DNA of 64,000 nucleotides from an uncultured Bacteroidota bacterium (GTDB taxonomy: Bacteria; Bacteroidota; Bacteroidia; Chitinophagales; Chitinophagaceae), in the NCBI GenBank assembly GCA_903878475.1, contig CAIRHQ010000004.1, forward strand, positions 3,477-67,476, in the 5' to 3' direction. Made by a program: the position numbers and the translations under genes. Each line of letters starts with the position of its first letter. Within the stretch, counting starts at the first letter, position 1. Positions 1 through 64,000 of the stretch are shown here, one piece after another. The notes beneath the pieces were generated by a model. That model was not told the DNA's origin. It worked only from the letters and a program-made list of their open reading frames with translations, and searched no databases.

Positions 1-7
1 ACTGTTA

Positions 8-823
8 TTATTTTTTCCCCTCCATAAAACCCAATTGCTTGAGTATTGCTTTGCTGATGTCCATCCGCACTTTACTGATATCCGTTCCGGGATGGGTGGA
101 TCTTACAAACGTAACAAAGAAATATACATGCCTGTTCTCTTCAATCCAACCGGTTACCCAGCCAATATCGTGCTGGTTGTCATCTGCGCCCCAACCGGTT
201 TTGTAACTGAGTTTATAAGCACTATTATCTTCCTGCAGCATCAAATCCCGAACGGCCTGTTGCACTGTTTTACGAAAAGGAAGCTGATCAAAATATAATC
301 TTTTAACCAGGCCTAGTTGTTCATCAGGCGAAATTTTGAGCTTCCCGTTCAGCCAGAAAGAATCAATTGGGCCATTAATATTTTTATTGCCATAACCAAT
401 ACTATCGATCCATTGTTTCAGGGTGTCTTTTCCAATACGCCTGGCTACTTCCTGAAAATATGGAACACAGCTTTGTTTGAATGCTGTGGTCAGATCCATA
501 TCCTGATTCCAGGCTTCCACAGGCCTTTTGATGCCATCCCACCGGATCACCATTTTCTCATCGATGATCCTTCCGGTCTGTAACCCTACCAGGGCGTTTA
601 CAATTTTAAAAGTAGAAGCGGGAGAAAACCGCTGGGTATCTAATTCCATATTGTACACCGTGATCTCACCACTGGCGTTATTGAGCAGGGTAAAACATCC
701 CTCTACCTGATTTTCATCAAAATATTTTTTCAGGCTATCGTCGTTCTTTGCCTTGTTCACCTGGCAAGAGAAAAAGATCAATGAAGCGGAAAGGAGTAAT
801 AAAGAGGCAATTATTTTTTTCAT
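8..823 (-). CDS. blaOXA: Class D (OXA-type) beta-lactamase, predicted lipoprotein
   Basis: Motifs STFK, SCV, YGN, FWL and KTG present in the expected order; signal peptide ending FFSC (lipobox). Confidence 0.9.
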   Translation of the reverse strand: MKKIIASLLLLSASLIFFSCQVNKAKNDDSLKKYFDENQVEGCFTLLNNASGEITVYNMELDTQRFSPASTFKIVNALVGLQTGRIIDEKMVIRWDGIKRPVEAWNQDMDLTTAFKQSCVPYFQEVARRIGKDTLKQWIDSIGYGNKNINGPIDSFWLNGKLKISPDEQLGLVKRLYFDQLPFRKTVQQAVRDLMLQEDNSAYKLSYKTGWGADDNQHDIGWVTGWIEENRHVYFFVTFVRSTHPGTDISKVRMDISKAILKQLGFMEGKK

Positions 824-867
824 GACAGGATTGATTATTGTATTGGAACGGCCTTGGACCGGCTATA

Positions 868-1458
868 TTATTTTTTTGCGTTTATCCCCATATGTTTTGC
901 GGTAGCATCCAGGGCATCATAGAATTTTTGTCCGAATTTACGCACCAGTGCATCTTTCAAAAAAACATATACCGGCACTTTCAATTTTTTTCCCAGCGAG
1001 CAGGCGGCTTTGCAATTATCTTCCCGGGGTTCGTAATTGAGGTATTCGGTTTCGTTGAGTTTACTTTTTTTTGCGATGGCTGGAAACAGGTGACAACTGA
1101 TGGGCTTTTTCCATTTGATCTTTCCGTCTAGATAAGCTTGTTCGATGCCGCATTTTACAATACCCGAGGGGTCGGTGATGCCATACACGCAGATACGACT
1201 ATTGATGGTGGGGGTTACCCAGCCAAATTCCTTATCATACACATAGCGTCCTTGTCGTTCAAGTTCTTTAATGCTAGCGGGTTCCAGATAGGGCAACACT
1301 TTATCAAACACAGCGTTGATCTTGTCCAGTTCCTCTTTGGCTAATGGTGCTCCGGCATCGCCATCCACACAACAAGCTCCTTTGCAGGCTGAAAGGTCGC
1401 ACACGAATTGTGCTTTCACCATCTCATCACTGACCAATACGTTATCAATTGCGATCAT
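868..1458 (-). CDS. DUF3109 family Cys-rich protein
   Basis: FVCDLSACKGACCVDGDAGAPL and KPISCHLFP family pattern. ATG at 1458 (MIAID) chosen because the track's TTG start lies inside a TAACTTTG promoter. Confidence 0.8.
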   Translation of the reverse strand: MIAIDNVLVSDEMVKAQFVCDLSACKGACCVDGDAGAPLAKEELDKINAVFDKVLPYLEPASIKELERQGRYVYDKEFGWVTPTINSRICVYGITDPSGIVKCGIEQAYLDGKIKWKKPISCHLFPAIAKKSKLNETEYLNYEPREDNCKAACSLGKKLKVPVYVFLKDALVRKFGQKFYDALDATAKHMGINAKK

Positions 1459-1464
1459 AGGGGG

Positions 1465-1472
1465 CAAAGTTA
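1465..1472 (-). promoter_or_regulatory. Bacteroidota -7 promoter element TAACTTTG (DUF3109 gene)
   Basis: Exact TAnnTTTG on the minus strand, 6 nt upstream of the ATG. Confidence 0.6.
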
Positions 1473-1547
1473 AAGTATTCGAATAAAGTGAGGAATGATT
1501 GTTTTACTCCTGAAGCAAAACATGATGAAATACAAAACAGAGAAAGA

Positions 1548-2222
1548 TTATTGATGCCCGGTCCACTTGAAGGTATTGATCAGGTGTTCAATATCGGTTT
1601 GCAGAAAATCCTGTACCGGCCGTAAAGAATCAACATTGGGGGTTACGTCGAAATAGAGGGCTCCGCGGATGAAATTCTTTGTGGTATCGCTTAGGAAGAA
1701 TTGTTTGGCGGTGGCTGCATTGCCGCCCACTTTAAAGAATACGCCGGTAAGTCCGTTGGGCGTATGCATCAGGCTGTCTTTTATAGAACTGGCCACTGAT
1801 TCATTTTTATTGGTGAGTTTGAATGCATCATCCACCATTTTATCAAAAACATTGATGCCTAAAGAATCTTTATAGGTGCCATCGGGCATTTTTATTTTAT
1901 AGGTAGCGGATCCACCAATGATCTTATAGCTTAAGAATATTCGGCCGCCGAATTGCGGAAAATCAATATTGATCCAGTAGGGGTTTTCGGGATTGCTGTC
2001 GAAGAAAGTGCTGTCTTTGATCACCTGGGCATAAGCAGGATACTCGAAACTATAGGGAAAATCCTTATTGTCAAATTGTACATATTTACGTTCCGGAAAA
2101 TCGACCTTAAAATAACCCGTTCTTTTTGAGGCATAATTGGAATTACAGGAAAATAATGCTGCAAAACAAAGCAGCATACAAAAAAAGGAAGCTATTCGAA
2201 TAATAGAGCTAACAAAAGGCAT
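1548..2222 (-). CDS. gldD: Gliding motility lipoprotein GldD
   Basis: Lipobox LFSC, GYFKVDFP, YSFEYP, GNAATAKQFFLSD, GALYF and PNVDSLRP; directly downstream of gldE. Confidence 0.88.
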   Translation of the reverse strand: MPFVSSIIRIASFFCMLLCFAALFSCNSNYASKRTGYFKVDFPERKYVQFDNKDFPYSFEYPAYAQVIKDSTFFDSNPENPYWINIDFPQFGGRIFLSYKIIGGSATYKIKMPDGTYKDSLGINVFDKMVDDAFKLTNKNESVASSIKDSLMHTPNGLTGVFFKVGGNAATAKQFFLSDTTKNFIRGALYFDVTPNVDSLRPVQDFLQTDIEHLINTFKWTGHQ

Positions 2223-2234
2223 GGGCTGAGTGGG

Positions 2235-3569
2235 TTAAAGTTGTTTGATGACTATTTTCACTTTGTCGATCCTGTTTTTATTGATGGCCAGGGGAATAAA
2301 GGTAAAATCGCCGCTCACCACAGCTTCTTCAATCTGTGGAAATTCTCCGGCGATCTCAAGCACCAGTCCGGCAAGTGAATCACTATCGCCCCGGATGCCA
2401 TCAAAAGTATCTTTCGGCAATTGCATTTGTTTACATACATCATTGATCATCGTCCTGCCTTCAAAAATATAGGTATGGTCATCAATTTTTTTATTGCTGC
2501 TTTCTTCGTCATCGAATTCATCCTTGATCTCTCCAATAATTTCTTCCATCACATCTTCCAGGGTAACAATGCCTGAAGTACCACCAAATTCATCTACCAC
2601 AACGGCAAAGTGTATACGCCTGTTCCTGAATTCCTGTAAAAGATCTTCAATGAGTTTTTGTTCGTGTACAAAATAGGGTTGGCGCATGAGGGCATGCCAG
2701 TCGTAGTCGGCCCCTTCATCCAGGTGCGGAAGCATGTCCTTGGTATGCAGAATACCCACTACTTCATCAAGACTGCTCCGGTAAACGGGTAGCCGTGAAT
2801 AATGGAGGGCTTCTACTTTCTTTACGGTATCAGAAAAATTATAACTAAAATCGATGCCGCTTACATCGAGCCGGGTCCGCATTACCTGCTTTACGGTGGT
2901 ATCGCCAAATTTCCGGATCCCTTTTAAGATCTGTTTTTCTTCGCTGGTGGCTTCATGATCGGGCAGCAGGTCAATGGCATAATCGAGGTGGGTACTATCC
3001 ATTGTGGATGAATTCTCGGAGGAGAATTTTTTCTCGATCTTATCACTATACCTGACCATTCTTTTGCTGAACCGGTAAAAGAGGCTGTTAAATATTTCTA
3101 CCGCCAGGGAGGCTGTTGCAGCAAACCAGATCTTATGATGGGTGGCCCATACTTTCGGGAGTACTTCACCAAACAGCAGCAACAAAAAGCTGACGGCACC
3201 TACCTTGATCAGGAATACCGGCCAGAACTGCAGGTTGAAACTACTGATCCAACTATCGATCAGGATATTTGAAATTAAGATGATGCCGATATTGACAAAA
3301 CTGTTGGTGATGAGCATGGCGGCCAACAGTGTTTTGGGTTGATCAAGCAAACTCACTATCCGTCTGTATGCTGGTTTCTGCTTGGTCTTCAGCATGTTCA
3401 GGTCTTTGTAAGTAAGCGAAAAAAAAGCTACTTCTGAACCAGCGAATAAGAAAGAGAGGCAAAAAAGCAACACTATCAGAAAGATAAGTACAGTGGTAGC
3501 AGCAGGCGTGATGGCCAAAACAGAAAATGTGGGAAGCACAAAAAAATCTACAGCCGAATGATAATCCAA
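2235..3569 (-). CDS. gldE: Gliding motility-associated CBS/CorC-HlyC membrane protein GldE
   Basis: DUF21-type N-terminus (AGSEVAFFSL, FGEVLPK), tandem CBS domains (VVDEFGGTSGIVTLED), C-terminal CorC domain; ssb-gldE-gldD synteny. Confidence 0.88.
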   Translation of the reverse strand: MDYHSAVDFFVLPTFSVLAITPAATTVLIFLIVLLFCLSFLFAGSEVAFFSLTYKDLNMLKTKQKPAYRRIVSLLDQPKTLLAAMLITNSFVNIGIILISNILIDSWISSFNLQFWPVFLIKVGAVSFLLLLFGEVLPKVWATHHKIWFAATASLAVEIFNSLFYRFSKRMVRYSDKIEKKFSSENSSTMDSTHLDYAIDLLPDHEATSEEKQILKGIRKFGDTTVKQVMRTRLDVSGIDFSYNFSDTVKKVEALHYSRLPVYRSSLDEVVGILHTKDMLPHLDEGADYDWHALMRQPYFVHEQKLIEDLLQEFRNRRIHFAVVVDEFGGTSGIVTLEDVMEEIIGEIKDEFDDEESSNKKIDDHTYIFEGRTMINDVCKQMQLPKDTFDGIRGDSDSLAGLVLEIAGEFPQIEEAVVSGDFTFIPLAINKNRIDKVKIVIKQL

Positions 3570-3629
3570 AACAAATGATTTATGTAAAAAATGCTACCCT
3601 ACTTACAGCAGAGTGTTCCTGAATTTATT

Positions 3630-4058
3630 TTAATGCTCAGATTGCAATTGATCATTTCCTTCATCAACAGGGGGATTCCCATTTCCTTCAATTCCCTCAT
3701 TACCCTGTATTGTTTGTCCCCCATCGGTTCGTTTATCCAGCATGATGAGGTTGTCTCCTACAATTTCAGTGGCAAACTTTTTATGCCCCTCCTTATCTTC
3801 CCAGCTGCGTGTCTTCAGGTGTCCTTCAACATATACTAAACTTCCCTTGTGCAGGTATTTCTGAGCCAGTTCTGCTAGTCCACGCCACAACACCACCGTA
3901 TGCCATTCGGTTTGTGCGATCAGTTTGCCGGTTCGGTCCTTATACGATTCGGTAGTGGCCAATGAAAACTTAGCCACCGGGATATTTCCTTCCAATAATT
4001 GAATATCCGGATCCTTTCCCAAATTGCCGATCAGCATTACCCTGTTTACGCCTCTCAT
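3630..4058 (-). CDS. ssb: Single-stranded DNA-binding protein
   Basis: VNRVMLIGNLGKDP, TEWHTVVLW and KGSLVYVEG OB-fold signatures. Confidence 0.95.
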   Translation of the reverse strand: MRGVNRVMLIGNLGKDPDIQLLEGNIPVAKFSLATTESYKDRTGKLIAQTEWHTVVLWRGLAELAQKYLHKGSLVYVEGHLKTRSWEDKEGHKKFATEIVGDNLIMLDKRTDGGQTIQGNEGIEGNGNPPVDEGNDQLQSEH

Positions 4059-4140
4059 AAATTGTTATTTTAGATCAGTGTATTATTGGCCTGTATCGCG
4101 TTGTAACAAATTTAAAGATACATTTTTATTGAGCAAAAGG

Positions 4141-5202
4141 CTAAATCCTGTTTTCGGCCAGATATCCGGAAATCAGGCGCGGGAAGGGCAATTTATCAAT
4201 GGTTTTCAAGGATACTTGCTCATAGCCTTTTATGGTCATGGGGGTATTGGTATGCACTTCAATGAATTGCCCATGGATCTGCTGGTGGGTAAGCTGCTGC
4301 CGTATTTTTTGGGAAAATGCCGCCTTCGCCGGATCCAGCTGCCCGAATATTTTCTTAACGGCCGATAGTTTCCAAACTGCCGGAGGGGTATATTCCTTTT
4401 CAGTTTCCACCAATACAAATTCATATAGATTTTCCCAAATATCTCCCAGGCCCCGCTTCCTCACCCATATCTTCCCCCTATGTTTAATGATAAAATAATA
4501 TAGCCATCGTTGCTTCCTTTCCAATCGCTTAGCCTTTACCGGTAGTTGGTGAACTGTTTGTTGCAAAAAGGCAACACAATGCCGGTTAAGGGGGCAATCT
4601 GCACAATCAGGATTACGGGGCTTACATATTACGGCACCAAGGTCCATGATGGCCTGGTTATAGATACCGGGCTTTTGTTTATCCAGTAATTCATTGGCCA
4701 GTGTAGCAAAATATTGTTTCCCTGCGGGTTCGTCGATTGCTGTGGAGATCCCAAAATAACGCGACAGTACCCTGTACACATTTCCGTCGATCACGGCATA
4801 GGGCAGATTAAATGCAAAAGAGGCAATGGCCGCAGCGGTGTAGTTGCCGATTCCTTTTAAGGCCAATAGTTGTTCATATTGATTGGGAAATTTACCTGCA
4901 TAATTTTTGCTGATGAACTTTGCTGTATGGATCAAATTTTTACAGCGGGAATAATACCCCAAACCTTCCCACATTTTAAAAACTTTAGTTTCTGGAGCCT
5001 TCGCTAATTTTTGTATGGTTGGGAAAACTGTTATGAAACGTTGGTAATAATCCCAGCCCTGTTCCACCCGGGTTTGTTGTAAAATGATCTCACTGAGCCA
5101 GATCTTATAGGGGTCCGGTTCCCCTTTCCAGGGCATTTCCCTGGTATTGTACTGATCATTCCATTTTAAGAGAGATCGGGTAAAAAAATGATGCGCATTC
5201 AT
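4141..5202 (-). CDS. mutY: A/G-specific adenine glycosylase
   Basis: WLSEIILQQT, WEGLGYYSR, HhH motif LKGIGNYTA, DGNVYRV and 4Fe-4S motif CKPRNPDCADCPLNRHC. Confidence 0.95.
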   Translation of the reverse strand: MNAHHFFTRSLLKWNDQYNTREMPWKGEPDPYKIWLSEIILQQTRVEQGWDYYQRFITVFPTIQKLAKAPETKVFKMWEGLGYYSRCKNLIHTAKFISKNYAGKFPNQYEQLLALKGIGNYTAAAIASFAFNLPYAVIDGNVYRVLSRYFGISTAIDEPAGKQYFATLANELLDKQKPGIYNQAIMDLGAVICKPRNPDCADCPLNRHCVAFLQQTVHQLPVKAKRLERKQRWLYYFIIKHRGKIWVRKRGLGDIWENLYEFVLVETEKEYTPPAVWKLSAVKKIFGQLDPAKAAFSQKIRQQLTHQQIHGQFIEVHTNTPMTIKGYEQVSLKTIDKLPFPRLISGYLAENRI

Positions 5203-5406
5203 TTTTGGTTCAGATATCCTTTTTCAGGTTCTTAATTAATTACGTAATTTATTTATAGTAATATGTAAATCAACATTTTATAAAGCAGATATTCCTGCAG
5301 GATCAGATTTTTTTTCACAAAGTAATTGATAATCATGAACTTGTTTGGAAAATTCAACAATTTTGTTGTACTTTTCTTATTAGAATTCACCCTAAAAATA
5401 TATGAT

Positions 5407-5730
5407 ATGAGAAAAGCCGACCTTATCAATCAAATTTCCGACAAAACTGGCATTCCAAAAGTAGATGTTTTGGTTACTTTGGAAACAATGTTCAAATCTG
5501 TAAAGAGTGCATTGTCAAACGGTGAAAACATTTACATCAGAGGGTTTGGAAGTTTCATCACCAAGAAAAGAGCTGCAAAAATCGGGCGCAATATCAAGAA
5601 GAATGTTGCGGTTGAAATTCCCGAACATTTTATTCCTGCCTTTAAGCCGGCGAAAGAATTCATGCTGGAAATAAAATCCTCAAAAAATATTAAAGAGACG
5701 CCGGAAATAGATGATGAAAGCGAAGACTAA
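5407..5730 (+). CDS. hup: HU/IHF family DNA-binding protein
   Basis: MRKADLI, IYIRGFGSF, GRNI and PAFKPAK; start placed at ATG 5407 rather than the track's 5326; acidic C-terminal tail. Confidence 0.92.
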   Translation: MRKADLINQISDKTGIPKVDVLVTLETMFKSVKSALSNGENIYIRGFGSFITKKRAAKIGRNIKKNVAVEIPEHFIPAFKPAKEFMLEIKSSKNIKETPEIDDESED

Positions 5731-5732
5731 CG

Positions 5733-5740
5733 TACCTTTG
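5733..5740 (+). promoter_or_regulatory. -7 promoter element TACCTTTG upstream of the TPR gene
   Basis: Exact TAnnTTTG match between HU and the TPR gene. Confidence 0.55.
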
Positions 5741-5773
5741 CCGACCCGCCACTAAAAAACGGGGATATTTCCG

Positions 5774-6622
5774 GTGAAGAAACAATTGATATTAATAGGC
5801 TGCGGACTAGTACTGGTAATCGCACTATTTAAATTCGGGCAAACGGTTGTTCCCAAAAGCAACACTGGAATGCCTGCTCCTACTACTGCCCGAAGCACAT
5901 TCAACATTGATCAATTCATAACAAAGGCGAAACTTTCACTTACGCCTTCCCAGACGCTTGCACTCGGGAAACTGGAGAACAGTGTAAAAAGGGGTGATGT
6001 GAATACCCAATTAGTTGCCGCCAACACCCAACTGGCCAATTTCTGGAAAGACAGTCTACATTCCTTTGAACCCTATGCTTTTTACCTCTCGGAAGCAGCT
6101 AAATTGGATAAGTCAGAAAAAAACCTCACCTTTGCTGCCCAATTGATTTTAGCCGACCTCCGGGGAGAGACGGATGAAGCTAAATTAAACTGGAAAGCGG
6201 CAGAGGCCATCGACCTGTTTGAAAGAGCCATTGCTCTTAATCCTGAGAACGATGACCTGAAGATCGGATTAGGAAGTTGCTACGTGTTTGGGAAAGGAAG
6301 ATTCGGGGGTCCGGAAGAGACCATGAAAGGCATACAACAGTTGCTGGCCGTGGTTCACAAGGATTCAACGAATATGAAAGCGCAACTGGCACTGGGCGTT
6401 GGAGGATTCGTTTCGGGGCAATATGACAAGGCTTTGGAGCGTCTTCAAAGAGTGGTAAAAGCACAGCCTGATAATGCCGAAGCCGTGACCTATCTGGCCC
6501 AGACCTTTGAAGCAAAGGGCGATCTGGTAAATGCCAGAAAATGGTTCGAAATAAGCAAAAGACTGGTCAATGACCTGCAGTACAGCAAGGAAATTGATGA
6601 CCATTTAAGTCAGATGCGCTGA
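5774..6622 (+). CDS. Tetratricopeptide repeat protein with N-terminal membrane anchor
   Basis: Hydrophobic N-terminus; TPR-like helices (AIDLFERAIALNPEND, ALERLQRVVKAQPDNAEA). Confidence 0.8.
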   Translation: MKKQLILIGCGLVLVIALFKFGQTVVPKSNTGMPAPTTARSTFNIDQFITKAKLSLTPSQTLALGKLENSVKRGDVNTQLVAANTQLANFWKDSLHSFEPYAFYLSEAAKLDKSEKNLTFAAQLILADLRGETDEAKLNWKAAEAIDLFERAIALNPENDDLKIGLGSCYVFGKGRFGGPEETMKGIQQLLAVVHKDSTNMKAQLALGVGGFVSGQYDKALERLQRVVKAQPDNAEAVTYLAQTFEAKGDLVNARKWFEISKRLVNDLQYSKEIDDHLSQMR

Positions 6623-6681
6623 GATAAAAATTGAAAACAAGCTATTTTAAATAATTATTTTAAACACAAAAAAGACTAGAT

Positions 6682-6771
6682 ATGCCTTGTGGTAAAAAAA
6701 GAAAACGTCATAAAATTGCTACACACAAGCGTAAAAAACGTTTAAGAAAGAACCGTCATAAGAAGAAGTAA
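6682..6771 (+). CDS. Small basic 30S ribosomal protein bS22 (29 aa; below the ORF track cutoff)
   Basis: Hand translation MPCGKKRKRHKIATHKRKKRLRKNRHKKK*; matches the Bacteroidota bS22 / mS38-like pattern as I know it; AT-rich leader. Confidence 0.85.
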   Translation: MPCGKKRKRHKIATHKRKKRLRKNRHKKK

Positions 6772-6906
6772 GCTTTTTCTTGTCGGTATGGGGTATCTTC
6801 TACCCTATTCACATTATCAGCATTGATCACTGTTACTTAGTGTATAGTGATCAATGCCGTGTATGTTTTCGTTCCATGATGTAATGGTCTTTCCAAATCA
6901 TTTCAC

Positions 6907-8457
6907 TTGACCAAGGAACTCATCATCAATGTTGCACCACAGGGTGTTGAAATAGCCCTGCTGGAAGATAAAAAACTGGTAGAGTTGCATAGCGAAAAAG
7001 CTGATGCAAGCTTTGGCGTAGGAGATCTTTACCTCGGTAAAGTGAAAAAACTTATTCCCGGACTGAATGCTGCCTTCATTGATGTAGGTTTTGAAAAAGA
7101 TGCTTTTCTGCATTATACCGACCTCAGTCCCTACGTACGTTCCATCTTAAAATTTACACAAGAAGCCATCCACGATAATTCTGAACAGGGTTCCGATTTT
7201 ACAAAATTCAAGGTAGAACCGGAGATCATTAAGACCGGTAAGATCGCCGAAGTACTCAATGGCCGGCCCAATGTACTGGTACAGATCCTGAAAGAACCTA
7301 TCGCTGCAAAAGGACCCCGGTTAAGCTGCGAACTGTCGCTCCCCGGAAGATTTGTAGTGGTTACCCCATTCAACGATATCATCGCCATTTCCCGAAAAAT
7401 TCATTCTTCAGAAGAAAGAAAGAGACTGCATAAGATCATTGAAGCGATCAAACCTAAGAACCTGGGTGTGATCGTTAGAACAGCTGCTGAAGGCAAACAC
7501 ACTGCAGAGCTACACGAAGACCTGTTGAGCCTGGTAGCTACCTGGAAAACCATTCAAACCAACTTGAAAGGTGCCATTCCTCCAACCAAAATATTAAGCG
7601 AACAGGGGAAGACCACCAGCATTTTAAGAGACCTGTTGAATGAAGACTTTAACAGGATCGTAGTGAATGATAAAAATATTTACAGCGACACCAAGACCTA
7701 TATTCAACGTATTGCTCCGGAAAAAACAGAGATCGTTTCCTTTTATAATAACGGCTCTCCTATTTTCGACAGCTTTGGCATCACCAAACAAGTGAAGGCC
7801 GCTTTTGGCAAAACGGTAAACCTTCCTAGTGGCGCCTATCTCATCATTGAACATACAGAAGCCCTGCATGTGATCGATGTGAATAGCGGATATAAAAGTG
7901 TAAGCAATAACCAGGAACAGAATGCCCTGGAAACAAACCTGGAAGCAGCAGAAGAGATTGCCCGTCAACTTCGCCTGCGCGACCTGGGTGGAATCATCGT
8001 GGTTGATTTCATTGATATGAAACTGGCCGACAATAAGAAGCGTCTTGCCGATGCCATGGATCAGTACATGCGTACCGACCGGGCCAAGCATGCCGTACTG
8101 GCCATCAGTAAATTCGGATTGATGCAGATCACCCGCCAGCGCATGAAGCCGGAAATGAATATCAATACCAGTGAAATTTGTCCGAGTTGTAATGGTACCG
8201 GTAAAATATCATCCACCCTTATCCTCGAAGATGAGATAGAAAAGAACCTCAGCTACCTGATCATGCAAAAGCATAAAGGACTTACCATTGAGGTTCATCC
8301 TATATTGTTTGCCTACCTCACCAAGGGTATCTTCTTTTCGCGCTTAAGCAAATGGCGCCGCAAGTACAAGCAAAAAATTAAACTGAAAGAAAATTCTACT
8401 TATCACCTTACCGAATTCCATTTCTTCGACGATAGTGATGAAGCCATCAAATTATAA
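6907..8457 (+). CDS. rng: Rne/Rng family ribonuclease (RNase G-like)
   Basis: S1 domain (GDLYLGKVKKLIPGLNAAFID), IDVNSG, LRLRDLGGIIVVDFIDM and CPSCNGTG Zn-link. Confidence 0.93.
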   Translation: MTKELIINVAPQGVEIALLEDKKLVELHSEKADASFGVGDLYLGKVKKLIPGLNAAFIDVGFEKDAFLHYTDLSPYVRSILKFTQEAIHDNSEQGSDFTKFKVEPEIIKTGKIAEVLNGRPNVLVQILKEPIAAKGPRLSCELSLPGRFVVVTPFNDIIAISRKIHSSEERKRLHKIIEAIKPKNLGVIVRTAAEGKHTAELHEDLLSLVATWKTIQTNLKGAIPPTKILSEQGKTTSILRDLLNEDFNRIVVNDKNIYSDTKTYIQRIAPEKTEIVSFYNNGSPIFDSFGITKQVKAAFGKTVNLPSGAYLIIEHTEALHVIDVNSGYKSVSNNQEQNALETNLEAAEEIARQLRLRDLGGIIVVDFIDMKLADNKKRLADAMDQYMRTDRAKHAVLAISKFGLMQITRQRMKPEMNINTSEICPSCNGTGKISSTLILEDEIEKNLSYLIMQKHKGLTIEVHPILFAYLTKGIFFSRLSKWRRKYKQKIKLKENSTYHLTEFHFFDDSDEAIKL

Positions 8458-8492
8458 AAAAAATCCCCTTGAAAATTCAAGGGGATTTTTTT
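8456..8492. terminator. Bidirectional intrinsic terminator between rng and tig
   Basis: AAAAAAATCCCCTTG-loop-CAAGGGGATTTTTTT between convergent genes. Confidence 0.85.
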
Positions 8493-8506
8493 ATGTCTGT
8501 TATTTT

Positions 8507-9874
8507 TTAATGCTGATGGTGATGTTGCATGGCATTCAGTTCATCGGCCGTAACTTCTTTTTCTTTGGCCTTCACCTGCCCTTCCACCCAGCTGAATAAT
8601 TTTTCAGTGATCAGGCGGCGATAACTGCTGTCCACCTGCTTTTCATCCTTCATCATCCGGTCGATATAACTTTCGATCCAGCTGGTATCTTCGCCCAAAC
8701 TGGCAGTTCCGAAATAGCGCATCACTTCTGTTTTCATATAATTGCGCAGGTCTTCATTGCTCACATCCAGGCTATTTTCTTTGATCAGTTTATCACTGAT
8801 CAGGGTCCATTTCAATTGATTGCGGAATACCGGGAACTCAGCTTCTGCCTCGGCTGGCGTTTTGGCTTGCTCGCCGCCTGTTTGTAACCAGCGGGTTAAA
8901 AATTCGGCAGGGAATTCCATTTTCGTTTCATCCAACAAGTAATGATATAATTGATCTTGTACTTGATTGCGGCTTTGTCCATCCCAATACTGCTGAATCT
9001 CTTCCTTCAACGCGGCGCGCAATTCTTCTTCTGTTTTGATGTCTTTACCCGGAAAGATCTCTTTAAAGAATGATTCATCCAGTGCCCTTTTCTCTACCAG
9101 TCCAACTTTTACAACTTCCAGATTAAATTGTTTTTTAGCGGCTTCCTGATCTTCCTTAGCATATCCAAGGTCTTCCAGTATCATGGCCAGTTTATCCTTA
9201 TCAAAAGCTTTTTCCAGTACTACAGAAACTACATCGCCTTTCTTTTTCCCTTTGAATTTTTTCTGCACAGCGGCTGTGAAATATTTCAGGATCACAGAAT
9301 TTTCTTTTGTTACTCCATCGGCAATATCTTGTCCTTCAGCACCTGCTTCCTTGAATAAAATATTGATCACATTCTCATCGTTATCGATCAGTTCAGGCTC
9401 GGTCATATTGCCCGCCTTGATCTGCATTCGGCTGATCTCATCTTCCACCATGGCATCGGTGGTTACCACCTTGTGCAGGGTTGGCTTTGCTTTCGACAGG
9501 TCGGCCAGGGTATAATCAGGTTTAAGTCCGATCTCAAATCCAAACTCATAGTCGGCCGGATTATTCATATCGATATTACTCATGTCGGTATTCAAAGGGA
9601 GGGGCTGACCGAACAGATCAGGTTTTTCTGTATTCAGGTAGGTATACAATTCTTTTTCTACTGCCTTTAGCACTTCATCTGTAAAAATGGAGGAGCCATA
9701 CATTTTTTTGATCATACCTGCCGGTACCATTCCTTTTCTAAAACCAGGGATATTGGCTGTTTTGCCGTATTCTTTCAGTTTTTTATCAAACGAAGGAAAA
9801 TAATCATCCTTGGCCAGTTTCACTGTTAACTTATCATGTAATAAACCGATGTTTTCTCTTGCTACCGTTGCCAT
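8507..9874 (-). CDS. tig: Trigger factor
   Basis: Ribosome-binding signature IPGFRKGMVP; length and layout typical of Bacteroidota Tig; downstream of tRNA-Leu. Confidence 0.92.
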   Translation of the reverse strand: MATVARENIGLLHDKLTVKLAKDDYFPSFDKKLKEYGKTANIPGFRKGMVPAGMIKKMYGSSIFTDEVLKAVEKELYTYLNTEKPDLFGQPLPLNTDMSNIDMNNPADYEFGFEIGLKPDYTLADLSKAKPTLHKVVTTDAMVEDEISRMQIKAGNMTEPELIDNDENVINILFKEAGAEGQDIADGVTKENSVILKYFTAAVQKKFKGKKKGDVVSVVLEKAFDKDKLAMILEDLGYAKEDQEAAKKQFNLEVVKVGLVEKRALDESFFKEIFPGKDIKTEEELRAALKEEIQQYWDGQSRNQVQDQLYHYLLDETKMEFPAEFLTRWLQTGGEQAKTPAEAEAEFPVFRNQLKWTLISDKLIKENSLDVSNEDLRNYMKTEVMRYFGTASLGEDTSWIESYIDRMMKDEKQVDSSYRRLITEKLFSWVEGQVKAKEKEVTADELNAMQHHHQH

Positions 9875-9986
9875 TGTATTTTGTTTACTATGTTAAAAAC
9901 GAACAAGGAACCGGGATACATGAATCTTGAAAAGTATTCAATATTCCTAGTTCCTTGCAGGGAATCCCTGTTCGGGATCCAGTTTG

Positions 9987-10068
9987 TGCGGATGATAGGG
10001 GTCGAACCTACATGCCTTACGGCGCCAGATCCTAAGTCTGGTGCGTCTGCCAATTTCGCCACATCCGC
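9987..10068 (-). tRNA. tRNA-Leu(UAG)
   Basis: Minus strand folds as GCGGATG acceptor / CATCCGC-A, GCG/CGC D-stem, CCAGA-CTTAGGA-TCTGG anticodon arm, long variable arm and GTAGG-TTCGACC-CCTAT T-arm; CCA not encoded. Confidence 0.96.
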
Positions 10069-10184
10069 TGGTGCGTTTGCTCTCGCTCAAAGCGAGACCA
10101 CATCCGCTGGTGCGTTTGCTCTCGCCCAAGGCGAGACCACATTCGCTGTTGCGTCAGTCGCTTCAACATGAAGCTACATCTGCT
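10059..10184 (-). repeat. Tandem 37-39 nt repeats made of degenerate tRNA-Leu 5'-half copies with an internal hairpin
   Basis: Units at 10059-10097 and 10098-10136 differ at 2 positions; a third diverged unit starts at 10137. Each contains (minus strand) GCGGATGTGG-hairpin-CAAACGCACCAG. Confidence 0.85.
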
Positions 10185-10193
10185 AAAGGGCTG

Positions 10194-10201
10194 CAAAAGT
10201 A
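10194..10201 (-). promoter_or_regulatory. -7 promoter element TACTTTTG for the tRNA-Leu (and possibly tig) transcript
   Basis: Exact TAnnTTTG on the minus strand just upstream of the repeat array. Confidence 0.65.
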
Positions 10202-10255
10202 AGGCATTTCATCAATACCGAAAACAGATTTGTTTCCGTAAATTCGTAACAACAG

Positions 10256-12493
10256 ATGGAGATCAGCACCGAAATATCAACCTATAACCTTAATGATGAG
10301 GACGAAAAAAAGGCCATATTAAGGCAATATCGTGGCCTGTTAAGGGTGCTCAAGCCCAAATTAAAGCCGGGAGATAAAGAATTACTGCGTACGGCTTTTG
10401 AAATGGCTGCTGAAGCCCATAAAACCATGCGCCGTAAAAGCGGGGAGCCCTATATCCTGCACCCCCTGGCCGTGGCCAAGATCTGTGTGGAAGAGATCGG
10501 ATTGGGCGTTAGGAGTACCCTTTGCGCATTACTCCATGATACGGTGGAAGATACTGATATCACGATAGAAGATATCCAGCGCGAATTTGGAATTGAAGTG
10601 GCAAAGATTGTTGACGGACTGACCAAGATTAGTACGGTAATGGATACCAACAGTACCGCTCAGGCAGAAAATTTTAAAAAGATCCTGCTCACCCTCACCG
10701 ATGACCCCAGGGTGATCCTGATAAAACTCGCGGACCGACTGCACAATATGCGCACGCTCGACAGCATGAAGCGAGAAAAACAACTTAAGATCTCGAGCGA
10801 AACCGTTTATGTATATGCCCCCCTAGCTCACCGCATGGGATTGTATACCATCAAAACAGAATTGGAAGACCTGGCCATGAAATATATGGAACCAGATACT
10901 TACCGATACATCGCACAAAAATTAACCGATACCAAAAGAGAACGCAGTAAATACATCAATGATTTTATCCGACCGGTAAAAGAAAAACTGGAAAAAGCTG
11001 ATTTCGATTTTGATATTTATGGCCGGCCAAAAAGCATCCATTCCATCTGGACCAAGATGAAAAAAAAGGGTGTAAGCTTTGAAGAAGTGTACGACCTTTT
11101 CGCCATCCGCATATTGGTGAACTCATCACTGGAAAAAGAAAAAGAAGATTGCTGGAAAGTTTATAGCATCATCACCGATGAATACACGCCATCGCCTGAA
11201 AGACTGCGCGACTGGCTCAGCAATCCGAAAAGCAATGGATATGAAGCCCTGCATACTACCGTGATGGGACCACAGGGAAAATGGGTGGAAGTACAGATAC
11301 GCACCATGCGGATGAATGAAATTGCTGAAAAAGGATTGGCCGCCCACTGGAAATACAAAGAAGGCAAGGATGATGAAAGCCGCTTCGACAAATGGTTTCA
11401 TCAGATACGAGAAGCCCTCAGCAACCAGGATGAAAATTCGATCGACTTTTTACAGGATTTTAAAACCTCCTTCCTTGCTGAAGAAATTTATGTGTACACA
11501 CCAAAGGGAGAAGTTAAAATGTTGCCCATTGGCGCCACGGCACTTGATTTTGCATTCAGCGTGCATACGGCAGTGGGTAGTAAATGTATCGGCGCCAAAG
11601 TAAATCATAAACTGGTACCCATCAGTTATAAACTGAGAAGTGGCGACCAGATCGAGATCATCACCAGTGCCAAACAAAAGCCTAACACAGAATGGCTCAA
11701 TTTTGTGGTGACCAGTAAGGCAAAATCGAAGATCAAAGACACTTTAAAAGAAGAAAAAAGACATATTGCTGAAGAAGGAAAATATACCCTGCAACGCAAA
11801 CTGGAAGGCATGGGTGCCAGCATGAGCCATAGCAATCTGGAAGAACTGGCGGCCTTCTATAAAGTAAACTCATCGCTCGACCTGCTATATGAAATTGCCA
11901 TCAAGAAAATTGACCTGAAAGAACTGAAAGAATTCACCACCTCAGGTGAAAAATTGATCGCGCCCAAACCCATCAAACCCGTACCGGAAGAAAAGCCAGA
12001 AGTCGATATCACATCCAGGCCCTACAATAAAAAAGATGCAGAGCTTATCATCTTCGGAGAAAGTAGCGACCGCATCCAATACACGCTGGCCAATTGTTGC
12101 AAACCCATTCCGGGTGATGATGTGTTTGGATTTGTTACTACCGGGGAAGGACTGAAGATCCATCGTACCAATTGTCCAAATGCCGCCCGCTTACTCTCCA
12201 ATTACGGACATCGTGTTGTAAAAACTAAATGGGCCAAGAATAAAGAGATCTCTTTCCTTACGGGTTTAAAGATTATCGGATTGGATGATGTGGGCGTGAT
12301 CCATAAGATCACCAACCTCATCAGTGGTGAGCTTCGGTTCAATATTTCGGCCATGACCATTGAAGCCAAGGAAGGTATTTTTCAGGGAAATGTAAAAATA
12401 TTTGTGCACGATAAAGACGAACTGGATGAATTGGTAAACCGCCTGATCGCTTTACCGGGTATTGAGCGGGTAGACCGTTATGATACTGAATAA
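10256..12493 (+). CDS. relA: Long bifunctional RelA/SpoT (p)ppGpp synthetase/hydrolase
   Basis: Hydrolase motifs HPL, LLHDTVED and IKLADRLHN; synthetase motifs RPKS, NGYEALH and EVQIRT; TGS, CC and ACT domains. Confidence 0.95.
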   Translation: MEISTEISTYNLNDEDEKKAILRQYRGLLRVLKPKLKPGDKELLRTAFEMAAEAHKTMRRKSGEPYILHPLAVAKICVEEIGLGVRSTLCALLHDTVEDTDITIEDIQREFGIEVAKIVDGLTKISTVMDTNSTAQAENFKKILLTLTDDPRVILIKLADRLHNMRTLDSMKREKQLKISSETVYVYAPLAHRMGLYTIKTELEDLAMKYMEPDTYRYIAQKLTDTKRERSKYINDFIRPVKEKLEKADFDFDIYGRPKSIHSIWTKMKKKGVSFEEVYDLFAIRILVNSSLEKEKEDCWKVYSIITDEYTPSPERLRDWLSNPKSNGYEALHTTVMGPQGKWVEVQIRTMRMNEIAEKGLAAHWKYKEGKDDESRFDKWFHQIREALSNQDENSIDFLQDFKTSFLAEEIYVYTPKGEVKMLPIGATALDFAFSVHTAVGSKCIGAKVNHKLVPISYKLRSGDQIEIITSAKQKPNTEWLNFVVTSKAKSKIKDTLKEEKRHIAEEGKYTLQRKLEGMGASMSHSNLEELAAFYKVNSSLDLLYEIAIKKIDLKELKEFTTSGEKLIAPKPIKPVPEEKPEVDITSRPYNKKDAELIIFGESSDRIQYTLANCCKPIPGDDVFGFVTTGEGLKIHRTNCPNAARLLSNYGHRVVKTKWAKNKEISFLTGLKIIGLDDVGVIHKITNLISGELRFNISAMTIEAKEGIFQGNVKIFVHDKDELDELVNRLIALPGIERVDRYDTE

Positions 12494-12558
12494 TTTCTGC
12501 TACATATCGATTCTCATAAAATAACTAATATTGACACTCATTCTTAAATCAACAAACC

Positions 12559-12888
12559 ATGCAAGAACTCATTAACCGTCTTATTGAAAAAGCAAATATC
12601 ACTGAAGAACAAGCAAAACATGCTGTCAATACCATCAAGGATTTTGTAAAAGAAAAATTTCCAATGCTGGAAGGTGCTGTAGAAAATATGTTTGCTTCAA
12701 AACCTGAAAATAATGACGCTCCCAAACAGGCATCGGGCAATGTAATGGACAAGATCAGTGAGTTGATACCCGGACAAACCGGCGAAAAAGTGGAAGCCTT
12801 TGCCAAAGAAGCCGTGAATAAAGCGGAAGAAGTATTTGATAACCTCAAAGACAAATTGAATGAGGTGATCCACAGTGAAAAAAAATAA
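12559..12888 (+). CDS. Small hypothetical protein (109 aa, helical, acidic)
   Basis: Clean ORF with AT-rich leader and its own terminator; N-terminus resembles small conserved Bacteroidota proteins. Confidence 0.7.
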   Translation: MQELINRLIEKANITEEQAKHAVNTIKDFVKEKFPMLEGAVENMFASKPENNDAPKQASGNVMDKISELIPGQTGEKVEAFAKEAVNKAEEVFDNLKDKLNEVIHSEKK

Positions 12889-12903
12889 TGAATGCTATTC
12901 ATC

Positions 12904-12935
12904 AAAAGGCCGGTTCAATGATTGAACCGGCCTTT
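12904..12935. terminator. Bidirectional intrinsic terminator
   Basis: AAAGGCCGGTTCAA-TGA-TTGAACCGGCCTTT perfect stem between convergent genes. Confidence 0.85.
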
Positions 12936-12956
12936 ATATTTTTTGCAACTTAATAA

Positions 12957-14096
12957 TTAACGCAATACTTCCCTGCTGATGACCAACTTCTGAATTTCGC
13001 TGGTTCCTTCCCCAATGGTACACAATTTACTATCCCGGTAAAATTTCTCCACCGGAAAATCTTTCGTGTATCCGTAACCGCCAAATATCTGAACGGCATC
13101 TGTACTAACTTTTACCGATACTTCACTGGCATAATATTTTGCCATGGCAGCTTCCTTGGTCATGGGTAAGCCCTGCATCTTCAGGTAACAGGCCTGGTTG
13201 ATGAGCAATTCTGCCGCAGCAATTTCGGTAGCCATATCGGCCAGTTTGAAACTGATGCCCTGAAACTGAGCAATGGGTTTATCAAACTGATATCGCTCCT
13301 GCGCATATTGTAAGGCCGCTTCATAAGCACCTTTGGCAATACCCAAACTCAGTGCTGCAATGGATATGCGCCCGCCGTCCAATACTTTCATGCTTTGTTT
13401 AAAACCTGATCCAACTTCGCCCATGCGTTGAGTATCCGGAATGCGACAGTTATCGAAGATCATCTCGGTAGTTTCGCTTGCCCGCATACCCAGTTTATTT
13501 TCCTTTTTTCCGGCCTGGAAACCAGGAGTACCACGGTCAACTATAAACGCAGTTGAATTATCTTTTGCCCTGGGCTCTCCGGTACGACAAACCACTACGG
13601 CCACATCACCGGTTTTGCCATGGGTGATCCAGCATTTGGTACCATTCAGGATCCAATGGTCGCCGTCTTTCACGGCGGTAGTTTTCATATTGCCTGCATC
13701 ACTGCCGGTATTGGCTTCGGTGAGGCCCCATGCACCTATGTATTCGGCACTGGCTAGTTTGGGTAAATATTTTTGCTTTTGTACTTCGTTTCCGAAAGCC
13801 AGAATATGACCTGTACAAAGTGAATTGTGGGCAGCCAATGAAAGTCCGATGGACCCGCATACCTTGGCAATTTCCTGAATGATGGCACTGTATTCAAGAT
13901 AACTTAATCCGCTGCCTCCATAGGCTTCAGGAACCAATACACCCATCAATCCCAGTTCGCCCATTTGCTTGAACACCGCAAGTGGAAACTCCTGCGATTC
14001 GTCCCATTCCATGATATGTGGCTTAATATGCTGCGCGGCGAAGTCCCGGGCAGTTTGAGCTACCTGCTGGGTAAGCTCACTTGTGGTAAAATTCAT
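12957..14096 (-). CDS. Acyl-CoA dehydrogenase
   Basis: GAWGLTEANTGSD, WILNGTKCWIT, KLGMRAS, QIFGGYGY and IGEGTSEIQ; start MNFTT at 14096. Confidence 0.93.
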   Translation of the reverse strand: MNFTTSELTQQVAQTARDFAAQHIKPHIMEWDESQEFPLAVFKQMGELGLMGVLVPEAYGGSGLSYLEYSAIIQEIAKVCGSIGLSLAAHNSLCTGHILAFGNEVQKQKYLPKLASAEYIGAWGLTEANTGSDAGNMKTTAVKDGDHWILNGTKCWITHGKTGDVAVVVCRTGEPRAKDNSTAFIVDRGTPGFQAGKKENKLGMRASETTEMIFDNCRIPDTQRMGEVGSGFKQSMKVLDGGRISIAALSLGIAKGAYEAALQYAQERYQFDKPIAQFQGISFKLADMATEIAAAELLINQACYLKMQGLPMTKEAAMAKYYASEVSVKVSTDAVQIFGGYGYTKDFPVEKFYRDSKLCTIGEGTSEIQKLVISREVLR

Positions 14097-14156
14097 AATT
14101 GGCAATCGTTAAGGCTGCAAATTAGTAATTTTTAACGCACTTCGGCTCGTTAGTTT

Positions 14157-15110
14157 TTATTGCACCGTAAGATAAGGTGCCAGCTTAGCATAGAGCGGTT
14201 CAGTAACGATCATGATCTTTTTGATGTCGGCGATATCCGCAAATGTTCCATGTGTGTTTCGGTATTGCAGCAAAGCGTTTCCCAATGCGTACCGAATATA
14301 GGGATGCGCTTTTAGTTCATCAATACCGGCAGTATTGATATTGATTTTTTTAACGGGAACATTTCCGATAAGCAATCGGTTTCGGATCTTTTGAAAAACA
14401 GAATCAGGGAGTGCAAAGGTTTCTGCCAGTTGGTCGATATTGTAAAAACCACCCAGTTTTTCCCGGAAGGCAATGATGCGGTTGGCCAGCCGGCTACCAA
14501 TACCTGGCAAGGCAATAAAGGCGGTAGAATCCGCTGTATTGATATCAATGGTTATTAGCTTTTTTTCATAAACTGGTCGGGTAAATAACGCTGAATCCCT
14601 TATTCGTTGGGGGTTTCCGGCATCCTTATTTTTGATGCTTACAAAAGGCAGAAGTCTTTTTACATCATTTTCTGACAGCCCCCATACCTTACCAATATCT
14701 TCCGGTTTTTTAAAACTACCTCCTTTGGAAAGATAATGTTGTATGGTTTGAATGGTTTTATCCCTTAACCCAAGTCTTTGCCATCCTTCGGCAGTGATGG
14801 TATTGGGGTCAAAATAAAATAATTCGCCCGGCCGGCTCGTTTGATATTGATTGGTTTCATTCCATGTTTTACCCCCTGAAGTATTTCTACCATAATACCG
14901 GTTTGGATGCTGGGTACTGTCAGACTGCCTGATGGTTAATCCACTGATCGCTTTTTCAAAATCTGAGTTTGCCGTTTTTCTTTCCGGCAGCAGATATGGA
15001 AACAACAGGGGCAAGCCGGTGAGTAGCAGGATCACCAACACTATAACGATAATGCCTGTACGCTCTTTACGGGTGAAGGAGAAATATTCGGATGCGGGTT
15101 TTTTGGCCAT
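14157..15110 (-). CDS. Helix-hairpin-helix (ComEA-like) membrane-anchored DNA-binding protein
   Basis: N-terminal TM (ERTGIIVIVLV), FDPNTIT, IDINTADS-LPGIG and ININTA HhH repeats. Confidence 0.85.
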   Translation of the reverse strand: MAKKPASEYFSFTRKERTGIIVIVLVILLLTGLPLLFPYLLPERKTANSDFEKAISGLTIRQSDSTQHPNRYYGRNTSGGKTWNETNQYQTSRPGELFYFDPNTITAEGWQRLGLRDKTIQTIQHYLSKGGSFKKPEDIGKVWGLSENDVKRLLPFVSIKNKDAGNPQRIRDSALFTRPVYEKKLITIDINTADSTAFIALPGIGSRLANRIIAFREKLGGFYNIDQLAETFALPDSVFQKIRNRLLIGNVPVKKININTAGIDELKAHPYIRYALGNALLQYRNTHGTFADIADIKKIMIVTEPLYAKLAPYLTVQ

Positions 15111-15189
15111 GGTTGATCCACACAAAATAGGCCGTATGCTTAATTACACCAAGTGAAAAAGATCAGAAAAAAAGAGGATTTTCTTTTCA

Positions 15190-15969
15190 TCAGTTGAAGT
15201 ACAATTCCATCCCATCCCAGGCCAGTTCCATGCCGGCAGGTAATTCATCATTGATCTCGGTATGGCGGCCCAACTGGTGACTGATATGTGTAAAATAGGC
15301 ACGGGGTATTCCTAATTCCTGCACAATGGCTACGGCCTCGTCGAGGGTGTAATGCGAAATATGTTTGGCCTGACGAAGTGCATTCAACACCATCGCCTCA
15401 CTGCCTTTTATTTTTTCCATTTCCGATGCATCAATCCGGTTAGCATCGGTGATATACGTGAATTTGCCAAAGCGGAATCCGAGTACCGGCATATTCATAT
15501 GCCAAACCAGGATGGGCTGCACCGGTATATCGCCGATCATGAATGGCTCTTCTGCAATATCAACAAGTTCAATTTCCGGAACGCCGGGATACTTTTTTTC
15601 GGAGAACACATAAGAAAATTCTTTTTTCAGTCCGGCCTGCGTAAGTGCATTGGCATACACTTGCATGGGCTGTTGCTGAAAAAAATTGAAGGCCCGTATA
15701 TCATCCAACCCGGCTACATGATCTTTATGCGGATGGGTAAACAACACTGCATGTAATCTTTTCACGCCGGCCCTCAACATCTGATACCGAAAATCGGGGG
15801 TAGTATCAATCACAAAAGATGTGGCTTCACTTTCCACCAGAATACTGCTGCGCAAACGCTTATCTTTTGTATCCGCAGAACTGCATACCGCACAATCGCA
15901 GGCGATCATGGGCACACCACTACTGGTACCGGTTCCAAGAAATGTTATTTTAAGCGGGGGACATTGCAC
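15190..15969 (-). CDS. MBL-fold metallo-hydrolase (PhnP-like)
   Basis: FLGTGTSSGVP, HPHKDHVAGLDD (HxHxDH) and HISH. Confidence 0.9.
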   Translation of the reverse strand: MQCPPLKITFLGTGTSSGVPMIACDCAVCSSADTKDKRLRSSILVESEATSFVIDTTPDFRYQMLRAGVKRLHAVLFTHPHKDHVAGLDDIRAFNFFQQQPMQVYANALTQAGLKKEFSYVFSEKKYPGVPEIELVDIAEEPFMIGDIPVQPILVWHMNMPVLGFRFGKFTYITDANRIDASEMEKIKGSEAMVLNALRQAKHISHYTLDEAVAIVQELGIPRAYFTHISHQLGRHTEINDELPAGMELAWDGMELYFN

Positions 15970-16060
15970 CGTACAAAAATAAGCATAATAGTGCTTGAGA
16001 AAATCTGGGAGATTTGCTTATTTACGCAGGAGTCATTTGTGTTTGTTGCTGATCGGAAGC

Positions 16061-16327
16061 TTATGTAGTTTGTACACTCATTACTTCTTCGTACATCTTC
16101 TGACTTTCATGTGTCAGTGCATCAAAATTAATATGGAGCTGGGGCATCAGGTCGATCAATACATTGATCCGGCCTTCCGTTTGGAAGAATTTATTAAGCA
16201 CCACCACTTTCCGTTCCTGCAAAATACAATACCCGCTTTGAAAAGAACCCCTTTCATAACGGATGATATAACCGCTTTCTTCAACGATCTTTTCTATTTT
16301 GTCTAAAACGTGCTGTGTATATTTCAT
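16061..16327 (-). CDS. Conserved Bacteroidota hypothetical protein (88 aa)
   Basis: YIIRYERGSFQSGYCILQERKVVVLNKF resembles a conserved small Bacteroidota family; co-oriented with porX and the MBL gene. Confidence 0.7.
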   Translation of the reverse strand: MKYTQHVLDKIEKIVEESGYIIRYERGSFQSGYCILQERKVVVLNKFFQTEGRINVLIDLMPQLHINFDALTHESQKMYEEVMSVQTT

Positions 16328-16445
16328 GCCTGATTGCCTATTGAGATATGCTATTGTGTCAATTCATCTGCAACTTCCTTCAATCGCAAGGGAATAAAAA
16401 ATAAGTTTCTCCACAATCGTGAATAAATTTTTATCCGCTTTCCCA

Positions 16446-18002
16446 TTACTTGTTCGTTAGCCTGATGACCGGAACGATCATCTCTTCCAAACTGATGCCC
16501 CCATGCTGAAACGTATTGCGGTAATAATTGGCAAAATGATTATAATTATTGGGATAACAGAGATACAGATCACCCTTGGCAAAAATAAAAGAGGAATTTA
16601 CATTGGGAACCGGCAAGCCCGCTTCCCTGGGATCGCGGAATGCCAATACTTCCTTGGCCTCATAGTTCAAATTACGACCATGTTTGTACCGAAGGTTGGC
16701 TGTTGTTTGTTTGTCGCCTATCACCTTCGCCGGGTTTTTCACCCGCACGCTTCCATGGTCGGTAGCCACGATCATCGTCAATTTTTTATCGGCTATTTTC
16801 TTCAGTGCCTGATGCAGTGGCGAATGTTCAAACCAGCTTTGGGTAATGCTTCTGTAACTGGTTTCATCGCCGGCCAGTTCTTTCAATACTTCCATTTCTG
16901 TACGGGCATGACTGAGCATATCCACAAAATTGTACACGATCACGTTCAGGTCGTTCTGCATCATGTTATGCATATTGTCGACCAGCTTTTGTCCATCATG
17001 ATTATTCGTGATCTTGGTATAAGAATATTTCAGATCTCCCTTACCCAGTCTTTTTAATTGCGCTTTTAAGAACTCTTCTTCAAACATATTCTTTCCTCCC
17101 TCCTCATCATCATTTTTCCATTGAACCGGAAATTGTTTTTCAATATCGATCGGCATCAATCCGGCAAAGATGGCGTTACGGGCATATTGTGTAGCCGTAG
17201 GCAGGATGGCATAAAATGTTTCTTCTTCCTGTATACGGAAACTTTCTGCGAAGATGGGCTGAATGGTCTTCCACTGATCGAACCGCAGGTTATCGATCAA
17301 TACAAAAAATAAAGGGGTGCCTTTTTCCAGATGGGGCAATACTTTATACTTCAGCAGGGTATGGCTCATGATGGGCCCATCGATACTTTTAGGATTTACC
17401 CAAGAAGCATAATTCTTTGAAATGAATTTGAAGAATTCGGTATTGGCTTCAGATTTTTGTGATTGAAATACTTCCTGCATTTCGGGACTATCACTTTTTT
17501 TCATCTCCAGTTCCCAGTACACCAGTTTGCGATAGATTTCCATCCACTCATTATAATTGGGATTGCTGTTGAGCGCCATGAACAGGCTTCTGAATTCCTG
17601 CTGATAGGCGGAAGTGGTTTTTTCTGCCACCAACCGTTTATTATCGATGATCTTCTTTAAACTCAGCCAAACCTGGTTGGGGTTTACGGGTTTGATCAGG
17701 TAATCGCTGATCTGTGAGCCAATGGCCTCATCCATCAGGTTCTCTGCTTCATTTTTGGTGATCAGCACTACTGGCAAATTGCTGTTGATCTCTTTGATCT
17801 GTTGCAGGGTTTGCAAGCCGGTAATGCCCGGCATGGTTTCATCCATCAGCACTACATCTACAATATTGTCTTTTACAAATTCAACAGCATCAAAACCATT
17901 GGTCTTGGTTTCTACTGAATATCCCTTGTTTTCGAGGAACATGATCTGCGAGGTAAGACTGTCAATCTCATCATCAACCCAAAGAATCTTAGCAATACTC
18001 AT
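16446..18002 (-). CDS. porX: Response regulator with PglZ phosphodiesterase domain (T9SS regulator PorX)
   Basis: Receiver domain (WVDDE, MDETMPG, TK), PglZ motifs IDNLRFDQW, LPTATQYARN, TDHG and FQHGGISLEEM. Confidence 0.92.
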   Translation of the reverse strand: MSIAKILWVDDEIDSLTSQIMFLENKGYSVETKTNGFDAVEFVKDNIVDVVLMDETMPGITGLQTLQQIKEINSNLPVVLITKNEAENLMDEAIGSQISDYLIKPVNPNQVWLSLKKIIDNKRLVAEKTTSAYQQEFRSLFMALNSNPNYNEWMEIYRKLVYWELEMKKSDSPEMQEVFQSQKSEANTEFFKFISKNYASWVNPKSIDGPIMSHTLLKYKVLPHLEKGTPLFFVLIDNLRFDQWKTIQPIFAESFRIQEEETFYAILPTATQYARNAIFAGLMPIDIEKQFPVQWKNDDEEGGKNMFEEEFLKAQLKRLGKGDLKYSYTKITNNHDGQKLVDNMHNMMQNDLNVIVYNFVDMLSHARTEMEVLKELAGDETSYRSITQSWFEHSPLHQALKKIADKKLTMIVATDHGSVRVKNPAKVIGDKQTTANLRYKHGRNLNYEAKEVLAFRDPREAGLPVPNVNSSFIFAKGDLYLCYPNNYNHFANYYRNTFQHGGISLEEMIVPVIRLTNK

Positions 18003-18212
18003 ACGCTTGTCAGTTTAATTATCTGTTGAGGAATTTTCCCCCATACTTGATAGGGTGGAGCTACACCGTGATGCACTACTTTAAAGCCATATTTCGGCCC
18101 TTGCTACAAATTTAATTTTTTAAGATATAGCTTAGTAGCTTTGTACCACTTTGTGTATCTTTTAACAAAACGAACCGGTGATGAAGATACACCCAACAAC
18201 AAACAACTTATC

Positions 18213-19394
18213 ATGCCTTTTAGAAAAATAATCAATGACCCCGTATATGGCTTTATCACCATTGATGATGAGCTGATCTATCAGGTGATCGCCCATCCCT
18301 ACTACCAGCGGTTGCGGAGGATCAGTCAGATGGCCATGGCTTGCCTGGTTTATCCCGGTGCCGTGCATACCCGCCTTCACCACTCATTGGGTGCCTACCA
18401 TTTAATGGGCAATGCCTTAAATGAATTGAAAGGCAAGGGCATTGAAATTACCCCCGAAGAAGAACAGGCGGCTAAGATCGCTATCCTCCTGCATGATGTG
18501 GGGCACGGCCCATTTAGTCATGCCCTTGAACATGTGCTCATCGAAGGCTTTGAACATGAAGCCATTTCACTCATGATCATGAAAGAGTTGAATCAGCAAT
18601 TCGAGGGACGATTACAACTGGCATTGGATATTTTTACCGGAGTACATCCTAAAAAATACCTGCAACAACTCATCAGTGGTCAGCTGGATGTGGATCGGAT
18701 GGATTATTTAACCCGCGACAGTTTTTTCACCGGAGTAAATGAAGGCGTGATCGGGTACGACCGCATTTTGAAAATGCTGACCGTACATGAAGGTGAGTTG
18801 ATGGTTGAAGAAAAAGGGATCTATTCCATTGAGAAATTTTTAGTGGCCAGAAGATTGATGTACTGGCAGGTATACCTGCATAAGACCGTGTTGTGTGCCG
18901 AACAAATGCTGCAGCGCATCATTAAGAGAGCCAAATTCATCAAAGCCAAATCTGCAGGACCGCTAGATGATTTCATCAATCAGCCCATTCAGTCCATTAC
19001 CCTGGAAGCCTTTTGTAAACTGGATGATATTGATGTACTATCGGCCATTAAGTCGTGGTGCGATCATCCCGACCAGGTTTTATCATTTTTATGCCGTGGC
19101 ATCATCAACCGTCAGTTGCTGAAAGTAAAATATTTTGGTGCTCCTGTAGATGACGCATTCATTAAAGAAAATCTGGATGCTTGCGTTCAAAAGACAGGAC
19201 TATCGTATGAAGATGCCGCCTGGCTGGTATTTACGGGCGAGGCCACCAGTAGTACGTATAATTTTGAGGACGAACATATTCATATTTTATTTAAAGACGG
19301 AAGCGTAAAAGACATCTCGGAGGTCGACAATGCCCTAATCAATCAAAATATGCGGGGCAAGGTTAAAAAATATTACATTTGTTTTATGAGGTAA
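18213..19394 (+). CDS. HD-domain phosphohydrolase (dNTP triphosphohydrolase/SAMHD1-like)
   Basis: INDPVYG, YQRLRRI, HTRLHHSLG, LLHDVGHGPFSH and DVDRMDYL; start MPFRK at 18213. Confidence 0.9.
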   Translation: MPFRKIINDPVYGFITIDDELIYQVIAHPYYQRLRRISQMAMACLVYPGAVHTRLHHSLGAYHLMGNALNELKGKGIEITPEEEQAAKIAILLHDVGHGPFSHALEHVLIEGFEHEAISLMIMKELNQQFEGRLQLALDIFTGVHPKKYLQQLISGQLDVDRMDYLTRDSFFTGVNEGVIGYDRILKMLTVHEGELMVEEKGIYSIEKFLVARRLMYWQVYLHKTVLCAEQMLQRIIKRAKFIKAKSAGPLDDFINQPIQSITLEAFCKLDDIDVLSAIKSWCDHPDQVLSFLCRGIINRQLLKVKYFGAPVDDAFIKENLDACVQKTGLSYEDAAWLVFTGEATSSTYNFEDEHIHILFKDGSVKDISEVDNALINQNMRGKVKKYYICFMR

Positions 19395-19544
19395 GTAAGT
19401 TGATGCGGTAGAAAATTGGTTTGAGGTGCTGCAGTATGATATTGACTTTCCGCCACCATGTTGATTCATTTTTTTACCTGTGTAAATATCAAATTAAAGA
19501 GCTTATCGCTTTAAACTTTTAACTCCCCAATTAATCAATACAAC

Positions 19545-20588
19545 ATGCAATTTTCTGCGGCTCAAATAGCGATGATGATCAATGGAAGGGTGGAAGGTAA
19601 TGCGGAAGTCACTGTTTCATCATTTGGAAAGATTGAAGAAGCAAAAGCCGGGCAAATCGCTTTCCTGGCCAATCCCAAGTATGAAGAATATTTGTATACC
19701 AGTTTGGCTTCTGTGATCATCATCAGTGAAACGCAGGAATTGAAACAACCCGTAGCGGCCACCTTGATCAAGGTAGCAGATGCTTACTCTTCTTTTGCCA
19801 TATTGTTAGATAAATACCAGCAATTGCAAAAACAGCAACTGAGCGGCATCCAGCAACCCAGTTATATTGATGCTACGGCAACAATCGGTGAAGCTGTATT
19901 CATTGGCGCATTTGCCTGGATAGGAGAAAAAGTGATCGTGGGCAAGGGTTCAAAAATATATCCGCAGGTATTTTTAGGCAATAATGTGATGGTGGGTGAA
20001 AATACCGTGATCCATCCCGGAGTAAAAATTTATCATGATTGTGTAATAGGAAATAATGTAACCATTCATGCGGGCACGATTATTGGTGGTGATGGGTTTG
20101 GGTTTGCACCCCAGGCGGATGGAACTTATAAGAAAGTGCCTCAGATAGGCAATGTGGTGATCGAAGATGGCGTTGAAATAGGAGCCAATGCGGCCATCGA
20201 CAGGGGTACCATTGGCAGCACCCTGGTGAAATCGGGTGCAAAGCTCGACAATCTGTTGCAGATCGCACACAATGTAGAGATCGGCAACAATTCAGTGATT
20301 GCTGCTCAATGCGGAATCAGCGGCAGCACCAAGATCGGGAACAATGTTATGATCGGTGGACAGGCAGGTATTGTGGGTCATATTCAAATTGCCGATGGCA
20401 GTAAGATCAATGCGCAGAGTGGAGTAAGCAAATCCATAAAGAAGCCTAATTCGGCAGTTACGGGTTCTCCTGCTTATGATTTTACAGCAGCATTAAGAAG
20501 TCAGGCTTCTGCCCGAAACCTGCCCGAACTTGAAAAAAAGGTAGCGGCATTAGAAAAGTTGATCAATGAACTTACAGAAAAAAAATAA
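19545..20588 (+). CDS. lpxD: UDP-3-O-(3-hydroxymyristoyl)glucosamine N-acyltransferase
   Basis: FLANPKY, hexapeptide repeats, GFGFAP, KVPQIGNV and LDNLLQIAHNV. Confidence 0.95.
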   Translation: MQFSAAQIAMMINGRVEGNAEVTVSSFGKIEEAKAGQIAFLANPKYEEYLYTSLASVIIISETQELKQPVAATLIKVADAYSSFAILLDKYQQLQKQQLSGIQQPSYIDATATIGEAVFIGAFAWIGEKVIVGKGSKIYPQVFLGNNVMVGENTVIHPGVKIYHDCVIGNNVTIHAGTIIGGDGFGFAPQADGTYKKVPQIGNVVIEDGVEIGANAAIDRGTIGSTLVKSGAKLDNLLQIAHNVEIGNNSVIAAQCGISGSTKIGNNVMIGGQAGIVGHIQIADGSKINAQSGVSKSIKKPNSAVTGSPAYDFTAALRSQASARNLPELEKKVAALEKLINELTEKK

Positions 20589-20666
20589 TCCAATACATTT
20601 TATATACCCTACCAACCCATTGATCCAGTAACCCATCTTTCATACTGAAAACCAATACAGTTTCCG

Positions 20667-23153
20667 TTGTACAAATTATTTACATACTGTTTCTTTCTGT
20701 CGCTGTTATTGATCGGTGCAGATGCAGGAGCGCAATCCCTGATCATCACTGGTACCGTGCAGGATTCGCATACCAAGGAGCCTGTGGCCTATGCTTCTGT
20801 ATATTTTGCCCGGTCGGGGGTTGGTAAAACAACCGATAGTGCGGGAAATTTTTCCTTTTATTTCAATGCTTTTAAAAATGATACCCTGGTGGTGAGCTAT
20901 ACAGGATATGAACGTTTTAAAATACCCGTAAGCGCTACCGTTAGTCATCAAACGATCACCATCCAACTCGACCGTGGAGGCCCCGCTAATACCGTAATTG
21001 TAAAAGCAAAATTCAACAAAGGTTTGTATTTGTGGAAAAAGATCATGAGCAAAAAGAAACAATACAACCGATACAACCTGCCCAATTTCGGATACCAGGC
21101 CTATAATAAACTGGAGGTTGACATCAAGCATTTTAATGCCGACAAGATGAAAAAGAACTTCTTATTAAGGCCGTTCTCCTTTGTCTTTAATAATATGGAC
21201 AGCAGTTCTGAAAAAGAACCTTTCTTACCTGCTTACCTGGTGGAAAGTATCAGTGATTATGCCTTTCAGCGCCACCCCAAGAAATATGTTGAACAGATAA
21301 AAGCCACCAACACCAAGGGGTTTACCAATGAAAGCATCAGCAAATTAATGGGCGTGATGAATCAGAATGTAAATATTTACGGCAATTTTATCAATGTGAT
21401 GGACAAGGATTTTATCAGTCCGTTCAATGACAATGCCGATGTATACTATATTTTCACTGTGCCCGATACACAAATGGTGAGCGGAAAAAAAATATTTCAT
21501 TTTGTGTTCAGCCCTAAGCATGCCGGGCAAAATACTTTCGAAGGCGATGCCTGGGTAATGGAAAAAACTTTTCAGATACAAAAAATATCCTTGTACCTGG
21601 GTAAGGAAGCCAATATCAATTATATCGACCGCATCAGCGTATTCCAGGAATTCATTCCCATCAATGACTCGGTATATTTTTTGAACCGCGATAAATTCTT
21701 TGCCGATTTCAGGGTATTGGGAAAACAATCGCTTACCCTTATCGGCCGTAAATCCACTTCTTACCGAAACATCATCGTCAACAATGATTCCATCACCCGT
21801 TTATTTGAAAAGCAGCCTACAGAAGAACTCGTAAAAACGGATCCTGGGGTAGCTGCAAAATCAGACTCCGACTGGAATGTACTCCGCCATGATACCCTGT
21901 CGAAGAACGAACTAGCGATTTATAATACCGTAGATAAACTGTTGCAGATGCCCAAGTTTCAGCGCCTGCAAAGAACCCTAAGGTTTATTGGTACCGGGTA
22001 CAAGAATATCGGAAATTATGAGATCGGACCCTGGTTCAACTGGATCAGCAACAACCAATGGGAAGGCACCCGGTTTCGTTTCGACCTGGGCACCAATACC
22101 GGATTCAACAAGAAGATCTATCTGCATGGATACCTTGCCTATGGCATGCAGGATCAGAAATTTAAGGGGAAGGCAGAAGCTTACTGGATATTGAATCGCG
22201 AGCCAAAACGGTTTCGGCTACACGCTTCTGCGTCAAGCGATATCGACAATGGCATTAGTCAATACGGTGAAGTAAGTCAGGATAATATTTTTTCCCTGGC
22301 CATCCGCAAACCCAATACCACCCGAAAATATATCCATATAAAAGATTTTCGATTCGAAGTATTCAATGAATGGGGAAAGGGTTTCTCTACAGAATGGTTC
22401 TTCACGCACCGTCAATACGAGCCGCTCAAGAACCTGCCATTCAAAACAACTTTCCCGGTAAGCACTGGTAAACCCCTCACCAATTTTGAAGTGGCCTTAA
22501 AACTAAGATTTGCCTATCTGGAACAATTTATTGAAGGGGATTATTTCAGGTATAGCCTGGGCTCTAAATATCCCGTAGCAGAATTAATGTTGGCCAAAGG
22601 CATTCCAGGTGTTCTCAATAGTGCTTATCACTATACCAAACTGAGTGCTTCGGTACATGATTATTACAAGATCTCCCCATTGGGTTCTTTATCATACAAA
22701 GTTTTTGCGGGAAAGATATTCGGCACCCTCCCCTTTACGTTTCTGGAAAACCATCCCGGAAATGATATCTATTATTATAACCCCGGGTCTTTTAACCTCA
22801 TGAATCGGTTTGAATATCTCAGCGATCAATATGCAGGTTTCAACCTCGAACATCATATCGGTTCCGGCTTGTTCCGATTCATTCCCATCACCCGGAAAAT
22901 GAAATGGAGGCAGTTCTGGAACGTGAAAACGATTTGGGGCTCCTTGAACAATGAGAATGAGGCGCTCAATAACAGTACGGGTATCTTTAAAACCCTGAAT
23001 GGCAAAACCTATATGGAATTAGGTACGGGAATCGACAATATCCTAAAGGTATTCAGGCTCGATTTTGTATGGAGAGTAGCTCCGGGCACAAGTTTGCCGA
23101 TGACCAAATATTCCCGATTTGGCATTTTTGGGTCCTTCCAGATCCAATTTTAA
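20667..23153 (+). CDS. Outer-membrane protein with carboxypeptidase-regulatory-like N-domain and DUF5686-type body
   Basis: ITGTVQDSHTKEPVAYASV N-domain, YNKLEVD, aromatic C-terminus (FQIQF) typical of beta-barrels. Confidence 0.8.
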   Translation: MYKLFTYCFFLSLLLIGADAGAQSLIITGTVQDSHTKEPVAYASVYFARSGVGKTTDSAGNFSFYFNAFKNDTLVVSYTGYERFKIPVSATVSHQTITIQLDRGGPANTVIVKAKFNKGLYLWKKIMSKKKQYNRYNLPNFGYQAYNKLEVDIKHFNADKMKKNFLLRPFSFVFNNMDSSSEKEPFLPAYLVESISDYAFQRHPKKYVEQIKATNTKGFTNESISKLMGVMNQNVNIYGNFINVMDKDFISPFNDNADVYYIFTVPDTQMVSGKKIFHFVFSPKHAGQNTFEGDAWVMEKTFQIQKISLYLGKEANINYIDRISVFQEFIPINDSVYFLNRDKFFADFRVLGKQSLTLIGRKSTSYRNIIVNNDSITRLFEKQPTEELVKTDPGVAAKSDSDWNVLRHDTLSKNELAIYNTVDKLLQMPKFQRLQRTLRFIGTGYKNIGNYEIGPWFNWISNNQWEGTRFRFDLGTNTGFNKKIYLHGYLAYGMQDQKFKGKAEAYWILNREPKRFRLHASASSDIDNGISQYGEVSQDNIFSLAIRKPNTTRKYIHIKDFRFEVFNEWGKGFSTEWFFTHRQYEPLKNLPFKTTFPVSTGKPLTNFEVALKLRFAYLEQFIEGDYFRYSLGSKYPVAELMLAKGIPGVLNSAYHYTKLSASVHDYYKISPLGSLSYKVFAGKIFGTLPFTFLENHPGNDIYYYNPGSFNLMNRFEYLSDQYAGFNLEHHIGSGLFRFIPITRKMKWRQFWNVKTIWGSLNNENEALNNSTGIFKTLNGKTYMELGTGIDNILKVFRLDFVWRVAPGTSLPMTKYSRFGIFGSFQIQF

Positions 23154-23207
23154 CAGGAACATTAAATTTCAATTTGACCGAAGTCATTAGAGGCATTTAT
23201 TTTTAAA

Positions 23208-23215
23208 TATCTTTG
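23208..23215 (+). promoter_or_regulatory. -7 promoter element TATCTTTG upstream of lpxC-fabZ
   Basis: Exact TAnnTTTG 22 nt before the start codon. Confidence 0.6.
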
Positions 23216-23237
23216 CCATCAAAATTTTCCAGCACAT

Positions 23238-24644
23238 ATGGATAAAAATTTTAATCCAGATAAACAACATACACTTGCTAAACCCGTCAGTATTTCGGGA
23301 ACTGGATTGCATACTGGTGTAAATGTAGACATGACCCTGAAGCCGGCCAACCCCGGATTCGGGTTCCAATTCCAGCGTACTGATCTGCCCGGCATGCCTG
23401 TGATCAAGGCCGATTGCGACCTGGTAACCGATACATCCAGGGGCACTACCCTCGAAAAAGACGATGCCAAAATAAGTACCGTAGAACATATTTTAGCAGC
23501 CCTGGTGGGCATGGGAGTAGATAATTGTTTGATCGAAGTGAATGGTCCCGAGATTCCGATCATTGACGGCAGTAGCGAACCCTTTGTGGAGATCATTGAA
23601 ACCACCGGCGTGCTTGAACAGGACGCTGCAAAAATCTGGTATACCATTGATACTAATATCTCGCATTTCGATGATGTAAAAAGAGTGGAGATGACAGCCC
23701 TCCCATCGGCTAACTACCAGATTACTACTCTAATTGATTTCAATTCGCCGGTATTGGGCACCCAGCATGCCAGTCTGAAATCCATGAAAGAATTTCAAAC
23801 AGAAATTGCTCCCTGCCGAACTTTTTGTTTTTTGCATGAGTTGGAAATGTTGCTCGACAATAACCTGGTTAAAGGTGGCGATATCAATAATGCCATCGTG
23901 GTAGTAGACCGGCCGGTAACTGATGATGAAATGTCGCGCCTGGCTACTGCATTCGGTCGTACAAAAGTGGAAGTGAAAAGTGAAGGATACCTCAACAACC
24001 TGGAACTTCGTTTCCCCAATGAACCAGCCCGTCATAAATTATTGGACGTGATCGGCGACCTTGCCCTGATCGGATATCCCATCAAGGCGCATATCATTGC
24101 CAACAGGCCGGGGCATAGCAGCAATGTTGAGTTTGCCAAAAAGATCAAACAGTATATCAAGAAGAACAAGCATACAAAAGATATTCCCAATTACGATCCA
24201 AACCAGGAACCCGTTTACAACCTGCAACAGATCGAAAAAACCCTGCCCCACCGCTTCCCGTTCATCATGGTGGATAAGATCATTGAACTAACGGATACCC
24301 GTATTGTAGGTATAAAGAACATTACCTTTAATGAATATTTTTTCCAAGGACATTTCCCGGGCAATCCGGTGATGCCGGGAGTATTGCAAATTGAAGCCCT
24401 GGCTCAAACCGGCGGTCTGCTTTGCATCAACTCAATGCCCGATGGAGAATATGATACCTATTTCTTGAAGATCGATAATTGCAAATTTAAACAGAAGGTG
24501 GTGCCCGGCGATACCATGATATTAAAAATGGAATTGATTGAGCCGATCAGAAGAGGAATTTGTGTGATGAAAGGAAGTGTGTACGTAGGTAATAAATTAT
24601 GTGCTGAAGCCGACCTCACCGCACAATTGGTAAAAAGAACCTAA
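23238..24644 (+). CDS. lpxC-fabZ: Bifunctional LpxC deacetylase / FabZ dehydratase
   Basis: GTGLHTG, TVEHILAAL and HKLLD for LpxC; LPHRFPF and FFQGHFPGNPVMPGVLQIEA for FabZ. Confidence 0.95.
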   Translation: MDKNFNPDKQHTLAKPVSISGTGLHTGVNVDMTLKPANPGFGFQFQRTDLPGMPVIKADCDLVTDTSRGTTLEKDDAKISTVEHILAALVGMGVDNCLIEVNGPEIPIIDGSSEPFVEIIETTGVLEQDAAKIWYTIDTNISHFDDVKRVEMTALPSANYQITTLIDFNSPVLGTQHASLKSMKEFQTEIAPCRTFCFLHELEMLLDNNLVKGGDINNAIVVVDRPVTDDEMSRLATAFGRTKVEVKSEGYLNNLELRFPNEPARHKLLDVIGDLALIGYPIKAHIIANRPGHSSNVEFAKKIKQYIKKNKHTKDIPNYDPNQEPVYNLQQIEKTLPHRFPFIMVDKIIELTDTRIVGIKNITFNEYFFQGHFPGNPVMPGVLQIEALAQTGGLLCINSMPDGEYDTYFLKIDNCKFKQKVVPGDTMILKMELIEPIRRGICVMKGSVYVGNKLCAEADLTAQLVKRT

Positions 24645-24663
24645 ACATAATTTTTCGATTATT

Positions 24664-25461
24664 ATGATCCATCCACACACCTACATACACCCCAACGCCA
24701 AACTGGCTACCAATGTTAAGATAGACCCCTTCAGTGTGATCCATCAGAATGTGGAGATCGGTGAAGGCACCTGGATCGGCAGCAATGTAACCATCATGGA
24801 AGGAGCCCGCGTGGGAAAGAACTGCAGGATCTTCCCCGGTGCCGTGATCGCCGCCATTCCGCAGGACCTTAAATATGAAGGCGAACAAACCACGGTTGAA
24901 ATTGGCGACAATACCACCATCCGTGAATTCGTAACGGTAAATAGAGGAAGTAAGGATCGCTGGACCACCAAGGTGGGAAATAATTGTCTGATCATGGCCT
25001 ATAGCCATATTGCGCACGATTGCATTGTGGGCAATAACTGCATCATGAGCAACAATACTCAAATGGCCGGACATGTGGTGATGGGCGACCATTCCATCCT
25101 GGCCGGTATGTGTGCCGTGCATCAGTTTGTGCAGATCGGTCAACACGCTTTCATCGCCGGAGGATCATTGGTGAGTAAGGATGTACCTCCCTATATCAAA
25201 GCAGGAAGAACTCCTTTGAGTTATGCCGGCGTAAATTCTGTGGGATTGAAACGCAAAGGATTTTCGCTCGACCGCATCAACCAGATACTCGATATCTATC
25301 GCTTCATTTATAACAAAGGACTGAATACTTCGCAGGCCCTGAATTTCATTGAAGAAGAATTACAAGCCACCGACGAACGGGATGAGATCGTGACCTTTAT
25401 CCGGGAAAGCGGAAGGGGCATCATCAAACGTTACAGCAAGGGTAGTATGGAAGATGAATAA
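24664..25461 (+). CDS. lpxA: UDP-N-acetylglucosamine acyltransferase
   Basis: Hexapeptide repeats, PQDLKY, IREFVT, HIAHDC and VHQF. Confidence 0.95.
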   Translation: MIHPHTYIHPNAKLATNVKIDPFSVIHQNVEIGEGTWIGSNVTIMEGARVGKNCRIFPGAVIAAIPQDLKYEGEQTTVEIGDNTTIREFVTVNRGSKDRWTTKVGNNCLIMAYSHIAHDCIVGNNCIMSNNTQMAGHVVMGDHSILAGMCAVHQFVQIGQHAFIAGGSLVSKDVPPYIKAGRTPLSYAGVNSVGLKRKGFSLDRINQILDIYRFIYNKGLNTSQALNFIEEELQATDERDEIVTFIRESGRGIIKRYSKGSMEDE

Positions 25462-25514
25462 TTGTGAACCACAGACCGGAACAAACACCCTGCCGGTGAA
25501 CAGGGATTTCATTC

Positions 25515-26141
25515 ATGCAGATCACACTAACTAATACAGGTAAACGCTTTAACCGGGAATGGATATTCAGGCATGTAGACCTGGTATTCCATCCTGCCAA
25601 AGCCTATGCCATTACCGGGCCTAACGGATCCGGAAAATCAACCCTGCTGCAGGTGATCGCCGGAGCAACCCTTCACAATGAAGGTCAAGTGAGTTATCTT
25701 CCTCAAGCAAACGGAACCACAAAAAATAACGATATCGAACCTTATCGCTACCTCGCGATGGCTGCCCCCTACCTGGAGTTGATTGAAGAAATGACCGCAA
25801 AAGAAATGCTGGAATTTCACAGCCAGTTCAAAACACTTACCCTTTCTAATGAAGAAATACTGGAGATCGTTGGCTTAACCAAGGCCACCGATAAGCAGCT
25901 GCGCAATTTCAGCAGCGGCATGAAACAACGATTGAAACTGGCCCAGGCCTTCTTCAGCGATACGCCGGTATTGCTGCTCGATGAACCCACTACCAACCTG
26001 GATGCCGATGGTATTGCTTTATACCATTCCCTGATCGATAACTATTCGAAAAACAAAATGGTGATCGTAAGCAGCAATGATCCGCAGGAGTATGATTTTT
26101 GCACTGAAGTGATCGGCATTGGGAAATACAAATCTGTGTAA
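25515..26141 (+). CDS. ABC transporter ATP-binding protein
   Basis: Walker A GPNGSGKST, signature FSSGMKQR, Walker B LLLDEP. Confidence 0.9.
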   Translation: MQITLTNTGKRFNREWIFRHVDLVFHPAKAYAITGPNGSGKSTLLQVIAGATLHNEGQVSYLPQANGTTKNNDIEPYRYLAMAAPYLELIEEMTAKEMLEFHSQFKTLTLSNEEILEIVGLTKATDKQLRNFSSGMKQRLKLAQAFFSDTPVLLLDEPTTNLDADGIALYHSLIDNYSKNKMVIVSSNDPQEYDFCTEVIGIGKYKSV

Positions 26142-26159
26142 ACTTCTTTTTTATTTTGA

Positions 26160-27374
26160 CTACCGCTTGCTGGCGATCAGTAGATTCAGATCGGTAAATT
26201 TCAGATCGAACCTTTCGCTGAGATAAATATTGGTAAGACTTCCCTTAAATAAGTAAATACCACTTCGGATATTGATCTTGTACCAAACCACATTCTCAAT
26301 ACCACCGTCTTCGGCTGTTTCCAGCAACAAGGGCATCAACACATTGCTGATGGCCTGAGACGCTGTACGCGCAAATCCACTGGGGATATTGGGTACGCCA
26401 TAATGGATCACATCATACTTGGTAAACACCGGTTTTTCATGAGAGGTTACCTCACTGGTCTCAAAACATCCGCCATGATCAATGCTCACATCCACAATGA
26501 CCGTTCCGGGTCGCATCTGGCTTACCATCTCTTCGCTAACGACAATGGGTGTACGCCCTCCGGCATTGCTGAGTGCGCCAACGGCCACATCGCAGGTCTT
26601 TAATTGCTTGGCCAGAATTTTGGGCTCGATCACGGAGGTCCATAAACGCCCTCCGATATTGTTCTGTAAACGTTTCAACCGGTAAATGCTGTTGTCGAAT
26701 ATTTTTACGCTAGCACCCATGGCCAAGGCGGTTCTTGCTGCATACTCCCCCACGATACCCGCCCCAATGATGATCACCTTGGTAGGCGGAATACCACTGA
26801 TCCCTCCCACCAGCACTCCCTTTCCATTGTTGGCATTGCTGAGGTACTGACCCGCGATCAGCATCACTGCACTGCCCGCGATCTCACTCATGCTGCGCAC
26901 AATGGGATTGTGTCCGCTATCGTCTTTCAGGTTCTCAAAACTCAGTGCCGTGATCTTTTTATCCATCATCTTCTGCAGGATCTCACGCTTCATCGCCGCC
27001 AGATGGATAGGAGAAATGATATACTGATTGGGTTTCAGCATATCGCAATCGGCATCGCTTACGGGTGCACTTTTTACTAGAATATCACATTCAAATACTT
27101 CTTTTTTGTCATAAGCGATCTTGGCCCCGGCCTCACTGTAATCCTTATCGGTATAACTGGCCCCATCGCCCGCCTTGGTTTCTACCACCACCCGATGACC
27201 ATTGGCCACCATCACCCCTACGGCTTCCGGAGTAAGTGCAATACGATTCTCATTAAATGAATTTTCCTTGGGAATGCCAATATTCAGAATCTCACCCTTG
27301 GGTTTGATGTCGAGTGTTTCTTCAAGCGTTTCATAAGAAAAAGAAGGAGATACGAATGGTTTTGATGTTGCCAT
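26160..27374 (-). CDS. ald: Alanine dehydrogenase family protein
   Basis: IGIPKE-ENRIALTP, SEIAG, IIGAGIVG, DVSIDHGGCFETS and YGVPNIP. Confidence 0.88.
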   Translation of the reverse strand: MATSKPFVSPSFSYETLEETLDIKPKGEILNIGIPKENSFNENRIALTPEAVGVMVANGHRVVVETKAGDGASYTDKDYSEAGAKIAYDKKEVFECDILVKSAPVSDADCDMLKPNQYIISPIHLAAMKREILQKMMDKKITALSFENLKDDSGHNPIVRSMSEIAGSAVMLIAGQYLSNANNGKGVLVGGISGIPPTKVIIIGAGIVGEYAARTALAMGASVKIFDNSIYRLKRLQNNIGGRLWTSVIEPKILAKQLKTCDVAVGALSNAGGRTPIVVSEEMVSQMRPGTVIVDVSIDHGGCFETSEVTSHEKPVFTKYDVIHYGVPNIPSGFARTASQAISNVLMPLLLETAEDGGIENVVWYKINIRSGIYLFKGSLTNIYLSERFDLKFTDLNLLIASKR

Positions 27375-27400
27375 AGTAAGCCGATTGTAAGTTGTACAAA

Positions 27401-27814
27401 TTACAAATTTATTTCGAGCTTTCGGCTATCGGTACCGGTAGTGTACAGCCTCACCGTTAAACTGTTATCCGGAAAGATCCCGGCAGCCTTCTCGGGCCAC
27501 TCCACCAAACAGATATTGCCCGAGAACAAGGCGTCCTCTACCCCCGCTTGTATGGCCTCCGCCTCATCACGGATACGATACAGGTCCAGATGATAAATGG
27601 TGCTGCCCTCCGCATTTTGGTATTGGTTGATGATGGAGAAGGTTGGACTGGAAACCGTGTCCTGCACCCCCATTGCCGCACATAGGGCATGGATAAAGGT
27701 TGTTTTTCCGGCGCCCATTTCACCATGAATGGCAATCACCCGATGCTGGCCGATGTAGGGCAGAAATGCTTGGGCTGCCTGATCAATATCCCCCAGTCTG
27801 AAATTTAACTCCAT
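27401..27814 (-). CDS. tsaE: tRNA threonylcarbamoyladenosine biosynthesis ATPase TsaE
   Basis: GEMGAGKTT, VSSPTFSIINQY, YHLDLYR and VEWPE; start MELNF at 27814. Confidence 0.94.
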   Translation of the reverse strand: MELNFRLGDIDQAAQAFLPYIGQHRVIAIHGEMGAGKTTFIHALCAAMGVQDTVSSPTFSIINQYQNAEGSTIYHLDLYRIRDEAEAIQAGVEDALFSGNICLVEWPEKAAGIFPDNSLTVRLYTTGTDSRKLEINL

Positions 27815-27864
27815 GTTGCAAAGATATTTTCCTTCAATAGTAATTGTATACGTTTCACAAAGAA

Positions 27865-27872
27865 TAATTTTG
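27865..27872 (+). promoter_or_regulatory. -7 promoter element TAATTTTG 4 nt before the P-type ATPase ATG
   Basis: Exact TAnnTTTG match. Confidence 0.6.
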
Positions 27873-27876
27873 CAGT

Positions 27877-29991
27877 ATGGAAAAAGTTGAATGGAAGGTT
27901 GAAGGGATGACTTGTACCAATTGTGCACTCACGATCAACAAGTACCTTGAAAAACAGGGTTTGAAAGACGTGAAAGTGAATTTCATTGGCGGAGATATAA
28001 GCTTCGAAATGAGTGAATCCAATTCAACTGAAACCATTTCCAAAGGTATTGAAGCGCTGGGCTACCAGGTTGTACATCCTGAAGATAATGACCACCATGC
28101 GAAAGGCAAGGGATTATTCTCGAACCATCTCCAACGCTTCCTGTTTTGCCTTCCCTTTACCCTGGTACTGATGTTGCATATGCTTCCCTGGCATATTCAT
28201 TTTTTAATGAACCCATGGTTACAAATGGCAATTTGCCTTCCTGTTTTCTTATTGGGCATGAGTTATTTTGGTGTAAGCGCTGTAAAAAGTCTGCGTGGCG
28301 GTATCCCCAATATGAATATGCTGATCACCATCGGGGCGGTGGCTGCATTTGTATACAGTCTTACCGGCACCCTGCTCAACCTCGGGATGGATTATGCTTT
28401 TTATGAAACCACGGCTACCATCATCACCCTGGTCTTTTTGGGCGAATGGGTTGAACATAAATCCGTGGCCACTACACAATCGGAATTGAATAAACTGGCG
28501 GCCCGGCAGAAACTGATGGCCAATATGATCGCCTTCGACGAAACACACCAGGAGTTGATCTTCCCCATCGAAAACACCAAACTGCATGTAGGCGACCTTA
28601 TATTGATAAAGACCGGCGAACAGGTTCCCATGGATTGTAAGATCCTTTGGGGCGAAGCCTATGTAAACGAATCACTGCTTACGGGCGAAAGCAATCCGGT
28701 GCATAAGCTGAAAAAAGATGCACTGATCGGTGGAAGTTTGATCACTGAGGGTACGGTAAAAGCACAGGTTACTGCAGTAGGAAAAGATACCATACTCAGC
28801 AATATCCTTCAACTGGTAAAACAGGCCCAGGGAGATAAACCGCCCATTCAACAACTGGCCGATAAGATCAGTGCCATATTTGTACCTGCCGTGATCGGCA
28901 TTTCTATCCTGAGTTTTTTGTTGAATTATTTCGCCTTTGATATCAGTGTTACCGATTCATTGATGAGAAGTATCGCGGTGCTGGTGATCAGCTGCCCCTG
29001 TGCCATGGGATTGGCCACGCCGGCTGCTATTGCGGTAGGACTAGGCCGTGCAGCGCGCAATGGTATCCTGTTCAGGAATGCAAAAAGTCTGGAACTGTTT
29101 AAAGATATACGCACGGTTGTTTTTGATAAGACCGGCACGCTCACTTTAGGACAACTGACCATCAGCAACTGGCATAGTGAATTGGATGAAACCCTTTTCA
29201 AAAGCATCGTGTATTCGATCGAAAAATTTTCGAACCATCCCATTGCCAAAACCATCAGCCTGAACTGGAAGAACAGCCAAAACATCGCCTGGAAAAAAAT
29301 TGAAGAAATAAAAGGTACCGGTATGCTTGCTGAAGATCAGGAAGGCAATCAATACGCACTGGGATCTTATAAAATTGCTGCCACCCAAACTTCAGATACT
29401 AACCATACCGCCTACCTGCTAAAGAACGGATCGCTGGTGGGATGGCTGGATATGGAAGATGAACTTCGCCCCGAGTCGGCAGCCGTGATCAAATATTTAC
29501 ATGAAAAAAATATTCAGACCGTATTGTTGAGCGGCGATAGTTCTGCAAGAACAAATAAGGTGGCTTCGGCCCTGGGTATCGACAAAGTATTTGCCGAACA
29601 ATCGCCTGAAGAAAAACTTAAGGTGATAGAAACCCTCAACAACCAATCACCGGTTGCCATGGTGGGCGATGGCATCAATGATGCCCCGGCACTGGCCAAG
29701 GCCACGATCGGGATCTCCATGAGTGATGCCACACAACTGGCCATGCAAACCGCACAGGTGGTGTTGATGAATAAGGGCATTCAACATCTGCCCCTGGCAC
29801 TGGGATTAGGAAAGCATACATTCAGTACCATCAAGGGCAACCTTTTCTGGGCCTTCATTTATAATATTGTAGCCATTCCGATTGCGGCCATGGGTTTTCT
29901 ACATCCGGGCATAGCTGCACTGGCCATGGGTTTCAGCGATGTGGTACTGGCCATCAATTCAATTCGCCTGAATTACCGGAAAGTGATTTAA
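27877..29991 (+). CDS. copA: Heavy-metal P1B-type ATPase, probably Cu(I)-exporting (CopA-like)
   Basis: HMA motif MTCTNC, TGES, CPC, DKTGT, HP, GDGINDAP, plus YN and MxxS transmembrane motifs of the P1B-1 class. Confidence 0.82.
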   Translation: MEKVEWKVEGMTCTNCALTINKYLEKQGLKDVKVNFIGGDISFEMSESNSTETISKGIEALGYQVVHPEDNDHHAKGKGLFSNHLQRFLFCLPFTLVLMLHMLPWHIHFLMNPWLQMAICLPVFLLGMSYFGVSAVKSLRGGIPNMNMLITIGAVAAFVYSLTGTLLNLGMDYAFYETTATIITLVFLGEWVEHKSVATTQSELNKLAARQKLMANMIAFDETHQELIFPIENTKLHVGDLILIKTGEQVPMDCKILWGEAYVNESLLTGESNPVHKLKKDALIGGSLITEGTVKAQVTAVGKDTILSNILQLVKQAQGDKPPIQQLADKISAIFVPAVIGISILSFLLNYFAFDISVTDSLMRSIAVLVISCPCAMGLATPAAIAVGLGRAARNGILFRNAKSLELFKDIRTVVFDKTGTLTLGQLTISNWHSELDETLFKSIVYSIEKFSNHPIAKTISLNWKNSQNIAWKKIEEIKGTGMLAEDQEGNQYALGSYKIAATQTSDTNHTAYLLKNGSLVGWLDMEDELRPESAAVIKYLHEKNIQTVLLSGDSSARTNKVASALGIDKVFAEQSPEEKLKVIETLNNQSPVAMVGDGINDAPALAKATIGISMSDATQLAMQTAQVVLMNKGIQHLPLALGLGKHTFSTIKGNLFWAFIYNIVAIPIAAMGFLHPGIAALAMGFSDVVLAINSIRLNYRKVI

Positions 29992-30013
29992 TTTCAAATG
30001 GAAATTTAACGAA

Positions 30014-31918
30014 GTGGATATTCACCGGATCTTAAAGGAATATTGGGGATTCAGCCATTTCCGTGCCATGCAGGAACCGATCATTCGGTCAATACTGGAA
30101 GGCAAGGATACGCTCGCCCTGCTGCCCACGGGTGGTGGCAAATCCGTGTGCTTTCAAGTGCCGGCAATGCTGAAAGATGGGATATGCCTAGTCGTTAGTC
30201 CGCTCATCGCCCTCATGAAAGACCAGGTAGAGAACCTCAACAAAAAAGGGATACCAGCCCTGGCCGTATATTCCGGAATGAGTTTCCAGGAAGTGAAAAA
30301 GACCTTACAACAGGCCGCATTTGGGGATTATAAATTCCTATACGTTTCACCCGAAAGATTGGAAACCGATCTTTTTGAAACTGTGCTGGCCTCCATGAAA
30401 GTGAACCTGATCGCCGTTGATGAAGCGCATTGTATTTCACAATGGGGATACGATTTCAGGCCACCCTATATGCGCATCGCCAAGATCCGAGAACGACTCC
30501 CGGGTGTGCCTGTACTGGCCCTCACAGCCTCTGCTACCAAACTGGTGCAAGAAGATATTTGTGAGAAACTGCATTTTGGAAAAACCCAGCAACGATTTCA
30601 ACAATCATTTGAAAGACCGAATCTTTCATACAGTGTATTTCCCGTAGCATCAAAACAACAAAAGCTCATTGAAATATTAACCAATGTGAGCGGCTCCGCC
30701 ATCGTGTATTGCAAAAGCAGGAAGTCTACCCGCGAAATTGCAGAACTGCTGATGATGAATGGAATTGCTGCCGATCATTATCATGCCGGTCTCAGCAATG
30801 AAGAAAGAAATGCAAAACAAACGGCCTGGATACAAAATAAAACCCGCGTGATCGTATGTACCAATGCCTTTGGGATGGGTATTGATAAACCTGATGTGAG
30901 AACCGTGGTGCATTATCATGTACCCGATTGTCTCGAAAATTATTACCAGGAGGCTGGTAGGGCGGGGCGTGACGGGGAACGCGCATATGCGGTCATGTTA
31001 CACGGCCCTCAAGAACTGAATGAACTGTTACAACAAACCGATATCCGTTATCCCAGTGAAGCGCTGATCAAACAAGTGTATGTTGCCCTCATGAATCATT
31101 TGCAGATCGCCGCCGGGTCTGGCGAAGGCATGCAGGCGGAATTAGATATGAGTGTTTTCGCAGCAGCGTTTAAACTCAATATACTCACGGCTACTTATGC
31201 CATCAAGGTGTTGGAACAGGAATCGGTACTATGGTACAACGAAGTATTTTTCAAACCCTCTACCGTAGTATTCAGTACCAATAAACAGGAGCTCGCTGAA
31301 TTTGAACACGTGCATCCAGAACTGGAGCCGCTCATCAAAGGACTCTTGCGATCATACGAAGGAATTTTTGATCATCCTGCCACGGTGTATGAATCACAGC
31401 TGGCAAAATTCATTCGGACGGAAAAAGAGATGATCAAGAAGGATCTTAAAAAACTGCACGATCGTGGCATGATCGTGTATAGTGCTCAAAAAGAAAAACC
31501 CCAACTAACGCTTTTACAAAACAGGATGTACCTGGATAATTATTCGCTTGACACCCGTAATTATTTAAAACGGAAAAAGAATTATGAAGAGCGGGTGGAA
31601 GCCATGATTCAATATGCCAAAAACGAAACTGCCTGCCGAAGTAAGATCATTGCAGCTTATTTTAATGATGTGGCTGTAAACAATTGTGGTATATGTGATA
31701 ATTGCATCCGGCAGAAAACAAAGGCCGTTTCCTTATCAGAATTTGAGATCATTTCTGGCTATATCCTGAAATTGGCCAAAACATCACCGGTAAGCGTACC
31801 CGAAATATGGGCTGAGCTGCCTGACCACAAAAAAGAAACCATCTGGGAAGTGATCCATTACCTGCAGGCAGAAAAAAAAATCAGTGCCGATCAAGCCGGG
31901 AAACTATCCGTTTCCTGA
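30014..31918 (+). CDS. recQ: RecQ-family ATP-dependent DNA helicase (no HRDC domain)
   Basis: PTGGGKS, DEAHCISQWGYDFRP, TASA, AFGMGIDK, YYQEAGRAGRDG and Zn motif CR..CGICDNC. Confidence 0.92.
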   Translation: MDIHRILKEYWGFSHFRAMQEPIIRSILEGKDTLALLPTGGGKSVCFQVPAMLKDGICLVVSPLIALMKDQVENLNKKGIPALAVYSGMSFQEVKKTLQQAAFGDYKFLYVSPERLETDLFETVLASMKVNLIAVDEAHCISQWGYDFRPPYMRIAKIRERLPGVPVLALTASATKLVQEDICEKLHFGKTQQRFQQSFERPNLSYSVFPVASKQQKLIEILTNVSGSAIVYCKSRKSTREIAELLMMNGIAADHYHAGLSNEERNAKQTAWIQNKTRVIVCTNAFGMGIDKPDVRTVVHYHVPDCLENYYQEAGRAGRDGERAYAVMLHGPQELNELLQQTDIRYPSEALIKQVYVALMNHLQIAAGSGEGMQAELDMSVFAAAFKLNILTATYAIKVLEQESVLWYNEVFFKPSTVVFSTNKQELAEFEHVHPELEPLIKGLLRSYEGIFDHPATVYESQLAKFIRTEKEMIKKDLKKLHDRGMIVYSAQKEKPQLTLLQNRMYLDNYSLDTRNYLKRKKNYEERVEAMIQYAKNETACRSKIIAAYFNDVAVNNCGICDNCIRQKTKAVSLSEFEIISGYILKLAKTSPVSVPEIWAELPDHKKETIWEVIHYLQAEKKISADQAGKLSVS

Positions 31919-31969
31919 CCAAACCCCAAGTAACAAGTATTGCTGAATGGAAGGGATATGTAGGGTATA

Positions 31970-32036
31970 AAATAAAAAAAGGGACCAAGATAGAAATCTA
32001 GTCCCGCTTTAAAATCCAATATCCTATGAAAAACCG
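31970..32036 (-). ncRNA. Candidate small non-coding RNA (promoter directly followed by about 65 nt and a terminator)
   Basis: TATCTTCG (-7 variant) at 32040-32047 with TTG about 20 nt upstream; hairpin GGGACTAGAT-TTCT-ATCTTGGTCCC plus U-tract; no ORF inside. Confidence 0.35.
31974..32005 (-). terminator. Intrinsic terminator (minus strand)
   Basis: GGGAC...GTCCC stem followed by T7 on the minus strand. Confidence 0.7.
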
Positions 32037-32185
32037 TAGCGAAGATAATACGGAATTTACTATTATGCAACATTTTATTTGTCCTTTTTTAAAAAATCGA
32101 TATTTCCAATTTGTGTAAAAAGTACACAAATCTATATTTTATCCATATTATACATTACGAAATATCAGCTGATTACGGGGGAAAA

Positions 32186-32593
32186 TCATTTTTGTAGGGT
32201 ATAAGATCCCTTTCTAACCAAGTAGCTGTCACCCTGATACCAGACGATTGCTTCATTCATGAGACTGTCTTCCAGGGGAATAGGCTTGGCCATACCTCTA
32301 ATAAAATCGGGTTGAAACATGGTTACCCGTTGCTTTGGAGAAAGAATAACCAGCTTTCCTGATCGGATATATCCCATATCCTGATAATTGCTGATAAAGA
32401 CCCGGTCGCTGGTTTCAGCTGTTTTATAAATATCTAATCCAATGAACCTGCTGGTATAATTCAAATTCATCATACCTAAAACCGTTGGGGCAAGATCGAT
32501 CTGGCTGACCATTCTTTTTTCAATTGCCGGCTTCACCAAGGAAGGAGCATAGATAAAATAAGGAATATGATATTGGACCAAACCGATGTTCAA
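32186..32593 (-). pseudogene. C-terminal remnant of an LTA-synthase/sulfatase family gene
   Basis: YHIPYFIYAP, SQIDLAPTVLGMMN and FISNYQ match the C-terminal end of LtaS-like proteins. There is no ATG, an in-frame TGA lies 6 codons upstream, and the TM and catalytic domains are absent. Confidence 0.65.
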
Positions 32594-32657
32594 ATATGGA
32601 AGCGCGTAGGATCATGTTTCAAAAACAAGGCTGCTGTAGCTGGAATTGCCTCCAATT

Positions 32658-33101
32658 TTAATCTCCGCTTTCTGAGGGAACTTTTACCCACATGATCTTG
32701 ACTTCCGCTTTATTGATCCCTACGGCAGTTCCGATCAACAAGTCGCCGTTCTTATTGTTCAACTTCAGGCGATAGGGTAACACATATTCGCCATTAAGCA
32801 ACTCAAAACTCAGCCACTCATCTTCTAGTTTTATATTCCTGAATTCGTATAGGTGGGGACCTACCGACTTGATCACCGGTTGGTCATGATCCATCCAGAT
32901 GCTGAATGTATCGTGGTAAGCCACATCTGTCTTTCGGTTATAACTCCAGGTCTCCGACCATTTCCCATCATACACCGATCCAGAATTTTTAGTGGACTTA
33001 CTTGATCCCCCGGCCTGACCAGCAGTTTCCTGCGCCAGGCTACAAAAACAAATAAATAGTCCTGCACAAAACAACAGGACTTGCTTGTGATAATATTTCA
33101 T
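32658..33101 (-). CDS. Hypothetical exported protein (about 147 aa, beta-rich)
   Basis: Signal peptide (VLLFCAGLFICFCSLAQ) followed by a YDGKWS lipocalin-like start. Confidence 0.6.
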   Translation of the reverse strand: MKYYHKQVLLFCAGLFICFCSLAQETAGQAGGSSKSTKNSGSVYDGKWSETWSYNRKTDVAYHDTFSIWMDHDQPVIKSVGPHLYEFRNIKLEDEWLSFELLNGEYVLPYRLKLNNKNGDLLIGTAVGINKAEVKIMWVKVPSESGD

Positions 33102-33112
33102 ATGATTTTTTT

Positions 33113-34666
33113 TTAAAACCAACTGGTAGACTTTTTAGTTGTTCTGCCTCCAAGACCAAGTGCCCCCAGTAATGACCGCACAATGGTATTACCAGCAGTG
33201 CGTGCCATACTTTTCACGATCGAATTGTTCTCAATTTTTTCCAACGTTGTAGGCTCTGGTTTCTGTGTTCTTTTCGTGGTGCCTGTATCAGTATCCTGAG
33301 ATTTTTCAGCCGCTTCCTGCAATTTGGCGGTCAATATCTCATAGGCAGATTCACTGTCGATGGCTTGGTTATACTTGGCCACCATCTTAGACCTTGTGTT
33401 GATGGCGTCAATTTCAGCAGGGGTAAGGATATCCATCCTGCTGCGTGGTGAAGCCAGAAAAGTATGTGCCAGCGGTGTGGGAATCCCTTTTTCATTTAGC
33501 ATGGTCACCAGGGCTTCCCCGATGCCCAGTTGCGTGATCAGGTCTTCGGTTTTATAAAATTCAGTTTCCGGATAGTTTTCAGCTGTTTGTTTGATGAGTT
33601 TCCTGTCGGCCGCTGTAAAAGCCCGCAGGGCATGCTGAATTTTCAGTCCTAGTTGCGCCAGCACACTAGCCGGTACATCCATTGGATTTTGCGTACAAAA
33701 AAAGATGCCGATACCCTTTGACCGGATCAGTTTTACCATGGTTTCAATCTGTTGCAGCAAAGCACTGCTGGCATCCTGAAAGATCAGGTGCGCTTCATCA
33801 ATAAATATCACCAGTTTGGGTTTATCAAGATCTCCTTCCTCTGGGCTGCTGGCATAGAGTTCGGCCAGCATCTGCAACATAAATGTGGAAAATAGTTTTG
33901 GCTTATCCTGCAGGTCGGTCACCCGCAGCACGCTGATCATTCCTCGACCATCGTCGCTGATCCGCATCAGGTCATCCACTTCAAAACTTCGCTCCCCAAA
34001 AAATACATCAGCGCCCTGTTGCTGCAGTTCGATCACTTTGCGCAATATGGTTCCGGTAGAGGTGGTGGAAATATTGCCATAGGTTTTTTGCAGTTCGGCC
34101 TTACCCTCATCACCGATATACTGCAGCACTTTGATGAAATCCTTCAGATCCAGCAAGGGCAATTTAGTATCATCACAATATTTGAAGATCATGGCCACTA
34201 CGCCTCCCTGGGTATCGTTCAGCTCCAGGATCTTACTCAACAATACCGGACCAAATTCACTAACTGTTGCGCGTAAATGCACTCCGTTTTTTCCGGTGAG
34301 GGTCAGCAATTCTGCCGGAAAAACGGCAGGCTTGTATTCCATTGTAAGTTTCTGGTAGCGTTCTTTCAGCTTATCATTTTCGGCACCCATGGCGGCGATC
34401 CCGCTCAGGTCGCCCTTGATATCCATCACCAACACCGGCACACTGGCATCACTCAGGTATTCACTGATCATCTGAAGGGTTTTGGTTTTACCGGTGCCGG
34501 TAGCTCCTGCGATCAATCCATGCCTGTTCATCGTTTTCAAAGGAAGAAAAATACCTGCTTCGGGAACCACTTCCCCATTGAGCATGGCCGCCCCGATCTT
34601 TACCGATTCGCCTTTAAAATGATAACCATCATTGATGGACTGAATAAAAGTTTCCTTAGTTGCCAT
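33113..34666 (-). CDS. DUF853 / HerA-like P-loop ATPase (YjgR family)
   Basis: NRHGLIAGATGTGKTKTLQ, DIKGDLSG, FIDEAHLIF, RSKGIG and QHALRAFT. Confidence 0.9.
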   Translation of the reverse strand: MATKETFIQSINDGYHFKGESVKIGAAMLNGEVVPEAGIFLPLKTMNRHGLIAGATGTGKTKTLQMISEYLSDASVPVLVMDIKGDLSGIAAMGAENDKLKERYQKLTMEYKPAVFPAELLTLTGKNGVHLRATVSEFGPVLLSKILELNDTQGGVVAMIFKYCDDTKLPLLDLKDFIKVLQYIGDEGKAELQKTYGNISTTSTGTILRKVIELQQQGADVFFGERSFEVDDLMRISDDGRGMISVLRVTDLQDKPKLFSTFMLQMLAELYASSPEEGDLDKPKLVIFIDEAHLIFQDASSALLQQIETMVKLIRSKGIGIFFCTQNPMDVPASVLAQLGLKIQHALRAFTAADRKLIKQTAENYPETEFYKTEDLITQLGIGEALVTMLNEKGIPTPLAHTFLASPRSRMDILTPAEIDAINTRSKMVAKYNQAIDSESAYEILTAKLQEAAEKSQDTDTGTTKRTQKPEPTTLEKIENNSIVKSMARTAGNTIVRSLLGALGLGGRTTKKSTSWF

Positions 34667-34739
34667 AGTGCACAATTTTTATGTAGGAAAGATACAAAGG
34701 GAAAAGGAAATGATGTAGAAGTTTTTACCCTTTTGATGT

Positions 34740-34747
34740 TAATTTTG
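34740..34747 (+). promoter_or_regulatory. -7 promoter element TAATTTTG 4 nt before the peroxidase ATG
   Basis: Exact TAnnTTTG match. Confidence 0.6.
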
Positions 34748-34751
34748 TAGT

Positions 34752-35702
34752 ATGAAAAAACAAATCGGATTTATTTTTTTCATGGGATCGCTACTGGCCC
34801 TTACCAATATTTTTTTTATTGAAAAGCCTGCTGATATCAATACTAAGGCTGCCCTTGGCAAAAAAATATTCAACGAAAAACTGCTGTCAAAAGATTCGTC
34901 GATCAGTTGTGCCAGTTGCCATAAACCTGCCTATGCATTTGCCGACACGATGGCCTTTAGTCTGGGCATTGAAGGAAAACATACCCTACGCAACACACCC
35001 TCTGTATTAAATATGAAGAACCGCCCCTATTATTTCTGGGATGGAAGGGCCGGCTCATTAGAACAACAGGCATTAATGCCCATTGAAAACCCCGATGAAA
35101 TGGGATTGCCCATTGCCATTGCTGTACAAAGACTCAATGATAACCCCCTCTATAAAAACCTGTTCTTAAAAATTTATAAGCAAAATCCATCAAAAGAAAA
35201 TCTGGCTTCTGCGCTGGCTGCCTTTGAAAATACACTGGAGACCAGCAACAGCAAATTCGATGACTGGAGCAATAATCTTCGCAAACTTTCAGCCGAAGAG
35301 GAAGCAGGCCGACAACTTTTTATCGGTGACAAGGCAAAATGCTTCAGTTGTCATTCAATGGAAGATTTCACCGATGATGGGTTCAAGAATATTGGATTGT
35401 ACAATGGCAAAGCACTCAATGATGCCGGCCATTTTAATTTCAAAAAGGACTCGGCCAACCTGGGGAAATTTAAAACACCCGGACTGCGCAATGTGGCTGT
35501 AACCGCTCCTTATATGCACAATGGCATGTTCGCAACCTTGGAGGCGGTGGTGGATTATTATAATGATCCGAGCAAATATGTGACCCATCCGATCAATATC
35601 GACCCCAGTTTGAGCCAACCATTAGGGCTCACAGAAAAAGAAAAAAAATCGCTGGTAGCATTCTTAAAAACCTTGACAGATAAGGCTTTTGTGAAAAAAT
35701 AA
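34752..35702 (+). CDS. Di-heme cytochrome c peroxidase family protein (MauG/MbnH-like)
   Basis: CASCH and CFSCH, RNTPS, FWDGRA, FKTPGLRNVAVTAPYMHNG; signal peptide. Confidence 0.88.
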   Translation: MKKQIGFIFFMGSLLALTNIFFIEKPADINTKAALGKKIFNEKLLSKDSSISCASCHKPAYAFADTMAFSLGIEGKHTLRNTPSVLNMKNRPYYFWDGRAGSLEQQALMPIENPDEMGLPIAIAVQRLNDNPLYKNLFLKIYKQNPSKENLASALAAFENTLETSNSKFDDWSNNLRKLSAEEEAGRQLFIGDKAKCFSCHSMEDFTDDGFKNIGLYNGKALNDAGHFNFKKDSANLGKFKTPGLRNVAVTAPYMHNGMFATLEAVVDYYNDPSKYVTHPINIDPSLSQPLGLTEKEKKSLVAFLKTLTDKAFVKK

Positions 35703-35817
35703 ATTTTTTCGCCTAACCAGTTCTGTGATAACATGATTACCTTTAACAAAACATTAGGCCCACTAAACTCCCCGATGAATACTGAAATAATTTTATTTGC
35801 TATTAAATAAACAAACA

Positions 35818-36516
35818 ATGGAACCCACAAAACCTCAAATATTATTGTGCGAAGATGACACCAACCTTGGCATGGTACTGAAAAATTATCTGGAACTGAA
35901 CGATTATGAAGTTACCCTGGAAAGAGATGGTCGTCTTGGACTGGCTGCCTTTCAGCGCGAAAAATTTGATATCTGTCTACTGGATGTGATGATGCCCAAT
36001 ATGGATGGATTTGCTCTCGCCGAAGAGATCCGCGATGTAAATCCGGATGTGCCCTTATTCTTCCTGAGTGCAAAGACCATGAAAGATGATATCATCCAGG
36101 GATATAAACTGGGTGCCGATGATTATATCACCAAGCCATTCGACAGCGAGGTGTTGTTGCATAAAATAAAAGCCATCCTGAAACGCAATGAAGAAACCCA
36201 TCGCGAAGAAGCCAATGCTGAATTCGATCTGGGAAATTATCATTTCAATCCTCGCTTAAGAGAATTGACCATTGCCGGAAAAGTACAAACCCTTTCGCCC
36301 AAAGAAAATGAATTGCTGAAGATGCTGAGCGAATACAAAAATGATCTGCTGAGCCGCGAAATTGCGTTGAAAAAAATATGGGGCAGCGATACTTATTTCA
36401 ATGGAAGAAGTATGGATGTGTATATCGCCAAATTACGCAAGTACCTGAAAGAAGATCCCGCTATTGAAATTGTGAATATTCATGGAAATGGATTCAGGCT
36501 TGTGGTAACGGAATAA
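35818..36516 (+). CDS. rprY: OmpR-family response regulator RprY
   Basis: Receiver (EDD, DVMMP, KPF) plus winged helix (LSPKENELL, GRSMDVYIAKLRK); start MEPTK at 35818. Confidence 0.85.
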   Translation: MEPTKPQILLCEDDTNLGMVLKNYLELNDYEVTLERDGRLGLAAFQREKFDICLLDVMMPNMDGFALAEEIRDVNPDVPLFFLSAKTMKDDIIQGYKLGADDYITKPFDSEVLLHKIKAILKRNEETHREEANAEFDLGNYHFNPRLRELTIAGKVQTLSPKENELLKMLSEYKNDLLSREIALKKIWGSDTYFNGRSMDVYIAKLRKYLKEDPAIEIVNIHGNGFRLVVTE

Positions 36517-36538
36517 TTGATCCCTCAAATGATATCTG

Positions 36539-36565
36539 ATGCTGCCCATGGGCAGCATTTTTTTT
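36539..36565. terminator. Terminator between rprY and ruvB
   Basis: Palindrome ATGCTGCCCATGGGCAGCAT followed by a T-tract. Confidence 0.75.
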
Positions 36566-37598
36566 AACTGAATAGCAGATTATCGTCTTTATCTTTTGCT
36601 GCCCGCTTACCCAAGTGTTCGTAGGCTTTTGCGGTGGCTTCCCTGCCACGTGAGGTCCTTTGTAAAAATCCTTCCTGTATCAAGAATGGCTCGTACACTT
36701 CTTCCAGTGTTCCGGTTTCTTCACCTACTGCAGTAGCAATGGTAGTGATGCCTACCGGTCCGCCCTTAAACTTATCAATGATCACCGACAGGATACGGTT
36801 ATCCATTTCATCCAGTCCGTGCTTATCTACATTCAATGCCTTCAACGCATGCTCTGTTATGGCCAGATCAATTACCCCATTGCCGATCACTTGTGCAAAA
36901 TCACGCACCCGGCGAAGCAATCCATTGGCAATTCTGGGTGTGCCCCTGCTTCTTCTTGAAATTTCATCGGCAGCATCACTGGTAATTTTTGTGCCCAGTA
37001 TCTTTGACGAACGTAAGATGATATTCTTTAAGGTTACTGCATCATAATATTCTAAGCGCGATTTAATTCCGAAACGCGAAAGCAATGGAGCAGTAAGCAA
37101 ACCGCTACGGGTTGTGGCACCAATTAAAGTAAAAGGATTCAGGTTTAGTTGCACACTTCTTGCATTGGGACCGCTATCGATCATGATATCGATGCGATAA
37201 TCTTCCATGGCCGCATAAAGATATTCTTCCACAACAGTACTCAACCGATGGATCTCATCAATGAAAAGTACATCATTGGGTTCCAGATTAGTGAGTAAGC
37301 CAGCCAGATCACCGGGCTTTTCAATCACCGGGCCACTGGTTTCTTTTATTTGAACACCCAATTCATTGGCCACAATTCGGCTGAGGGTAGTTTTACCCAG
37401 GCCGGGAGGACCATGAAATAAAATATGATCAAGCGCTTCGCCCCGCATCTTTGCAGCCTTGATGAAAATGCTGATATTTTCAATGATCTGCGACTGACCC
37501 GAAAAATCATGGATCACCGAAGGGCGGATGCTGTTTTCAAAGGCAGCATCGGCCGAGCTCAGATTTTCCTTGTCGCTATTTAAATTCAAATTGGGCAT
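36564..37598 (-). CDS. ruvB: Holliday junction branch migration helicase RuvB
   Basis: [33 protein letters not shown] and YEPFLIQ. Confidence 0.97.
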
Positions 37599-37784
37599 GT
37601 AATGTTTTTATGGAATGCTGTAAAACTAATTATCATTCATCATAAAACCATAAATACCCTATCTGACCGGGCCATCTACCCATCACTATAAGTCCCAAAA
37701 GCTCCCCTTTCACACCCGGTTAACCTCTTAACCACCCATTTCACCATTAATCAAATGGAGCCTGAATTTCATTAACTTCAGGAG

Positions 37785-37792
37785 TAATTTTG
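37785..37792 (+). promoter_or_regulatory. -7 promoter element TAATTTTG 4 nt before the sensor kinase ATG
   Basis: Exact TAnnTTTG match. Confidence 0.6.
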
Positions 37793-37796
37793 CTAT

Positions 37797-39050
37797 ATGG
37801 GTAAGTTTAATATCAGATACTGGTCCTGCCAGATTTTAGGATGGGGAATATGGGGCGCGATCAATTATTATTTCAGCGTGGTAATTTATGGCGATTGGCT
37901 GAGTAACCTATTTAGCAATGATCCCGAAAAATTACAAAGAGCCAAATTATTGTTTCATGCAGGCACCTTGATCTTTGTGTTATCGGGGATCCTGATCACC
38001 CATATTTTCAGAGCAATTTTAAAAAGGATCGATTGGTTGAAATTTTCACTGGTTAGCATCCTGGTATTTTTTGCAGTCATTGCTTCTGTTTCGGGTATCG
38101 GAATCTATTACCTTGAAAATTTTGTGGAAGCGAAAACCAATCTTTCGATCGATCAATATATCCAGAACCAACGACTCGAGAATGCAAAACTTTCAGAACT
38201 CAAGGCCGGGCTCAGCGAAATAGATTATTATTCTGCCAAAAAAGATTCCCTTACAGAAGACCAAAAAAAATCGGTTGAAACGATCAAACGATCAGGGTGG
38301 AGCAGAAATGCAAAAGGCGAATGGAAACAACAGGCAAGAAGCAATTTGGGTTCCATCTACCAAACCGTTATTTTATCGAGCCTTTGGTTCCTATTATACC
38401 TGTTCTGGCATTTTTTCAACAAGAACAGAAAAGATCAGCTCGACAAACTGAAACTGGAAACAACGGTAAAGGAGCTGGAATTAAAAACGATCAAATCGCA
38501 TATCAATCCGCATTTCATTTTCAATTCACTCAATAGCATACGGGCATTGGTAGACGAAAATCCGGAACGGGCCCGAACGGCCATCACCGAATTGAGCAAT
38601 ATCCTGCGCAGCAGCATGCAGGCCGAAAAATCGGAAACAGTAACCTTGCAGCGGGAACTGGATATTGTAAAAGATTATCTGGCATTGGAACATATGCGTT
38701 TTGAAGAACGCCTCCGTGTCAGCTTCAACATTGCACCCGAAACCCTGAATGCTCCGGTGCCACCCATGATGTTGCAAACCCTGGTTGAAAATGCCATTAA
38801 GCATGGCATCAGTAAGCAGGTTCATGGTGGTGATGTGATCGTTACTTCTTGTTTTAACAACCACAACCTGGAATTGATGGTAAAAAATACCGGATCTCTT
38901 TCAGCCGTGATCAATGAAGATGGATTTGGCATCAAGAGCACGCAAGACAGGCTGAACCTGATGTACCAGGGAAAGGCCGTATTTGAGATCAGGAATACCC
39001 ATGAAGAGATGGTGGAATCAAAAATTACGATACCGCTGCCAACAAATTAA
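37797..39050 (+). CDS. LytS/YehU-family membrane sensor histidine kinase
   Basis: TM helices, H-box INPHFIFNSLNSI, LQTLVENAIKHG and GFGI; upstream of a LytTR regulator. Confidence 0.9.
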   Translation: MGKFNIRYWSCQILGWGIWGAINYYFSVVIYGDWLSNLFSNDPEKLQRAKLLFHAGTLIFVLSGILITHIFRAILKRIDWLKFSLVSILVFFAVIASVSGIGIYYLENFVEAKTNLSIDQYIQNQRLENAKLSELKAGLSEIDYYSAKKDSLTEDQKKSVETIKRSGWSRNAKGEWKQQARSNLGSIYQTVILSSLWFLLYLFWHFFNKNRKDQLDKLKLETTVKELELKTIKSHINPHFIFNSLNSIRALVDENPERARTAITELSNILRSSMQAEKSETVTLQRELDIVKDYLALEHMRFEERLRVSFNIAPETLNAPVPPMMLQTLVENAIKHGISKQVHGGDVIVTSCFNNHNLELMVKNTGSLSAVINEDGFGIKSTQDRLNLMYQGKAVFEIRNTHEEMVESKITIPLPTN

Positions 39051-39074
39051 ATCATACATTAAATCATATAACGC

Positions 39075-39806
39075 ATGCAGAAAGCGATAATCATCGATGA
39101 TGAACGTTTAGCAAGAAATGAACTCAAGAAATTACTGCTCGATTTTCCGGATGTAGAAGTGATCGGTGAAGCAGCCAATGCCACAGAAGGGTTGGAAAAA
39201 ATTGAGAGCCTTTCGCCCGACCTGATCTTTCTCGACATCCAGATGCCGGGTAAAACAGGATTTGATATGCTCACCGAACTAGACAGTGCCCCCCATGTGA
39301 TCTTTACCACTGCCTATGATGAATATGCGTTGAAAGCATTTGAAGTGAATGCGCTCGACTACCTGATGAAACCGGTAGAACCCAAGCGCCTGGCCGATGC
39401 ACTGCAGAAATTGCAACAGGCAGAAGAAAAGGAACTGGCGGCTGCCATGGCCGGCATCAACCGAGGCATACTAACTGAACAGGATCAGGTATTTGTAAAA
39501 GACGGAGAACGTTGCTGGTTTGTAAAACTGGGCGAAGTGCGTTTATTCGAAAGCGTTGGAAATTATGCCAAAGTATTCTTCGGCACCTACAAACCACTGA
39601 TCTTAAAATCGCTGAATGCGCTGGAAGAAAGACTGGATGAAAAAGTTTTCTTCCGTGCCAATCGAAAACATATTGTAAACTTGCGCATGATAGAAAAGAT
39701 TGAACCCTACTTCAATGGAGGGTTACTCCTTGAACTGCATGGCGGAGAGAAAGTAGAAGTCAGCAGAAGGCAGGCCGTAAAATTCAAAGAAATGATGAGT
39801 TTATAA
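39075..39806 (+). CDS. LytTR-family response regulator
   Basis: IIDDERLAR, FLDIQMPG, FTTAYD and FFRANRKHIVN, VSRR. Confidence 0.93.
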   Translation: MQKAIIIDDERLARNELKKLLLDFPDVEVIGEAANATEGLEKIESLSPDLIFLDIQMPGKTGFDMLTELDSAPHVIFTTAYDEYALKAFEVNALDYLMKPVEPKRLADALQKLQQAEEKELAAAMAGINRGILTEQDQVFVKDGERCWFVKLGEVRLFESVGNYAKVFFGTYKPLILKSLNALEERLDEKVFFRANRKHIVNLRMIEKIEPYFNGGLLLELHGGEKVEVSRRQAVKFKEMMSL

Positions 39807-39829
39807 ATTTCATCCATCAAAAAATATAC

Positions 39830-41116
39830 ATGAAGAAATTATTATTGATTGTTGCAACAGGCTGTATCAGCCTGTTTTCTTTTGGCCAGAACATCAACGA
39901 ACTGATCAATGCCACAGAAGTGGAGAGAATTGAAAGAACACTTTCGGCCGACGATATGCTGGGCAGGAAACCCTTCACCCCAAGTATCGACAAGGCAGCT
40001 GATTTTATAGCCAGTGAATTTGCCAAAAGCAAACTGAAATGGTATGGCAATAACAAGTCTTATTTTCAGGAATTCAGCATGGTGAAAGCAAAGCCGGTGG
40101 AGATCATTGGCATGCTCGATAATGACTCATTGAATAGTACAAACGTAGCTGTTAATACCACATCTGCTGAGATCAATATTCAATCCTTAAAAGATTTTGA
40201 AGTAGTGCTGGTGAACAAAGATGATGATTTTTCTAAGATCGTTTTTCCGCTGTTCGATATCCCAAAAAATTTATTGATCCTGGTGGATACTGCTCATGCA
40301 CGCCGTTTTAAAGGCATGCAGCGATTTGGAGGGAACGCAAAATTCCCTTCCCATGTGTCGCAGGTTTTTGTACTCACTGCTCATCTGCACCCGAATAGTT
40401 TTCAACTGCATATCAAAAACCAGATCAGTGCACAATACTTAAAAAATGTAGTGGGTGTGTTGCCCGGCAAGTCTAAAAAAACTGAGACCGTTGTCTTTTC
40501 GGGACATTATGATCATCTGGGTGTTGGTAAACCCAATAAGGACCAGGACAGTATTTACAATGGTGCCAACGACGATGCGGCCGGAACTACGGCGGTGATC
40601 ATGCTGGCCAACTATTTCAGCAAACTGAAGAACAATGAACGTACCCTTATTTTTGTGGCCTTTACAGCAGAAGAGATGGGTGGTTTTGGAAGCCGGTATT
40701 TTAGTCAGCAGGAAAATGCCGACAGTGTAATGGCGCTTTTCAATATTGAAATGATCGGCACCGAAAGCAAATGGGGAACCAATAGTGCCTATATCACCGG
40801 TTATGAAAAATCAGATATGGGAAAGATCCTGCAGGCCAACCTGATCAATTCTCAATTTCATTTTGAACCTGACCCCTATCCCACACAAAATCTTTTTTAC
40901 CGGAGCGACAATGCAACCCTGGCTGCACTGGGCGTTCCTGCCCATACCATTTCCACATCGAAGATGGACAGCGAAAAATTCTATCATACGCAAGAAGATG
41001 AAATTGAAACGCTCGACATGAATAATATGGCAGAGATCATCAAGGCCATTGCCATGAGCAGCCAAAGCATCATCAGTGGAAAAGACACACCGAGCAGGGT
41101 AGAAAAAATGAAATAG
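39830..41116 (+). CDS. M28 family metallopeptidase
   Basis: SGHYDHLG, NGANDDAAG, AEEMG, RSDN and YHT; signal peptide. Confidence 0.9.
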   Translation: MKKLLLIVATGCISLFSFGQNINELINATEVERIERTLSADDMLGRKPFTPSIDKAADFIASEFAKSKLKWYGNNKSYFQEFSMVKAKPVEIIGMLDNDSLNSTNVAVNTTSAEINIQSLKDFEVVLVNKDDDFSKIVFPLFDIPKNLLILVDTAHARRFKGMQRFGGNAKFPSHVSQVFVLTAHLHPNSFQLHIKNQISAQYLKNVVGVLPGKSKKTETVVFSGHYDHLGVGKPNKDQDSIYNGANDDAAGTTAVIMLANYFSKLKNNERTLIFVAFTAEEMGGFGSRYFSQQENADSVMALFNIEMIGTESKWGTNSAYITGYEKSDMGKILQANLINSQFHFEPDPYPTQNLFYRSDNATLAALGVPAHTISTSKMDSEKFYHTQEDEIETLDMNNMAEIIKAIAMSSQSIISGKDTPSRVEKMK

Positions 41117-41140
41117 GAAAGATTTGTCTGGCTGAAAAAA

Positions 41141-41902
41141 CTAAGAATTTACCGGCACGCTATGAATGGCAGCAGCCATTTCTGCGATCAATGAACTATC
41201 TTTTTCGATGGCATTACCGATCACGATCACATCGGCCCCGGCTTTGCAATTGAGATAGGCTTTTTCGGGTTCAAGAATACCGCCACCCACGATCAGGGGC
41301 ACTTCTATGGCAGCGGCCACTTTCGCGATCATAGTTTCAGCGATCGGTCTGCGGGCACCACTTCCTGCATCCATATAAATGAGTTTCATGCCCAACATCT
41401 CGCCAGCCATGGCGGTGCAAACTGCGATCTCATTTTTATCTGCAGGAATAGGTGCTGCATTTGAAATATAAGAAACAGTGGTAGGGGCACCACCATCAAT
41501 GACCATATAGCCAGTGGGCATGATCTCTAATCCACTTTGTTTGATGACCGCAGCAGAAACCACATGCTGACCGATCAGCAGATCTGCATTTCTTCCGCTG
41601 ATCAGCGACAGGTACAATAATGCATCGGCATGTTTACTGATCTGCGAAGGTGAACCGGGAAATAAGATGGCAGGGATATCACAATTGTGCTTAATATATT
41701 GCACACACTCATCAATGTAATCGGAAACCACCAGGCTTCCGCCAACCAAGAAATAATCTATTTTGGCATCCACGGCCAGTTTGATCAATTGCTCCATAGA
41801 ACCCTCATTCACCTTATCAGGATCGATCAATACAGCAAAAGATTTTTTTCCCTGCTGCTTACGCGTTGTCAATGAGTGATAAATACCGTTATCTTTTTTC
41901 AT
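41141..41902 (-). CDS. Group II geranylgeranylglyceryl phosphate synthase family protein
   Basis: AVLIDPDK, LVGGS, LFPGS, LSLISGRN, YMDAGSGA and VGGGI TIM-barrel motifs. Confidence 0.9.
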   Translation of the reverse strand: MKKDNGIYHSLTTRKQQGKKSFAVLIDPDKVNEGSMEQLIKLAVDAKIDYFLVGGSLVVSDYIDECVQYIKHNCDIPAILFPGSPSQISKHADALLYLSLISGRNADLLIGQHVVSAAVIKQSGLEIMPTGYMVIDGGAPTTVSYISNAAPIPADKNEIAVCTAMAGEMLGMKLIYMDAGSGARRPIAETMIAKVAAAIEVPLIVGGGILEPEKAYLNCKAGADVIVIGNAIEKDSSLIAEMAAAIHSVPVNS

Positions 41903-41996
41903 ATGGCTGTTATCGCAAAGGTAAAAAAAACGTTGGTACCCCGTTCATAAAAACAAATAACCTGTTTACTAAGGGATATTGGCTGAATTTTATACC

Positions 41997-42004
41997 TAAT
42001 TTTG
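41997..42004 (+). promoter_or_regulatory. -7 promoter element TAATTTTG just before arfB
   Basis: Exact TAnnTTTG; ATGs lie 2 and 5 nt downstream. Confidence 0.6.
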
Positions 42005-42009
42005 ATATG

Positions 42010-42411
42010 ATGACCGATATTTCAGGTGAAATAAAATTCAAGACCGCCAGAAGTGGGGGTAAAGGTGGCCAACACGTGAATAAAGTGGAAACCATGGTAG
42101 AGGGATATTGGCAGGTGGCTAACAGCAAACTCTTCAACGATGAAGAAAAAACACGCATCGCTGAAAAACTATCCAACAAGATCAATCTGGGCGGCTTCTT
42201 ATTGGTAAAAAGCCAATCGGATCGCAGCCAGCTGGGCAATAAGGAACTGGTACTAAAAAAAATGAATGCGCTGATTCAAAAAGCATTGTTGGTACCCAAA
42301 AAAAGAAAACCTACTAAAATTTCGAAATTAGCCAAACAGAAAACACTGGATGCTAAAAAAAGAACCGGGGCATTGAAAAAAGACCGGAGAAAAATAAGCG
42401 GAAATGAATAA
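42010..42411 (+). CDS. arfB: Alternative ribosome rescue peptidyl-tRNA hydrolase ArfB
   Basis: ARSGGKGGQHVNKVET (GGQ), RSQLGNK and a basic tail RKPTK...KK; start at 42007 or 42010. Confidence 0.92.
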   Translation: MTDISGEIKFKTARSGGKGGQHVNKVETMVEGYWQVANSKLFNDEEKTRIAEKLSNKINLGGFLLVKSQSDRSQLGNKELVLKKMNALIQKALLVPKKRKPTKISKLAKQKTLDAKKRTGALKKDRRKISGNE

Positions 42412-43144
42412 TACAAATAAATGGCTCATTGTGATTTTGGCAATATTGCTATGTCAACAGGTGATGGCACAAAACAATCAGACCCAAAATAACCAGGGCA
42501 CGATCACGCTATCATTTATTCCTAACGTTGCCGGAAAACCGCTGGTGCTGAACGATTCCAGTTATACCAATCCTTTTGATGAAATATACCAGATCAGTAA
42601 ATTCAGGTTTTATGTAAGTCAGGTAAGTGCAAAGGATAAACAGCGTTCACAGAAAGAGAAAAATAGTTACCATTTGATCGACGCGGCAGATCCCGCATCA
42701 TTACAATTTAGTTTTTCTTTGAAGCCGGGCAAGTACAATTCGATTGATTTTTTATTGGGTGTTGATAGTGTAAGAAATTTCAGTGGCGCACAAACTGGTG
42801 AGTTGGATCCTGTAAAAAATATGTTCTGGACCTGGAACAGCGGCTATGTAATGCTGAAACTGGAAGGAAGATCAACCGCATCAACCGCATTGAATAATCG
42901 CATAGAATATCATATTGGCGGATATTCCGGGGCGTTCAATACCATTAAAAAGATCCACCTGGATGCGAATTTTGAAATTGTGGCCGGAAAATCTGTTTCG
43001 TTACCAATAAAAACGGACATCAATACCCTATGGCAGGGTGCCCACGATATCCGTATTGCCGCATCACCGGTTTGTGCCATACCCTGTGCACTGGCAATGC
43101 AAATTGCCGATAACTACAGTAAAATGTTCAGCATTATAAAATAA
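42404..43144 (+). CDS. mbnP: MbnP family protein
   Basis: KFRFYVS, FLLGVDS, DPVKNMFWTWNSGY (WxW), KLEG and YHIGG; signal peptide; directly upstream of a di-heme peroxidase. Confidence 0.8.
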   Translation: MNNTNKWLIVILAILLCQQVMAQNNQTQNNQGTITLSFIPNVAGKPLVLNDSSYTNPFDEIYQISKFRFYVSQVSAKDKQRSQKEKNSYHLIDAADPASLQFSFSLKPGKYNSIDFLLGVDSVRNFSGAQTGELDPVKNMFWTWNSGYVMLKLEGRSTASTALNNRIEYHIGGYSGAFNTIKKIHLDANFEIVAGKSVSLPIKTDINTLWQGAHDIRIAASPVCAIPCALAMQIADNYSKMFSIIK

Positions 43145-43149
43145 AGCGC

Positions 43150-44193
43150 ATGCGGAAAATATCCATCCTTGTATTATTCGTTGGTTTAGTGTGGATGGCA
43201 GGATTTTTTATGAGCGCAGGCAAACATGAAGGACCCTGGAAACCTACTTACCTCTCTTTTAATATTCCGGCCGGATGGCCCAAACCACCCAAGGATATTT
43301 TTATCAGCAACAGGTTAACAGAGGAAGGATTTCAACTCGGGAAAAAATTATTTTATGATGGTCGCCTGAGTAAGGATGGAAATTTTGCCTGTGCCACCTG
43401 TCACCAACAATATGCCGCCTTTGCAAATTACGATCATGATTTCAGCCATGGTTTCAATAATGCATTTACCAAAAGGAATGCTCCGCCCCTGTTCAATCTG
43501 GCCTGGATGCCTTTGCTGCATTGGGATGGAGCCATCAACCACTTGGAAGTTCAACCACTCGGTCCGATCACCTCAACCATTGAAATGGCTGAACAAATTG
43601 ATAGCGTATTGTTCAAATTGAAAAAAGACAGCGCTTACCGTCGCATGTTCAAAGCTGCTTTTGGAGATGCCACGATCAATAGCCAGCGACTCCTAAAAGC
43701 AATTGCACAATTCACCGGCACCATCATTTCTGCGGGTTCTAAATATGATAAGGTACAGCGGGGAGAAGCCAGTTTTACCCCATCAGAACAAAATGGTTAC
43801 CAGTTGTTCAAAACAAAATGTTCGGGATGCCATCCGGAGCCGCTGTTCACTGATTATTCTTTTCGCAACAATGGCTTGTCGGTAAATAAATTATTGAACG
43901 ACTCTGGCAGGATGAGGATCACGAGAGACAACAAAGACTCCTTGAAATTTAAAGTACCCAGTCTGCGCAATGTAGCGATCAGCTTTCCGTACATGCACGA
44001 CGGCAGATTTTTTTCGCTGGGCGAAGTGATCGATCATTACAGAACCGGCATTGTTACCGCACAGCCCAGTTTGGATAGTCTGCTGAAAAAAAGGATCCCA
44101 CTGACCAATATGGAAAAGAATAACCTCATCTTTTTTTTACATACTTTAACAGACAGTACACTCACCCATAACCCCCGCTTTGCGGTACATTGA
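43150..44193 (+). CDS. mbnH: MbnH-like di-heme cytochrome c peroxidase
   Basis: CATCH and CSGCH, RNAPPL, HWDG, FKVPSLRNVAISFPYMHDG; 5 nt after mbnP. Confidence 0.78.
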   Translation: MRKISILVLFVGLVWMAGFFMSAGKHEGPWKPTYLSFNIPAGWPKPPKDIFISNRLTEEGFQLGKKLFYDGRLSKDGNFACATCHQQYAAFANYDHDFSHGFNNAFTKRNAPPLFNLAWMPLLHWDGAINHLEVQPLGPITSTIEMAEQIDSVLFKLKKDSAYRRMFKAAFGDATINSQRLLKAIAQFTGTIISAGSKYDKVQRGEASFTPSEQNGYQLFKTKCSGCHPEPLFTDYSFRNNGLSVNKLLNDSGRMRITRDNKDSLKFKVPSLRNVAISFPYMHDGRFFSLGEVIDHYRTGIVTAQPSLDSLLKKRIPLTNMEKNNLIFFLHTLTDSTLTHNPRFAVH

Positions 44194-44272
44194 TAATTTT
44201 AGTGTAAACCCTGATCAATCATTCCATATTGTGAATGATAAAAAGTAAATTTGAATTATAAATAACCAGGTA

Positions 44273-45796
44273 TTGAGTAGTATTAAAAAATTAGCGGGAC
44301 AAACCATTTGGTATGGCGTAAGTTCCATTGCCGCCAGGTTTATCAATTACCTGCTCACGCCGCTGCTCACGTACAACCTTGCCCATACCAGCGATTATGG
44401 CAAAATGGGACTTATCTATTCGGCCATTCCCATTTTGAATGTGATCTTCACCTATGGTTTTGAAACGGCTTATTTCCGATTTGCCTCAAAACCGGAATAC
44501 AAGAACACGATTTATAATACGGCCACGATCTCTATTTTTATTTCTACCCTTTTGCTTACGGCTTTGTTATGGATCAATCAACAAATATTTGGTCATATCA
44601 TCAGCCTGGATGCCTATCCGCAGATCATTCAACTCAGTATTTTCATCATTGCATTGGATGCACTGAGCACAATACCTTTTGCTCGACTAAGAGAACAGGG
44701 AAGGCCTAAAAAATTTGCATTCATTAAGATCACCAGTATCCTCACCAATATTTTGTTCACCTGGTTCTTCATCAGGTACTGCCCAATGCATCTGCAACAA
44801 GATCCGGCCAGTTGGGTAGGAACATTTTATGATCCCAATACCAATCCGATTGTATATGTGATACTGGCCAACCTGATACAATCGGCCATTACCATAGTAT
44901 TGCTTGCCGGTGAATTCTCGAGCATCCGTTTTCATTTTGATGCTAAGTTGTGGAAACAGATGATGATCTACTCAATGCCACTGGTGATCGCGGGTATGGC
45001 GGGTATGATCAATGAAACCTTCGACAGATTGATGCTGGTTTGGTGGCTTCCCGGCACAGCAGAATTCAAGGAAGAACAAGTGGGCATCTATAATGCCTGT
45101 TATAAATTATCAATTCTGATCACTTTATTTATTCAGGCATTCAGACTGGGCGCGGAACCCTTTTTCTTTAAACAGGCGGAAGGGCAACATCCGCAGCGTA
45201 CATACGCCCGCGTGATGAAATTTTTTGTGATCATCATTTCGGTGATGTTCCTGGTGGTGAGCCTGTTCATTCCCATCTGGAAACATTTTATTGGGCCCAA
45301 TTACTGGTCGGGATTGGGTGTAGTACCCATTCTCTTATTGGCCAATATGTTCCTGGGGATTTATTATAATCTTTCCATCTGGTATAAATTATCGCATAAG
45401 ACCATGGCTGGAGCATGGATCACACTGGTGGGGGTATCCGTAACCTTTGTGATCAATTATTTCTTTATTCCGCAATTCAGTTATATGGCCTGTGCCTGGG
45501 CCACTTTTGCCTGTTATGGCAGCATGATGCTGATCTCATTTTTGTGGGGACAAAAAGCTTACCGGATCCCTTATGCCTGGAAAAAACTTACGGCCTATAT
45601 GGTCATCGCGGTATTGATCTTCTTTTTACACTGGGGCATTACCAGCTTATCTGATAATCGAATGGTTGATCTCGTTTCTGCCTTATTGTTAGTTGCAGGT
45701 TACAGTCTTTTTATAGCTCGGATAGAAAAAAGAGAGCTCGCCAAACTTCCGGTGATCGGAAAATATTTTCATCACCATGCTACCCCTAAAGATTAA
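44273..45796 (+). CDS. Polysaccharide biosynthesis flippase-like membrane protein (Wzx/MOP superfamily)
   Basis: LAGQTIWYG, YGFETAYFRF, FIQAFRLGAEPFFF; about 14 TM segments; TTG start. Confidence 0.85.
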   Translation: MSSIKKLAGQTIWYGVSSIAARFINYLLTPLLTYNLAHTSDYGKMGLIYSAIPILNVIFTYGFETAYFRFASKPEYKNTIYNTATISIFISTLLLTALLWINQQIFGHIISLDAYPQIIQLSIFIIALDALSTIPFARLREQGRPKKFAFIKITSILTNILFTWFFIRYCPMHLQQDPASWVGTFYDPNTNPIVYVILANLIQSAITIVLLAGEFSSIRFHFDAKLWKQMMIYSMPLVIAGMAGMINETFDRLMLVWWLPGTAEFKEEQVGIYNACYKLSILITLFIQAFRLGAEPFFFKQAEGQHPQRTYARVMKFFVIIISVMFLVVSLFIPIWKHFIGPNYWSGLGVVPILLLANMFLGIYYNLSIWYKLSHKTMAGAWITLVGVSVTFVINYFFIPQFSYMACAWATFACYGSMMLISFLWGQKAYRIPYAWKKLTAYMVIAVLIFFLHWGITSLSDNRMVDLVSALLLVAGYSLFIARIEKRELAKLPVIGKYFHHHATPKD

Positions 45797-48198
45797 TCCT
45801 TTTCTACCGGTGCCACAGATCTTACAAATGCGGCACGCCTTGGTGCGGGCATAAAGGCATGCAACCCTTTTACGCCTTTCCAGATCACTTCATTTAACTC
45901 ATGATCGGGTACCAGGTCTTCCTTGCTCAGGTCGAATTTATCTGATCGGTCGGAGAGTTCATTGCGCACCATATTCTTATCATTCAGGTTCACTGAAATG
46001 GGCAGGGCAGTAAAGCCGCTGAAATTTGGAGTAGCCGTAAAACATCTCCACAAGGGCATGGCGCCTGCATCATACTGGCTCATGGGCGGTAAGCCCAGGA
46101 TCAGTTCCATGGTACGCAGGATGCCGCTGGTGCTGTATGGGGTGTGGTCAACAAAATTTCTTTTTACGAAGGGACCGGCAATATAGGCCGGACTGCGGTG
46201 TGCATCCACATGGTCGGGGCCGTTCTGCGCATCGTCTTCTAGGATAAAGACAACCGATTCCTTCCAGATTGGACTATTGCTCAAGTACTCGAGGAACATG
46301 CCTACCGCCAGATCATTATCGGCCACATGGGCAAATGGGGTTGGGCGGTTCTTTGCCATGCCCTCGGTATGGTCGTTGATCAATCGCAGGGTATTCAACC
46401 GTGGAACAGCATTTATGGCTAATAGTGAGTCGAAATCACGCTTCCACTGTCCTACCCTAACGGTATCCCGCACTTTTTGATCCCAGCTGGTGTAATAGGT
46501 GCAAAAATGATTTTCGAGCACGGGAATATTGGCCTTATAATCATCCGCAAATTCGCCATAGGTGCGATAGCTGATCCCTGCTTTTTTACAATTACCCCAA
46601 ATAAAATCACCTTTATTATTGGCAATATTTCGCGTTCCTTCTGCATCATACTCACCTCCCCTGCCTCCATAACTGGTTACCCAGTTCTTTTCCAGATAAT
46701 CGGTGGCATAAGCACCCAGACTCCAGTTATGGCCATCGGCACTCACTTCGCCATCTACATAAAAATTATCGAGCAGCACAAATTGCTCGGCAAATTTGTG
46801 TTGGTTTGGCGTAATGTTTTTCCCGAATAGTAATAACGAAGTATCTCCGTTCCCTTCTTTCACATCGCCCAGTACCTGATCATATGTGCGATTTTCTTTC
46901 ACGATATAGAACACATATTTGATCGGAGATGGCGCACCCAGTTGCTGGGGTATTGGATTCCCGAGTTCACTGGAACTCAATTTTTCCTTGATCTTGCTAT
47001 AGGGTGTGTTCTTATATACCTGTTGCGAATAAACGCTTAATTGTTTGCTGGATGGCTGATCAATGATGCTCATGGTACCTTTCATTAGGCCACCAATGTA
47101 TTGCGGACCGTCTTCATCATCTGCCTGGTGTTTTACTTTACGTTTTACCGGACTGGGTCCTTTTGGATTGGCAAAAGAAGAGAATCCCTTGCCATTGCTC
47201 ACCCAAATTTTCTTTCCGATTGTTTTTACACAGGTGGGATACCAGCCTACCGGTATAAAACCTTTAGACAGACTATTACCCGGCTGCCTTACATCAAAAA
47301 CTGCTAAACAATTATTATCAGCGTTGGCAATATAGAGCGTAGACTCATCGGGACTCAATGCCAGTCCATTGGTGGTGCTGCCCGGAGGGGCGTCGGGATA
47401 CAAGGAAGCAGTCAGTGTTTCCACCACAGAACGAGTTGAAGTATTGATCACACTCACTGAATTATCATTGGCATTGGCCACATACAGATACTTTCCATTC
47501 TTGCTCAGGCACATATCATTGGGATTATCGCCCACGGGAATTGCAGTTCCCAATACATTGTTACGGGTATCGAACAACAACACTTTATCGCCGCCCCACA
47601 AAGAAATATACAATTGATTTTTATCGGGAGAAAGAATACATGTGTAAGCCTCTGCGTTTAACCGAACCTGTAAGTTTATTTTTTTTGTGTTCAGGTCAAC
47701 TACATACAATGAGTTATTGTCCTTGGTAACCACATACATCAATTGACGTGCATCATCAATATCAAATCCGGCAGGAGAGATCTTGTTGGGCCATTTGTTA
47801 CCTAATTTAATGCTGTCAATCAATACCAATTTCTCATTGAGCAGGGCATATTTCAAGATCCAGTTATCATTTCCTCCGCCTGCGTATAAGAATTTTTCAT
47901 CAAGGCTGAATTTGAGTCCTACCCAACTTTTTGCGATCTCGATCTTATCCAGTTGCTTTTCCTGCTTAATGTTTAAGAGTTGCAAACTTTGCTTACCCTG
48001 GCCATTATTGGTAACGGCCATATATTTTTTAGAGGAAGATATAGCCATATTCAGGGGAAGATCGCCCAAGGGAAGACTTTTACCCGCAGGTGAAAGCGAC
48101 CAGCCATTAGGCAGGGTAAGGGTTTGCTGGGCCTGGGCAGTCGTAAAGGCTGCCACTAAAGAAATGATCATCAAAAATTTACTGGATTTCATCTGCAA
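45793..48198 (-). CDS. YncE/YVTN beta-propeller plus alkaline-phosphatase-like phosphoesterase
   Basis: LPNGWSLSPAG, beta-propeller repeats (IPVGDNP, IPVGWYP), YIVKENRTYDQVLGD, SADGHNW and EDDAQNGPDHVDAHRS. Confidence 0.85.
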   Translation of the reverse strand: MQMKSSKFLMIISLVAAFTTAQAQQTLTLPNGWSLSPAGKSLPLGDLPLNMAISSSKKYMAVTNNGQGKQSLQLLNIKQEKQLDKIEIAKSWVGLKFSLDEKFLYAGGGNDNWILKYALLNEKLVLIDSIKLGNKWPNKISPAGFDIDDARQLMYVVTKDNNSLYVVDLNTKKINLQVRLNAEAYTCILSPDKNQLYISLWGGDKVLLFDTRNNVLGTAIPVGDNPNDMCLSKNGKYLYVANANDNSVSVINTSTRSVVETLTASLYPDAPPGSTTNGLALSPDESTLYIANADNNCLAVFDVRQPGNSLSKGFIPVGWYPTCVKTIGKKIWVSNGKGFSSFANPKGPSPVKRKVKHQADDEDGPQYIGGLMKGTMSIIDQPSSKQLSVYSQQVYKNTPYSKIKEKLSSSELGNPIPQQLGAPSPIKYVFYIVKENRTYDQVLGDVKEGNGDTSLLLFGKNITPNQHKFAEQFVLLDNFYVDGEVSADGHNWSLGAYATDYLEKNWVTSYGGRGGEYDAEGTRNIANNKGDFIWGNCKKAGISYRTYGEFADDYKANIPVLENHFCTYYTSWDQKVRDTVRVGQWKRDFDSLLAINAVPRLNTLRLINDHTEGMAKNRPTPFAHVADNDLAVGMFLEYLSNSPIWKESVVFILEDDAQNGPDHVDAHRSPAYIAGPFVKRNFVDHTPYSTSGILRTMELILGLPPMSQYDAGAMPLWRCFTATPNFSGFTALPISVNLNDKNMVRNELSDRSDKFDLSKEDLVPDHELNEVIWKGVKGLHAFMPAPRRAAFVRSVAPVEKD

Positions 48199-48314
48199 GA
48201 ATTTTAAGCATTAAAGTTACAATAGTTTGGGGCTACTGTTCAGCGGTAATAATTAATTAATGTGCCTGTATTTTTTGGATAATAAGATTTGCATATAGAG
48301 TTAAACCTTCAGGC

Positions 48315-49136
48315 TTATTGGGATTTTTTTGCCAGTTGATATATGATCTTTTTATCTGCGTCATTGAGTATTGCTACGGTATCCTGCTGCACAAAATGGA
48401 GCTTGAATGCTTTTACAGCAGCAACCGGGTCGGCAATATCGTACCCGATCACCCGCAATGAGATCATGGGATCAAATGCTGTGGGCAGTTTCACATTGCT
48501 GGTATCGTACCAGTTTCCAAAACCCTGCATAGCGAGTTGCTGCCAGGGAAAATTCCTATTGGGGTCTACTTTTCTTTTGGGAGCAATATCAGCATGCCCT
48601 ATAAAATTTGCGGCGGGTATATTATTATCTTTCTTCAATTTTTTCAGTAATTGTAATAAACTATTGATCTGAATTGTTGAAAAAGGCTCAAAGCCATTAT
48701 TGTCGAGTTCAATACCAATGCTGATGCTATTTACATCGGTTACATTTCCCCATTTGGCAGCACCTGCATGCCAGGCCCTTAGGTAATCATTCAACATATG
48801 GTGTATGGTGCCATCTTTACAGATCACATAATGGGCACTTACCTGGGTACGAGGCATGGTAAAGATCCGCAGAGCAGAATCACAGGCGCCTTCTGCGGTG
48901 TGATGAATGATCACAAAATTGGGTTTACGCATTCCAAAGTTTGTGGTACCTACCCAGTAAGGAGTTGCCGGGGTACTATCAATAATATTAGGCTGCATGC
49001 TCAAGGTTTTCCCAAAAGCAGTTGCTTGCTTTTTGTAAATACTGTTTGTTTTACTGTAAGGGTTTTTGGGAGTACAAGCCGTGATCATTATCAGACTCAG
49101 TATAGATAATATCCTTATTATTCGGGAAATATTCAT
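48315..49136 (-). CDS. N-acetylmuramoyl-L-alanine amidase (Amidase_2, AmiD-like lipoprotein)
   Basis: IIHHTA, VSAHY, RAWHAG, SIGIEL and GHADIAPKRKVDP; lipobox ITAC. Confidence 0.92.
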   Translation of the reverse strand: MNISRIIRILSILSLIMITACTPKNPYSKTNSIYKKQATAFGKTLSMQPNIIDSTPATPYWVGTTNFGMRKPNFVIIHHTAEGACDSALRIFTMPRTQVSAHYVICKDGTIHHMLNDYLRAWHAGAAKWGNVTDVNSISIGIELDNNGFEPFSTIQINSLLQLLKKLKKDNNIPAANFIGHADIAPKRKVDPNRNFPWQQLAMQGFGNWYDTSNVKLPTAFDPMISLRVIGYDIADPVAAVKAFKLHFVQQDTVAILNDADKKIIYQLAKKSQ

Positions 49137-49201
49137 CTTTCAAATTACTTCAAATTTCAAAAACTGCCAAAGATCAATAATCCCAACAAATAGGCATGAT
49201 C

Positions 49202-49231
49202 AAAAAAAAGCTGCCCGGTTTTGGGCAGCTT
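49202..49231 (-). terminator. Intrinsic terminator of the alcohol dehydrogenase gene
   Basis: AGCTGCCC-loop-GGGCAGCT with a T-tract on the minus strand. Confidence 0.8.
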
Positions 49232-49251
49232 ATCAATCATCAGAAAATATT

Positions 49252-50295
49252 TTATAAAGTAGCCATATCGATCACAAAACGATAACGCACATCGCCTTTC
49301 AGCATGCGCTCATAGGCTGCATTGATATCCTTCATAGCGATCACTTCCACATCACTTACGATATTGTGCTCGGCGCAATAATCGAGCATTTCCTGTGTTT
49401 CGGGTATTCCCCCGATCAGTGATCCGGCCAGACTGCGGCGTTGAAAAATAAGATTGAAAGCGGCTACCGGAGGAGCAGGCGGTGGTACCCCTACACATAC
49501 CATGGTTCCACTGGTGGTGAGCATACCCAGATAAAAATTATAATCGTGCTCGGCAGAAACCGTGTCAAGAATAAAATCAAAATAATTGGCTACGGTTTTT
49601 ACTTGTTCGGGATCGCTCGTAAGCACAAACTTATGAGCGCCCAATCTTTTTGCATCGGTAGCTTTGGAAGCGGTATGGCTCAGCATGGTCACTTCGGCAC
49701 CCATTGATACAGCCAGTTTAACAGCCATATGGCCTAATCCACCCAAGCCCAGTATCCCTACTTTTTGTCCTGCACTAACTTTCCAATGACGTAAAGGCGA
49801 GTAGGTGGTAATGCCTGCGCAAAGCAATGGTGCAACAGCCTCAAGGGGTTGTTTATTTGAAATGCGTAACACGAAATCCTCGTGGCAAAGTATCATTTTA
49901 CTGTATCCGCCAAAAGTAAGTCCGCTCCCATCCTTTTCCATACCATTATAAGAGAACACGGCACCACCGGTACAATATTGTTCCAGTCCTTCTTTACAAT
50001 TATCGCAATCACGGCAACTGTCTACCAGGCATCCGATCCCGGCAATATCGCCCACTTTAAATTTAGAAACATGATTGCCTACGGCACTAACCCTACCCAC
50101 GATCTCATGACCTGGAACTACTGGGAAAATGGTGTTTCCCCATTCGTTGCGGGCAAAATGAAGGTCGCTATGGCAAACACCACAATACAAAATATCAATT
50201 TGTACATCATGAGGCTTCGGTGCTCTTCTATCTAATGTCCAGGGAGCTAAAGGGGTTGTTGCAGACTGTGCTGCATAAGATTTGGTGGATGCCAT
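49252..50295 (-). CDS. Zn-dependent NAD(P) alcohol/aldehyde dehydrogenase (cinnamyl-ADH/YahK-like)
   Basis: CGVCHSD, GHEIVG, CRDCDNC structural Zn, LLCAGITTYSPL and GLGGLG. Confidence 0.93.
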   Translation of the reverse strand: MASTKSYAAQSATTPLAPWTLDRRAPKPHDVQIDILYCGVCHSDLHFARNEWGNTIFPVVPGHEIVGRVSAVGNHVSKFKVGDIAGIGCLVDSCRDCDNCKEGLEQYCTGGAVFSYNGMEKDGSGLTFGGYSKMILCHEDFVLRISNKQPLEAVAPLLCAGITTYSPLRHWKVSAGQKVGILGLGGLGHMAVKLAVSMGAEVTMLSHTASKATDAKRLGAHKFVLTSDPEQVKTVANYFDFILDTVSAEHDYNFYLGMLTTSGTMVCVGVPPPAPPVAAFNLIFQRRSLAGSLIGGIPETQEMLDYCAEHNIVSDVEVIAMKDINAAYERMLKGDVRYRFVIDMATL

Positions 50296-50575
50296 AGTTT
50301 ACTGTTTAATTGAAAACAAATATACTCGTTTATTTAGCCCAAACAATAAAGCAATTTTTTCACCCTCCATCAATTATAAAACACTCATGTACATCTTATT
50401 GCATCTTTATAAAATTACAACACCCAGGTGCACCTGATAAGCTAAATAATAACATTAAACTCTTTTTTATTGCATATGTTAAATATTGTTTTTACATTGT
50501 CACGCTGTTATCTGCTTCTTTTCAATATCCCCACTTATTTATTCACCTTTTTTTAAAAAACAAAACGAATTATTT

Positions 50576-51097
50576 ATGAAAAGAATCATTTTCAGTGTAT
50601 TCACTTTGTCGGTGATTATTACTGCTTGCAATGACAAAACAGGAACTAAATCGCCCGCCGCTTCGAGCACCCTTACGATGCCTTATAAAGCAACGTATCC
50701 ATCAGAGTTTAACAACAATGTTTCCGATTCAAATCTTTTGCTAGTAATGAATACTTATAAGTACTGGGAACAGGGCGATATAAAGGCATTACGGGGTACA
50801 ATGGGAGACAGCGTTTCAATGAATGGCGATAATATAATCTTTTCCGGACGGACTGATTCCTTAACCCAATTATGGCAAACATTCAGAGACAGTTTAAGTT
50901 CTGTAGAAATTAAAATGGACACATGGGCTAAATTGCATAATGAGAAAGACAGTTCCGACTATGTAAATGTTTGGTATAAAGAAATAGATACATACAAAAC
51001 AGGGCGAGTGGATTCAGCTAATTTTTCTGATGTGAACCAGATAAAAAATGGAAAACTTACTTGGCTTTCGCAATACAAGCAACGGCTAAAAAAATAA
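50576..51097 (+). CDS. Hypothetical lipoprotein (NTF2/SnoaL-like)
   Basis: Lipobox ITAC; WEQGDIKALRGTMGDSV pattern; start MKRII at 50576. Confidence 0.7.
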   Translation: MKRIIFSVFTLSVIITACNDKTGTKSPAASSTLTMPYKATYPSEFNNNVSDSNLLLVMNTYKYWEQGDIKALRGTMGDSVSMNGDNIIFSGRTDSLTQLWQTFRDSLSSVEIKMDTWAKLHNEKDSSDYVNVWYKEIDTYKTGRVDSANFSDVNQIKNGKLTWLSQYKQRLKK

Positions 51098-51110
51098 GTT
51101 GATCTGTATT

Positions 51111-51143
51111 AAAAACCCACTTCACCAGTAAGTGGGTTTTTTT
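51111..51143 (+). terminator. Intrinsic terminator
   Basis: AAAAACCCACTT-loop-AAGTGGGTTTTTTT. Confidence 0.8.
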
Positions 51144-51191
51144 ATGTTGAATTCCCTTCATTCTATCTACCTTTCCGTTTCAAGCCAACAC

Positions 51192-52046
51192 ATGAAAAGA
51201 ATCGCTTTTACCTTTATCCTGCTCATATCTGCTTCTTTATTGTTTTCCCAAAGCAAGCCTGCCTACCTGCTCTATAATGCAAAAGGGAAAAAAATATCCT
51301 ATGCAAAAATGATCCGCAAGTTGGTTCAACAAGATATCGTGATGATCGGCGAGTACCACAATAATCCGATCAGCCATTGGATGGAACTGGAGATCACTAA
51401 GGATTGCCAACAGCAGCGCAATTGTATTTTAGGTGCTGAAATGTTTGAACAAGACAATCAGCCTGCACTTGACCTCTATCTTCAGGGCAAATTATCGGCC
51501 AAGGGGCTCGATAGCATGGCCAGGCTCTGGAAAAATTACCGCACGGATTACGCACCATTGGTGAATTTTGCCAAAGAAAATAAATTGGTATTTGCCGCCA
51601 CTAATATTCCACGTCGCTATGCTGTACTGGTATCAAAAGGAGGCTTTGAAGCGCTGGATACATTGTCCGCCACAGAAAAAACATGGATCGCACCACTACC
51701 TATTGCTTATGATGCTACCCTACCCGGTTATGTGAACATGATGACCATGATGAAGGGTCACGATTCAACCAATATTGCCAAGGCCCAGGCCATTAAGGAT
51801 GCCACCATGGCCTATTTTATTTTAAAATACTTTACCCCGGGCAGTTTGTTCATTCATTACAATGGAAGTTACCATTCCGAAAATCATGAAGGAATTGTAT
51901 GGTACCTTAAACGATCAAATCCTGGTATCCGAATAGCTACCGTTACTACTGTTTCGCAAAAGAATATTAAAAAGCTGCTTGCTGAAAATAAGCGTACAGC
52001 CGATTTTATTATCTGTGTGGATGAGGACATGACCAACACTTATTAG
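51192..52046 (+). CDS. ChaN-family (heme/iron uptake-associated) exported protein
   Basis: DIVMIGEYHNN, GAEMFEQDNQ, WKNYRTDYAPLV, ATNIPRRYA, AQAIKDATMA and HYNGSYHS. Confidence 0.8.
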   Translation: MKRIAFTFILLISASLLFSQSKPAYLLYNAKGKKISYAKMIRKLVQQDIVMIGEYHNNPISHWMELEITKDCQQQRNCILGAEMFEQDNQPALDLYLQGKLSAKGLDSMARLWKNYRTDYAPLVNFAKENKLVFAATNIPRRYAVLVSKGGFEALDTLSATEKTWIAPLPIAYDATLPGYVNMMTMMKGHDSTNIAKAQAIKDATMAYFILKYFTPGSLFIHYNGSYHSENHEGIVWYLKRSNPGIRIATVTTVSQKNIKKLLAENKRTADFIICVDEDMTNTY

Positions 52047-52116
52047 GTTTCACAAAGCTTTAGCATTCTGTCGGCAATAAATCATACCCATTAAACGTAA
52101 TGCTATCAAATAATTA

Positions 52117-52764
52117 TTGATGAAATCAGCGTTCCTGTTTGTTCTCATGACTTCGGCTTTTTTTGTACAGGCACAGCCGGCCATAAGTAAATCAACCCTC
52201 CAGCTTTCTCCGCTCAGCGAATATGATGGAGCCTGGAATGAACCAAAATACCTGCTTTGCAATACTGCAGCCAAAGTAAGTTACATGAATGAGGAGGAAA
52301 AAAAAGTGATCTATATCCTAAATCTTGCCCGCACAAATCCAGCATTATTTTGTAAGTCAGTGGTGAAAAAATATGCCACAGAATCAGATGATGCAAGATT
52401 AGACAACTCCACGTATTTGAATTCGCTGATCAAGGAAATGAATAAATTAGATCCGCTGAACCTGTTACAACCTGATCCCGATTGCTATAAAAGCGCCAAC
52501 TGCCATGCTGTTATCTCCGGAAATACAGGTTATATAGGTCATAACCGCAGCGGAACCTGTTTGGCAAAAAGGTATTACAATGGGGAGTGCTGCGATTACG
52601 GTCATGATAAAGCGCTCGATATTGTCATGAGCTTATTGATCGATTACGATGTGCCCTCACTTGGACATAGGATGATCTGTTTTAGTCCATATTTAGTAAT
52701 CGGAGTGTCCATACAGCCTCATAAAGTATGGACATATACTGCAGTGCTTGATCTTCATTACTGA
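52117..52764 (+). CDS. CAP (SCP) domain-containing exported protein
   Basis: LNLARTNP, GHNRS, GECCDYG, LLIDYDVPSLGHR. Confidence 0.82.
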   Translation: MMKSAFLFVLMTSAFFVQAQPAISKSTLQLSPLSEYDGAWNEPKYLLCNTAAKVSYMNEEEKKVIYILNLARTNPALFCKSVVKKYATESDDARLDNSTYLNSLIKEMNKLDPLNLLQPDPDCYKSANCHAVISGNTGYIGHNRSGTCLAKRYYNGECCDYGHDKALDIVMSLLIDYDVPSLGHRMICFSPYLVIGVSIQPHKVWTYTAVLDLHY

Positions 52765-52777
52765 CCACAATCTATCA

Positions 52778-55700
52778 TCACATATTTCTTCTGTACTGTC
52801 CGCCCACTGCATAAAGCGCATTGGTGATCTGACCCATGGAGCAATATTTCACCGTTTCCATCAGTTCTTCAAACAGGTTCGCATTGGCAATGGCCTTTTT
52901 TTGTAATTGGCTCAATGCATCAGCAGATTTTTGTTGATTTCTTTTTTTGAATGCTTCCAATGAACGGATCTGTTGTTCTTTTTCTTCGGTGGTACTGCGG
53001 ATCACTTCTGTAGGCAGGATGGTGGGTGAACCATTCTTATTTAAAAAAGTATTCACGCCAACGATCGGGAATTCACCCGTATGTTTCAGCATTTCATAAT
53101 GCAGACTTTCTTCCTGTATCTTATTGCGTTGATACATTCTTTCCATGGCACCCAATACAGCACCTCTTTCTGTAAGGCGGTCAAATTCTGTGAGCACCGC
53201 TTCTTCTACCAGATCGGTCAGTTCTTCAATCAAGAATGCCCCCTGATTAGGATTTTCATTTTTTGCGGTACCCAGTTCACGGTTGATGATGAGTTGGATG
53301 GCCATTGCCCTGCGTACACTTTCTTCGGTAGGTGTAGTGATCGCTTCATCATAGGCGTTGGTATGAAGCGAATTGCAATTATCATAGATCGCATACAGCG
53401 CTTGTAGTGTAGTGCGAATATCATTAAAGTCAATTTCCTGTGCATGCAAACTGCGGCCCGAGGTTTGAATATGATATTTCAGCATCTGGCTGCGCTTGTT
53501 GGCCTTATATTTATACTTCATACTCTTGGCCCAGATACGACGGGCCACACGGCCGATCACACTGTATTCGGGATCCATGCCATTGCTGAAGAAAAAAGAA
53601 AGATTGGGTGCAAAATCATCAATGCTCATGCCCCTGCTCAGGTAGTATTCCACATAGGTAAATCCATTGCTCAGTGTAAAGGCCAGTTGGGTAATGGGGT
53701 TGGCGCCTGCTTCTGCAATATGATAACCGCTAATGCTAACGCTATAAAAATTCCGTACTTTCTCTCTTATAAAATATTCCTGCACATCCCCCATCAACTT
53801 CAGTGCAAATTCTGTACTGAAAATACAAGTGTTCTGTGCCTGGTCTTCTTTTAAAATATCTGCCTGAACCGTTCCCCGCACCTGCTGAAGGGCTTTTGTG
53901 CGTATATCCTCATAGACTGCTGCTGGCAACACATCGGCCCCGCTTAAGCCCAATAAACGTAATCCCAATCCGTTATTCCCTGCAGGTAAGGCCCCTTCCA
54001 TATTTCCACTAACGGGAGTCACTTCTTTTCCATCCACACCAATATATTTTGGCAGCAATTCACTACTGAAAATGGATTCTATTTTTTTATTGATCTCCGG
54101 AGCCAGTTTATTTTCAATGATATACTTCTCACATTGCTGGTCGATGGCAGCATTCAGAAAAAATGCCAGCATGATGGGGGCAGGACCATTGATGGTCATG
54201 CTCACCGAAGTTTTGGGATCACAGAGATCGAAGCCGCTGTATAATTTTTTTGCATCATCTACTGTAGCAATGCTTACGCCGCTATTGCCTACTTTTCCAT
54301 AAATATCGGGGCGTGGTGCAGGGTCTTCTCCGTATAGCGTAACGCTGTCGAAAGCAGTACTCAATCGTTTAGCAGGCTGTCCTTCTGATACATAATGAAA
54401 ACGCCTGTTCGTTCTTTCTGGTCCGCCTTCACCTGCAAACATTCGGGTAGGGTCTTCTCCTTCACGCTTCAAAGGGAATACCCCTGCCGTGAAGGGGAAA
54501 TGACCCGGAACATTTTCCTGTCCCTGCCATTTTAAAAGATCACCCCAGTCTTTATATTTAGGTAACAACACTTTGGGTATACGTGTACCGCTCAAACTCA
54601 AACTGAACATCTCCTGACGGATCACTTTATCTCGCACATTATATTCAAAATAATCCTTGTCGTAGGCCTTTCGCTTTTCCGGCCAGTTGCTGATCAATTT
54701 TCTGGCCACAGGAGTTAATTGTTCCGTAAAATAACTGATCTGTTTCCGCAGTGCGTCGAGCAGTGGCTCTTCCGCCTTGCCCTGCAGGTTCTCCAGCGCT
54801 CCCTGCAAACGATACAGGGTAGACGCAATTGCGCTTTGATCCCTTACCAGTTGATCATAATCCCTGATGGTTGCCGTGATCTCGCTCAGATACCGCACCC
54901 TGGATGATGGGATGATGGCTTGTGAGAGTGTTGCGGTAACTTCAAAATGATACGTACCAAAACTTACTCCAGTCTTTTTTTCCATGATGTTGAGCAACTG
55001 CACAAACAATTGATTCACTCCTTCATCATTGAATTTACTGGCGATAGAACCGATCACGGGCAGCGCTTCATTCTTTTCAGAAAAAAGTCCATGGTTGCGT
55101 TTAAACTGCTTGCATACATCATTATAAGCATCGAGTGCACCAGGCTTATCGAATTTATTGATGCAAACCAGGTCGGCATAATCCAGCATATTGATCTTCT
55201 CCAGTTGCGAAGCAGCTCCGTATTCGGGTGTCATCACATACATACTTACATCACAATAATCAAGTATTGACGCATCGCTTTGTCCAACCCCGGCACTTTC
55301 CAATATGATCATATCAAAGCCTGCTTCCTTGCAGATATCGATGGCTTCCTGCACATGAATACTTAAAGCGGTATTGTCTTCCCGGGTAGCGAGACTACGC
55401 ATATAGGCCCTGGGATTGGAGATGGCATTCATTCTGATCCGGTCGCCTAGTAAAGCACCGCCGGTTTTTTTCTTACTCGGATCAACCGAGATCACGGCAA
55501 TTGTTTTTTCTGAAAAATTATTGAGGAATCTTCGTACAATCTCATCCGTTACACTGCTCTTTCCGGCACCTCCGGTACCCGTGATGCCAAGAACAGGGGT
55601 GGTTTGCCGATCGGCTTTTGTATTGTTGGTTTCCTGTTTAGGATAAGGTTCACTATTTTCTGCCAGGGTAATGCAACGGGCAATGGTCTTAATATCCTTC

Positions 55701-56188
55701 CACTCTCCCAGTGCAAAACGATCTTGTGTAGACGATTTGCCGGGTGTAGCTAATGGTGGAACGGGTGAATCACATTGCTTTATCACATCTTCGATCATAC
55801 CTTCCAGTCCCATATGCCTTCCATCGTCGGGACTATAAATGCGGGCAATGCCATATTCATGCAACAATTCAATTTCAGCAGGCAGGATGGTTCCTCCGCC
55901 ACCTCCGAAGATCTTTATATGGCTGCATCCATTCTCATCCAGCAGGTCTTTCATGTATTTAAAGAATTCTACATGACCACCCTGGTAACTGGTGATGGCA
56001 ATACCCTGAACATCTTCCTCGATAGCTGTTTCAACGATCTCTTGTACACTTCTGTTATGACCCAGGTGAATGATCTCGGCACCTTTGCTCTGCATGATCC
56101 GGCGCATCACGTTGATGGCTGCATCATGCCCGTCGAATAGGCTGGCAGCGGTTACGATCCTTACTTTATGGCTGGTTGTATCTGGCAT
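52778..56188 (-). CDS. icmF: Fused isobutyryl-CoA mutase / MeaB GTPase chaperone (IcmF)
   Basis: N-terminal B12-binding DGHDAAIN, MeaB domain GTGGAGKSS / DRIRMN, C-terminal mutase barrel with [16 protein letters not shown] and [10 protein letters not shown]. Confidence 0.9.
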
Positions 56189-56223
56189 GGAAATCAAAAT
56201 AAATTAGCAATCGGTCAGTACAG

Positions 56224-56231
56224 CAAAAATA
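56224..56231 (-). promoter_or_regulatory. -7 promoter element TATTTTTG for icmF
   Basis: Exact TAnnTTTG on the minus strand between an upstream terminator and the icmF start. Confidence 0.55.
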
Positions 56232-56269
56232 CAGTTTCTTTCACAGTAATTCGATGCTGGCAACCAGTC

Positions 56270-56308
56270 AAAAAAAATGTCCATTTGCACAAGCAAATGA
56301 ACATTTTT
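56270..56308 (-). terminator. Terminator ending the NrfC/NrfD/cytochrome c operon
   Basis: AAAAATGT-CATTTGC-loop-GCAAATG-ACATTTTT hairpin with a T-tract on the minus strand. Confidence 0.7.
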
Positions 56309-56342
56309 ATAACTAGCAATCGTATCGTTAACGGTAGCAGAT

Positions 56343-56744
56343 TTATTTAAGAGTTCTGAGATAATTTACCACAGCCCACATACCATTAGGATCTGTGATT
56401 TTTTTCTTGAATGAAGGCATATCCTTACGGCCTTCTGCTGTTTTATAATACAAAGCACCGTCAGTTTGTGCAGTCAAATCTTTTGTAAAATCACCGCATT
56501 CTGTATCTAACTGAGAAGCTTTTGGACCATCTCCTTTCCCTTTTGTTCCATGACATGATTTGCAATGTGTGTTGTATAAGTCTTTGCCAGTGGCAATTGA
56601 AGCTGCATCAGCTTTAACCGGATTGGCTTTATTCTTAGCGGCATCAGGTACAGGCCAAGGGTCGTTGGTATTATGTTTTGGTACGAACGCTACCAGAGAA
56701 ATTGCAAAAACTACTGCGAAAAACACTGAAATTTTCTTTTTCAT
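56343..56744 (-). CDS. Periplasmic monoheme class I cytochrome c (ActE-like fold pattern)
   Basis: Signal peptide, NPV...GKDLYNTHCKSCHG.KGKGDGP, DGALYY and distal Met in DMPSF. Confidence 0.88.
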   Translation of the reverse strand: MKKKISVFFAVVFAISLVAFVPKHNTNDPWPVPDAAKNKANPVKADAASIATGKDLYNTHCKSCHGTKGKGDGPKASQLDTECGDFTKDLTAQTDGALYYKTAEGRKDMPSFKKKITDPNGMWAVVNYLRTLK

Positions 56745-56780
56745 TTTGTATCGATTTTAATTTTTATTGAATAAACAAAG

Positions 56781-57746
56781 TTACACATTAATTGGATTAT
56801 TTGGCTCGTGGGGCTCCTCTTTTCTAAGTCTTAACAATTCGAAAACAATGACAAAATAGTGGCCCCAAACGGTAGCAACCAGTATCACAAAAGTGATCAC
56901 CATCCATAGTGGAGGATGTGCACTCCATAAAGCCCTGGGCATTACAGAATTAACGTCAGAAACCGCTACTCCCCAGTTTTGACTGGTACTGGATTCAAGA
57001 TTTCCATAGGTTTCATTTTCATCTATCTTAGCGATCAGCGTAATATTTCCATTGGCATCTCCGGGTAATCCTTTCGGTATTTCCAGGGTTCCTTCACCGG
57101 TAGTATCGGTCGTTACTTCTCCCAGTTTCATAGGAAAGAACTGACGCTTTACAAATATCCCTACCACTATATTTGATACGCCGGCTTCTTTGCCTGTTCC
57201 TACATCAATCAGTTTCACTTTCACTGAGGTTACAGAATCCTCCTTAATGGGTGTAATATCGATCCTGGCTCGCTTTGCCGTTACTTCTCCATCGGTTGCT
57301 TCCATGGATTTATTGCCGGCAAACATCGCTTTAAAATGAACCTTTCCATCCTTATCCACCAACAACTGATTGGCCTTGCAGTTGAATACGCCTTTTCCAT
57401 TCAGGTCGGTAATGATGAAGCCCATTTCCTTATTAACGGTATCGGCTACCTGATAAAAAGTCACTTTTAATAGGGGCAGTTTAATGGTACTGCCTTTGAA
57501 TTTTGTTTTCAAGGCAACCTTCAAATCTACTGAGCTATCAGCTTTCTGTATACTCAATAGTTCTAAGGAGGGAGAAAGCAAACTAGGTTCTGTTGCAGCC
57601 ACTGTAGTATCTGCAGTTGTTTTAGCACTGTCGGCTTGTGCAAAAACATGACTGGGTAAAATATTTATTAATACACTAAGGGCAGCGCATACCAGTAGTT
57701 GCCGACATCCTTTAATAAGCGCCTGATTTTTTGAATATTTTTTCAT
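56781..57746 (-). CDS. Hypothetical exported beta-rich protein with C-terminal membrane anchor
   Basis: Signal peptide ending VFAQ, beta-rich body, C-terminal TM PPLWMVITFVILVATVWGHYFVIV; lies inside the operon. Confidence 0.75.
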   Translation of the reverse strand: MKKYSKNQALIKGCRQLLVCAALSVLINILPSHVFAQADSAKTTADTTVAATEPSLLSPSLELLSIQKADSSVDLKVALKTKFKGSTIKLPLLKVTFYQVADTVNKEMGFIITDLNGKGVFNCKANQLLVDKDGKVHFKAMFAGNKSMEATDGEVTAKRARIDITPIKEDSVTSVKVKLIDVGTGKEAGVSNIVVGIFVKRQFFPMKLGEVTTDTTGEGTLEIPKGLPGDANGNITLIAKIDENETYGNLESSTSQNWGVAVSDVNSVMPRALWSAHPPLWMVITFVILVATVWGHYFVIVFELLRLRKEEPHEPNNPINV

Positions 57747-57756
57747 AAACTATTTT

Positions 57757-59106
57757 TTAAGCAGAAGCGATTTCATTTTCATTCAATACGGGTTGTTCAG
57801 CCGTTGTTCCCTTATTAGCAAACTCAGAGATGGGTATCACCGTTACAAATTTTGACATTAAGGTAAAGAACAGGAAGAATGTGGCTATCCCACCAAAGGT
57901 GAGGGCCCATTCTACCCAGGTAGCTGTATATTTCACATACTCAATTCTTGTATCCTGCATAGGAAGTAAAGGAGATTCCAATGTAGGTACAATGATCAGG
58001 TATCTTTTTACCCATAATGCGATCACCATGAACAAAGAAACCAGTGCAATCAGGTTGGGTGTTCTGGTTTTGGGCAAGGCTACTACCACAATCGGTAATA
58101 GAATACCTGCAACATTCGCAAACAAGAACCACCATCCGTATTTGGCCGGGTTGAACAATTTTTCAAGTACTTCACTTTCCCATTTTTCTGAAGCAAACCA
58201 ACCGGTGAGGTATTCAGAAAAAGTAAAGTATCCATAACCTGCACCCAATACCATCATGATATAACCCAGGTAAATAAAATGTTTATCAGTAAGATAGCTT
58301 TGCAATCCGTACATCTTCCTGTACACCCACATTGCCATGATCAACACACCGGTACCGGAATAAATAGCGGCCAGTACAAAATAAGGTCCAAAGATGGTAC
58401 TATGCCATCCTGGGCGAAGGGTCATACCAAAGATCCAAGACAATACAGAGTGTACGATGATGGCCAGCGGTACAATCATGATGGCCATAAGATTGGTACT
58501 GATGCGGATATGTCTATTCTGACTATGAGTTCCACGATAACCAATGGCAAGGATCTTATATAATTTTTGTTTCCATTTTGGAATATTCAATTTAGCATCA
58601 CGGTAAATGGCAAAGTCTTTGATCAATGCCAGATACAAGAAGATCACACTACCTGTGAAATAAGTACTGATGGCCAGTACGTCCCAGGTAATAGGTGATT
58701 GCAGCCTGGGATAGATGAACAGGTGATGAAGCCTGTCGAGCCTACCCACACATAATAAGATATACACCGGACCAATGATGGTAGCGATCACGGTGATCAT
58801 TTCAGCGATCCTGATAATGGGTTTTCTCCATTCCACTTTCAGGATATGCAGGATACCGGAAATAACGGCGCCGGCATAACTGATCCCGATAAAGAAAATG
58901 AAGTTGGCGATATACAAACCCCAAACCACATTGTCGCGCATCCCTGTAATACCATGTCCCTTCGTGATTTGAAGGTATAAGGCATATCCACCCAAAAGAA
59001 TCCAGGCCATAAAAAAGATAGTCCAAGCCCAGGTTTTTTTTCCGAAATTTTCGATAACCGGACGTTGTTTATCAAAAGCTTCCTGTTGATATTTATTGAG
59101 TTCCAT
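57757..59106 (-). CDS. nrfD: NrfD/PsrC/ActC-family quinol-interacting membrane subunit
   Basis: VVWGLYIANFIFFIGISYAG, WRKPIIRIAE, SPITWDV, HSVLSW, RPGWHSTIFGPYF and RYLIIVP; about 10 TM segments. Confidence 0.88.
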   Translation of the reverse strand: MELNKYQQEAFDKQRPVIENFGKKTWAWTIFFMAWILLGGYALYLQITKGHGITGMRDNVVWGLYIANFIFFIGISYAGAVISGILHILKVEWRKPIIRIAEMITVIATIIGPVYILLCVGRLDRLHHLFIYPRLQSPITWDVLAISTYFTGSVIFLYLALIKDFAIYRDAKLNIPKWKQKLYKILAIGYRGTHSQNRHIRISTNLMAIMIVPLAIIVHSVLSWIFGMTLRPGWHSTIFGPYFVLAAIYSGTGVLIMAMWVYRKMYGLQSYLTDKHFIYLGYIMMVLGAGYGYFTFSEYLTGWFASEKWESEVLEKLFNPAKYGWWFLFANVAGILLPIVVVALPKTRTPNLIALVSLFMVIALWVKRYLIIVPTLESPLLPMQDTRIEYVKYTATWVEWALTFGGIATFFLFFTLMSKFVTVIPISEFANKGTTAEQPVLNENEIASA

Positions 59107-59148
59107 AATGATTAATATTCATGGTTAATTCAAATACTGTTTTGGTTC

Positions 59149-60108
59149 TTATTTTTCTGTGCCTTCCATGGCATCTTTATAACGCGCTTTGATCTTGTCG
59201 GGAAGGTTCTCATATCCCCTTTCCACAGGGAACTGCCTGTCTTTTGGTGGCAGATAATATACCCGTGGTTTGGTTCCTAATTCTTCCATAAACCTGTATC
59301 CTGCGCGGTCTTTGATCAACTGTTTGAAGCCTAGGGTTTCATCACCATTGGAAACGGTGTCTTCATTTTCATCTCCATAATAGAATACACCATTTGGACA
59401 AGCTTCCACGCATGGTGGCAGCAGGCCTACACGAGCTCTATCCGGACAGAAATCACATTTTTCAACTGTACCCACTTTAGCAGGGATATTGGTTTCAGGA
59501 TTAGATACTGCATGCTGAATATCAAATGGCATCTCGGGTTCATTCCAATTGAACACCCTGGTTGAATAAGGACAGGCGGCCATACAGAATTTACATCCGA
59601 TGCATCTTTCATTATCTATTAATACCAGACCATCCTGTCTTTTATAAGTAGCGTCTACCGGACAAACCTTAACGCATGGCGGGTTGTCGCAATGGAAACA
59701 CTGTTTGGGAAACCAGTAAGGTGGTGCATTTTCACTGTCGCGCATCAGTTTTACCGTTAACCACTCACGGTCTTCGGGGCGATAATGCCATTTCTGACAA
59801 GCGGAAATACATTTACGGGCATCTTTGCAACGGGATAGATCTACTACCATTACAAATTTCTTACCCGCGATCCCCTGCCTGGCTTCCAGTTTCGACACAA
59901 TGGCCAAATGTTCCTGGTAATTCAGGTAAGAAGAATCGATCTCCACGATCTCGCCATCGGGAGAAAGCAGTTTTACTTTTTCATTAGCAGCTACTTTTGA
60001 ACTGCATGAGCTTGCCAAAGTACCGCATGCAGCAGTAGCAACTGTAGCAAGGGCAACCGTTTTTATAAAATCTCGGCGGCCGTTGTCATTGGTTTCTAGT
60101 TCTTTCAT
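59149..60108 (-). CDS. NrfC/DmsB-type 4Fe-4S dicluster protein with Tat-lipoprotein signal
   Basis: GRRDFIK, hydrophobic stretch and ASSC lipobox; CKDARKCISAC, CFHCDNPPCVKVCP, CIGCKFCMAACP and CDFC...PPCVEACP; GTKPRVYY. Confidence 0.88.
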   Translation of the reverse strand: MKELETNDNGRRDFIKTVALATVATAACGTLASSCSSKVAANEKVKLLSPDGEIVEIDSSYLNYQEHLAIVSKLEARQGIAGKKFVMVVDLSRCKDARKCISACQKWHYRPEDREWLTVKLMRDSENAPPYWFPKQCFHCDNPPCVKVCPVDATYKRQDGLVLIDNERCIGCKFCMAACPYSTRVFNWNEPEMPFDIQHAVSNPETNIPAKVGTVEKCDFCPDRARVGLLPPCVEACPNGVFYYGDENEDTVSNGDETLGFKQLIKDRAGYRFMEELGTKPRVYYLPPKDRQFPVERGYENLPDKIKARYKDAMEGTEK

Positions 60109-60127
60109 GAAATAAAATTTGAAAGGA

Positions 60128-60358
60128 TCAAATATTGTTTTCTTTAGAAGGATTTTCCATCCAGTCATAAATTTGCTGGTTGCTGGCTTTTTTTTGAGAG
60201 GTCAGTTTATCCAGAATGGCTTTGTCGACCTCCACCAGTTTGCCATCAGGAGTGAGCATTTTTACTTTCCCGGAACCGGTTGTAGCATTACTCTTTGGAG
60301 TAAAAAGTGATAAAAACCAGCGGCGGGATTTTGTGTCGGAATTTGAATTGTTTCCCAT
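60128..60358 (-). CDS. Small hypothetical protein (76 aa) with twin-arginine motif, paralogous to the Fe-S subunit N-terminus
   Basis: SRRWFL plus KVKMLTPDGKLVEVD, versus GRRDFI plus KVKLLSPDGEIVEID in the next gene. Confidence 0.75.
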   Translation of the reverse strand: MGNNSNSDTKSRRWFLSLFTPKSNATTGSGKVKMLTPDGKLVEVDKAILDKLTSQKKASNQQIYDWMENPSKENNI

Positions 60359-60440
60359 TGTATTTTGTAATTGATTATAAATAAATAATGACAGTAACAA
60401 TCACAGATGCAATATTATCCATGCAATTTTTACCATCTCA

Positions 60441-60524
60441 TGACAAACATCAAGGTATAAAATGAGTATTATCATCCTTTCCGTACCGGGTGATAGTGGT
60501 TTGAAAACTCCCTGACTAAAGTCA
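60441..60524. promoter_or_regulatory. Three TGA-N6-TCA palindromes (Crp/Fnr-type operator candidates) in the divergent intergenic region
   Basis: TGACAAACATCA 60441-60452, TGAGTATTATCA 60463-60474, TGACTAAAGTCA 60513-60524. Confidence 0.55.
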
Positions 60525-60569
60525 TGTTCTGCTAATACGATTGTCATAATACTGTCAAAGAGCCCAATC

Positions 60570-60577
60570 TAACTTTG
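60570..60577 (+). promoter_or_regulatory. -7 promoter element TAACTTTG for the lipoprotein/beta-barrel operon
   Basis: Exact TAnnTTTG 87 nt upstream of the ATG at 60665. Confidence 0.55.
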
Positions 60578-60664
60578 GGGCCTCAATTACAAAATGAATT
60601 GAGTTCTTTTAACAAAAGAGACCAAAACAGTATCCATTTTTTCAATAAGTAAATTAAATTTTTT

Positions 60665-61855
60665 ATGAAAAAAATTTCATTGATCAAAGCAACGACACTC
60701 TTCCTTGCAGTTATGTTCGTTTCTGCTTCTATTATCCAGTGTAAAAAAACCGGCGACATTGTAAAAGACCTGGACAGGTCATTCAAAGGCTCGGCCGACA
60801 CTACTATTTATGCTGCTTTTTATGAGAGCAACACCATCACTCCAGCTGATGCAACAGCTGATGTGAATGATGTAATTAAATTCCGTGGAGTACAAACCAT
60901 CATCCACGAATATTGCGCTACATCTAATTGTCATGGCGGCCCTATCGGTCCTAAATTCGATACCTATGCCGACATCATGAAATATGTAGTGGCTGGCAAT
61001 CCTGAAGGAAGCAAAATGTGGGATTATTTGACCACCAACAACTTCGACAAGGCAATGCCTCCGGTTAATTCTAATCACGAAATGACCGTGACCGACAAAA
61101 ATCTTCTTTACAACTGGATCAAGAATGGTGCGAAAGAAAAACCAAACCTGGCCGATTTCAGACCAGCAGCTGTAACGCTGATCGGAAATGGTTGTGCTTC
61201 TGCTAACTGCCATAATGAAGCTACTTCTACAGGCGGTTGGGCAAGGGCAGGATTTATCCCTGGCTTAGTAACTGGTGACACTTCACAATATACATATATT
61301 AGCCCCTCTAATGGAGCGGCTACTATTTATTGTCAGCTTTCTAATGCAACTGTTCGCAACCAAGTTTGGAATGCATATAAAGACAGTGTAAGGAAATTCT
61401 ATTCTGATACCGTAGCTTTTGCAAGTTTCCGTCCATGGAAAACATTTGCTACACCACGTTCTGCCTTAAGCACCCGCGGACCACTGAATACTTATGATGA
61501 TATCATGCTTGATATTATGTATCCAAAAAGTATCAGAAGCAATTCATCTGTTCAATATACAGATCCTGTTACTTTAAAAACTTTTTACTCAAAAGGCAAT
61601 TACTTAAATGTTGCCAGTACAATCGTTAGTCGGATTGACTCCACTTTATTAGTGGCCAATCCTTTCACAGGAATCTATCAAACTTCTAGCCAAGGTGATA
61701 TGGCCTATGGTGATGGTGGTTTGAAAGCCAATGAGATCGCGCTGGTTAAAGCCTGGTATTTTGCCGATCCAAATATTCCTGATGTATGGAAATATGGCGT
61801 AAACAATGCCGGTATTTTCAAATACAGGAAAACAGGTAACATCATCAAAAAATAA
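60665..61855 (+). CDS. Lipoprotein with two planctomycete-type cytochrome c-like domains carrying CX4CH motifs
   Basis: Lipobox IIQC; CATSNCH...VVAGNPEGSKM...AMPP...LYNWIKNGA; second domain CASANCH...DMAYG...EIALVKAW. Confidence 0.7.
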   Translation: MKKISLIKATTLFLAVMFVSASIIQCKKTGDIVKDLDRSFKGSADTTIYAAFYESNTITPADATADVNDVIKFRGVQTIIHEYCATSNCHGGPIGPKFDTYADIMKYVVAGNPEGSKMWDYLTTNNFDKAMPPVNSNHEMTVTDKNLLYNWIKNGAKEKPNLADFRPAAVTLIGNGCASANCHNEATSTGGWARAGFIPGLVTGDTSQYTYISPSNGAATIYCQLSNATVRNQVWNAYKDSVRKFYSDTVAFASFRPWKTFATPRSALSTRGPLNTYDDIMLDIMYPKSIRSNSSVQYTDPVTLKTFYSKGNYLNVASTIVSRIDSTLLVANPFTGIYQTSSQGDMAYGDGGLKANEIALVKAWYFADPNIPDVWKYGVNNAGIFKYRKTGNIIKK

Positions 61856-61885
61856 TTGATACGATCATTCTAAAATTTTAGATAT

Positions 61886-62500
61886 ATGAAAAAAGTAGTA
61901 GTAACAATGGCGGTAATAACTTCAATGCTTATTTACCTCTTGTCATCTTGTTATAAAAACAAAGAAGATATCCTGGCCCTTCCAAAAATTTCATTCCGGT
62001 CAGATGTAGTGCCCATCATCGTTGCCGGTGGATGCGGTTGTCATAACAACGGACAAGCATCAAGAGCTGTCCAATTCTCTCATGCCGATACTATTTTTTA
62101 TGATGGTATCCTAGCCCGTCTTTCTTTATTTGATTCTTGGGTAAATGGCGGAACCCATCCAGGTGGTGGCATGATCGATTTTAAATCCAACGAAAAAACG
62201 ATCATTAAAAAATGGATCGCCGAAGGTGGTAAAGATGATGGCGGTGGTTGTACTGTTGCCGGTGTAATTACGCACACAGCCAAGATCCAGCCAATTTATC
62301 TTACAACCTGTAAGGGTTCTACCTGCCATGGTGGAATTGCGCTGACCCTTGATTACGCCAAAATGAAATCAGATGTTTCTATCATCACTTCTATGATGAA
62401 TAGTGGTGGAGCCAGTGGACATCCGGGTGGAGCATTGAGCCTGAGCACCTGTACCGTAAATACATTTAAAGAATGGATTGCACAGGGTCAACCCCAATAA
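61886..62500 (+). CDS. Lipoprotein with duplicated cytochrome c-like domains (CXCH and CX4CH)
   Basis: Lipobox LSSC; SFRSDVVPII..CGCH..HPGGG..KWIAEG and THTAKIQPIY..CKGSTCH..HPGGA..EWIAQG. Confidence 0.68.
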   Translation: MKKVVVTMAVITSMLIYLLSSCYKNKEDILALPKISFRSDVVPIIVAGGCGCHNNGQASRAVQFSHADTIFYDGILARLSLFDSWVNGGTHPGGGMIDFKSNEKTIIKKWIAEGGKDDGGGCTVAGVITHTAKIQPIYLTTCKGSTCHGGIALTLDYAKMKSDVSIITSMMNSGGASGHPGGALSLSTCTVNTFKEWIAQGQPQ

Positions 62501-62559
62501 TCATTAACCCGATATTTTACAAATTCTAAATGAATGTTATGAAAATAAAATCAGTTGAT

Positions 62560-63471
62560 ATGAAAAAGATACTTTCGCTCCTTGTATTTTGTCTGGGTTT
62601 CACCGCCTTCACCATTGCACAGGATGCCACCAAAATAACTAAAGAAAAAGCCGTTCCAAAATATGCCCGCGCTACTTTCAATTCTTCCCGCATCATCAAC
62701 ATGCAGAGTACAGAAATGGTAAGTAAAGGTGCATTGGAATTCATGATCTCTCACCATTTCAGCAATATCTGGAATAAGGATGCAGGATCTCAGAACCTGG
62801 CTCAGTTATTCGGACTGAACTCAGGTGTTGCACATACTTATTTATCATTCTCTTATTCTCCACTCAACTACATGAATGTGGGTTTAGCTGCAGCCGGAAA
62901 CTCTAAATATGAAGGCTGGCTAAAATTCAAACTGCTGCGTCAGCAAACAGGTTCTAAGAACATACCTGTTTCCGTTGCCTTATATTCAATGATGAATATC
63001 AATACAGCAAAGGATCCTGACCAATCATTTGCCGGAAACAAGATCGCTTTTGTGAATCAATTGTTGATCTCCCGCAAAATGACTGATAAACTGTCTCTGG
63101 AACTGATCCCTACCTGGGTACATTTCAACATCGTTCCTTACGGTATCAACAACAGTAACGAGGTATTCTCTTTAGGTTTAGCAGGAAGGTATAAAATAAA
63201 ACCAAAAATGAACCTTACGCTGGAGTATACACGCCAACTGAATATGTATGAGAACCTGATCACTAAGAACGGCAGTATCCTCAATTATCAGCCTAACCTG
63301 CTCTCTGCCGGTATTGAAATCAATACAGGCGGTCACTTGTTCCAATTCTACATCGGCAGCACAACAGATGCTTCTCTGCTTGACCAATTGGCTCGTAACA
63401 ACAGCAGTATTAAAGACGGTAATTTCGCTTTCGGCTTCACCATCAACAGAAGCCTGAGTTTGAAAAAATAA
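62560..63471 (+). CDS. DUF5777-like outer-membrane beta-barrel protein
   Basis: Signal peptide; ATFNSSRIINMQSTE, LEFMISHHF, KFKLLRQQTG, QLLISRK and INTGGHLFQFY; start MKKIL at 62560 preferred. Confidence 0.8.
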   Translation: MKKILSLLVFCLGFTAFTIAQDATKITKEKAVPKYARATFNSSRIINMQSTEMVSKGALEFMISHHFSNIWNKDAGSQNLAQLFGLNSGVAHTYLSFSYSPLNYMNVGLAAAGNSKYEGWLKFKLLRQQTGSKNIPVSVALYSMMNINTAKDPDQSFAGNKIAFVNQLLISRKMTDKLSLELIPTWVHFNIVPYGINNSNEVFSLGLAGRYKIKPKMNLTLEYTRQLNMYENLITKNGSILNYQPNLLSAGIEINTGGHLFQFYIGSTTDASLLDQLARNNSSIKDGNFAFGFTINRSLSLKK

Positions 63472-63501
63472 ATTTCCAGCGATCATTCAAATCGCTTCAT
63501 G

Positions 63502-63532
63502 AAAAAAGCCGACCAAACAGGTCGGCTTTTTT
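63502..63532. terminator. Bidirectional intrinsic terminator
   Basis: AAAAAAGCCGACC-AAACA-GGTCGGCTTTTTT between convergent genes. Confidence 0.88.
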
Positions 63533-63535
63533 ATG

Positions 63536-64000
63536 TTATATCATGCGGAAGGTCAATGCAGCAAACTCTTCTATGCTGAGGGTTTCGGCCCTCCGTCCAA
63601 AGAGCTCATCCTGCAAGGTTTCGGGTGTAAATAAACTTTTTACCGCATTCCTCATCGTCTTACGGCGCTGATTAAACGCAGTTTTTACCAGTACCCAGTA
63701 GGCGCGGTCACTTTTGTATTGAAGTGGTACTTCTTTTCTGGTAAGCCTGATCACACCGCTTTGCACCTTGGGTGCTGGGGTAAAACAATCATTGCTTACA
63801 TCAAATAGATAATCGACTGTATAATAGGCCTGCACCAGGGCACTCAATACGCCATACACTTTACTGCCTGCCGGAGACGCAGCCCGTTGTGCCACTTCTT
63901 TCTGAAACATACCGATCACCACCGGAACATTGTCTTTCCATTCTAAGATCTTGAACAGGATCTGTGTAGAGATATTATAGGGAAAGTTACCGATAATGGT
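63536..64000 (-). CDS. rsmA: 16S rRNA adenine dimethyltransferase (5' end beyond the window)
   Basis: Frame open to the window edge: IIGNFPYNISTQILF, GMFQKEVAQR, YGVLS, FTPAPKVQSGVI and AFNQRRKT. Confidence 0.93.
   Translation of the reverse strand, partial: TIIGNFPYNISTQILFKILEWKDNVPVVIGMFQKEVAQRAASPAGSKVYGVLSALVQAYYTVDYLFDVSNDCFTPAPKVQSGVIRLTRKEVPLQYKSDRAYWVLVKTAFNQRRKTMRNAVKSLFTPETLQDELFGRRAETLSIEEFAALTFRMI

Follow-up and report, generated by a model that had tools for sequence, protein, structure and literature searches.

Hairpin-bearing partial copies of tRNA-Leu(TAG) repeated in the leader of the tRNA gene in a Chitinophagaceae bacterium

Between the promoter and the body of a tRNA-Leu(TAG) gene, the analysed DNA carries three head-to-tail copies of the 5' part of this same tRNA, in which a hairpin takes the place of the D-arm region. 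The locus raises the question of what such an array is, how it arose and whether it serves the cell. The reading preferred here, to which a probability of roughly 0.45 is given, is that the array is a slippage-amplified, ORF-less relative of the tRNA remnants of GIY-YIG cassettes, and that it forms a part of the leader that is selected but dispensable and most likely influences folding or 5' processing in cis. Literature searches yielded no description of tRNA 5'-half mimics in leaders, or of GIY-YIG cassettes with hairpin-patched pseudo-tRNAs.

In the window, i.e. the whole stretch of 64 kb under analysis, tRNA-Leu(TAG) is the sole tRNA called by ARAGORN, and it is flanked by the genes for trigger factor and a RelA/SpoT homologue. 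Upstream of it lies the motif TACTTTTG, which, based on established knowledge of Bacteroidota promoters, we take to be a -7 box. The leader consists of two intact units of 39 nt and one decayed unit of 37 nt, and the elements of the locus are the following, listed from the promoter towards the tRNA:

10201 to 10194, minus strand: presumed -7 promoter box of the Bacteroidota type, TACTTTTG
10183 to 10147, minus strand: distal (promoter-proximal) unit, decayed, 37 nt, made up of GCAGATGTAG, a hairpin and CGACTGACGCAACA
10173 to 10161, minus strand: distal hairpin CTTCA-TGT-TGAAG, 5 bp
10146 to 10108, minus strand: middle unit, 39 nt
10136 to 10120, minus strand: middle hairpin TCTCGCC-TTG-GGCGAGA
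10107 to 10069, minus strand: proximal unit, 39 nt (tRNA positions 1-10, hairpin, tRNA positions 19-30), aligned with the units of other species
10097 to 10081, minus strand: proximal hairpin TCTCGCT-TTG-AGCGAGA, 7 bp with a 3-nt loop
9986 to 10068, minus strand: tRNA-Leu(TAG), class II, without encoded CCA, a working gene (ARAGORN; Rfam tRNA model, 55.7 bits)

Each unit comprises tRNA positions 1-10, a hairpin replacing positions 11-18, and positions 19-30/31, the final G of the proximal unit doubling as the start of the tRNA. The units are bounded by 10-nt direct repeats, GCGGATGTGG, and the whole array measures 115 nt. Tandem Repeats Finder reported 2.5 copies with a period of 39 and 92% matches at 10059-10154, and a 40-nt unit pattern allowing up to 3 mismatches matched twice in the real sequence and never in 100 shuffles. 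The initial annotation, which had described mimics of the 5' part of tRNA-Leu with a hairpin-replaced D-arm region, is confirmed. Its placement of all units between the -7 promoter and the tRNA agrees with the coordinates (10183-10069 against 10201-10194 for the box), and the third hairpin, said to differ in sequence and still pair, does form 5 bp. It had also stated that the two near-identical copies differ only by one compensatory pair. This T-A/C-G pair in the stem is real, but the number of differing positions is three and not two, as a G/A difference at unit position 4 has to be added; in the plus-strand register used at that time, only the compensatory pair falls within both copies. In the window genome (G000), 10 nt separate the -7 box from the first unit. 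Where congeners have no unit, the tRNA itself begins 10-11 nt past the box, or 15 nt in G260.

A genome- and family-wide search, as suggested with the first description of the array, located the same hairpin at tRNA-Trp and tRNA-Asp and units at tRNA-Leu(TAG) in at least 24 congeners, with one to three copies each. A strict unit pattern was found directly upstream of tRNA-Leu(TAG) in 18 of 339 genomes of the genus (reversed control: 0). Variant units were present in seven more, six of them recovered from the relA-proximal regions of 20 close relatives and the seventh being G289, which has a three-unit array. One additional single-unit locus was obtained from a metagenome scan. The consensus unit consists of GCGGATGTGG, a 7-bp stem with a 3-nt loop, GCAGACGCACCAG, and then 0-5 nt, or about 22 nt in one subclade. 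Most stems of the family read TCCCGCC/GGCGGGA, others TCTCGCC/GGCGAGA, and a few are unrelated.

When 17 units were aligned, pairing was intact in 93.3% of the hairpin cells, compared with 43-56% when the partners are slid against each other. Three stem pairs show double-sided changes, and the covariation score was reached by none of 500 shuffles. These hairpin statistics are affected by relatedness. Among unit-bearing species, identity amounts to 0.86 in the stem and 0.44 in the loop, next to 0.92 in the 5' segment, 0.89 in the 3' segment and 0.42 at four-fold degenerate sites of relA. The hairpin is therefore constrained in its structure, as had been proposed. The strand that the hairpin serves was approached through the stem mismatches, which gave mixed signals (sense A.C in G001 and G332, sense U.G in G289 and G207), and no conclusion was drawn from them. 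A coding reading, with one ATG per unit and an open frame running in G000 through the array to the TAG anticodon, was rejected, since most units of congeners (39-45 nt) have lengths that are not divisible by three, the stems covary and the loops drift.

Conservation extends beyond the hairpin. In species pairs for which neutral sites are saturated (four-fold identity 0.32-0.40), drawn from G066, G255, G258, G259 and G329, single-unit leaders are 81-98% identical. Over the 52 nt outside the loop this rises to 84-98%, or 92-98% when G259 is left aside. The conserved leader includes the spacer CCACGA, which does not derive from the tRNA and is a mark of common descent. As a local control, the same distant pairs gave identities of 0.90 for the leader unit, 0.89 for the adjacent promoter-bearing segment, 0.95 for the tRNA and 0.60 for the trailer. 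Since the leader unit and the promoter region show about equal conservation at distances where neutral sites are saturated, this comparison of sequences demonstrates purifying selection on the unit where it is kept; it is not junk. On the other hand, a relA tree of 41 taxa, covering part of the genus, requires at least nine gains or losses, six of which are forced by well-supported branches, and places unit-free species among unit-bearing ones. The unit is dispensable, because it has been lost several times. An earlier tree of 24 taxa had shown a single clade with no losses, and the conclusion drawn from it, that the unit is retained in every clade member, was overturned by the larger sampling. 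If the decoy were purely harmful, its tRNA-like segments would be expected to disappear; their conservation fits a positive role, without indicating which one or whether it is exerted at the RNA or the DNA level.

The same data bear on the strongest of the alternatives, a neutral or selfish scar. The units would then be leftovers of a partial tRNA duplication or of a mobile cassette, which slippage makes longer or shorter and which do nothing for the cell. Frequent gains and losses speak for such a scar, and the 10-nt direct repeats ease both duplication and precise deletion. Identical duplicate units occur in G071 and G339. Wherever an array has several units, preservation is best in the one next to the tRNA, and those towards the promoter are decayed, as seen for the distal unit of the window and for those of G130, G140, G212 and G226. 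Some variants carry other hairpins or insertion points (G271, where the hairpin follows position 14, G078 and G090). Even the agreement between unit and tRNA can be explained by slippage alone. The proximal 5' segment has followed a G7 to A7 change of the acceptor in G140, G188 and G226 and a G1 to C1 change in G172, G271 and G289, while distal units keep the older acceptor state; in G011 and G212 the proximal segment did not follow. Such tracking is expected of unequal exchange between the 10-nt repeats formed by positions 1-10 of the unit and of the tRNA, which would also account for the three copies of G000 against the single one of its sister G255. What slippage cannot account for is the conserved stem, 3' segment and spacer. 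Stems, 3' segment and CCACGA have no template elsewhere in the genome, yet they belong to the part that is 84-98% identical in pairs with four-fold identities of 0.32-0.40 and trailers at 0.60, and only the loop drifts at the neutral rate. A mere scar is therefore considered unlikely.

If the units do have a role, the predicted folds offer a candidate. The initial annotation had pointed out that the decoy 5' strands could pair with the real 3' acceptor strand, and this potential is indeed kept across species: 76 of 77 cells allow the pairing, G188 having an A-U double change and G011 a G.U pair. In the minimum-energy fold of the G000 precursor, the proximal mimic and not the true 5' end is found on the 3' acceptor strand, with a probability of 0.53 for the native acceptor pairing, and in the consensus fold of 11 single-unit leaders with their tRNAs the mimic again pairs with this strand. 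In silico, the probability of the native acceptor stem was 0.99 with no unit, 0.31 with the real single unit, 0.06 with a plain duplicate of positions 1-31 and 0.00 with a disrupted hairpin; for G000 it was 0.23 with one unit, 0.58 with two and 0.62 with three. These figures ignore tertiary contacts, modifications and co-transcriptional order and are hints only, so the native acceptor stem may win outright in vivo. As far as they go, the folds suggest genuine competition by the 5' segment, softened by the hairpin and by additional copies.

Under the preferred reading, the locus may have developed as follows. The first unit would have come from a duplication of the 5' part of the tRNA gene, like those seen beside small GIY-YIG genes at other tRNAs of this genome and its relatives. 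The 10-nt direct repeats GCGGATGTGG could then have allowed one copy to become three, by slippage or by unequal exchange. The units are presumably transcribed from the promoter of the tRNA as its 5' leader and removed by RNase P. In cis on the RNA, the 5' segment would act as a decoy able to take the 3' acceptor strand of the tRNA, and the hairpin that replaces the D-arm would limit this competition. Together, decoy and hairpin could set the rate or the amount of correctly folded pre-tRNA that reaches RNase P, and a change in copy number would shift this setting. Going further, the units could represent a naturally evolved class of cis-acting self-decoys in pre-tRNA leaders, domesticated from GIY-YIG cassette remnants. 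In this class the mimic would compete for the 3' strand of the acceptor with a strength set by the hairpin and by the slippage-prone copy number, giving a heritable setting, open to rapid readjustment, for the maturation of individual single-copy tRNAs (Leu-UAG, Trp, Pro-CGG, Cys, Met). This broader proposal is put forward tentatively, as one that is conceivable but less likely than not. A working analogue of the suggested mechanism exists in a synthetic RNase P riboswitch, in which the structure of the pre-tRNA 5' leader gates cleavage by RNase P (PMC7897497). That system is engineered and ligand-dependent and sequesters the single-stranded leader by the cleavage site, whereas the Leu module is natural, would compete for the 3' strand of the acceptor and implies no ligand.

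The proposed origin is drawn from other tRNA loci of this genome. In the 2.85-Mb assembly there are five copies of the stem TCTCGCY/RGCGAGA, all inside partial tRNA copies: Leu and the tRNA-Trp leader have two each, and a pseudo-tRNA-Asp has the fifth. It is the sole recurring stem among the 33 perfect GC-rich hairpins with 7 bp and a 3-nt loop in this genome. Besides Leu, the same design was found here at Trp, Asp and Met, and a scan of all 30 tRNAs added partial copies patched with a hairpin at Met, Ala, Phe, Val, Lys and Ser, many of which carry a second palindrome, TCCCGA..TCGGGA. The well-assembled congener G066 has the leader design at Leu(TAG), Trp, Pro(CGG) and Cys(GCA) among its 38 tRNAs, and the tRNA-Trp version is present in 6 of the 339 genomes of the genus.

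Several of these loci are linked to small nuclease genes. The window genome contains eight matches to PF01541, six of them in small ORFs of about 80-130 aa that encode essentially the catalytic domain alone. Five small ORFs adjoin tRNA genes or pseudo-tRNAs (Lys, Val, Phe, Pro and Asp); the sixth is situated at a contig end where no tRNA was called. At Asp, a broken GIY-YIG ORF separates the real tRNA from the pseudo-tRNA bearing the Leu-type hairpin. Relatives of the ORF at the Lys locus were retrieved from 80 loci, mostly in MAGs of Chitinophagaceae and also in Cyclobacteriaceae. In 63 of the 66 loci from these two families with sufficient upstream DNA, the ORF begins 30-50 nt past a tRNA on the same strand, nearly always Lys(TTT). 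Its 3' end enters a pseudo-tRNA-Lys whose anticodon arm is almost always TCCCGA-loop-TCGGGA, and several loci carry a second such palindrome in the T-arm of the pseudo-tRNA.

The Leu units share with these cassette remnants a truncated 5' tRNA copy between promoter and intact tRNA, a GC-rich hairpin replacing an arm, and the recurrence of the same hairpin at several tRNA loci. A small GIY-YIG ORF between remnant and tRNA, or directly after the tRNA, is found at Asp, Lys, Val, Phe and Pro and is absent at Leu: contig C4 has no PF01541 match, the Leu locus has no small GIY-YIG ORF within 9875-10255, and none of about 45 Leu(TAG) loci examined in relatives is an intermediate with such an ORF. Three relA loci without adjacent tRNA had been considered as intermediates and contained other genes (G291, G076) or a longer array (G289). 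Because no Leu(TAG) locus with a nuclease ORF between mimic and tRNA was found, we infer the cassette origin of the Leu units by analogy with Asp and the other tRNAs.

Among phages, SegB is a free-standing GIY-YIG homing endonuclease encoded in the tRNA gene cluster of T4/T6 (PMC2330249), where it drives an unstable tandem amplification of the segment comprising tRNA and segB via microhomology (PMC13096335). Common to both systems are a small GIY-YIG gene beside tRNAs, tandem amplification over short homologies and an unstable copy number; for the Leu units the last two correspond to the 10-nt homology at the junctions and a copy number that varies between species. The phage repeat spans 718 bp and includes a whole tRNA and the nuclease gene, and hairpin-patched partial tRNA copies are not reported for it. 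The Leu repeat, in contrast, has 39 nt and includes only part of a tRNA and no nuclease gene; it is located in the pre-tRNA leader of a bacterium and has been conserved between species.

A second alternative assigns the selection to the DNA level. The unit would mark an 'occupied' or altered tRNA 5' junction that is spared cutting or re-invasion by GIY-YIG nucleases with genes elsewhere in the genome or in the population, or the hairpin would be the structure that they recognise. The nuclease-linked Asp locus has the same hairpin, the stem is nearly uniform within a genome, and ORFs reduced almost to the catalytic domain fit recognition of structure over recognition of sequence. Four of five unit-bearing congeners checked have 9-14 GIY-YIG matches, compared with 4-5 in unit-free ones, but this comparison covers ten related genomes that are not independent samples, and G289 combines three units with few nuclease genes. 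Moreover, the downstream tRNA keeps its full sequence, so disruption of the target site would not protect the tRNA, and a benefit from immunity would oppose loss of the unit without obviously preserving the sequence inside it. For these reasons a role of this kind is judged to be quite improbable.

Still less probable is a small RNA, in which the leader released by RNase P would be stabilised by the hairpin and act in trans through its two single-stranded tRNA-like segments. By-products derived from tRNA spacers are known to have trans roles in E. coli, and a stable hairpin between two conserved single-stranded segments would suit such a function. However, no complementary target besides the tRNA itself was identified, and good conservation is confined to the unit next to the tRNA, which favours action in cis. 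There is also no matching Rfam family: when the leader was compared with the covariance models of Rfam 15, only the tRNA itself matched, and the one other match (E = 0.46) was far below its gathering score.

The initial annotation had also considered the array as a possible record of repeated, independent insertions of a REP-like mobile hairpin into the leader DNA. REP and BIME elements are imperfect palindromes with a conserved GTAG-type head beside them; they are mobilised by RAYT (Y1) transposases, whose genes are flanked by the same palindrome, and are present in tens to hundreds of extragenic copies. The Leu hairpin resembles them as a short GC-rich hairpin with compensatory stems, variable loops and a lineage-typical sequence, and related palindromes are dispersed. 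TCCCGA..TCGGGA has 45 copies in the window genome, against 0-3 for control stems, and YCYCGCC-NNN-GGCGRGA has 7-15 copies in four of five congeners and 2 in G012, with a control of 0. The position of the hairpin in the Asp pseudo-tRNA differs between G000 and G066 as well. These points are outweighed by the organisation of the array, in which whole 39-nt units copy one another in register with direct repeats at their borders. The hairpin has only 17 nt and no GTAG-type head, and the five copies of its stem all lie in tRNA mimics. The repeats on either side of the Y1_Tnp (RAYT-like) gene of the genome (G000:C144:3017-3361) belong to another palindrome, CACCCCTTCGGGGT. Ordinary terminators of congeners use the Leu hairpin sequence too, as does what is apparently P3 of their RNase P RNA, which argues for a preferred stable stem and not for a transposing unit. 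Repeated insertion is thus highly improbable, and this part of the earlier interpretation was abandoned. An assembly artefact, i.e. a mis-joined or over-expanded repeat, can practically be dismissed: although the assembly is fragmented into 245 contigs, the array of 115 nt is shorter than a typical short read, its near-identical units differ at 3 sites, and the architecture recurs in more than 20 assemblies that are independent of one another, some of them with megabase contigs, and on one contig from a metagenome.

Two further kinds of tRNA-derived repeats invite comparison with the Leu units. The att-site duplications of genomic islands and prophages copy the 3' part of a tRNA, bracket kilobases of DNA with an integrase and are not tandem. 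As in the reading preferred here, a mobile element that uses a tRNA gene as its site leaves behind a duplicated tRNA fragment next to the functional gene; at Leu, however, the 5' part is copied, the copies stand head to tail within 115 nt, a hairpin is substituted and no integrase is nearby. The repeats of E. coli tyrT (rtT region) are likewise tandem and contain a piece of the adjacent tRNA, with which they are co-transcribed, as is presumed for the Leu units, but they lie downstream, copy the 3' end and measure 178 bp, while the Leu units lie upstream, copy the 5' end and include a hairpin substitution that is absent from tyrT. Each of the nearest published systems lacks at least one of its defining features at the Leu locus.

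The supply of tRNA in bacteria is usually attributed to promoter and gene copy number. A conserved leader element that mimics the 5' half of the tRNA would add a new layer of control over tRNA maturation, with a strength that is tunable by repeat slippage. The units and their relatives also have practical consequences for the annotation of Bacteroidota MAGs, as they interrupt short-read assemblies at tRNA loci and mislead tRNA finders. What is new here is the selection on units without an ORF, which would mean that the debris of mobile elements in tRNA genes can come under purifying selection instead of decaying.

The perfect palindrome TCCCGA-WAGCW-TCGGGA occurs at 45 sites across the genome to which the window belongs (G000), compared with 0 to 3 sites for control stems. 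Example sites are the following:

G000, contig C5, 11273: TCCCGA-WAGCW-TCGGGA palindrome
G000, contig C112, 26782: TCCCGA-WAGCW-TCGGGA palindrome
G000, contig C228, 3490: TCCCGA-WAGCW-TCGGGA palindrome

In most cases this palindrome makes up the central part of longer inverted repeats composed of heptad-like CCAACTG/CCAACCT runs, and the dispersed repeats look like a MITE-like family. On contig C144 of the same genome, a CACCCCTTCGGGGT hairpin is repeated at least five times (3440-3880) after a gene for a Y1 (IS200/RAYT-like) transposase (3017-3361). The gene and these hairpins resemble a classical RAYT accompanied by a REP family of its own, and the latter appears to be distinct from the tRNA-linked hairpins.

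The TCCCGA/TCGGGA stem is also found in partial tRNA copies. Among the loci extracted around relatives of the GIY-YIG ORF at the G000 Lys locus (L035-L114, from genomes of the families Chitinophagaceae and Cyclobacteriaceae), 63 of 66 carry a cassette in which tRNA-Lys(TTT) is followed, about 30-50 nt downstream, by an 80-aa GIY-YIG ORF and then by a pseudo-tRNA-Lys with TCCCGA/TCGGGA as its anticodon stem. The stop codon of the ORF often lies inside the D-arm of this pseudo-tRNA. In the congener G258 (C4:534787-535678), three tandem GIY-YIG ORFs of 89 aa each, with a period of 338 bp, look like a segmental amplification of a nuclease cassette.

Upstream of tuf, at the end of G000 contig C41 (40590-40788, locus L028), at least three tandem units of tRNA length were observed with a period of about 94 nt. 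D-arm and T-arm are intact in these units, TCCCGA-TTGAAA-TCGGGA stands in place of the anticodon arm, and the 5' acceptor strand does not match; ARAGORN called none of the units in this array as a tRNA. The contig break falls within the array. The equivalent position in the congener G066 holds an ordinary Thr-Tyr-Gly-Thr tRNA cluster.

An orthologous locus of pseudo-tRNA-Asp and GIY-YIG carries the same TCTCGCC hairpin in both G066 (L148, C1:1450490) and G000 (C41:6990), placed in the D-loop in the former whereas it occupies the anticodon/variable region in the latter. Judging from this difference in placement, the hairpin patch seems to have been replaced or re-inserted over time.

Stems of the leader type serve in other roles as well. 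TCCCGCC/GGCGGGA followed by a T-run also forms ordinary terminators (L137, reverse strand). A hairpin of the same sequence class as the leader hairpins, TCCCGCC-TTT-GGCGGGA, is present in a putative RNase P RNA of the congener G130 (L145, C7:57331), where it looks like P3.

Within the window, the promoters of relA and tRNA-Leu are divergent, and the interval that separates them contains, at 10219-10246, a near-palindrome, GGAAACAAATCTGTTTTC, and a box, TAAATTCG, the box being situated 10 nt ahead of the relA start. Both elements are about 89% conserved among species with saturated neutral sites, and they may represent a shared operator and the relA promoter.

Follow-up and report, generated by a model that had tools for sequence, protein, structure and literature searches.

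What does an Fe-S/NrfD-type subunit pair do when the operon that encodes it holds no catalytic subunit? This question is raised by a five-gene operon (the quinol module) in a 64,000-nucleotide stretch of DNA from an uncultured Bacteroidota bacterium, hereafter the window (Table 1). The original prediction described it as a minimal ACIII-like module, either a stripped-down quinol:cytochrome c oxidoreductase or the membrane arm of a redox pathway ending at the divergently transcribed lipoprotein operon. The operon is real, intact and conserved in Bacteroidota, and its complex is related to the respiratory alternative complex III (ACIII) but much simpler. On balance, its product is probably a so far unstudied inner-membrane complex of the NrfCD type that connects the quinone pool with the outer membrane or the cell surface.

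Table 1 Features of the quinol module and its divergent neighbours, with positions counted from the first nucleotide of the window
Feature	Position	Strand	Length	Basis or remark
small twin-arginine protein	60128..60358	-	76 aa	ORF call from ATG
Fe-S subunit	59149..60108	-	319 aa	Fer4_11 match
NrfD-family membrane subunit	57757..59106	-	449 aa	PF03916 match
anchored subunit	56781..57746	-	321 aa	AF2 model, alignment
monohaem class-I cytochrome c	56343..56744	-	133 aa	Cytochrom_C match
intrinsic-terminator-like hairpin and T-run, operon end	56270..56308	-		from sequence
divergent intergenic region	60359..60664		306 bp	between quinol-module operon and lipoprotein/barrel operon
CX4CH lipoprotein	60665..61855	+	396 aa	weak PSCyt1 match
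second lipoprotein, CGCH and CKGSTCH	61886..62500	+	204 aa	ORF call
DUF5777 outer-membrane beta-barrel protein	62530..63471	+	313 aa	PF19089 at 228.7 bits

All five predicted ORFs were found on the minus strand (56343-60358), where they form a tight operon with intergenic gaps of, in order, 19, 42, 10 and 36 nt, and Pfam backs the assignment of the Fe-S, NrfD and cytochrome c subunits. The 319-aa form of the Fe-S subunit begins MKELETNDNGRRDFIK; the listed 339-aa ORF, starting at 60168, would overlap the small gene. A longer form of the small protein, from an alternative TTG start at 60400, is unlikely. The terminator proposed at the operon end was likewise found, as hairpin arms ATGTTCATTTGC and GCAAATGGACAT followed by a T-run (~56304-56270) after the cytochrome c gene, and a stem scan gave the matching stem on the plus strand at 56282-56299. 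Also as predicted, Pfam searches of the ORFs of 56343-60400 revealed no gene for a molybdopterin subunit, a multihaem cytochrome, ActA, ActD or ActF in the operon. The divergent intergenic region presumably holds the promoters of both operons; promoter-like matches in it did not exceed shuffle expectation, and we therefore claim no promoter site there.

The membrane subunit matches PF03916 with 114.4 bits (cut-off 25.8) over profile positions 3-308 of 313. It is closest to ActC, with full-length alignments of 167-190 bits and, for the ActC chains 8k9e_C and 6f0k_C, E values of ~1e-55 over its residues 24-429. ActC has 10 TM helices, and the NrfD subunit aligns across the entire chain. However, in an IQ-TREE phylogeny it falls into a clade of its own (support 99/99) that includes neither ActC nor DsrP. 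The ActC sequences form a monophyletic group (100/100) that leaves out clade A, which comprises the window-type sequences, and clade B, and clade A joins ActC plus ActF at only 82/86. The predicted quinone site consists of Cys119, Ser137, Trp141 and Asp142, with Arg368 as the gating residue. Both the quinone-pocket Ser and the gating Arg are present, since Ser137 aligns with ActC Ser164 and Arg368 with ActC Arg395, and the equivalents of ActC Ser164, Trp168, Asp169 and Arg395 are kept throughout the 29 sequences of clades A and B. The roles of the quinone-site residues and the central gating Arg of ActC have been described (PMC8076601). Cys119 takes the place of an ActC His: the position of R. 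marinus ActC His139 is Cys in 15/15 clade A sequences, Asp in 13/14 of clade B and His in 8/8 ActC sequences, and a Cys replacing His or Asp at the quinone site is unprecedented, a point against the function proposed below. Together with the full-length alignment to ActC, the conserved Ser, Trp, Asp and Arg suggest a subunit capable of quinone chemistry.

The Fe-S subunit has the hallmarks of an NrfC/PsrB-type four-cluster ferredoxin with predicted cofactors, namely a Tat signal (GRRDFIK, with the RRDFIK leader), a probable lipobox Cys, four ferredoxin-type Cys groups and a Fer4_11 match of 86 bits in Pfam. It scores 177.8 bits against NCBIfam DsrO, below the cut-off of 200, and in the PDB 104 bits against PsrB (2vpw_B) and 74 bits against ActB, which places it nearer to DsrO/PsrB than to ActB. 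As a further refinement of the predicted likeness to ACIII, that likeness holds for the membrane subunit by similarity but not by its place in the tree. Group I reads C-x2-A-x2-C-x3-C, the second Cys being absent. The C-x2-x-x2-C pattern of this group is the classical [3Fe-4S] signature, and with only three Cys in this group, a [3Fe-4S] composition is predicted for one of the clusters. The same group I pattern, C-x2-A/L/E-x2-C, was found in 28/29 clade A and B sequences, with groups II-IV complete, and the only departure comes from L022, in which a third paralogue is of the canonical four-Cys type. By this pattern, the [3Fe-4S] cluster is expected distally in the chain and not next to the membrane. 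Group III is complete in the Fe-S subunit (CIGCKFCMAACP), whereas ActB of the same genome has CIGTRYCANNCP; in the motif comparison, it is group III that is one Cys short in ActB, while group I of DsrO is complete with four.

The cytochrome c contains one CxxCH motif (CKSCH) and a distal Met in DMPSF, and matches Cytochrom_C with 46.7 bits and Cytochrome_CBB3 with 44 bits. It has an N-terminal signal or anchor, lacks a lipobox and the N-terminal extension of ActE, and is ~27-30% identical to the haem domain of the ActE of the same genome (27.5% by tblastn to the ActE on contig C92). By its motifs it is of the His/Met class-I type, and it resembles ActE. Haems of this class are usually high-potential, which would make quinol to cytochrome c the downhill direction.

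The small twin-arginine protein combines SRRWFL with a hairpin motif, KVKMLTPDGKLVEVD, which it shares with the Fe-S subunit, where the motif lies close to the mature N-terminus, and profile searches gave no Pfam or NCBIfam match. Its gene is retained in 71/73 related loci with flank, and clade-B loci have a counterpart of 64-90 aa that shows SRRKF/WL and MLTQDGRLVEVD as well as a complete hydrophobic stretch. The anchored subunit starts with a cleavable signal peptide (cut between VFA and Q) and a Ser/Thr-rich linker, followed by two tandem Ig-like beta-sandwich domains (AF2 model, mean pLDDT 84.9), a PRALWS-HPPLWM-VWGHY segment conserved in the alignment, and a C-terminal TM helix. Foldseek returned generic tandem Ig-like folds only for this model, and the protein has no sequence match in PDB, Pfam or NCBIfam. 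It was found in 53/53 related loci with flank; like the small protein, this Ig-like anchor is a constant component of the system.

The core genes are all intact in 53/53 related loci with enough flank, and the ORFs are 45-89% identical across dozens of genomes. Taken with the tight gene arrangement and the retention of the small gene, this shows that the operon is real and under selection. The same genome contains a canonical actB-C-D-E-F plus cox cluster on contig C92, the only place in the genome where ActA, the ActB1 domain, ActD and ActF were found. The quinol module therefore exists in addition to ACIII and is not what remains of one. A paralogous Fe-S/NrfD/anchor set on contigs C101/C153 represents a second copy of it.

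The first lipoprotein of the divergent operon carries two CX4CH motifs (CATSNCH and CASANCH) and an MPP motif, and C84/C89/H90, M131-P133 and C177/C182/H183 are invariant in 30 orthologues. Its PSCyt1 score of 22 bits equals the cut-off, and its AF2 model (pLDDT 70) gave no significant fold match and no cytochrome fold, which speaks against the proposed electron route; from its motifs it is a probable c-type haem protein. The second lipoprotein shares its operon with the barrel and co-occurs with both the first lipoprotein and the barrel in related loci. The DUF5777 domain of the barrel protein covers 247 positions (~250 aa). This is small beside known porin-cytochrome conduits, which counts against an electron route through the outer membrane.

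Of 55 close loci with an upstream flank of 4.5 kb or more, 52 have a DUF5777 gene nearby and 3 have none; such a gene also lies in 12/12 distant Bacteroidota loci from other genera, families and classes, 10/12 of which also have a small CX4CH lipoprotein match; because related loci are kin, these counts overstate independence. CX4CH lipoprotein genes usually accompany the DUF5777 gene, and in relatives the barrel is joined by two lipoproteins, one small and with CX4CH, the other EB_dh-like or YceI-like. The adjacency of barrel and CX4CH genes persists across two different gene arrangements and several families and classes. Among 401 sampled genomes, DUF5777 modules occur in 167 and the quinol module in 13, so most DUF5777 modules must work without it. 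The clade-B Fe-S gene of the same genome, on contig C101, has no barrel gene ahead.

The neighbours of the quinol module are almost always an outer-membrane barrel and what are probably haem lipoproteins, so that electrons of the quinone pool are likely to be passed outwards by it, in the direction of the outer membrane. Both readings of the original prediction are supported: the membrane subunit is most similar to ActC, and phylum-wide synteny with the DUF5777 barrel and CX4CH lipoproteins favours the membrane arm. In the proposed sequence of events, the NrfD subunit, a sister lineage of ActC and DsrP, would bind menaquinol at a periplasm-facing site and pass electrons to the Tat-exported Fe-S subunit, along whose four clusters they would reach the distal predicted [3Fe-4S] and then the monohaem cytochrome c encoded at the operon end. 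The Ig-like anchored protein and the small twin-arginine protein would be structural or assembly subunits devoid of cofactors, and the reduced cytochrome c would serve the neighbouring outer-membrane module, which in the window consists of the DUF5777 barrel and two CX4CH lipoproteins. This model builds on observed gene content, family relationships, conserved residues and synteny, from which its cofactors, the direction of electron flow, contacts among the parts and the final acceptor or purpose are inferred. More tentatively, and with considerable reservation, we propose that both operons form a new Bacteroidota-specific trans-envelope redox chain, in which a quinol oxidase of the NrfCD type, lacking a catalytic subunit but having Cys in its quinone site and [3Fe-4S] as its distal exit cluster, would feed the monohaem c and, through it, CX4CH haem lipoproteins on a small DUF5777 barrel.

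The resemblance of the cytochrome c to ActE and to oxidase c-subunits, the closeness of the NrfD subunit to ActC, the many DUF5777 modules found without a quinol complex and the 3 loci lacking a nearby barrel would also suit a stand-alone second menaquinol:cytochrome c oxidoreductase, feeding caa3 or cbb3 in parallel with ACIII and functionally unrelated to its outer-membrane neighbours. We regard this as unlikely, given the adjacency of barrel and CX4CH genes through different arrangements and taxa, and no oxidase genes adjoin the quinol module, in contrast to the act cluster on C92, which lies next to cox. Electrons might instead flow in the opposite direction, from an extracellular or periplasmic donor via outer-membrane haem proteins and the cytochrome c to menaquinone. 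The related Qrc runs that way and also has one [3Fe-4S] cluster (PMC8076601), and in other phyla a part in iron metabolism has been suggested for ACIII-type modules (PMC9386147). However, the scores against NCBIfam QrcC (121 versus a cut-off of 400) and QrcD (57 versus 570) are far too low, the hosts are heterotrophs with NADH dehydrogenase and ACIII, and a His/Met class-I monohaem c would normally be too high in potential to reduce menaquinone without energy input, which makes reverse flow improbable.

NrfC/NrfD-type pairs normally anchor a catalytic enzyme, be it a molybdoenzyme or another, in the membrane and serve as its electron-transfer arm, with the distal Fe-S cluster as a rule facing the catalytic subunit. 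Such an enzyme encoded elsewhere is nevertheless very unlikely: in this genome, 100% complete by marker genes, PF00384 matches only NuoG, a cytoplasmic FdhA-like protein without Tat signal, and ActB, so that the search found no periplasmic molybdoenzyme, and across 92 loci no catalytic gene is conserved beside the module. Finally, the gene order of Fe-S, NrfD, anchored protein and monohaem c recalls actB-C-D-E, but the reading as a decayed canonical ACIII operon is refuted by the intact and conserved ORFs, the well-supported separate NrfD clade, the family-specific conserved residues and Cys pattern, and the coexisting intact ACIII.

If the proposed chain from the quinone pool to the outer membrane is correct, it would supply the outer membrane or the cell surface with reducing power, perhaps for extracellular electron transfer or to quench lipid radicals in the outer membrane, and it would be built without any Mtr/Pcc parts. 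Porin-cytochrome conduits such as MtrCAB and Pcc consist of a large outer-membrane porin enclosing multihaem cytochromes. The two-operon system shares with them only the concept of an inner-membrane quinol oxidase, a periplasmic cytochrome, and a barrel with probable haem lipoproteins encoded together; it differs in its small barrel domain and its putative CX4CH haem motifs, and no deca- or multihaem cytochrome is encoded in the window, so membership is not supported. In Proteobacteria, the YceI-family lipocalin BcnA and the inner-membrane cytochrome b561 LcoA protect the envelope from lipid peroxyl radicals (PMC9113575). A YceI-like lipoprotein also belongs to the barrel module of relatives, but the inner-membrane partner is a different one and the window has no YceI gene, and any likeness would be one of analogy.

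With NrfCD, PsrBC and QrcCD, the quinol module has in common the logic of a Tat-exported four-cluster ferredoxin on a cofactor-less, quinone-binding NrfD-type subunit at the periplasmic side, but those pairs serve a catalytic or multihaem partner (NrfAB, PsrA, QrcAB), none of which is encoded in the operon (PMC8076601). Its composition is absent from that review of the NrfD family, and in agreement with the original prediction we found no description of such a complex in the literature searched. Membership of Qrc was rejected on the scores given above, and neither a hexahaem nor a QrcB-like gene is present in the operon. In NCBIfam, the top matches are to DsrO (178 bits) and DsrP (84.9 bits; paralogue 140) of DsrMKJOP, of which DsrOP(J) likewise combines periplasmic cytochrome c, Fe-S and NrfD subunits without a catalytic subunit. 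The DsrO group III motif CIGCRFCMAACPY is nearly identical to CIGCKFCMAACPY of the Fe-S subunit, and DsrP and clade B both have Asp at the quinone-site position. However, both scores lie below the equivalog cut-offs (200 and 350), whereas true Chlorobia DsrP reach 440-493 bits with the DsrP model and only 65-77 bits against the NrfD subunit in phmmer. Moreover, the tree clade is separate, group I of DsrO contains its full four Cys, the Arg of the NrfD subunit corresponds to a Lys in DsrP, and no DsrM, DsrK or DsrJ (dihaem b, HdrD-like, trihaem c) is encoded within the operon. ACIII (ActABCDEF; PDB 6f0k, 6btm, 6lod, 8k9e), which occurs in the same phylum, shares an ActC-like NrfD subunit with the quinone-site Ser/Trp/Asp and central Arg, an Fe-S subunit homologous to the B2 part of ActB, a monohaem c resembling ActE in its haem domain and a similar gene order. 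In contrast to ACIII, the quinol module does without the pentahaem ActA, the molybdopterin-like B1 domain, ActD and the second NrfD-like subunit ActF, its NrfD subunit stands outside the ActC clade with Cys for His139, it is not located beside cox genes, its [3Fe-4S] signature is in group I (distal) instead of group III (membrane-proximal), and it adds the Ig-like anchor and the small twin-arginine protein.

The original prediction of a five-gene operon ending at a terminator proved correct, judging from the ORF layout of the window, the Pfam and NCBIfam support for the family assignments of the encoded proteins, and the hairpin with a T-run located 3' of the last stop codon; only the start codons were adjusted. 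The five closely packed ORFs run on the minus strand from 60358 to 56343, with intergenic gaps of 19, 42, 10 and 36 nt in gene order. For the genes of the small twin-arginine (RR) protein and the Fe-S subunit, the starts listed below are the most likely ones, and the N-terminus of the Fe-S subunit is then formed by a twin-arginine leader, with possible lipobox cysteines behind it. Promoter-like hits around the operon occurred at chance level, and no operator was assigned.

Features of the quinol module, the divergent operon and neighbouring genes in the window
Feature	Position	Strand	Description
Small twin-arginine protein	start 60358	-	76 aa, MGNNSNSDTKSRRWFLSLF...KVKMLTPDGKLVEVD...
Fe-S protein	start 60108	-	319 aa, N-terminus MKELETNDNGRRDFIKTVALATVATAACGTLASSCSS
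NrfD-family protein	within 60358-56343	-	449 aa
Anchored protein	within 60358-56343	-	321 aa, without family match
Cytochrome c	last ORF, to 56343	-	133 aa, single CxxCH
396-aa lipoprotein	divergent operon 60665-63471	+	two CX4CH + MPP, invariant in orthologues; borderline PSCyt1
204-aa lipoprotein	divergent operon 60665-63471	+	CGCH and CKGSTCH
DUF5777 outer-membrane barrel	divergent operon 60665-63471	+	Pfam
ChaN-type haem-binding lipoprotein	51192-52046	+	PF04187 (196 bits); at 4 kb distance to the operon
Fused isobutyryl-CoA mutase-like protein	52778-56197	-	1139 aa; domains for B12 binding, MeaB GTPase and mutase; follows the terminator directly, outside the operon; adjoins in several related loci

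The source genome (2.85 Mb in 245 contigs, 100% complete by marker genes, with Ferruginibacter and Chitinophagaceae metagenome-assembled genomes as closest public records) contains three NrfD-family genes. A full act operon elsewhere in the genome, for which a check had been proposed, was found on contig C92, where genes for ActB (truncated at the end of the contig), ActC, ActD, ActE and ActF encode a canonical alternative complex III (ACIII) and are directly followed by cytochrome oxidase genes. A second, paralogous Fe-S/NrfD/anchored-protein set lies in pieces on contigs C101 and C153. In a homologue search with the window protein, all hits were close relatives under generic names, and the public annotation of the NrfD protein is the generic 'NrfD/PsrC family molybdoenzyme membrane anchor'. 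By means of a one-genome-per-species scan, 177 NrfD relatives were found, and the best 80 loci of these 177 were fetched. The anchored protein and cytochrome c were present in all related loci whose contig extends far enough (53/53), and for the small RR gene the count was 71 of the 73 loci with enough contig; the small RR protein is a constant component, with a possible role in assembly or as a small subunit. Some loci carry a second Fe-S/NrfD/anchor triple in tandem, preceding the cytochrome c gene. In one locus (L102, G219:C1:1158000-1177900), two Fe-S/NrfD/anchor/cytochrome c sets are arranged in tandem, with upstream a 360-aa multihaem c lipoprotein that contains collagen-like GxDGxDG repeats and weakly matches MtrC/MtrF domains in Pfam. 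A profile search detected the anchored-protein family in 13 of the 401 sampled Bacteroidota genomes, belonging to at least six families, some of them outside the class of the window, thus the quinol module is an accessory trait with a patchy distribution.

Over almost all of its length, the NrfD subunit matched the four ActC chains with solved structures (E about 1e-55, 167-190 bits); its match to the ActF structure was weak, and beyond ActC/ActF no solved structure matched at E <= 0.01. Phmmer scores of the window NrfD were 460-907 bits against window-type relatives (clade A), 286-336 bits against relatives of the C153 paralogue (clade B), 172-194 bits against Bacteroidota ActC, and 65-77 bits against Chlorobia DsrP. 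In a maximum-likelihood tree (LG+C20, 44 sequences, NrfD and HybB of E. coli serving as the outgroup; QrcD, NhcC and DsrP2 left out of the sampling), clade A (support 99/99), clade B (85/97), ActC (100/100) and DsrP (100/100) formed separate groups, and the grouping of clade A with ActC+ActF was weak (82/86), which argues that the window NrfD is homologous to ActC yet lies outside the ActC clade. The placement suggested along with the original prediction therefore gives ActC as most similar in sequence, but in the tree a clade of its own for the window protein, which represents a distinct lineage within the ActC/ActF/DsrP group delineated in a review of the NrfD family (PMC8076601). Of the residues highlighted in this review, the Ser in the pocket, the Trp-Asp pair and the Arg in mid-membrane position show no variation across clades A and B (Ser137, Trp141, Asp142 and Arg368 in the window NrfD). 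The proton-accepting position, for which the review gives Glu, Asp, His or Ser alone (PMC8076601), is His in ActC, Asp in DsrP, Asp in 13 of 14 clade B sequences, and Cys in 15 of 15 clade A sequences (Cys119 in the window protein). Two proteins from genomes of the window's class (G295:C1:1095053-1096204 and G355:C13:17622-18770) scored 419-426 bits, over the NCBIfam DsrP equivalog cut-off, which is unexpected outside Chlorobia within the phylum.

The nearest NCBIfam model for the Fe-S subunit was DsrO (177.8 bits, cut-off 200), and among solved structures PsrB and ArrB were nearest, with ActB ranked lower. Cys groups II-IV are complete, and group I reads C-K-D-A-R-K-C-I-S-A-C. Among the 29 Fe-S sequences compared from clades A and B, 28 have another residue in place of its second Cys, whereas Chlorobia DsrO and the ActB of the same genome have four Cys in group I; in group III, this ActB lacks the second Cys, unlike the window protein. 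The sole exception among the 29 is a third Fe-S paralogue, L022_p9324 (L022:9324 onward), with a four-Cys group I (CDGCRLCTEAC). By the established assignment in NarH/DmsB-type proteins, the clusters nearest to the membrane derive from groups II and III, and the most distant ones from groups I and IV. Taken together with the loss of the second Cys in group I, this assignment predicts a [3Fe-4S] cluster at the distal exit of the chain, unlike the quinone-end position in ACIII.

In the AF2 model of the anchored protein (pLDDT 84.9), a signal peptide and a disordered linker rich in Ser/Thr precede two Ig-like beta-sandwich domains in tandem, and a TM helix forms the C-terminus. The Gln directly after the signal peptide is invariant in the alignment, and a conserved PRALWS..PPLWM..VWGHY segment is located just before the helix and extends into it. 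Foldseek with this model gave generic tandem Ig-like matches only, and no functional lead. The protein is unrelated to ActD of ACIII, and since it contains no cofactor motif, it can be read as a structural or docking subunit. The small RR protein and the mature N-terminus of the Fe-S subunit have a hairpin motif in common, and the clade B equivalent of the small protein, 64-90 aa in length, contains an RR motif and MLTQDGRLVEVD together with a complete hydrophobic stretch. The cytochrome c is of the His/Met class-I type and shares about 27-30% identity with the ActE haem domain from the same genome.

The divergent operon belongs to an outer-membrane module of a DUF5777 barrel and lipoproteins (barrel module). 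For the AF2 model of the 396-aa lipoprotein (pLDDT 70), PDB matches were none better than E = 0.95, and a cytochrome fold was not confirmed. About half of the close loci have the divergent arrangement of the window, and the remaining ones carry a different gene set, upstream and on the same strand as the quinol module, coding for an EB_dh-like protein (about 400-445 aa), a lipoprotein (about 130 aa) that contains a single CX4CH/MP/WIKQGA domain, and a DUF5777 barrel that shares only 27-30% identity with that of the window. The C-terminal half of the 396-aa lipoprotein was considered as a stand-in for the EB_dh-like protein, and rejected (hhalign probability of 1% between the alignments of its orthologues, A2, and of the EB_dh-like proteins, A3). 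A DOMON-like analogy via domain X132 of Cbp2D was dropped, since X132 has been published as a novel CxxCH domain. The EB_dh-like proteins (PF09459; L034:4024-5334 and alignment A3) contain an invariant C-x3-C-H (TCYASCH), which hints at covalent attachment of haem, although haem b is the usual ligand of this fold.

Among the 55 close loci whose upstream sequence reaches 4.5 kb or more, 52 contained a DUF5777 gene. We also sampled twelve distant loci from other genera, families and classes, all informative, of which ten are clade B and two clade A (L108 and L109); L107 (G131) is ambiguous, its NrfD grouping with clade A and its Fe-S score falling in the clade B range. In 12/12 of these loci a DUF5777 barrel adjoins the Fe-S/NrfD/anchor/cytochrome c genes, and 10/12 have a match to the small CX4CH lipoprotein. 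According to Pfam scans, a YceI-like lipoprotein takes the place of the EB_dh-like protein in L099 and L106, and one distant locus also has a multihaem lipoprotein. An MMPL/RND-type transporter lies between the two modules at L099:13413-15671 and L108:2936-6491, in the latter together with a peptidase-U32 family protein. Given these counts in differently arranged close and distant loci, the link between the barrel and quinol modules survives rearrangement and wide divergence, related genomes being non-independent samples. DUF5777 itself is present in 167 of the 401 Bacteroidota genomes sampled (about 40%), with a YceI-like gene within about 2 kb, mostly directly adjacent, in 10 of 10 loci examined, thus the barrel module is general and the quinol module an optional addition. 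The source genome has three DUF5777 modules, including one on contig C22 (9267-12547; cytochrome c, EB_dh-like protein, CX4CH lipoprotein and barrel) and one on contig C130 (3160-5037; CX4CH lipoprotein, YceI-like protein and barrel) that is convergent with sdhAB.

From these data we infer the function of the quinol module. Menaquinol would be oxidized by the NrfD subunit on its periplasmic face, and electrons would pass through the four clusters, by way of the predicted distal [3Fe-4S] cluster, to the monohaem cytochrome c, which would then reduce the putative haem lipoproteins of the barrel module. The conserved Arg and half-channel residues suggest a possible coupling of the reaction to charge movement, like that in ACIII and Qrc. 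A less likely reading is a stand-alone mini complex III, against which stands the robust genetic tie to the unstudied outer-membrane module. A reversed, Qrc-like quinone reductase is likewise less probable: provided that the potential of the His/Met haem is as high as is typical, electrons would flow more easily, in thermodynamic terms, from quinol to cytochrome. Unlikely readings are an anchor for an enzyme encoded elsewhere and, even more so, a remnant; the only molybdopterin-family matches in the whole genome are NuoG, ActB and a cytoplasmic FdhA-like protein without Tat leader, and a canonical ACIII is encoded on C92, so that neither a cognate molybdoenzyme nor a degenerate ACIII remnant, the outcomes named as contradicting the original prediction, was found in the genome. 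For electron transfer from menaquinol to the barrel module, one possible final purpose is extracellular electron transfer, and another would be reducing power against outer-membrane lipid radicals, by analogy with the BcnA-LcoA pair of a YceI-family lipocalin and a cytochrome b561 (PMC9113575).

In the open-access literature searched, we found no mention of DUF5777 and no description of the quinol-module complex, whether among ACIII-like modules, EB_dh/DOMON proteins with NrfD or extracellular electron transfer in Bacteroidota, descriptions elsewhere being possible. Its composition is absent from the NrfD-family review (PMC8076601), and the ACIII-like modules in this literature are only clusters keeping ActA-F, such as the 'ACIII-like' clusters of MBNT15. 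As an inner-membrane electron source for the DUF5777 barrel module, the operon is the first plausible candidate, and therefore provides an experimental handle on the role of the latter, with extracellular electron transfer and envelope antioxidant defence as candidate roles in abundant freshwater, soil and wastewater bacteria. The Cys at the quinone site and the exit-end [3Fe-4S] signature are directly testable family-specific features, which bear on how modules of this type tune quinone chemistry and redox potential. The quinol module is a real, conserved and novel form of NrfCD/ACIII-type complex with distinctive residues. To our knowledge, all NrfD-family complexes studied to date have a catalytic or multihaem partner, and a conserved NrfD-type complex without one would be an addition to the set of respiratory modules.

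Follow-up and report, generated by a model that had tools for sequence, protein, structure and literature searches.

The question raised by this locus is whether eight adjacent genes in a Ferruginibacter genome, arranged divergently and encoding an inner-membrane quinol module, small haem proteins and a small outer-membrane barrel, act together to take respiratory electrons to the outer membrane. The outer-membrane electron routes known so far (Mtr, Pcc, Mto/Pio and Cyc2) are mainly those of specialists in metal respiration or iron oxidation. A sequence-only reading of the 64,000 nucleotides of DNA analysed here (the window) had proposed an undescribed trans-envelope system at this site, bounded by terminators and core genes. 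Gene calls with Pfam and NCBIfam profiles place all eight of its genes where it had put them, and both terminators and the flanking genes, an icmF-type fused mutase and the rRNA adenine dimethylase gene rsmA, are as it described. The features of the locus are the following.

56270–56299, minus strand: intrinsic terminator of the leftward operon (hairpin CATTTGC-TTGT-GCAAATG, then T8)
56343–56744, minus strand: monohaem class I cytochrome c, hydrophobic at its N-terminus as a signal or anchor (Pfam Cytochrom_C, E 8e-12)
56781–57746, minus strand: protein X, with a signal peptide, a beta-rich periplasmic part and a C-terminal membrane helix (no Pfam family)
57757–59106, minus strand: NrfD-family integral membrane quinol/quinone subunit with about 10 membrane helices (PF03916, E 1e-32)
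59149–60108, minus strand: TAT-exported periplasmic four-cluster Fe-S subunit (Fer4_11, E 2e-24; signal GRRDFIK)
60128–60358, minus strand: 76-aa twin-arginine protein, conserved first gene of the leftward operon (resembles the N-terminus of the Fe-S subunit)
60359–60664, no strand: divergent control region with conserved repeat sites and a -7-like box for each operon (conservation across 62 orthologous regions)
60665–61855, plus strand: lipoprotein A (LipoA), two FoxE/c6-like cytochrome c domains and a C-terminal domain (PSCyt1 at its 22-bit cut-off)
61886–62500, plus strand: lipoprotein B (LipoB), tandem cytochrome c-like domains (alignment with small cytochrome lipoproteins)
62530–63471, plus strand: DUF5777 outer-membrane beta-barrel (PF19089, E 8e-68), its start likely being Met11 at 62560
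63502–63532, plus strand: bidirectional terminator separating the barrel gene from rsmA (13-bp stem with 6 GC pairs, A and T runs on either side)

The eight-gene unit stays together in every related genome examined. In the literature searched, no description of such a system and no mention of DUF5777 were found, in agreement with the claim that it is undescribed. A haem attachment gene, encoding a CcsA/CcsBA-type protein, is found in the same genome. The host is an aerobic heterotroph, and its genome also has a full alternative complex III adjoining a caa3 oxidase.

The leftward operon encodes the quinol arm. Its NrfD-type subunit falls in clades apart from ActC and ActF of alternative complex III, with 32% identity to the ActC of its own genome and 40% to a paralogue on contig C153 of that genome; its NCBIfam scores for DsrP (85 bits, cut-off 350) and QrcD (57 bits) are both far under the cut-offs. 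The 319-aa Fe-S subunit scores 178 bits against DsrO, which has a 200-bit cut-off, with weaker matches to TtrB, ArrB, QrcC and NrfC, and it aligns solely with the C-terminal Fe-S part of the genome's own ActB (28% identity). The monohaem cytochrome c, proposed as the periplasmic carrier, has the haem motif CKSCH and a distal Met within KDMP, is 27% identical to the genome's ActE; in nearly all relatives its gene closes the FeS-NrfD-X-cytochrome c module. Between the NrfD and cytochrome c genes in almost all modules is the gene for protein X, a conserved subunit with its membrane helix at residues 283–301. No relative of X was found in Pfam or the PDB, one orthologue has a faint bMG3 match, and there is no meaningful similarity between X and ActD or ActF. 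The 76-aa twin-arginine protein, annotated as a gene in cultured Ferruginibacter, is 38% identical over 34 residues to residues 30–63 of the Fe-S subunit, and RRWF and KVKMLTPDGKLVEVD are kept in 12 orthologues.

What this arm shares with alternative complex III (ActABCDEF) is a periplasm-facing four-cluster Fe-S protein, an NrfD-type quinol subunit of about 10 helices and a monohaem cytochrome c, for which ActB, ActC and ActE are the best within-genome matches. The locus is, however, without the pentahaem ActA, the molybdopterin-like half of ActB, ActD and the second NrfD-like protein, ActF; X and the small twin-arginine protein are present instead. With no multihaem gene in the locus and one NrfD only, it is not itself an alternative complex III. 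DsrOP of DsrMKJOP and NrfCD have the same two-subunit design of periplasmic Fe-S protein and NrfD, and DsrO is the best NCBIfam match, but the scores are under the curated cut-offs and the locus has no NrfAB or sulfur genes, nor are there any dsrMKJ genes in the window. For the Bacteroidetes, a survey of the NrfD family gives ActC/F and NhcC only.

The rightward operon begins with the two lipoproteins for which atypical haem sites had been claimed. LipoA has two Cx4CH motifs, CATSNCH (with AMPP) and CASANCH, and C84, C89, H90, M131, C177, C182 and H183 are invariant in 42 orthologues. LipoB has CGCH and CKGSTCH, the latter a Cx4CH motif, with HPGG in each domain where relatives carry the distal Met-Pro; in 17 orthologues, the conservation of the two haem motifs and the two HPGG is about 90%. 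CGCH is not known as a haem attachment motif. The cytochrome domains of LipoA align with those of small cytochrome lipoproteins, and the family as a whole has an invariant His, a Met-Pro that is about 90% conserved and a C-terminal WIxxGAxNN motif. In orthologues CxxCH and Cx4CH share one alignment column, so that the canonical motif replaces the longer one. Against solved structures, the family profile matches FoxE (5mab, 6.8e-7) and cytochrome c6 (1.6e-6). Judged from these profiles, the domain has the class I cytochrome c fold, with the Fe(II) oxidase FoxE as its closest solved relative, and the atypical motifs sit within this fold; the lipoproteins probably carry haem. The AF2 model of LipoA is moderate (pLDDT 70) and unsure around the Cys-His motifs, and a Foldseek search of the PDB with it returned no fold match. 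The C-terminal domain of LipoA, of about 200 aa, is specific to the family, with no relatives among other cluster types and no known fold. LipoB has a canonical lipobox (LLSSC), as the small cytochrome lipoproteins also do. In the case of LipoA the anchor site is an invariant IIQC, and the Gln at -1 of the anchor Cys makes its lipidation uncertain. A neighbour of about 340 aa with two haem motifs was considered as a peroxidase and rejected, as Pfam gives cytochrome c domains only.

The last gene encodes the barrel, which scores 228.7 bits against PF19089 (gathering threshold 23.1) over model positions 1–246 of 247. Two of its residues, H75 and H269, reach 99% conservation among 98 members of the family. 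In the Rhodothermales, a FoxE-like haem domain and a DUF5777 barrel are one polypeptide of about 400 aa, and this fused family has 691 matches. The model of a fused homologue (pLDDT 91, pTM 0.84) has a barrel of 12–14 strands, for which the nearest folds are FapF, OmpG, COG4313 and NanC. That both parts are encoded as one protein supports their functioning as a unit, and among 79 DUF5777 genes chosen regardless of NrfD, 60 adjoin a cytochrome lipoprotein gene; docking of the haem lipoproteins with the barrel would be expected here as well. In the fused form the haem domain is N-terminal to the barrel, which by the usual outer-membrane topology would place it on the periplasmic side and not at the surface. 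One fused homologue has MbnP, a MauG-like dihaem protein and a molybdenum oxidoreductase as neighbours. DUF5777 is found in 105 of 251 sampled genomes, including 39 of 41 from one large family (Flavobacteriaceae), and is restricted to aerobic lineages, being present in none of the 51 genomes of another family, probably gut anaerobes.

The 306 bp between the operons were compared across 62 orthologous intergenic regions. Conserved islands are present at 60441–60452 (TGACAAACATCA) and 60513–60524 (TGACTAAAGTCA), with a TGTCA-N6-TGTCA repeat at 60542–60557, a rightward -7 box (TAACTTTG, 60570–60577) and a leftward -7-like box (TAATATTG, the reverse complement of 60410–60417). Of the 27 matches to TGA-N6-TCA in the window, 3 are within this region, where about 0.1 would be expected by chance, and 2 of these 3 are conserved. 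The shared operator-like sites proposed earlier stand for the two TGA-N6-TCA sites and the TGTCA repeat, but other islands are better read as Bacteroidota -7 boxes. Taking all conserved islands as Crp/Fnr operators was likewise rejected in part, since two of them fit -7 promoter boxes better. Conserved sites in the divergent promoter region count in favour of shared control of the two operons.

The functional link between the arms had rested on adjacency and motifs, and is now supported by conserved gene neighbourhood. In all 62 species genomes that have a LipoA orthologue and at least 4.5 kb of upstream DNA, the FeS-NrfD-X-cytochrome c arm is 1.4–11 kb away (NrfD is 1.4–8.4 kb from LipoA in 61 loci and 11 kb in the remaining one), with flanks that vary between icmF, 2-oxoglutarate dehydrogenase and others. 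Among 40 sampled relatives and 250 sampled Bacteroidota genomes, an NrfD gene of this type always has a DUF5777 gene no more than 12 kb away, or the two lie at contig ends that adjoin, as in G001 and the paralogue of the host genome. The arrangement may be divergent, or co-directional upstream or downstream, and gene order varies. Co-occurrence of the arms, which the sequence-only reading had named as a check, is thus positive in 62 of 62 LipoA loci and in 14 of 14 sampled modules, whatever the flanks, orientation, gene order and partner type, although the sampled genomes are related and these counts overstate independence. In G011 and L065, partners are exchanged between NrfD subclades and barrel types. 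NrfD matches in G077, G279 and G101 were considered as modules without a barrel and then set aside, being part of another complex that has multihaem cytochromes and a molybdopterin-type subunit resembling ActB. In the host genome there is a second set, FeS-NrfD-X' on contig C153 and cytc-EB_dh-cytL-DUF5777 on contig C22; their order fits a single operon, but as the rest of X' is unassembled the join is conjectural. In G016 and G004, orthologous LipoA-LipoB-YceI-DUF5777 clusters are present without an adjacent NrfCD. That the barrel arm exists without the quinol arm indicates that the two are coupled modules and not a single inseparable machine.

Most DUF5777 modules have one monohaem domain, YceI and the barrel only, and the partners in sister clusters include cytochromes, an EB_dh haem-b domain and alternative complex III. 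YceI adjoins 60 of 79 barrels that are not linked to NrfCD, against 1 of 14 that are, and is absent from all 80 LipoA loci. Its presence in most modules, but not in those linked to NrfCD, suggests that YceI and the NrfCD arm stand in for each other as electron feeders. In the extracellular redox proteins Cbp2D and Cbp2E of Cellvibrio japonicus, a YceI-like domain (X158) that binds ubiquinone-8 occurs alongside cytochrome c domains, and the pair is proposed to carry electrons outside the cell (PMC8981238). Sister DUF5777 modules share this domain pairing; Cbp2D and Cbp2E differ in being secreted multidomain proteins with carbohydrate-binding modules, and the cluster in the window is without YceI. 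A YceI-like gene, of conjectural relation to the DUF5777 module, is mildly induced in a Riemerella iron-limitation transcriptome.

Our preferred reading, to which we give a probability of about 0.6, is that the eight genes encode one envelope redox chain of two coupled modules, running from menaquinol to outer-membrane haems. The leftward module would be a stripped-down relative of alternative complex III, in which the NrfD-type subunit would bind menaquinol and the Fe-S subunit would lie on the periplasmic side; most likely it oxidises menaquinol and loads the cytochrome c. The rightward module would be the outer-membrane end, with two lipoproteins of FoxE-like domains, their haem attached through Cx4CH or CxCH motifs, paired with a 12–14-strand DUF5777 barrel. 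Electrons would then pass from menaquinol to Fe-S, cytochrome c and the lipoprotein haems at the barrel, where a small one-electron partner may be reduced, for example a metal ion that has entered the barrel or a redox protein at the surface. In most Bacteroidota the outer-membrane module would be fed by a quinone-binding YceI lipocalin or a dihaem cytochrome c, with the NrfCD arm taking this place here. Gene content, family assignments, the folds of cytochrome and barrel, the fusion and the conserved linkage are shown; haem occupancy, docking, direction and terminal reaction are inferred. Against this reading, a barrel of this size cannot enclose a cytochrome in the manner of MtrB, which leaves the crossing of the membrane by electrons unexplained. 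The barrel arms without NrfCD, the periplasmic side predicted for the haem domain of the fused form, the CGCH motif and the moderate LipoA model also weigh against it.

Inward flow is possible, since proteins with His/Met haems of the FoxE type are typically electron-accepting (oxidising). Fe(II), another reduced metal or a small donor would enter the barrel and be oxidised by the haem lipoproteins as in Cyc2 or FoxE, with electrons passing to cytochrome c and the terminal oxidases, or through NrfCD to menaquinone. The relationship to FoxE, the retention of Met-Pro by most of the family and the fused layout, which mirrors Cyc2 (PMC8406198), all favour this, and the host's alternative complex III and caa3 oxidase could accept the electrons. 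It is nevertheless rather unlikely: downhill transfer from Fe(II) to oxygen needs no quinol module, a heterotroph would have little use for reverse flow to menaquinone, nearly all of the ordinary aerobic Flavobacteriaceae sampled have the module, and LipoB has His in place of Met in both domains. About equally improbable is a chain that ends in the periplasm, with quinol electrons from NrfCD used by the lipoproteins to reduce some toxic or damaged species (peroxide, oxidised lipid or oxidised protein, for example) at the inner face of the outer membrane, and the barrel only an anchor or substrate channel. The unique, conserved C-terminal domain of LipoA could be catalytic, YceI and the COG4313-like fold suggest hydrophobic ligands, and the confinement to aerobic lineages and the MbnP, MauG-like and molybdenum enzyme neighbours of one fused homologue fit this too; yet profile searches detected no peroxidase or other catalytic family in any core component, and most modules have only the monohaem domain, YceI and barrel.

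It is a good deal less probable that there is no haem, and that the Cys-His motifs bind metal or form disulfides while barrel and partners move lipid or metal, with NrfCD loosely associated. CGCH and the Gln before the LipoA anchor are unusual, AF2 is unsure around the motifs and the two invariant His of the barrel could bind metal, but the match to solved cytochromes c at about 1e-6, the canonical CxxCH in orthologues and the redox partners in sister clusters argue for haem. Least credible, and largely refuted, is a small respiratory quinol:cytochrome c complex that merely lies back to back with an unrelated outer-membrane operon. Each arm has its own promoter and terminator, and the barrel arm occurs alone elsewhere; against this, the linkage persists through every rearrangement seen, when the chance of a gene lying within 12 kb of one of 1–3 barrel genes in a 3–4 Mb genome is about 1–2%.

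Other close known systems are the porin-cytochrome conduits, Cyc2 and FoxE. MtrCAB, Geobacter Pcc and MtoAB/PioAB have the same logic of quinol dehydrogenase, periplasmic carrier and outer-membrane barrel with cytochrome, and to this extent the analogy drawn earlier holds; no homology was detected, however, and multihaem cytochromes are absent. The lipoproteins have 1–2 haem motifs each, and the barrel domain of about 250 aa is far too small to sheath a cytochrome (MtrB has 26 strands), so that there is no multihaem cytochrome in a barrel of at least 20 strands. Cyc2 likewise joins one haem c to one outer-membrane barrel, a likeness of layout, but its CXXCH is in a short N-terminal segment and its porin, which resembles OprO/OprP, has 16 strands (PMC8406198); here the haem site belongs to a complete FoxE/c6-like domain of some 100 aa, in most cases carried by a separate lipoprotein. 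The proteins in the window are split, and even fused relatives combine a full cytochrome domain with the smaller barrel. The match to FoxE of Rhodobacter ferrooxidans spans both FoxE domains and includes the WIxxGAxN motif and distal Met-Pro, but FoxE is a soluble dihaem protein with CxxCH motifs from a foxEYZ operon, as opposed to lipoprotein-borne domains, often with Cx4CH, that have a barrel partner. There is no FoxY or FoxZ near the locus.

The eight-gene unit is real, undescribed in the literature searched, and an apparently non-homologous counterpart of the porin-cytochrome systems; it resembles a so far unstudied path for respiratory electrons to the outer membrane, its function there being a prediction. 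A bolder and doubtful extension is that the DUF5777 barrel and its FoxE-like partner are a minimal trans-outer-membrane redox device of most aerobic Bacteroidota. A metal ion might reach the haem through the barrel, or the two invariant His might hold a cofactor, with YceI-bound quinone, dihaem cytochrome and this reduced alternative complex III as interchangeable wiring; the porin-cytochrome principle would then have arisen a third time, independently, and in ordinary heterotrophs.

The module is built of different parts from the known routes: a barrel family for which no published study was found, a FoxE-like monohaem domain and a cut-down alternative complex III. Cultured Ferruginibacter strains carry exactly the eight-gene unit of the window, which makes it directly testable. 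If true, this would give a role to DUF5777, to the YceI proteins of Bacteroidota and to Cx4CH cytochrome domains, and, if electrons do move at the outer membrane, soil, freshwater, marine and wastewater Bacteroidota would have an unrecognised redox interface with metals, humic substances or surface enzymes.

The window belongs to the genome of a Ferruginibacter (Chitinophagaceae), the name borne by close homologues. The eight-gene unit (56343-63471) is made up of two divergent operons, with an icmF-type fused mutase on one side, the rRNA dimethylase gene rsmA on the other, and terminator hairpins at both ends of the locus. In every item checked, the sequence-only reading had described the genes, flanks and terminators correctly.

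Genes and conserved intergenic islands of the locus (window positions)
Leftward operon, 60128-60358: twin-arginine protein of 76 aa
Leftward operon: four-cluster Fe-S protein, TAT-exported
Leftward operon: membrane protein of the NrfD family
Leftward operon, 56781-57746, minus strand: protein X, with a signal peptide, a beta-rich body and a C-terminal membrane helix
Leftward operon: monohaem cytochrome c
Rightward operon, 60665-61855: lipoprotein A (LipoA)
Rightward operon, 61886-62500: lipoprotein B (LipoB)
Rightward operon: DUF5777 barrel
Island, 60410-60417, opposite strand: TAATATTG
Island, 60441-60452: TGACAAACATCA
Island, 60513-60524: TGACTAAAGTCA
Island, 60542-60557: TGTCA-N6-TGTCA
Island, 60570-60577: TAACTTTG

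The islands stand out among mostly variable positions when 62 orthologous intergenic regions are compared, and 3 of the 27 TGA-N6-TCA matches in the window fall inside the 306-base intergenic region. Shared regulation of both operons is plausible. Part of the supposed operator array is promoter sequence: TAACTTTG fits the Bacteroidota -7 box consensus, TAnnTTTG. The 76-aa protein, kept as the first gene of the module in most relatives, is without a normal hydrophobic signal core; it looks like a copy of the N-terminal part of the Fe-S subunit, to which it is 38% identical over 34 residues.

The link between the arms, which had rested on adjacency and motifs, is borne out in relatives, across the phylum and at the loci of LipoA orthologues. 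Among 40 related genomes, NrfD of the window type (37-89% identity, >295 bits, against 31-34% and ~180 bits for ActC of alternative complex III, ACIII) is present at nine loci, where DUF5777 is 1-12 kb away on the same contig or the contig ends fit together. Even sampling of the phylum, with 250 genomes, adds six genomes with the Fe-S and NrfD (NrfCD) module, all six with DUF5777 within 11 kb; three other NrfD matches were set aside, as their complex contains multihaem cytochromes and a large subunit resembling ActB. A search of species-representative genomes gave 80 LipoA loci (65-81% identity), 62 of them with enough upstream DNA, and NrfD is 1.4-8.4 kb upstream of LipoA in 61 of these and 11 kb away in the last.

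The flanking genes vary: some LipoA loci have icmF, those of the cultured strains F. profundus and Ferruginibacter sp. SUN106 have 2-oxoglutarate dehydrogenase, and others have different genes again. It follows that the block of eight genes travels as one unit. Its arrangement also varies by lineage: the window has the divergent form, and elsewhere the barrel genes lie on the upstream or the downstream side. One relative (G011), whose NrfD is 89% identical to that of the window and which has icmF adjoining as well, carries a single co-directional operon, EB_dh-cytochrome lipoprotein-DUF5777-FeS-NrfD-X-cytochrome c. Another (G031) has the barrel module, a complete ACIII and the NrfCD module in series on one strand. 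Two NrfD subclades and the barrel subtypes exchange partners. A linkage that outlasts such rearrangement strongly supports a shared function of both arms, with the counts coming from related genomes and not being independent trials; the possibility that the arms are mere neighbours is nearly excluded by this synteny.

The G031 array (C62:1-19026) is a respiratory supercluster, in the order haem lipoprotein-DUF5777, cytochrome c, seven-haem protein, ActBCDEF, six-haem protein, FeS-NrfD-X-cytochrome c. Several Chitinophagaceae (L035:10413-12677, L053, L093, L101) encode a transporter of the MMPL/RND type, ~750 aa long, between the NrfCD arm and a DUF5777 cluster.

DUF5777 is found in 105 of 251 sampled Bacteroidota genomes, including 39 of 41 from one large family and none of 51 from another. 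The neighbours of 79 DUF5777 genes, picked irrespective of NrfD, were surveyed.

Neighbours of 79 DUF5777 barrel genes
Cytochrome lipoprotein (small, with a haem motif) and YceI: 47
YceI alone: 13
Cytochrome lipoprotein and ~340-aa dihaem cytochrome c: 6
Cytochrome lipoprotein alone: 6
Another haem-motif protein: 1
None of these types: 6

Two of the sampled genomes encode haem domain and barrel as a single fused protein, and the fused family is large in Rhodothermales (691 matches). An AlphaFold2 model of one member, from 86 sequences (pLDDT 91, pTM 0.84), places a helical cytochrome domain ahead of a 12-14-strand barrel, the nearest solved folds being FapF, OmpG, the COG4313 channel and NanC. 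The fusion matches Cyc2 in layout, but its barrel is smaller and its cytochrome domain is complete (PMC8406198). Such fusion is Rosetta-stone evidence that cytochrome lipoprotein and barrel work together. In a Rhodothermales-like locus (L129:6957-11251) the fused gene directly follows genes for MbnP, a MauG-like dihaem protein and a sulfite-oxidase-family molybdenum enzyme; the window has an MbnP/MbnH-like pair at 42404-44193, ~12 kb from the locus.

Two histidines of the barrel, H75 (I-S-H-x-F; 62752-62754) and H269 (T-G-G-H-x-F-Q; 63334-63336), are 99% conserved in 98 diverse DUF5777 barrels, together with F50, F77, G95, P146, G302, F303 and R307. Placed on the first strand and on the last two, which ought to lie side by side in the barrel, these residues could make up a binding site for a cofactor or a metal.

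Each of the three DUF5777 paralogues of the window's own genome adjoins small lipoproteins with a Cys-X4-Cys-His motif. Alignment of about 30 such lipoproteins with the domains of LipoA and LipoB gives a single common domain of ~90 residues; the small-lipoprotein family has a lipobox Cys, a Met-Pro ~90% conserved and a C-terminal W-I-x-x-G-A-x-N-N. The Cys-X2 and Cys-X4-Cys-His motifs occupy one alignment column, with some orthologues having canonical CxxCH and others Cx4CH. Against solved structures the family profile matches FoxE best (E 6.8e-7, the C-terminal motif being inside the match), then cytochrome c6 (1.6e-6); in Pfam it matches Cytochrome_CBB3, PSCyt1 and PccH. LipoA has two such domains and a conserved C-terminal domain of ~200 residues, which is absent elsewhere in the examined loci and found no match in a fold search. 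LipoB has two domains, the first with the odd motif CGCH, and both with His-Pro in place of the Met-Pro of its relatives, conserved in 17 orthologues, which suggests that its haems are bis-His.

In LipoA the presumed lipid-anchor Cys is preceded by an invariant Gln (Gln25-Cys26, 60737-60742), an unusual residue at a site for signal peptidase II. A possible sorting signal, C-Y-(K/Y)-D after the anchor Cys, recurs in many of the small cytochrome lipoproteins.

YceI adjoins 60 of the 79 surveyed barrels, one of 14 NrfCD-linked barrels, where it belongs to a neighbouring second cluster, and none of the 80 LipoA loci. Two genomes (G016, G004) have LipoA-LipoB-YceI-DUF5777 clusters that are orthologous but lack NrfCD. 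In Cbp2D and Cbp2E, which are extracellular redox proteins, cytochrome c domains occur alongside a YceI-like domain that binds ubiquinone-8 (PMC8981238). From this distribution and precedent we infer that YceI with bound quinone, dihaem cytochrome c and the NrfCD-cytochrome c arm are alternative links from the quinone pool to the same outer-membrane module. In a third cluster type (L026:10659-11696, L148, L149, L151, L173, L174) a haem lipoprotein and barrel accompany a conserved ~340-aa dihaem cytochrome c, replacing YceI or NrfCD. A paralogous type has an extra lipoprotein with EB_dh (haem b, DOMON-like), a domain type known in extracellular electron transfer.

The own genome holds two further DUF5777 clusters (C22:9267-12547, C153:77-2314, C130:3160-6799). 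One, at a contig end, joins a cytochrome c and an EB_dh haem-b lipoprotein to a Cx4CH lipoprotein and a barrel, and its continuation is probably contig C153 with FeS-NrfD-X'. The other combines YceI and an OB-fold anchor with a Cx4CH lipoprotein and a large Ig-repeat protein that has a Cx4CH domain at its end.

Of known complexes, the leftward module most resembles ACIII (NrfD-ActC 32%, Fe-S protein-Fe-S part of ActB 28%, cytochrome c-ActE 27%), but it is without ActA, the molybdopterin-like domain, ActD and ActF, and the same genome also encodes a full ACIII and a caa3 oxidase. The nearest NCBIfam families of the Fe-S and NrfD proteins, DsrO and DsrP, score below their cut-offs.

Such pairs of an NrfD protein and an Fe-S protein that faces the periplasm pass electrons between quinol and carriers in the periplasm (PMC8076601). 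If menaquinol is the donor and a His/Met cytochrome c the acceptor, electrons run downhill when they flow outward, which favours a chain from menaquinol to the barrel. Electrons would pass from menaquinol to the Fe-S subunit, then to cytochrome c and on to the lipoprotein haems at the barrel, where a small one-electron acceptor would be reduced. The whole chain is given a probability of about 0.6; any particular substrate is far less probable. Inward flow, as in Cyc2 or FoxE, is a rival that would reverse this direction; FoxE is a dihaem protein that oxidises Fe(II) in Rhodobacter ferrooxidans. A quinol-driven chain in the periplasm, for detoxification or repair, is a further rival. The lipoproteins might also have a non-haem role; the profile matches to cytochromes, and a CcsA/CcsBA-type haem attachment gene in the genome, are consistent with predicted haem binding.

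The earlier description of the system as new to the literature stands, in that no paper in the literature searched mentions DUF5777 and the NrfCD-barrel module is absent from the survey of the NrfD family (PMC8076601). A survey of iron-oxidation proteins reported homologues of FoxE in Proteobacteria only. The eight-gene system is rated as a new, non-homologous version of the porin-cytochrome principle.

Follow-up and report, generated by a model that had tools for sequence, protein, structure and literature searches.

The window analyzed here is a stretch of 64,000 nucleotides from an uncultured Bacteroidota bacterium of the Chitinophagaceae (contig CAIRHQ010000004.1 of GenBank assembly GCA_903878475.1). 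Two neighbouring genes on its forward strand encode lipoproteins. Gene A (positions 60665–61855) appears in the list of open reading frames as a protein of 396 amino acids with its lipobox cysteine at Cys26, and gene B (61886–62500) specifies a protein of 204 amino acids with its lipobox cysteine at Cys22. Both open reading frames begin with a signal peptide leading to the lipobox (...SIIQC26 in A, ...LSSC22 in B), and this cysteine is present in every orthologue. The lipoprotein export signal of Bacteroidota, which would point to surface exposure, has the optimum C-X-K-(D/E)2-X (PMC5080379). The corresponding regions, C-K-K-T-G-D in A and C-Y-K-N-K-E-D in B, both have the lysine at +3, and their acidic residues lie too far downstream.

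Gene A comprises two cytochrome c domains that are PSCyt1-like. An insert of about 150 amino acids interrupts the second one and separates its CH from its Met loop. Domain 1 contains CATSNCH, a CX4CH motif (60914–60934, forward strand as for all features of genes A to C; residues 84–90, with C84, C89 and H90), and an MPP loop (61055–61063; residues 131–133), in which M131 is predicted to act as the distal ligand of haem 1, together with the helix NWIKNGAK. Domain 2 contains CASANCH, again CX4CH (61193–61213; residues 177–183, with C177, C182 and H183), and a DMAY loop (61697–61708; residues 345–348), in which M346 of the M-A-Y would serve haem 2 as distal ligand; the closing helix ...AWYFADPN follows. 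Gene B consists of two tandem cytochrome c domains. The first carries CGCH, a contracted CXCH motif (62033–62044; residues 50–53, C50, G51, C52 and H53), and an HPGG loop (62156–62167; residues 91–94) in which H91, the predicted distal His, replaces the Met of MPP. The second carries CKGSTCH, of the CX4CH type (62309–62329; residues 142–148, with C142, C147 and H148), and another HPGG loop (62420–62431; residues 179–182) with H179 as predicted distal His. The closing helices KWIAEGG and EWIAQGQ are retained. Two further cysteines of B, C122 (62249–62251) and C189 (62450–62452), probably form a structural disulfide and belong to no haem site. The four putative haem sites thus have cysteine spacers of four and four residues in A, and of one and four residues in B, and CXXCH is absent from the whole translations of both open reading frames.

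A sequence-only reading of this DNA had located the same four motifs at these positions, in two lipoproteins devoid of CXXCH, and had placed each of them in a planctomycete-type cytochrome c frame. Both descriptions are borne out, the MPP, DMAY and HPGG loops and the closing W-x-x-x-G helices being present and conserved. Judged from their sequences, the two genes very probably encode c-type cytochromes in which all four haem-attachment sites have an odd cysteine spacing.

Gene C (62530–63471) follows and encodes an outer-membrane beta-barrel whose sole family match is DUF5777 (Pfam PF19089, E 8e-68). The intergenic gaps within A-B-C measure only 30 and 29 nucleotides, and an intrinsic terminator with a 13-bp stem, six GC pairs and a T-run (63502–63532) closes the unit; A, B and the DUF5777 gene form one operon with gene C last. 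Divergent from it on the reverse strand lies a second operon (56343–60400), delineated with Pfam, NCBIfam and translations. Its genes encode a small twin-arginine protein, a Tat-exported 4Fe-4S subunit resembling DsrO and NrfC, an NrfD-type membrane subunit, an anchored protein of 321 amino acids (U321) and a canonical monohaem cytochrome c.

Conservation of the putative haem sites

Homology searches retrieved 907 homologues for A and 657 for B. The aligned orthologue sets have a mean identity to the window proteins of 75% for A and 71% for B. The motif cysteines and histidines of A, along with M131 and M346, are invariant in all 185 distinct orthologues, and M346 is retained also in A orthologues of only 40–59% identity. 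The motif cysteines and histidines of B are likewise invariant in 198 of 198 distinct orthologues, as are Gly51 of CGCH, the H91, P92 and G93 of the domain 1 loop, and H179. The sequence-only reading had named MPP, DMAY and HPGG as distal ligand loops and suggested an alignment as a check on the motifs; the four predicted ligands in these loops (M131, M346, H91 and H179) prove as constant as the Cys pairs and the His that follows each of them.

The open reading frames of at least 100 amino acids in this genome (1.04 million residues) contain 53 CXXCH motifs, 19 CX4CH and four CXCH. Within the same genome, CH closes 9.8% of C-x2-C and 6.7% of C-x4-C spacings and 1–4.7% of the others. The genome-wide counts predict about 0.01 CX4CH and 0.002 CXCH per 600 amino acids. 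Since the two proteins together are of this size and their motifs are invariant in 185 and 198 orthologues, a chance origin of the motifs is excluded.

Family membership and variation of the cysteine spacer

The match of A to the Pfam family PSCyt1 (PF07635) reaches 22.0 bits over residues 89–133, for a gathering cut-off of 22, and extends from the CH as far as the MPP loop. It begins at profile position 4, the second cysteine; the CXXCH that the profile has at positions 1–5 is not present. Relative to this profile, the first cysteine of A is shifted by two residues, while in B the shifts are minus one or plus two. A precomputed PSCyt1 match exists in only 3 of 120 close homologues of A, and one A orthologue already carries a cytochrome name. 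Protein B has no Pfam or NCBIfam match and is a 'hypothetical protein' in every source checked. HMMER searches nevertheless match it, with E-values of 1e-9 to 1e-16, to two-domain relatives with Pfam PSCyt1 and Cytochrome_CBB3 domains. These relatives are dihaem lipoproteins of the pattern CAMSGCH...MPP plus CVGCH...PMP and are named c-type cytochromes. In the alignment, CGCH corresponds to their CAMSGCH or CTMAECH and CKGSTCH to their CVGCH, CTGCH or CIGCH; H179 occupies the exact column of the 'PMP' Met of the CXXCH relatives, and the HPGG loop of domain 1 falls within one column of their Met. By these alignments B derives from this widespread dihaem family, and its lineage contracted the motif of domain 1 to CGCH, expanded that of domain 2 to CX4CH and exchanged both distal Met for His.

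Variation of the spacer extends well beyond the two proteins. At the homologous site, relatives of A and B hold CXXCH, CX3CH and CX4CH up to CX8CH, often in one polypeptide, so that spacers of one to eight residues form a natural series. Among the best 150 representatives of a whole-library search, 142 CX4CH sites were counted against 131 CXXCH sites; the two kinds mostly occur together in multi-domain proteins and share the [VIL]xP[IL]...W[I]xxG frame. Protein P0266 combines CX4, CX3, CX2 and CX2 spacers. Protein P0388 provides an independent case of the contracted form in the frame of the B motif, with CSCH in an MPP-bearing repeat beside a CVSCH twin. A full-length A orthologue of 40% identity (P0245) has CGNCH in place of CATSNCH and the CX3CH motif CTAQCH in place of CASANCH.

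Sequence and profile matches in the PDB comprise FoxE (5mab), PccH (4rlr), the haem domain of hydrazine synthase alpha, whose 'CAM--CH' is aligned against 'CAMSGCH', and cytochromes c6. The NCBIfam family TIGR01904 (CxxxxCH/CxxCH domain) was considered as a home for A and B and rejected, its matches being at chance level. Literature searches on DUF5777, on CX4CH with Bacteroidetes and on PSCyt1 returned nothing relevant. By homology, A and B fall into the PSCyt1/FoxE-like cytochrome c superfamily, within which both have diverged. The sequence-only reading had envisaged a cryptic cytochrome family that annotation would label hypothetical. This description holds for B, which lacks any Pfam match and is always called hypothetical, and in part only for A, given its PSCyt1 score exactly at the cut-off and the orthologue with a cytochrome name. 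The idea of a family apart did not survive: CX4CH is a common form in Bacteroidota, about as frequent as CXXCH in this family, and many relatives are named 'c-type cytochrome domain-containing protein'. The alignments place A and B in a derived branch of the very large PSCyt1-like superfamily, and not in a separate cryptic family.

This homology suggests that each of the four sites would hold covalent haem. One could instead regard A and B as relics, built of former cytochrome domains that no longer carry haem. Their paired cysteines would be disulfide-bonded or, together with the His, would bind Zn, Cu or Fe, and the two proteins would serve the DUF5777 barrel as structural or binding partners. 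The lack of canonical CXXCH in both proteins and of a family match for B would fit such a view, as would the uninformative fold searches. The AF2 models are of moderate confidence (pLDDT 75 for B and 70 for the other model), lowest in the motif loops, and a Foldseek search of both against the PDB gave only noise. This null result counts neither way, because small haem domains modelled without their cofactor make poor queries. A disulfide, however, requires neither a following His nor a remote Met or His, yet all of these are invariant, and orthologues and paralogues have CXXCH at the same positions. Moreover, the non-motif pair C122/C189, although retained in distant relatives of B, is missing as a pair in two orthologues, as expected of a disulfide, whereas the motif cysteines are never lost. 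The neighbouring genes also encode redox proteins. We consider haem-free relics very unlikely, and continue with A and B as cytochromes.

Predicted haem attachment to non-canonical motifs

Non-canonical haem motifs have been described with the spacings CX3CH, CX4CH and CX11-17CH (PMC11492766). A contracted CKCH motif binds haem in a tetrahaem cytochrome of Kuenenia (Ferousi et al. 2019, as cited in PMC7096707), and the CX15CH and CXXCK motifs of Wolinella need dedicated lyases (PMC7096707). The present genome has one PF01578 match, in an open reading frame of 839 amino acids of the CcsBA (System II synthase) type, and a CcmB/CcmC-like pair; a search of this genome for a second synthase, a separate ResB or a dedicated lyase paralogue found none. 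We consequently rejected a lyase reserved for the odd motifs in this genome, its repertoire being one CcsBA gene and the CcmB/CcmC-like pair. In the explanation that we propose, A and B would be dihaem c-type cytochromes of class I (PSCyt1/FoxE-like) that are exported and held by a lipid anchor; the loop between the haem-binding cysteines varies in length across this domain family. The single CcsBA would attach haem to the three CX4CH sites and to the contracted CGCH site, a step against which the dedicated lyases of the Wolinella motifs speak. Protein A would retain His/Met ligation (H90 with M131, H183 with M346). In B, the exchange of both distal Met for His (H91 and H179) leads us to expect two bis-His haems of lower potential.

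An alternative concerns the CGCH site. The three CX4CH sites might bind haem while CGCH stays haem-free or holds it by one thioether only; the first domain of B would then have a structural or docking role. CXCH has one known experimental precedent (PMC7096707). In addition, domain 1 is the most diverged from its relatives (CX4CH to CXCH, MPP to HPGG), the confidence of the AF2 model of B is lowest near residues 51–60, and the genome yielded no dedicated lyase paralogue. Against these points, none of the 198 orthologues departs from C50, G51, C52, H53 and H91, a constancy that exceeds the needs of a relic. P0388 has an independent CSCH in an otherwise canonical MPP-bearing repeat next to its CVSCH twin, and spacer length is freely variable in the PSCyt1-like family. 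Such mixed occupancy appears unlikely to us, and haem at all four sites is the reading retained below.

A conserved gene cluster and its proposed link between the quinone pool and the outer membrane

The full eight-gene arrangement, with A-B-C divergent from the FeS/NrfD operon, is found at 56 of 80 loci. One cultured organism carrying the A/B system is Ferruginibacter sp. SUN106, in which all eight genes are present at locus L065. Across the phylum, a cytochrome of the A/B family adjoins the DUF5777 gene at 25 of 30 DUF5777 loci. At two loci (L132 and L133) a CX4CH cytochrome domain is fused to the DUF5777 barrel. The cluster, in which an outer-membrane barrel is tied to a membrane complex that depends on quinone, is conserved and unstudied. 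In the proposed mechanism, A, B and the barrel would be co-transcribed, and together with the products of the divergent Tat-FeS/NrfD/U321/cytochrome c operon they would constitute one electron-transfer system running from the menaquinone pool to the outer membrane. Covalent haem at each site, its axial ligands, the relative potentials, the direction in which electrons move and the substrate at the end of the chain are predictions of this scheme.

A and B might also be true cytochromes outside the quinone chain, with A-B-DUF5777 an independent envelope module, serving for example peroxide or other small-molecule redox chemistry or the handling of iron or haem, and no more than a neighbour of the FeS/NrfD operon. 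The form of the module seen in Flavobacteriaceae and other families is a cytochrome, YceI and DUF5777 with no FeS/NrfD genes close by. At five loci whose flanks are complete, no FeS/NrfD operon lies within 7 kb, and DUF5777, present in 87 of 201 sampled Bacteroidota genomes, is far wider in distribution than the NrfD clade of the partner operon. The retention of the divergent arrangement at the 56 loci speaks against mere co-location, as do two other lineages in which cytochrome and DUF5777 form a strand-contiguous string with FeS, NrfD, U321 and cytochrome c. In one of them (L128) a single operon comprises a CX4CH cytochrome, DUF5777, FeS, NrfD, U321 and cytochrome c, and the other (L129) is similar. 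An independent module is thus rather unlikely in our opinion. A and B are probably lipid-anchored dihaem cytochromes, matured by CcsBA, of a menaquinone-to-outer-membrane system formed with DUF5777 and the FeS/NrfD operon.

A bolder version of this reading is conceivable but doubtful. The cluster would then be an undescribed porin-cytochrome conduit of aerobic Bacteroidota that wires the menaquinone pool to the outer membrane or the cell surface, for instance towards an extracellular metal or a small redox substrate. The System II synthase would be a general one taking spacers of one to eight residues, and B would hold the second natural CXCH haem, with bis-His ligation. To our knowledge, a CXCH haem site has a single experimental precedent; if CGCH truly binds haem, it would be only the second contracted haem motif known.

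Scans for CXXCH are the standard means of counting cytochromes and of predicting extracellular electron transfer in genomes and metagenomes. They miss A and B, and about half of the putative haem sites of a very large family in Bacteroidota as well. Were the sites real, one System II synthase would tolerate cysteine spacers of one to at least four residues, and this would matter for the rules by which cytochrome c biogenesis selects its substrates. The conserved linkage of a quinone-dependent NrfD complex with lipoprotein cytochromes and the uncharacterized DUF5777 barrel points to an unstudied envelope redox system, whose carriers are abundant heterotrophs of freshwater, soil and activated sludge.

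Comparison with known cytochromes and conduits

With the PSCyt1 proteins (PF07635, 'Planctomycete cytochrome C'), A and B share the frame of a V/I-x-P-I/L helix, Cys...Cys-His, an M-P-P loop and a W-I-x-x-G-A helix. Unlike the PSCyt1 dihaem lipoproteins, they lack CXXCH, B having CXCH and CX4CH instead and His in place of both Met, and A differs from these relatives by the insert of about 150 amino acids in its domain 2. The best match among solved structures is FoxE, the dihaem Fe(II) oxidoreductase of Rhodobacter ferrooxidans SW2 (PDB 5mab/5mvo). A half-domain, 'PG.PE.SK....MPP.....W I K.GAK', can be aligned, with the MPP loop of A facing the 'RMPP' of FoxE, and A and B, like FoxE, are predicted to be dihaem and periplasmic; the similarity over this half domain is weak (E 0.026 with a single sequence, 7.5e-4 with a profile). 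FoxE differs in having canonical CXXCH, in not being a lipoprotein and in its foxEYZ context, as opposed to FeS/NrfD and DUF5777 here. Given the half-domain extent of the similarity and a context unlike foxEYZ, a function as FoxE-type Fe(II) oxidase was not adopted.

The CGCH of B resembles the CKCH of the Kuenenia stuttgartiensis tetrahaem cytochrome KsTH in having a one-residue spacer followed by the proximal His (PMC7096707). B differs in its invariant middle Gly, in being a predicted dihaem lipoprotein of Bacteroidota and in its gene context. CX4CH serves as a covalent haem site in cytochrome c3 and other multihaem cytochromes, sometimes beside CXXCH in one protein. The cytochrome c3-like CX4CH proteins, including those of the Geobacter family TIGR01904, are nevertheless unrelated to A and B in fold and family; this model reached relatives at E of about 0.008 and matched neither A nor B.

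On a larger scale, the A-B-C cluster can be set beside Cyc2, MtrAB and PioAB/MtoAB. Gene C does not belong to the Cyc2, MtrB or PioB barrel families, and no decahaem MtrA-type partner accompanies it. The DUF5777 barrel is small, with about 250 amino acids, and has no sequence relation to Cyc2 or MtrB, and the cytochromes predicted beside it are mono- or dihaem lipoproteins, as against decahaem proteins threaded through the barrel. What the A-B-C cluster has in common with these systems is the genetic coupling of a c-type cytochrome to an outer-membrane barrel, carried as far as fusion at the two loci mentioned above, and the tie to an inner-membrane quinone module.

Gene organization

Three consecutive genes encode lipoprotein A (60665-61855 (+), 396 aa), lipoprotein B (61886-62500 (+), 204 aa) and C, a DUF5777 outer-membrane barrel (62530-63471 (+), Pfam E 8e-68). 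Because the gaps between A and B and between B and C are only 30 and 29 nt, the three genes are considered a single transcription unit; a strong intrinsic terminator (63502-63532) lies 3' of C. Both lipoproteins carry a signal peptide and a lipobox cysteine (C26 in A, C22 in B), which bears out the sequence-only reading on this point. That reading had also proposed four putative haem c sites, CATSNCH, CASANCH, CGCH and CKGSTCH; their positions proved exact and, as it had stated, the canonical CXXCH is absent from both proteins. Two other genes are located just upstream of the redox cluster and encode a ChaN/Tiki-type 'haem-binding uptake' protein (51132-52046 (+), Pfam E 1e-57) and an IcmF-type protein of 1139 aa (52778-56197 (-)), in which a B12-binding domain is fused to a MeaB GTPase and a methylmalonyl-CoA-mutase-like domain.

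Conservation and spacing of the motifs

Across all of the genome's ORFs of 100 aa or longer, which total 1.04 million residues, CX4CH was counted 19 times and CXCH 4 times, a rarity that places four such motifs within the 600 residues of A and B far from chance. Genome-wide, C-x4-C is completed to CH in 6.7% of cases, C-x2-C in 9.8%, the highest value, and other spacings in 1-4.7%. Alignment of distinct orthologues showed the motif cysteines and the following histidine to be invariant in 185/185 sequences for A and 198/198 for B, with mean identities to the window proteins of 75% and 71%, respectively. The invariant residues are C84, C89, H90, M131-P-P, C177, C182, H183 and M346 in A, and C50, G51, C52, H53, H91-P-G, C142, C147, H148 and H179 in B. 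The motif cysteines are never missing. C122 and C189, the sole other cysteine pair of B, are missing together in two orthologues; such joint loss is as expected for a putative disulfide.

HMMER, run on 1.84 billion representatives, returned 214 matches, the best 150 of which contain CX4CH 142 times and CXXCH 131 times, mostly within the same proteins of two to six domains (e.g. CAMSGCH, CAMSGCH, CKGCH) and in a common frame, [VIL]-x-P-[IL] ... W-[I]-x-x-G. The homologous site also occurs with spacers of 1, 3, 5, 6, 7 and 8 residues: the twin repeats of P0388 carry CSCH and CVSCH, P0266 combines CX4, CX3, CX2 and CX2, and the longer spacers come from P0279, L115, P0316 and P0407. In P0245, a full-length A orthologue of 40% identity, CGNCH and CTAQCH occupy the sites of the two CX4CH of A. 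For how the domains of A and B would be read, we consider this comparative evidence decisive.

Domain identity and origin of B

The match of protein A to Pfam PSCyt1 scores 22.0 bits (cut-off 22) and extends from the second cysteine to the MPP loop; B has no match in Pfam or NCBIfam. A phmmer search of the PDB with A retrieved FoxE (5mab), covering the 'PGNPE.SK...MPP...WIKNGAK' half. The B-family profile retrieved FoxE, PccH (4rlr), cytochromes c6 and the C-terminal haem domain of hydrazine synthase alpha, where 'CAM--CH' aligns opposite 'CAMSGCH'. Fe(II) oxidation by A or B is not claimed, the likeness to FoxE being too weak. The AF2 models reach moderate confidence (pLDDT 70 for A and 75 for B), and neither gave an informative Foldseek match in the PDB.

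The planctomycete-type cytochrome c frame first attributed to both proteins survives as a PSCyt1-like domain of which A is a member borderline at cut-off, whereas B, devoid of the CXXCH and MPP that characterize PSCyt1, fails the model. The notion of a cryptic cytochrome family likewise applies to B in that annotation models miss it, but the pair belongs to the PSCyt1-like kind; for these reasons A and B are filed as an apparent variant within PSCyt1-like domains and not as a new family.

Genome and profile searches identified relatives of B as lipoproteins of ~230 aa with 'CAMSGCH...MPP' then 'CVGCH...PMP', recognized by Pfam PSCyt1 and Cytochrome_CBB3, some being named 'c-type cytochrome domain-containing protein'. 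By comparison with these, B is a derived form in which CX4CH became CGCH in domain 1 and CXXCH became CX4CH in domain 2. Both distal methionines are replaced by histidine: H179 falls exactly in the Met column of the relatives and H91 within one column.

Linkage to the FeS/NrfD operon

B orthologues with the CGCHNN signature are found in 176 species-level genomes, all Chitinophagaceae or Chitinophagales, including the isolate Ferruginibacter sp. SUN106; in a 401-genome phylum sample, strong matches (E <=1e-55) are restricted to the window's own family. The complete layout is kept in 56 of 80 loci: one strand (56343..60400 (-) in the window) encodes cytochrome c, U321 (an anchored 321-aa protein), NrfD, Tat-FeS and a small twin-Arg protein, and A, B and DUF5777 are divergent from these. 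The exceptions are mostly contig ends; five loci with full flanks have no FeS/NrfD operon within 7 kb. In G139 the operon lies ~10 kb from A, with two extra cytochrome and DUF5777 pairs between. Two other lineages show a co-linear link: L128 aligns in one gene string a 126-aa CNTASCH cytochrome, DUF5777, FeS, NrfD, U321 and cytochrome c, and L129 has a similar order.

The small twin-Arg protein (60128-60400 (-)), encoded upstream of the FeS subunit, is similar to the latter's N-terminus. In L129 it has two matches, one being the FeS subunit and the other a distinct ORF of 100 aa (E ~1e-6 each), in support of a separate earlier remark on it. A second, paralogous FeS and NrfD pair is carried by a short contig of the same genome (L131, G000:C153:1-2314; 41% identity to the window NrfD). 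A third NrfD-type gene (contig C92) shows 31% identity; this value and its near-universal distribution are, we presume, as expected of alternative complex III ActC.

Proposed haem attachment and electron path

The genome encodes a CcsBA-type System II synthase and also a CcmB-like and CcmC-like gene pair (L002, G000:C195:3152-6607). No second cytochrome c synthase was found in this genome, nor further Ccm components in the stretch read around L002. The contracted motif of Ferousi et al. (2019) is given as 'CXCK' by PMC11492766 and as CKCH (= CXCH), binding haem in a Kuenenia tetrahaem cytochrome, by PMC7096707; of the two forms, CKCH agrees with the title of the 2019 paper. The literature describes CX4CH, as well as motifs with longer spacers, as haem sites (PMC11492766). 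CX15CH and CXXCK require dedicated lyases (PMC7096707). Our literature search turned up no article dealing with DUF5777 or with CX4CH in Bacteroidota.

Haem c would be attached at all four sites, with A probably His/Met ligated and B bis-His, and for that reason lower in potential. The NrfD/FeS complex may link menaquinol and the periplasmic cytochrome c by electron exchange, and A and B would carry the electrons to, or from, the outer-membrane barrel. Surface exposure of A and B was considered by the lipoprotein export signal (PMC5080379), with no call for or against.

Cytochrome and DUF5777 modules elsewhere

Of 201 Bacteroidota genomes sampled, 87 contain DUF5777; within flanks of only 1.5 kb, it adjoins a cytochrome of the same PSCyt1-like family (CXXCH or CX4CH) in 25 of 30 loci. 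The window's genome holds two more modules (G000:C22:9267-12071 and G000:C130:3160-6799), each pairing a barrel with a small CX4CH PSCyt1-like lipoprotein, one of 132 aa with CSLSGCH..MPP, the other of 129 aa with CNASGCH. A larger exported protein is encoded upstream of each: in one case it has 479 aa, CYASCH and a 'TIDG..W' N-terminus resembling, as judged by eye, an EB_dh/CBM9 domain; in the other it has 418 aa, with Ig repeats and a C-terminal CSGSGCH domain. Another form of the module, in one Flavobacteriaceae-type genome (L125:5421-7225 (-)) and one other Chitinophagaceae (L127:5246-7264 (-)), consists of three genes, for a small cytochrome c, for a protein resembling YceI (Pfam PF04264, 182-184 aa) and for DUF5777. 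Isoprenoid lipids are the ligands of YceI proteins, a hint that the module may include a lipid or quinone component.

In two genomes of the phylum sample, an N-terminal CX4CH cytochrome domain is fused to the DUF5777 barrel (L132:1072-2337 (-), 421 aa, CAQAGCH; L133:973-2211 (-), 412 aa, CVQSGCH), immediately followed downstream by a separate 150-aa CX4CH lipoprotein. The existence of such fused genes argues for a probable physical association of cytochrome and barrel. These fusions look similar to the Cyc2-type fused cytochrome-porins, although the barrel is unrelated.
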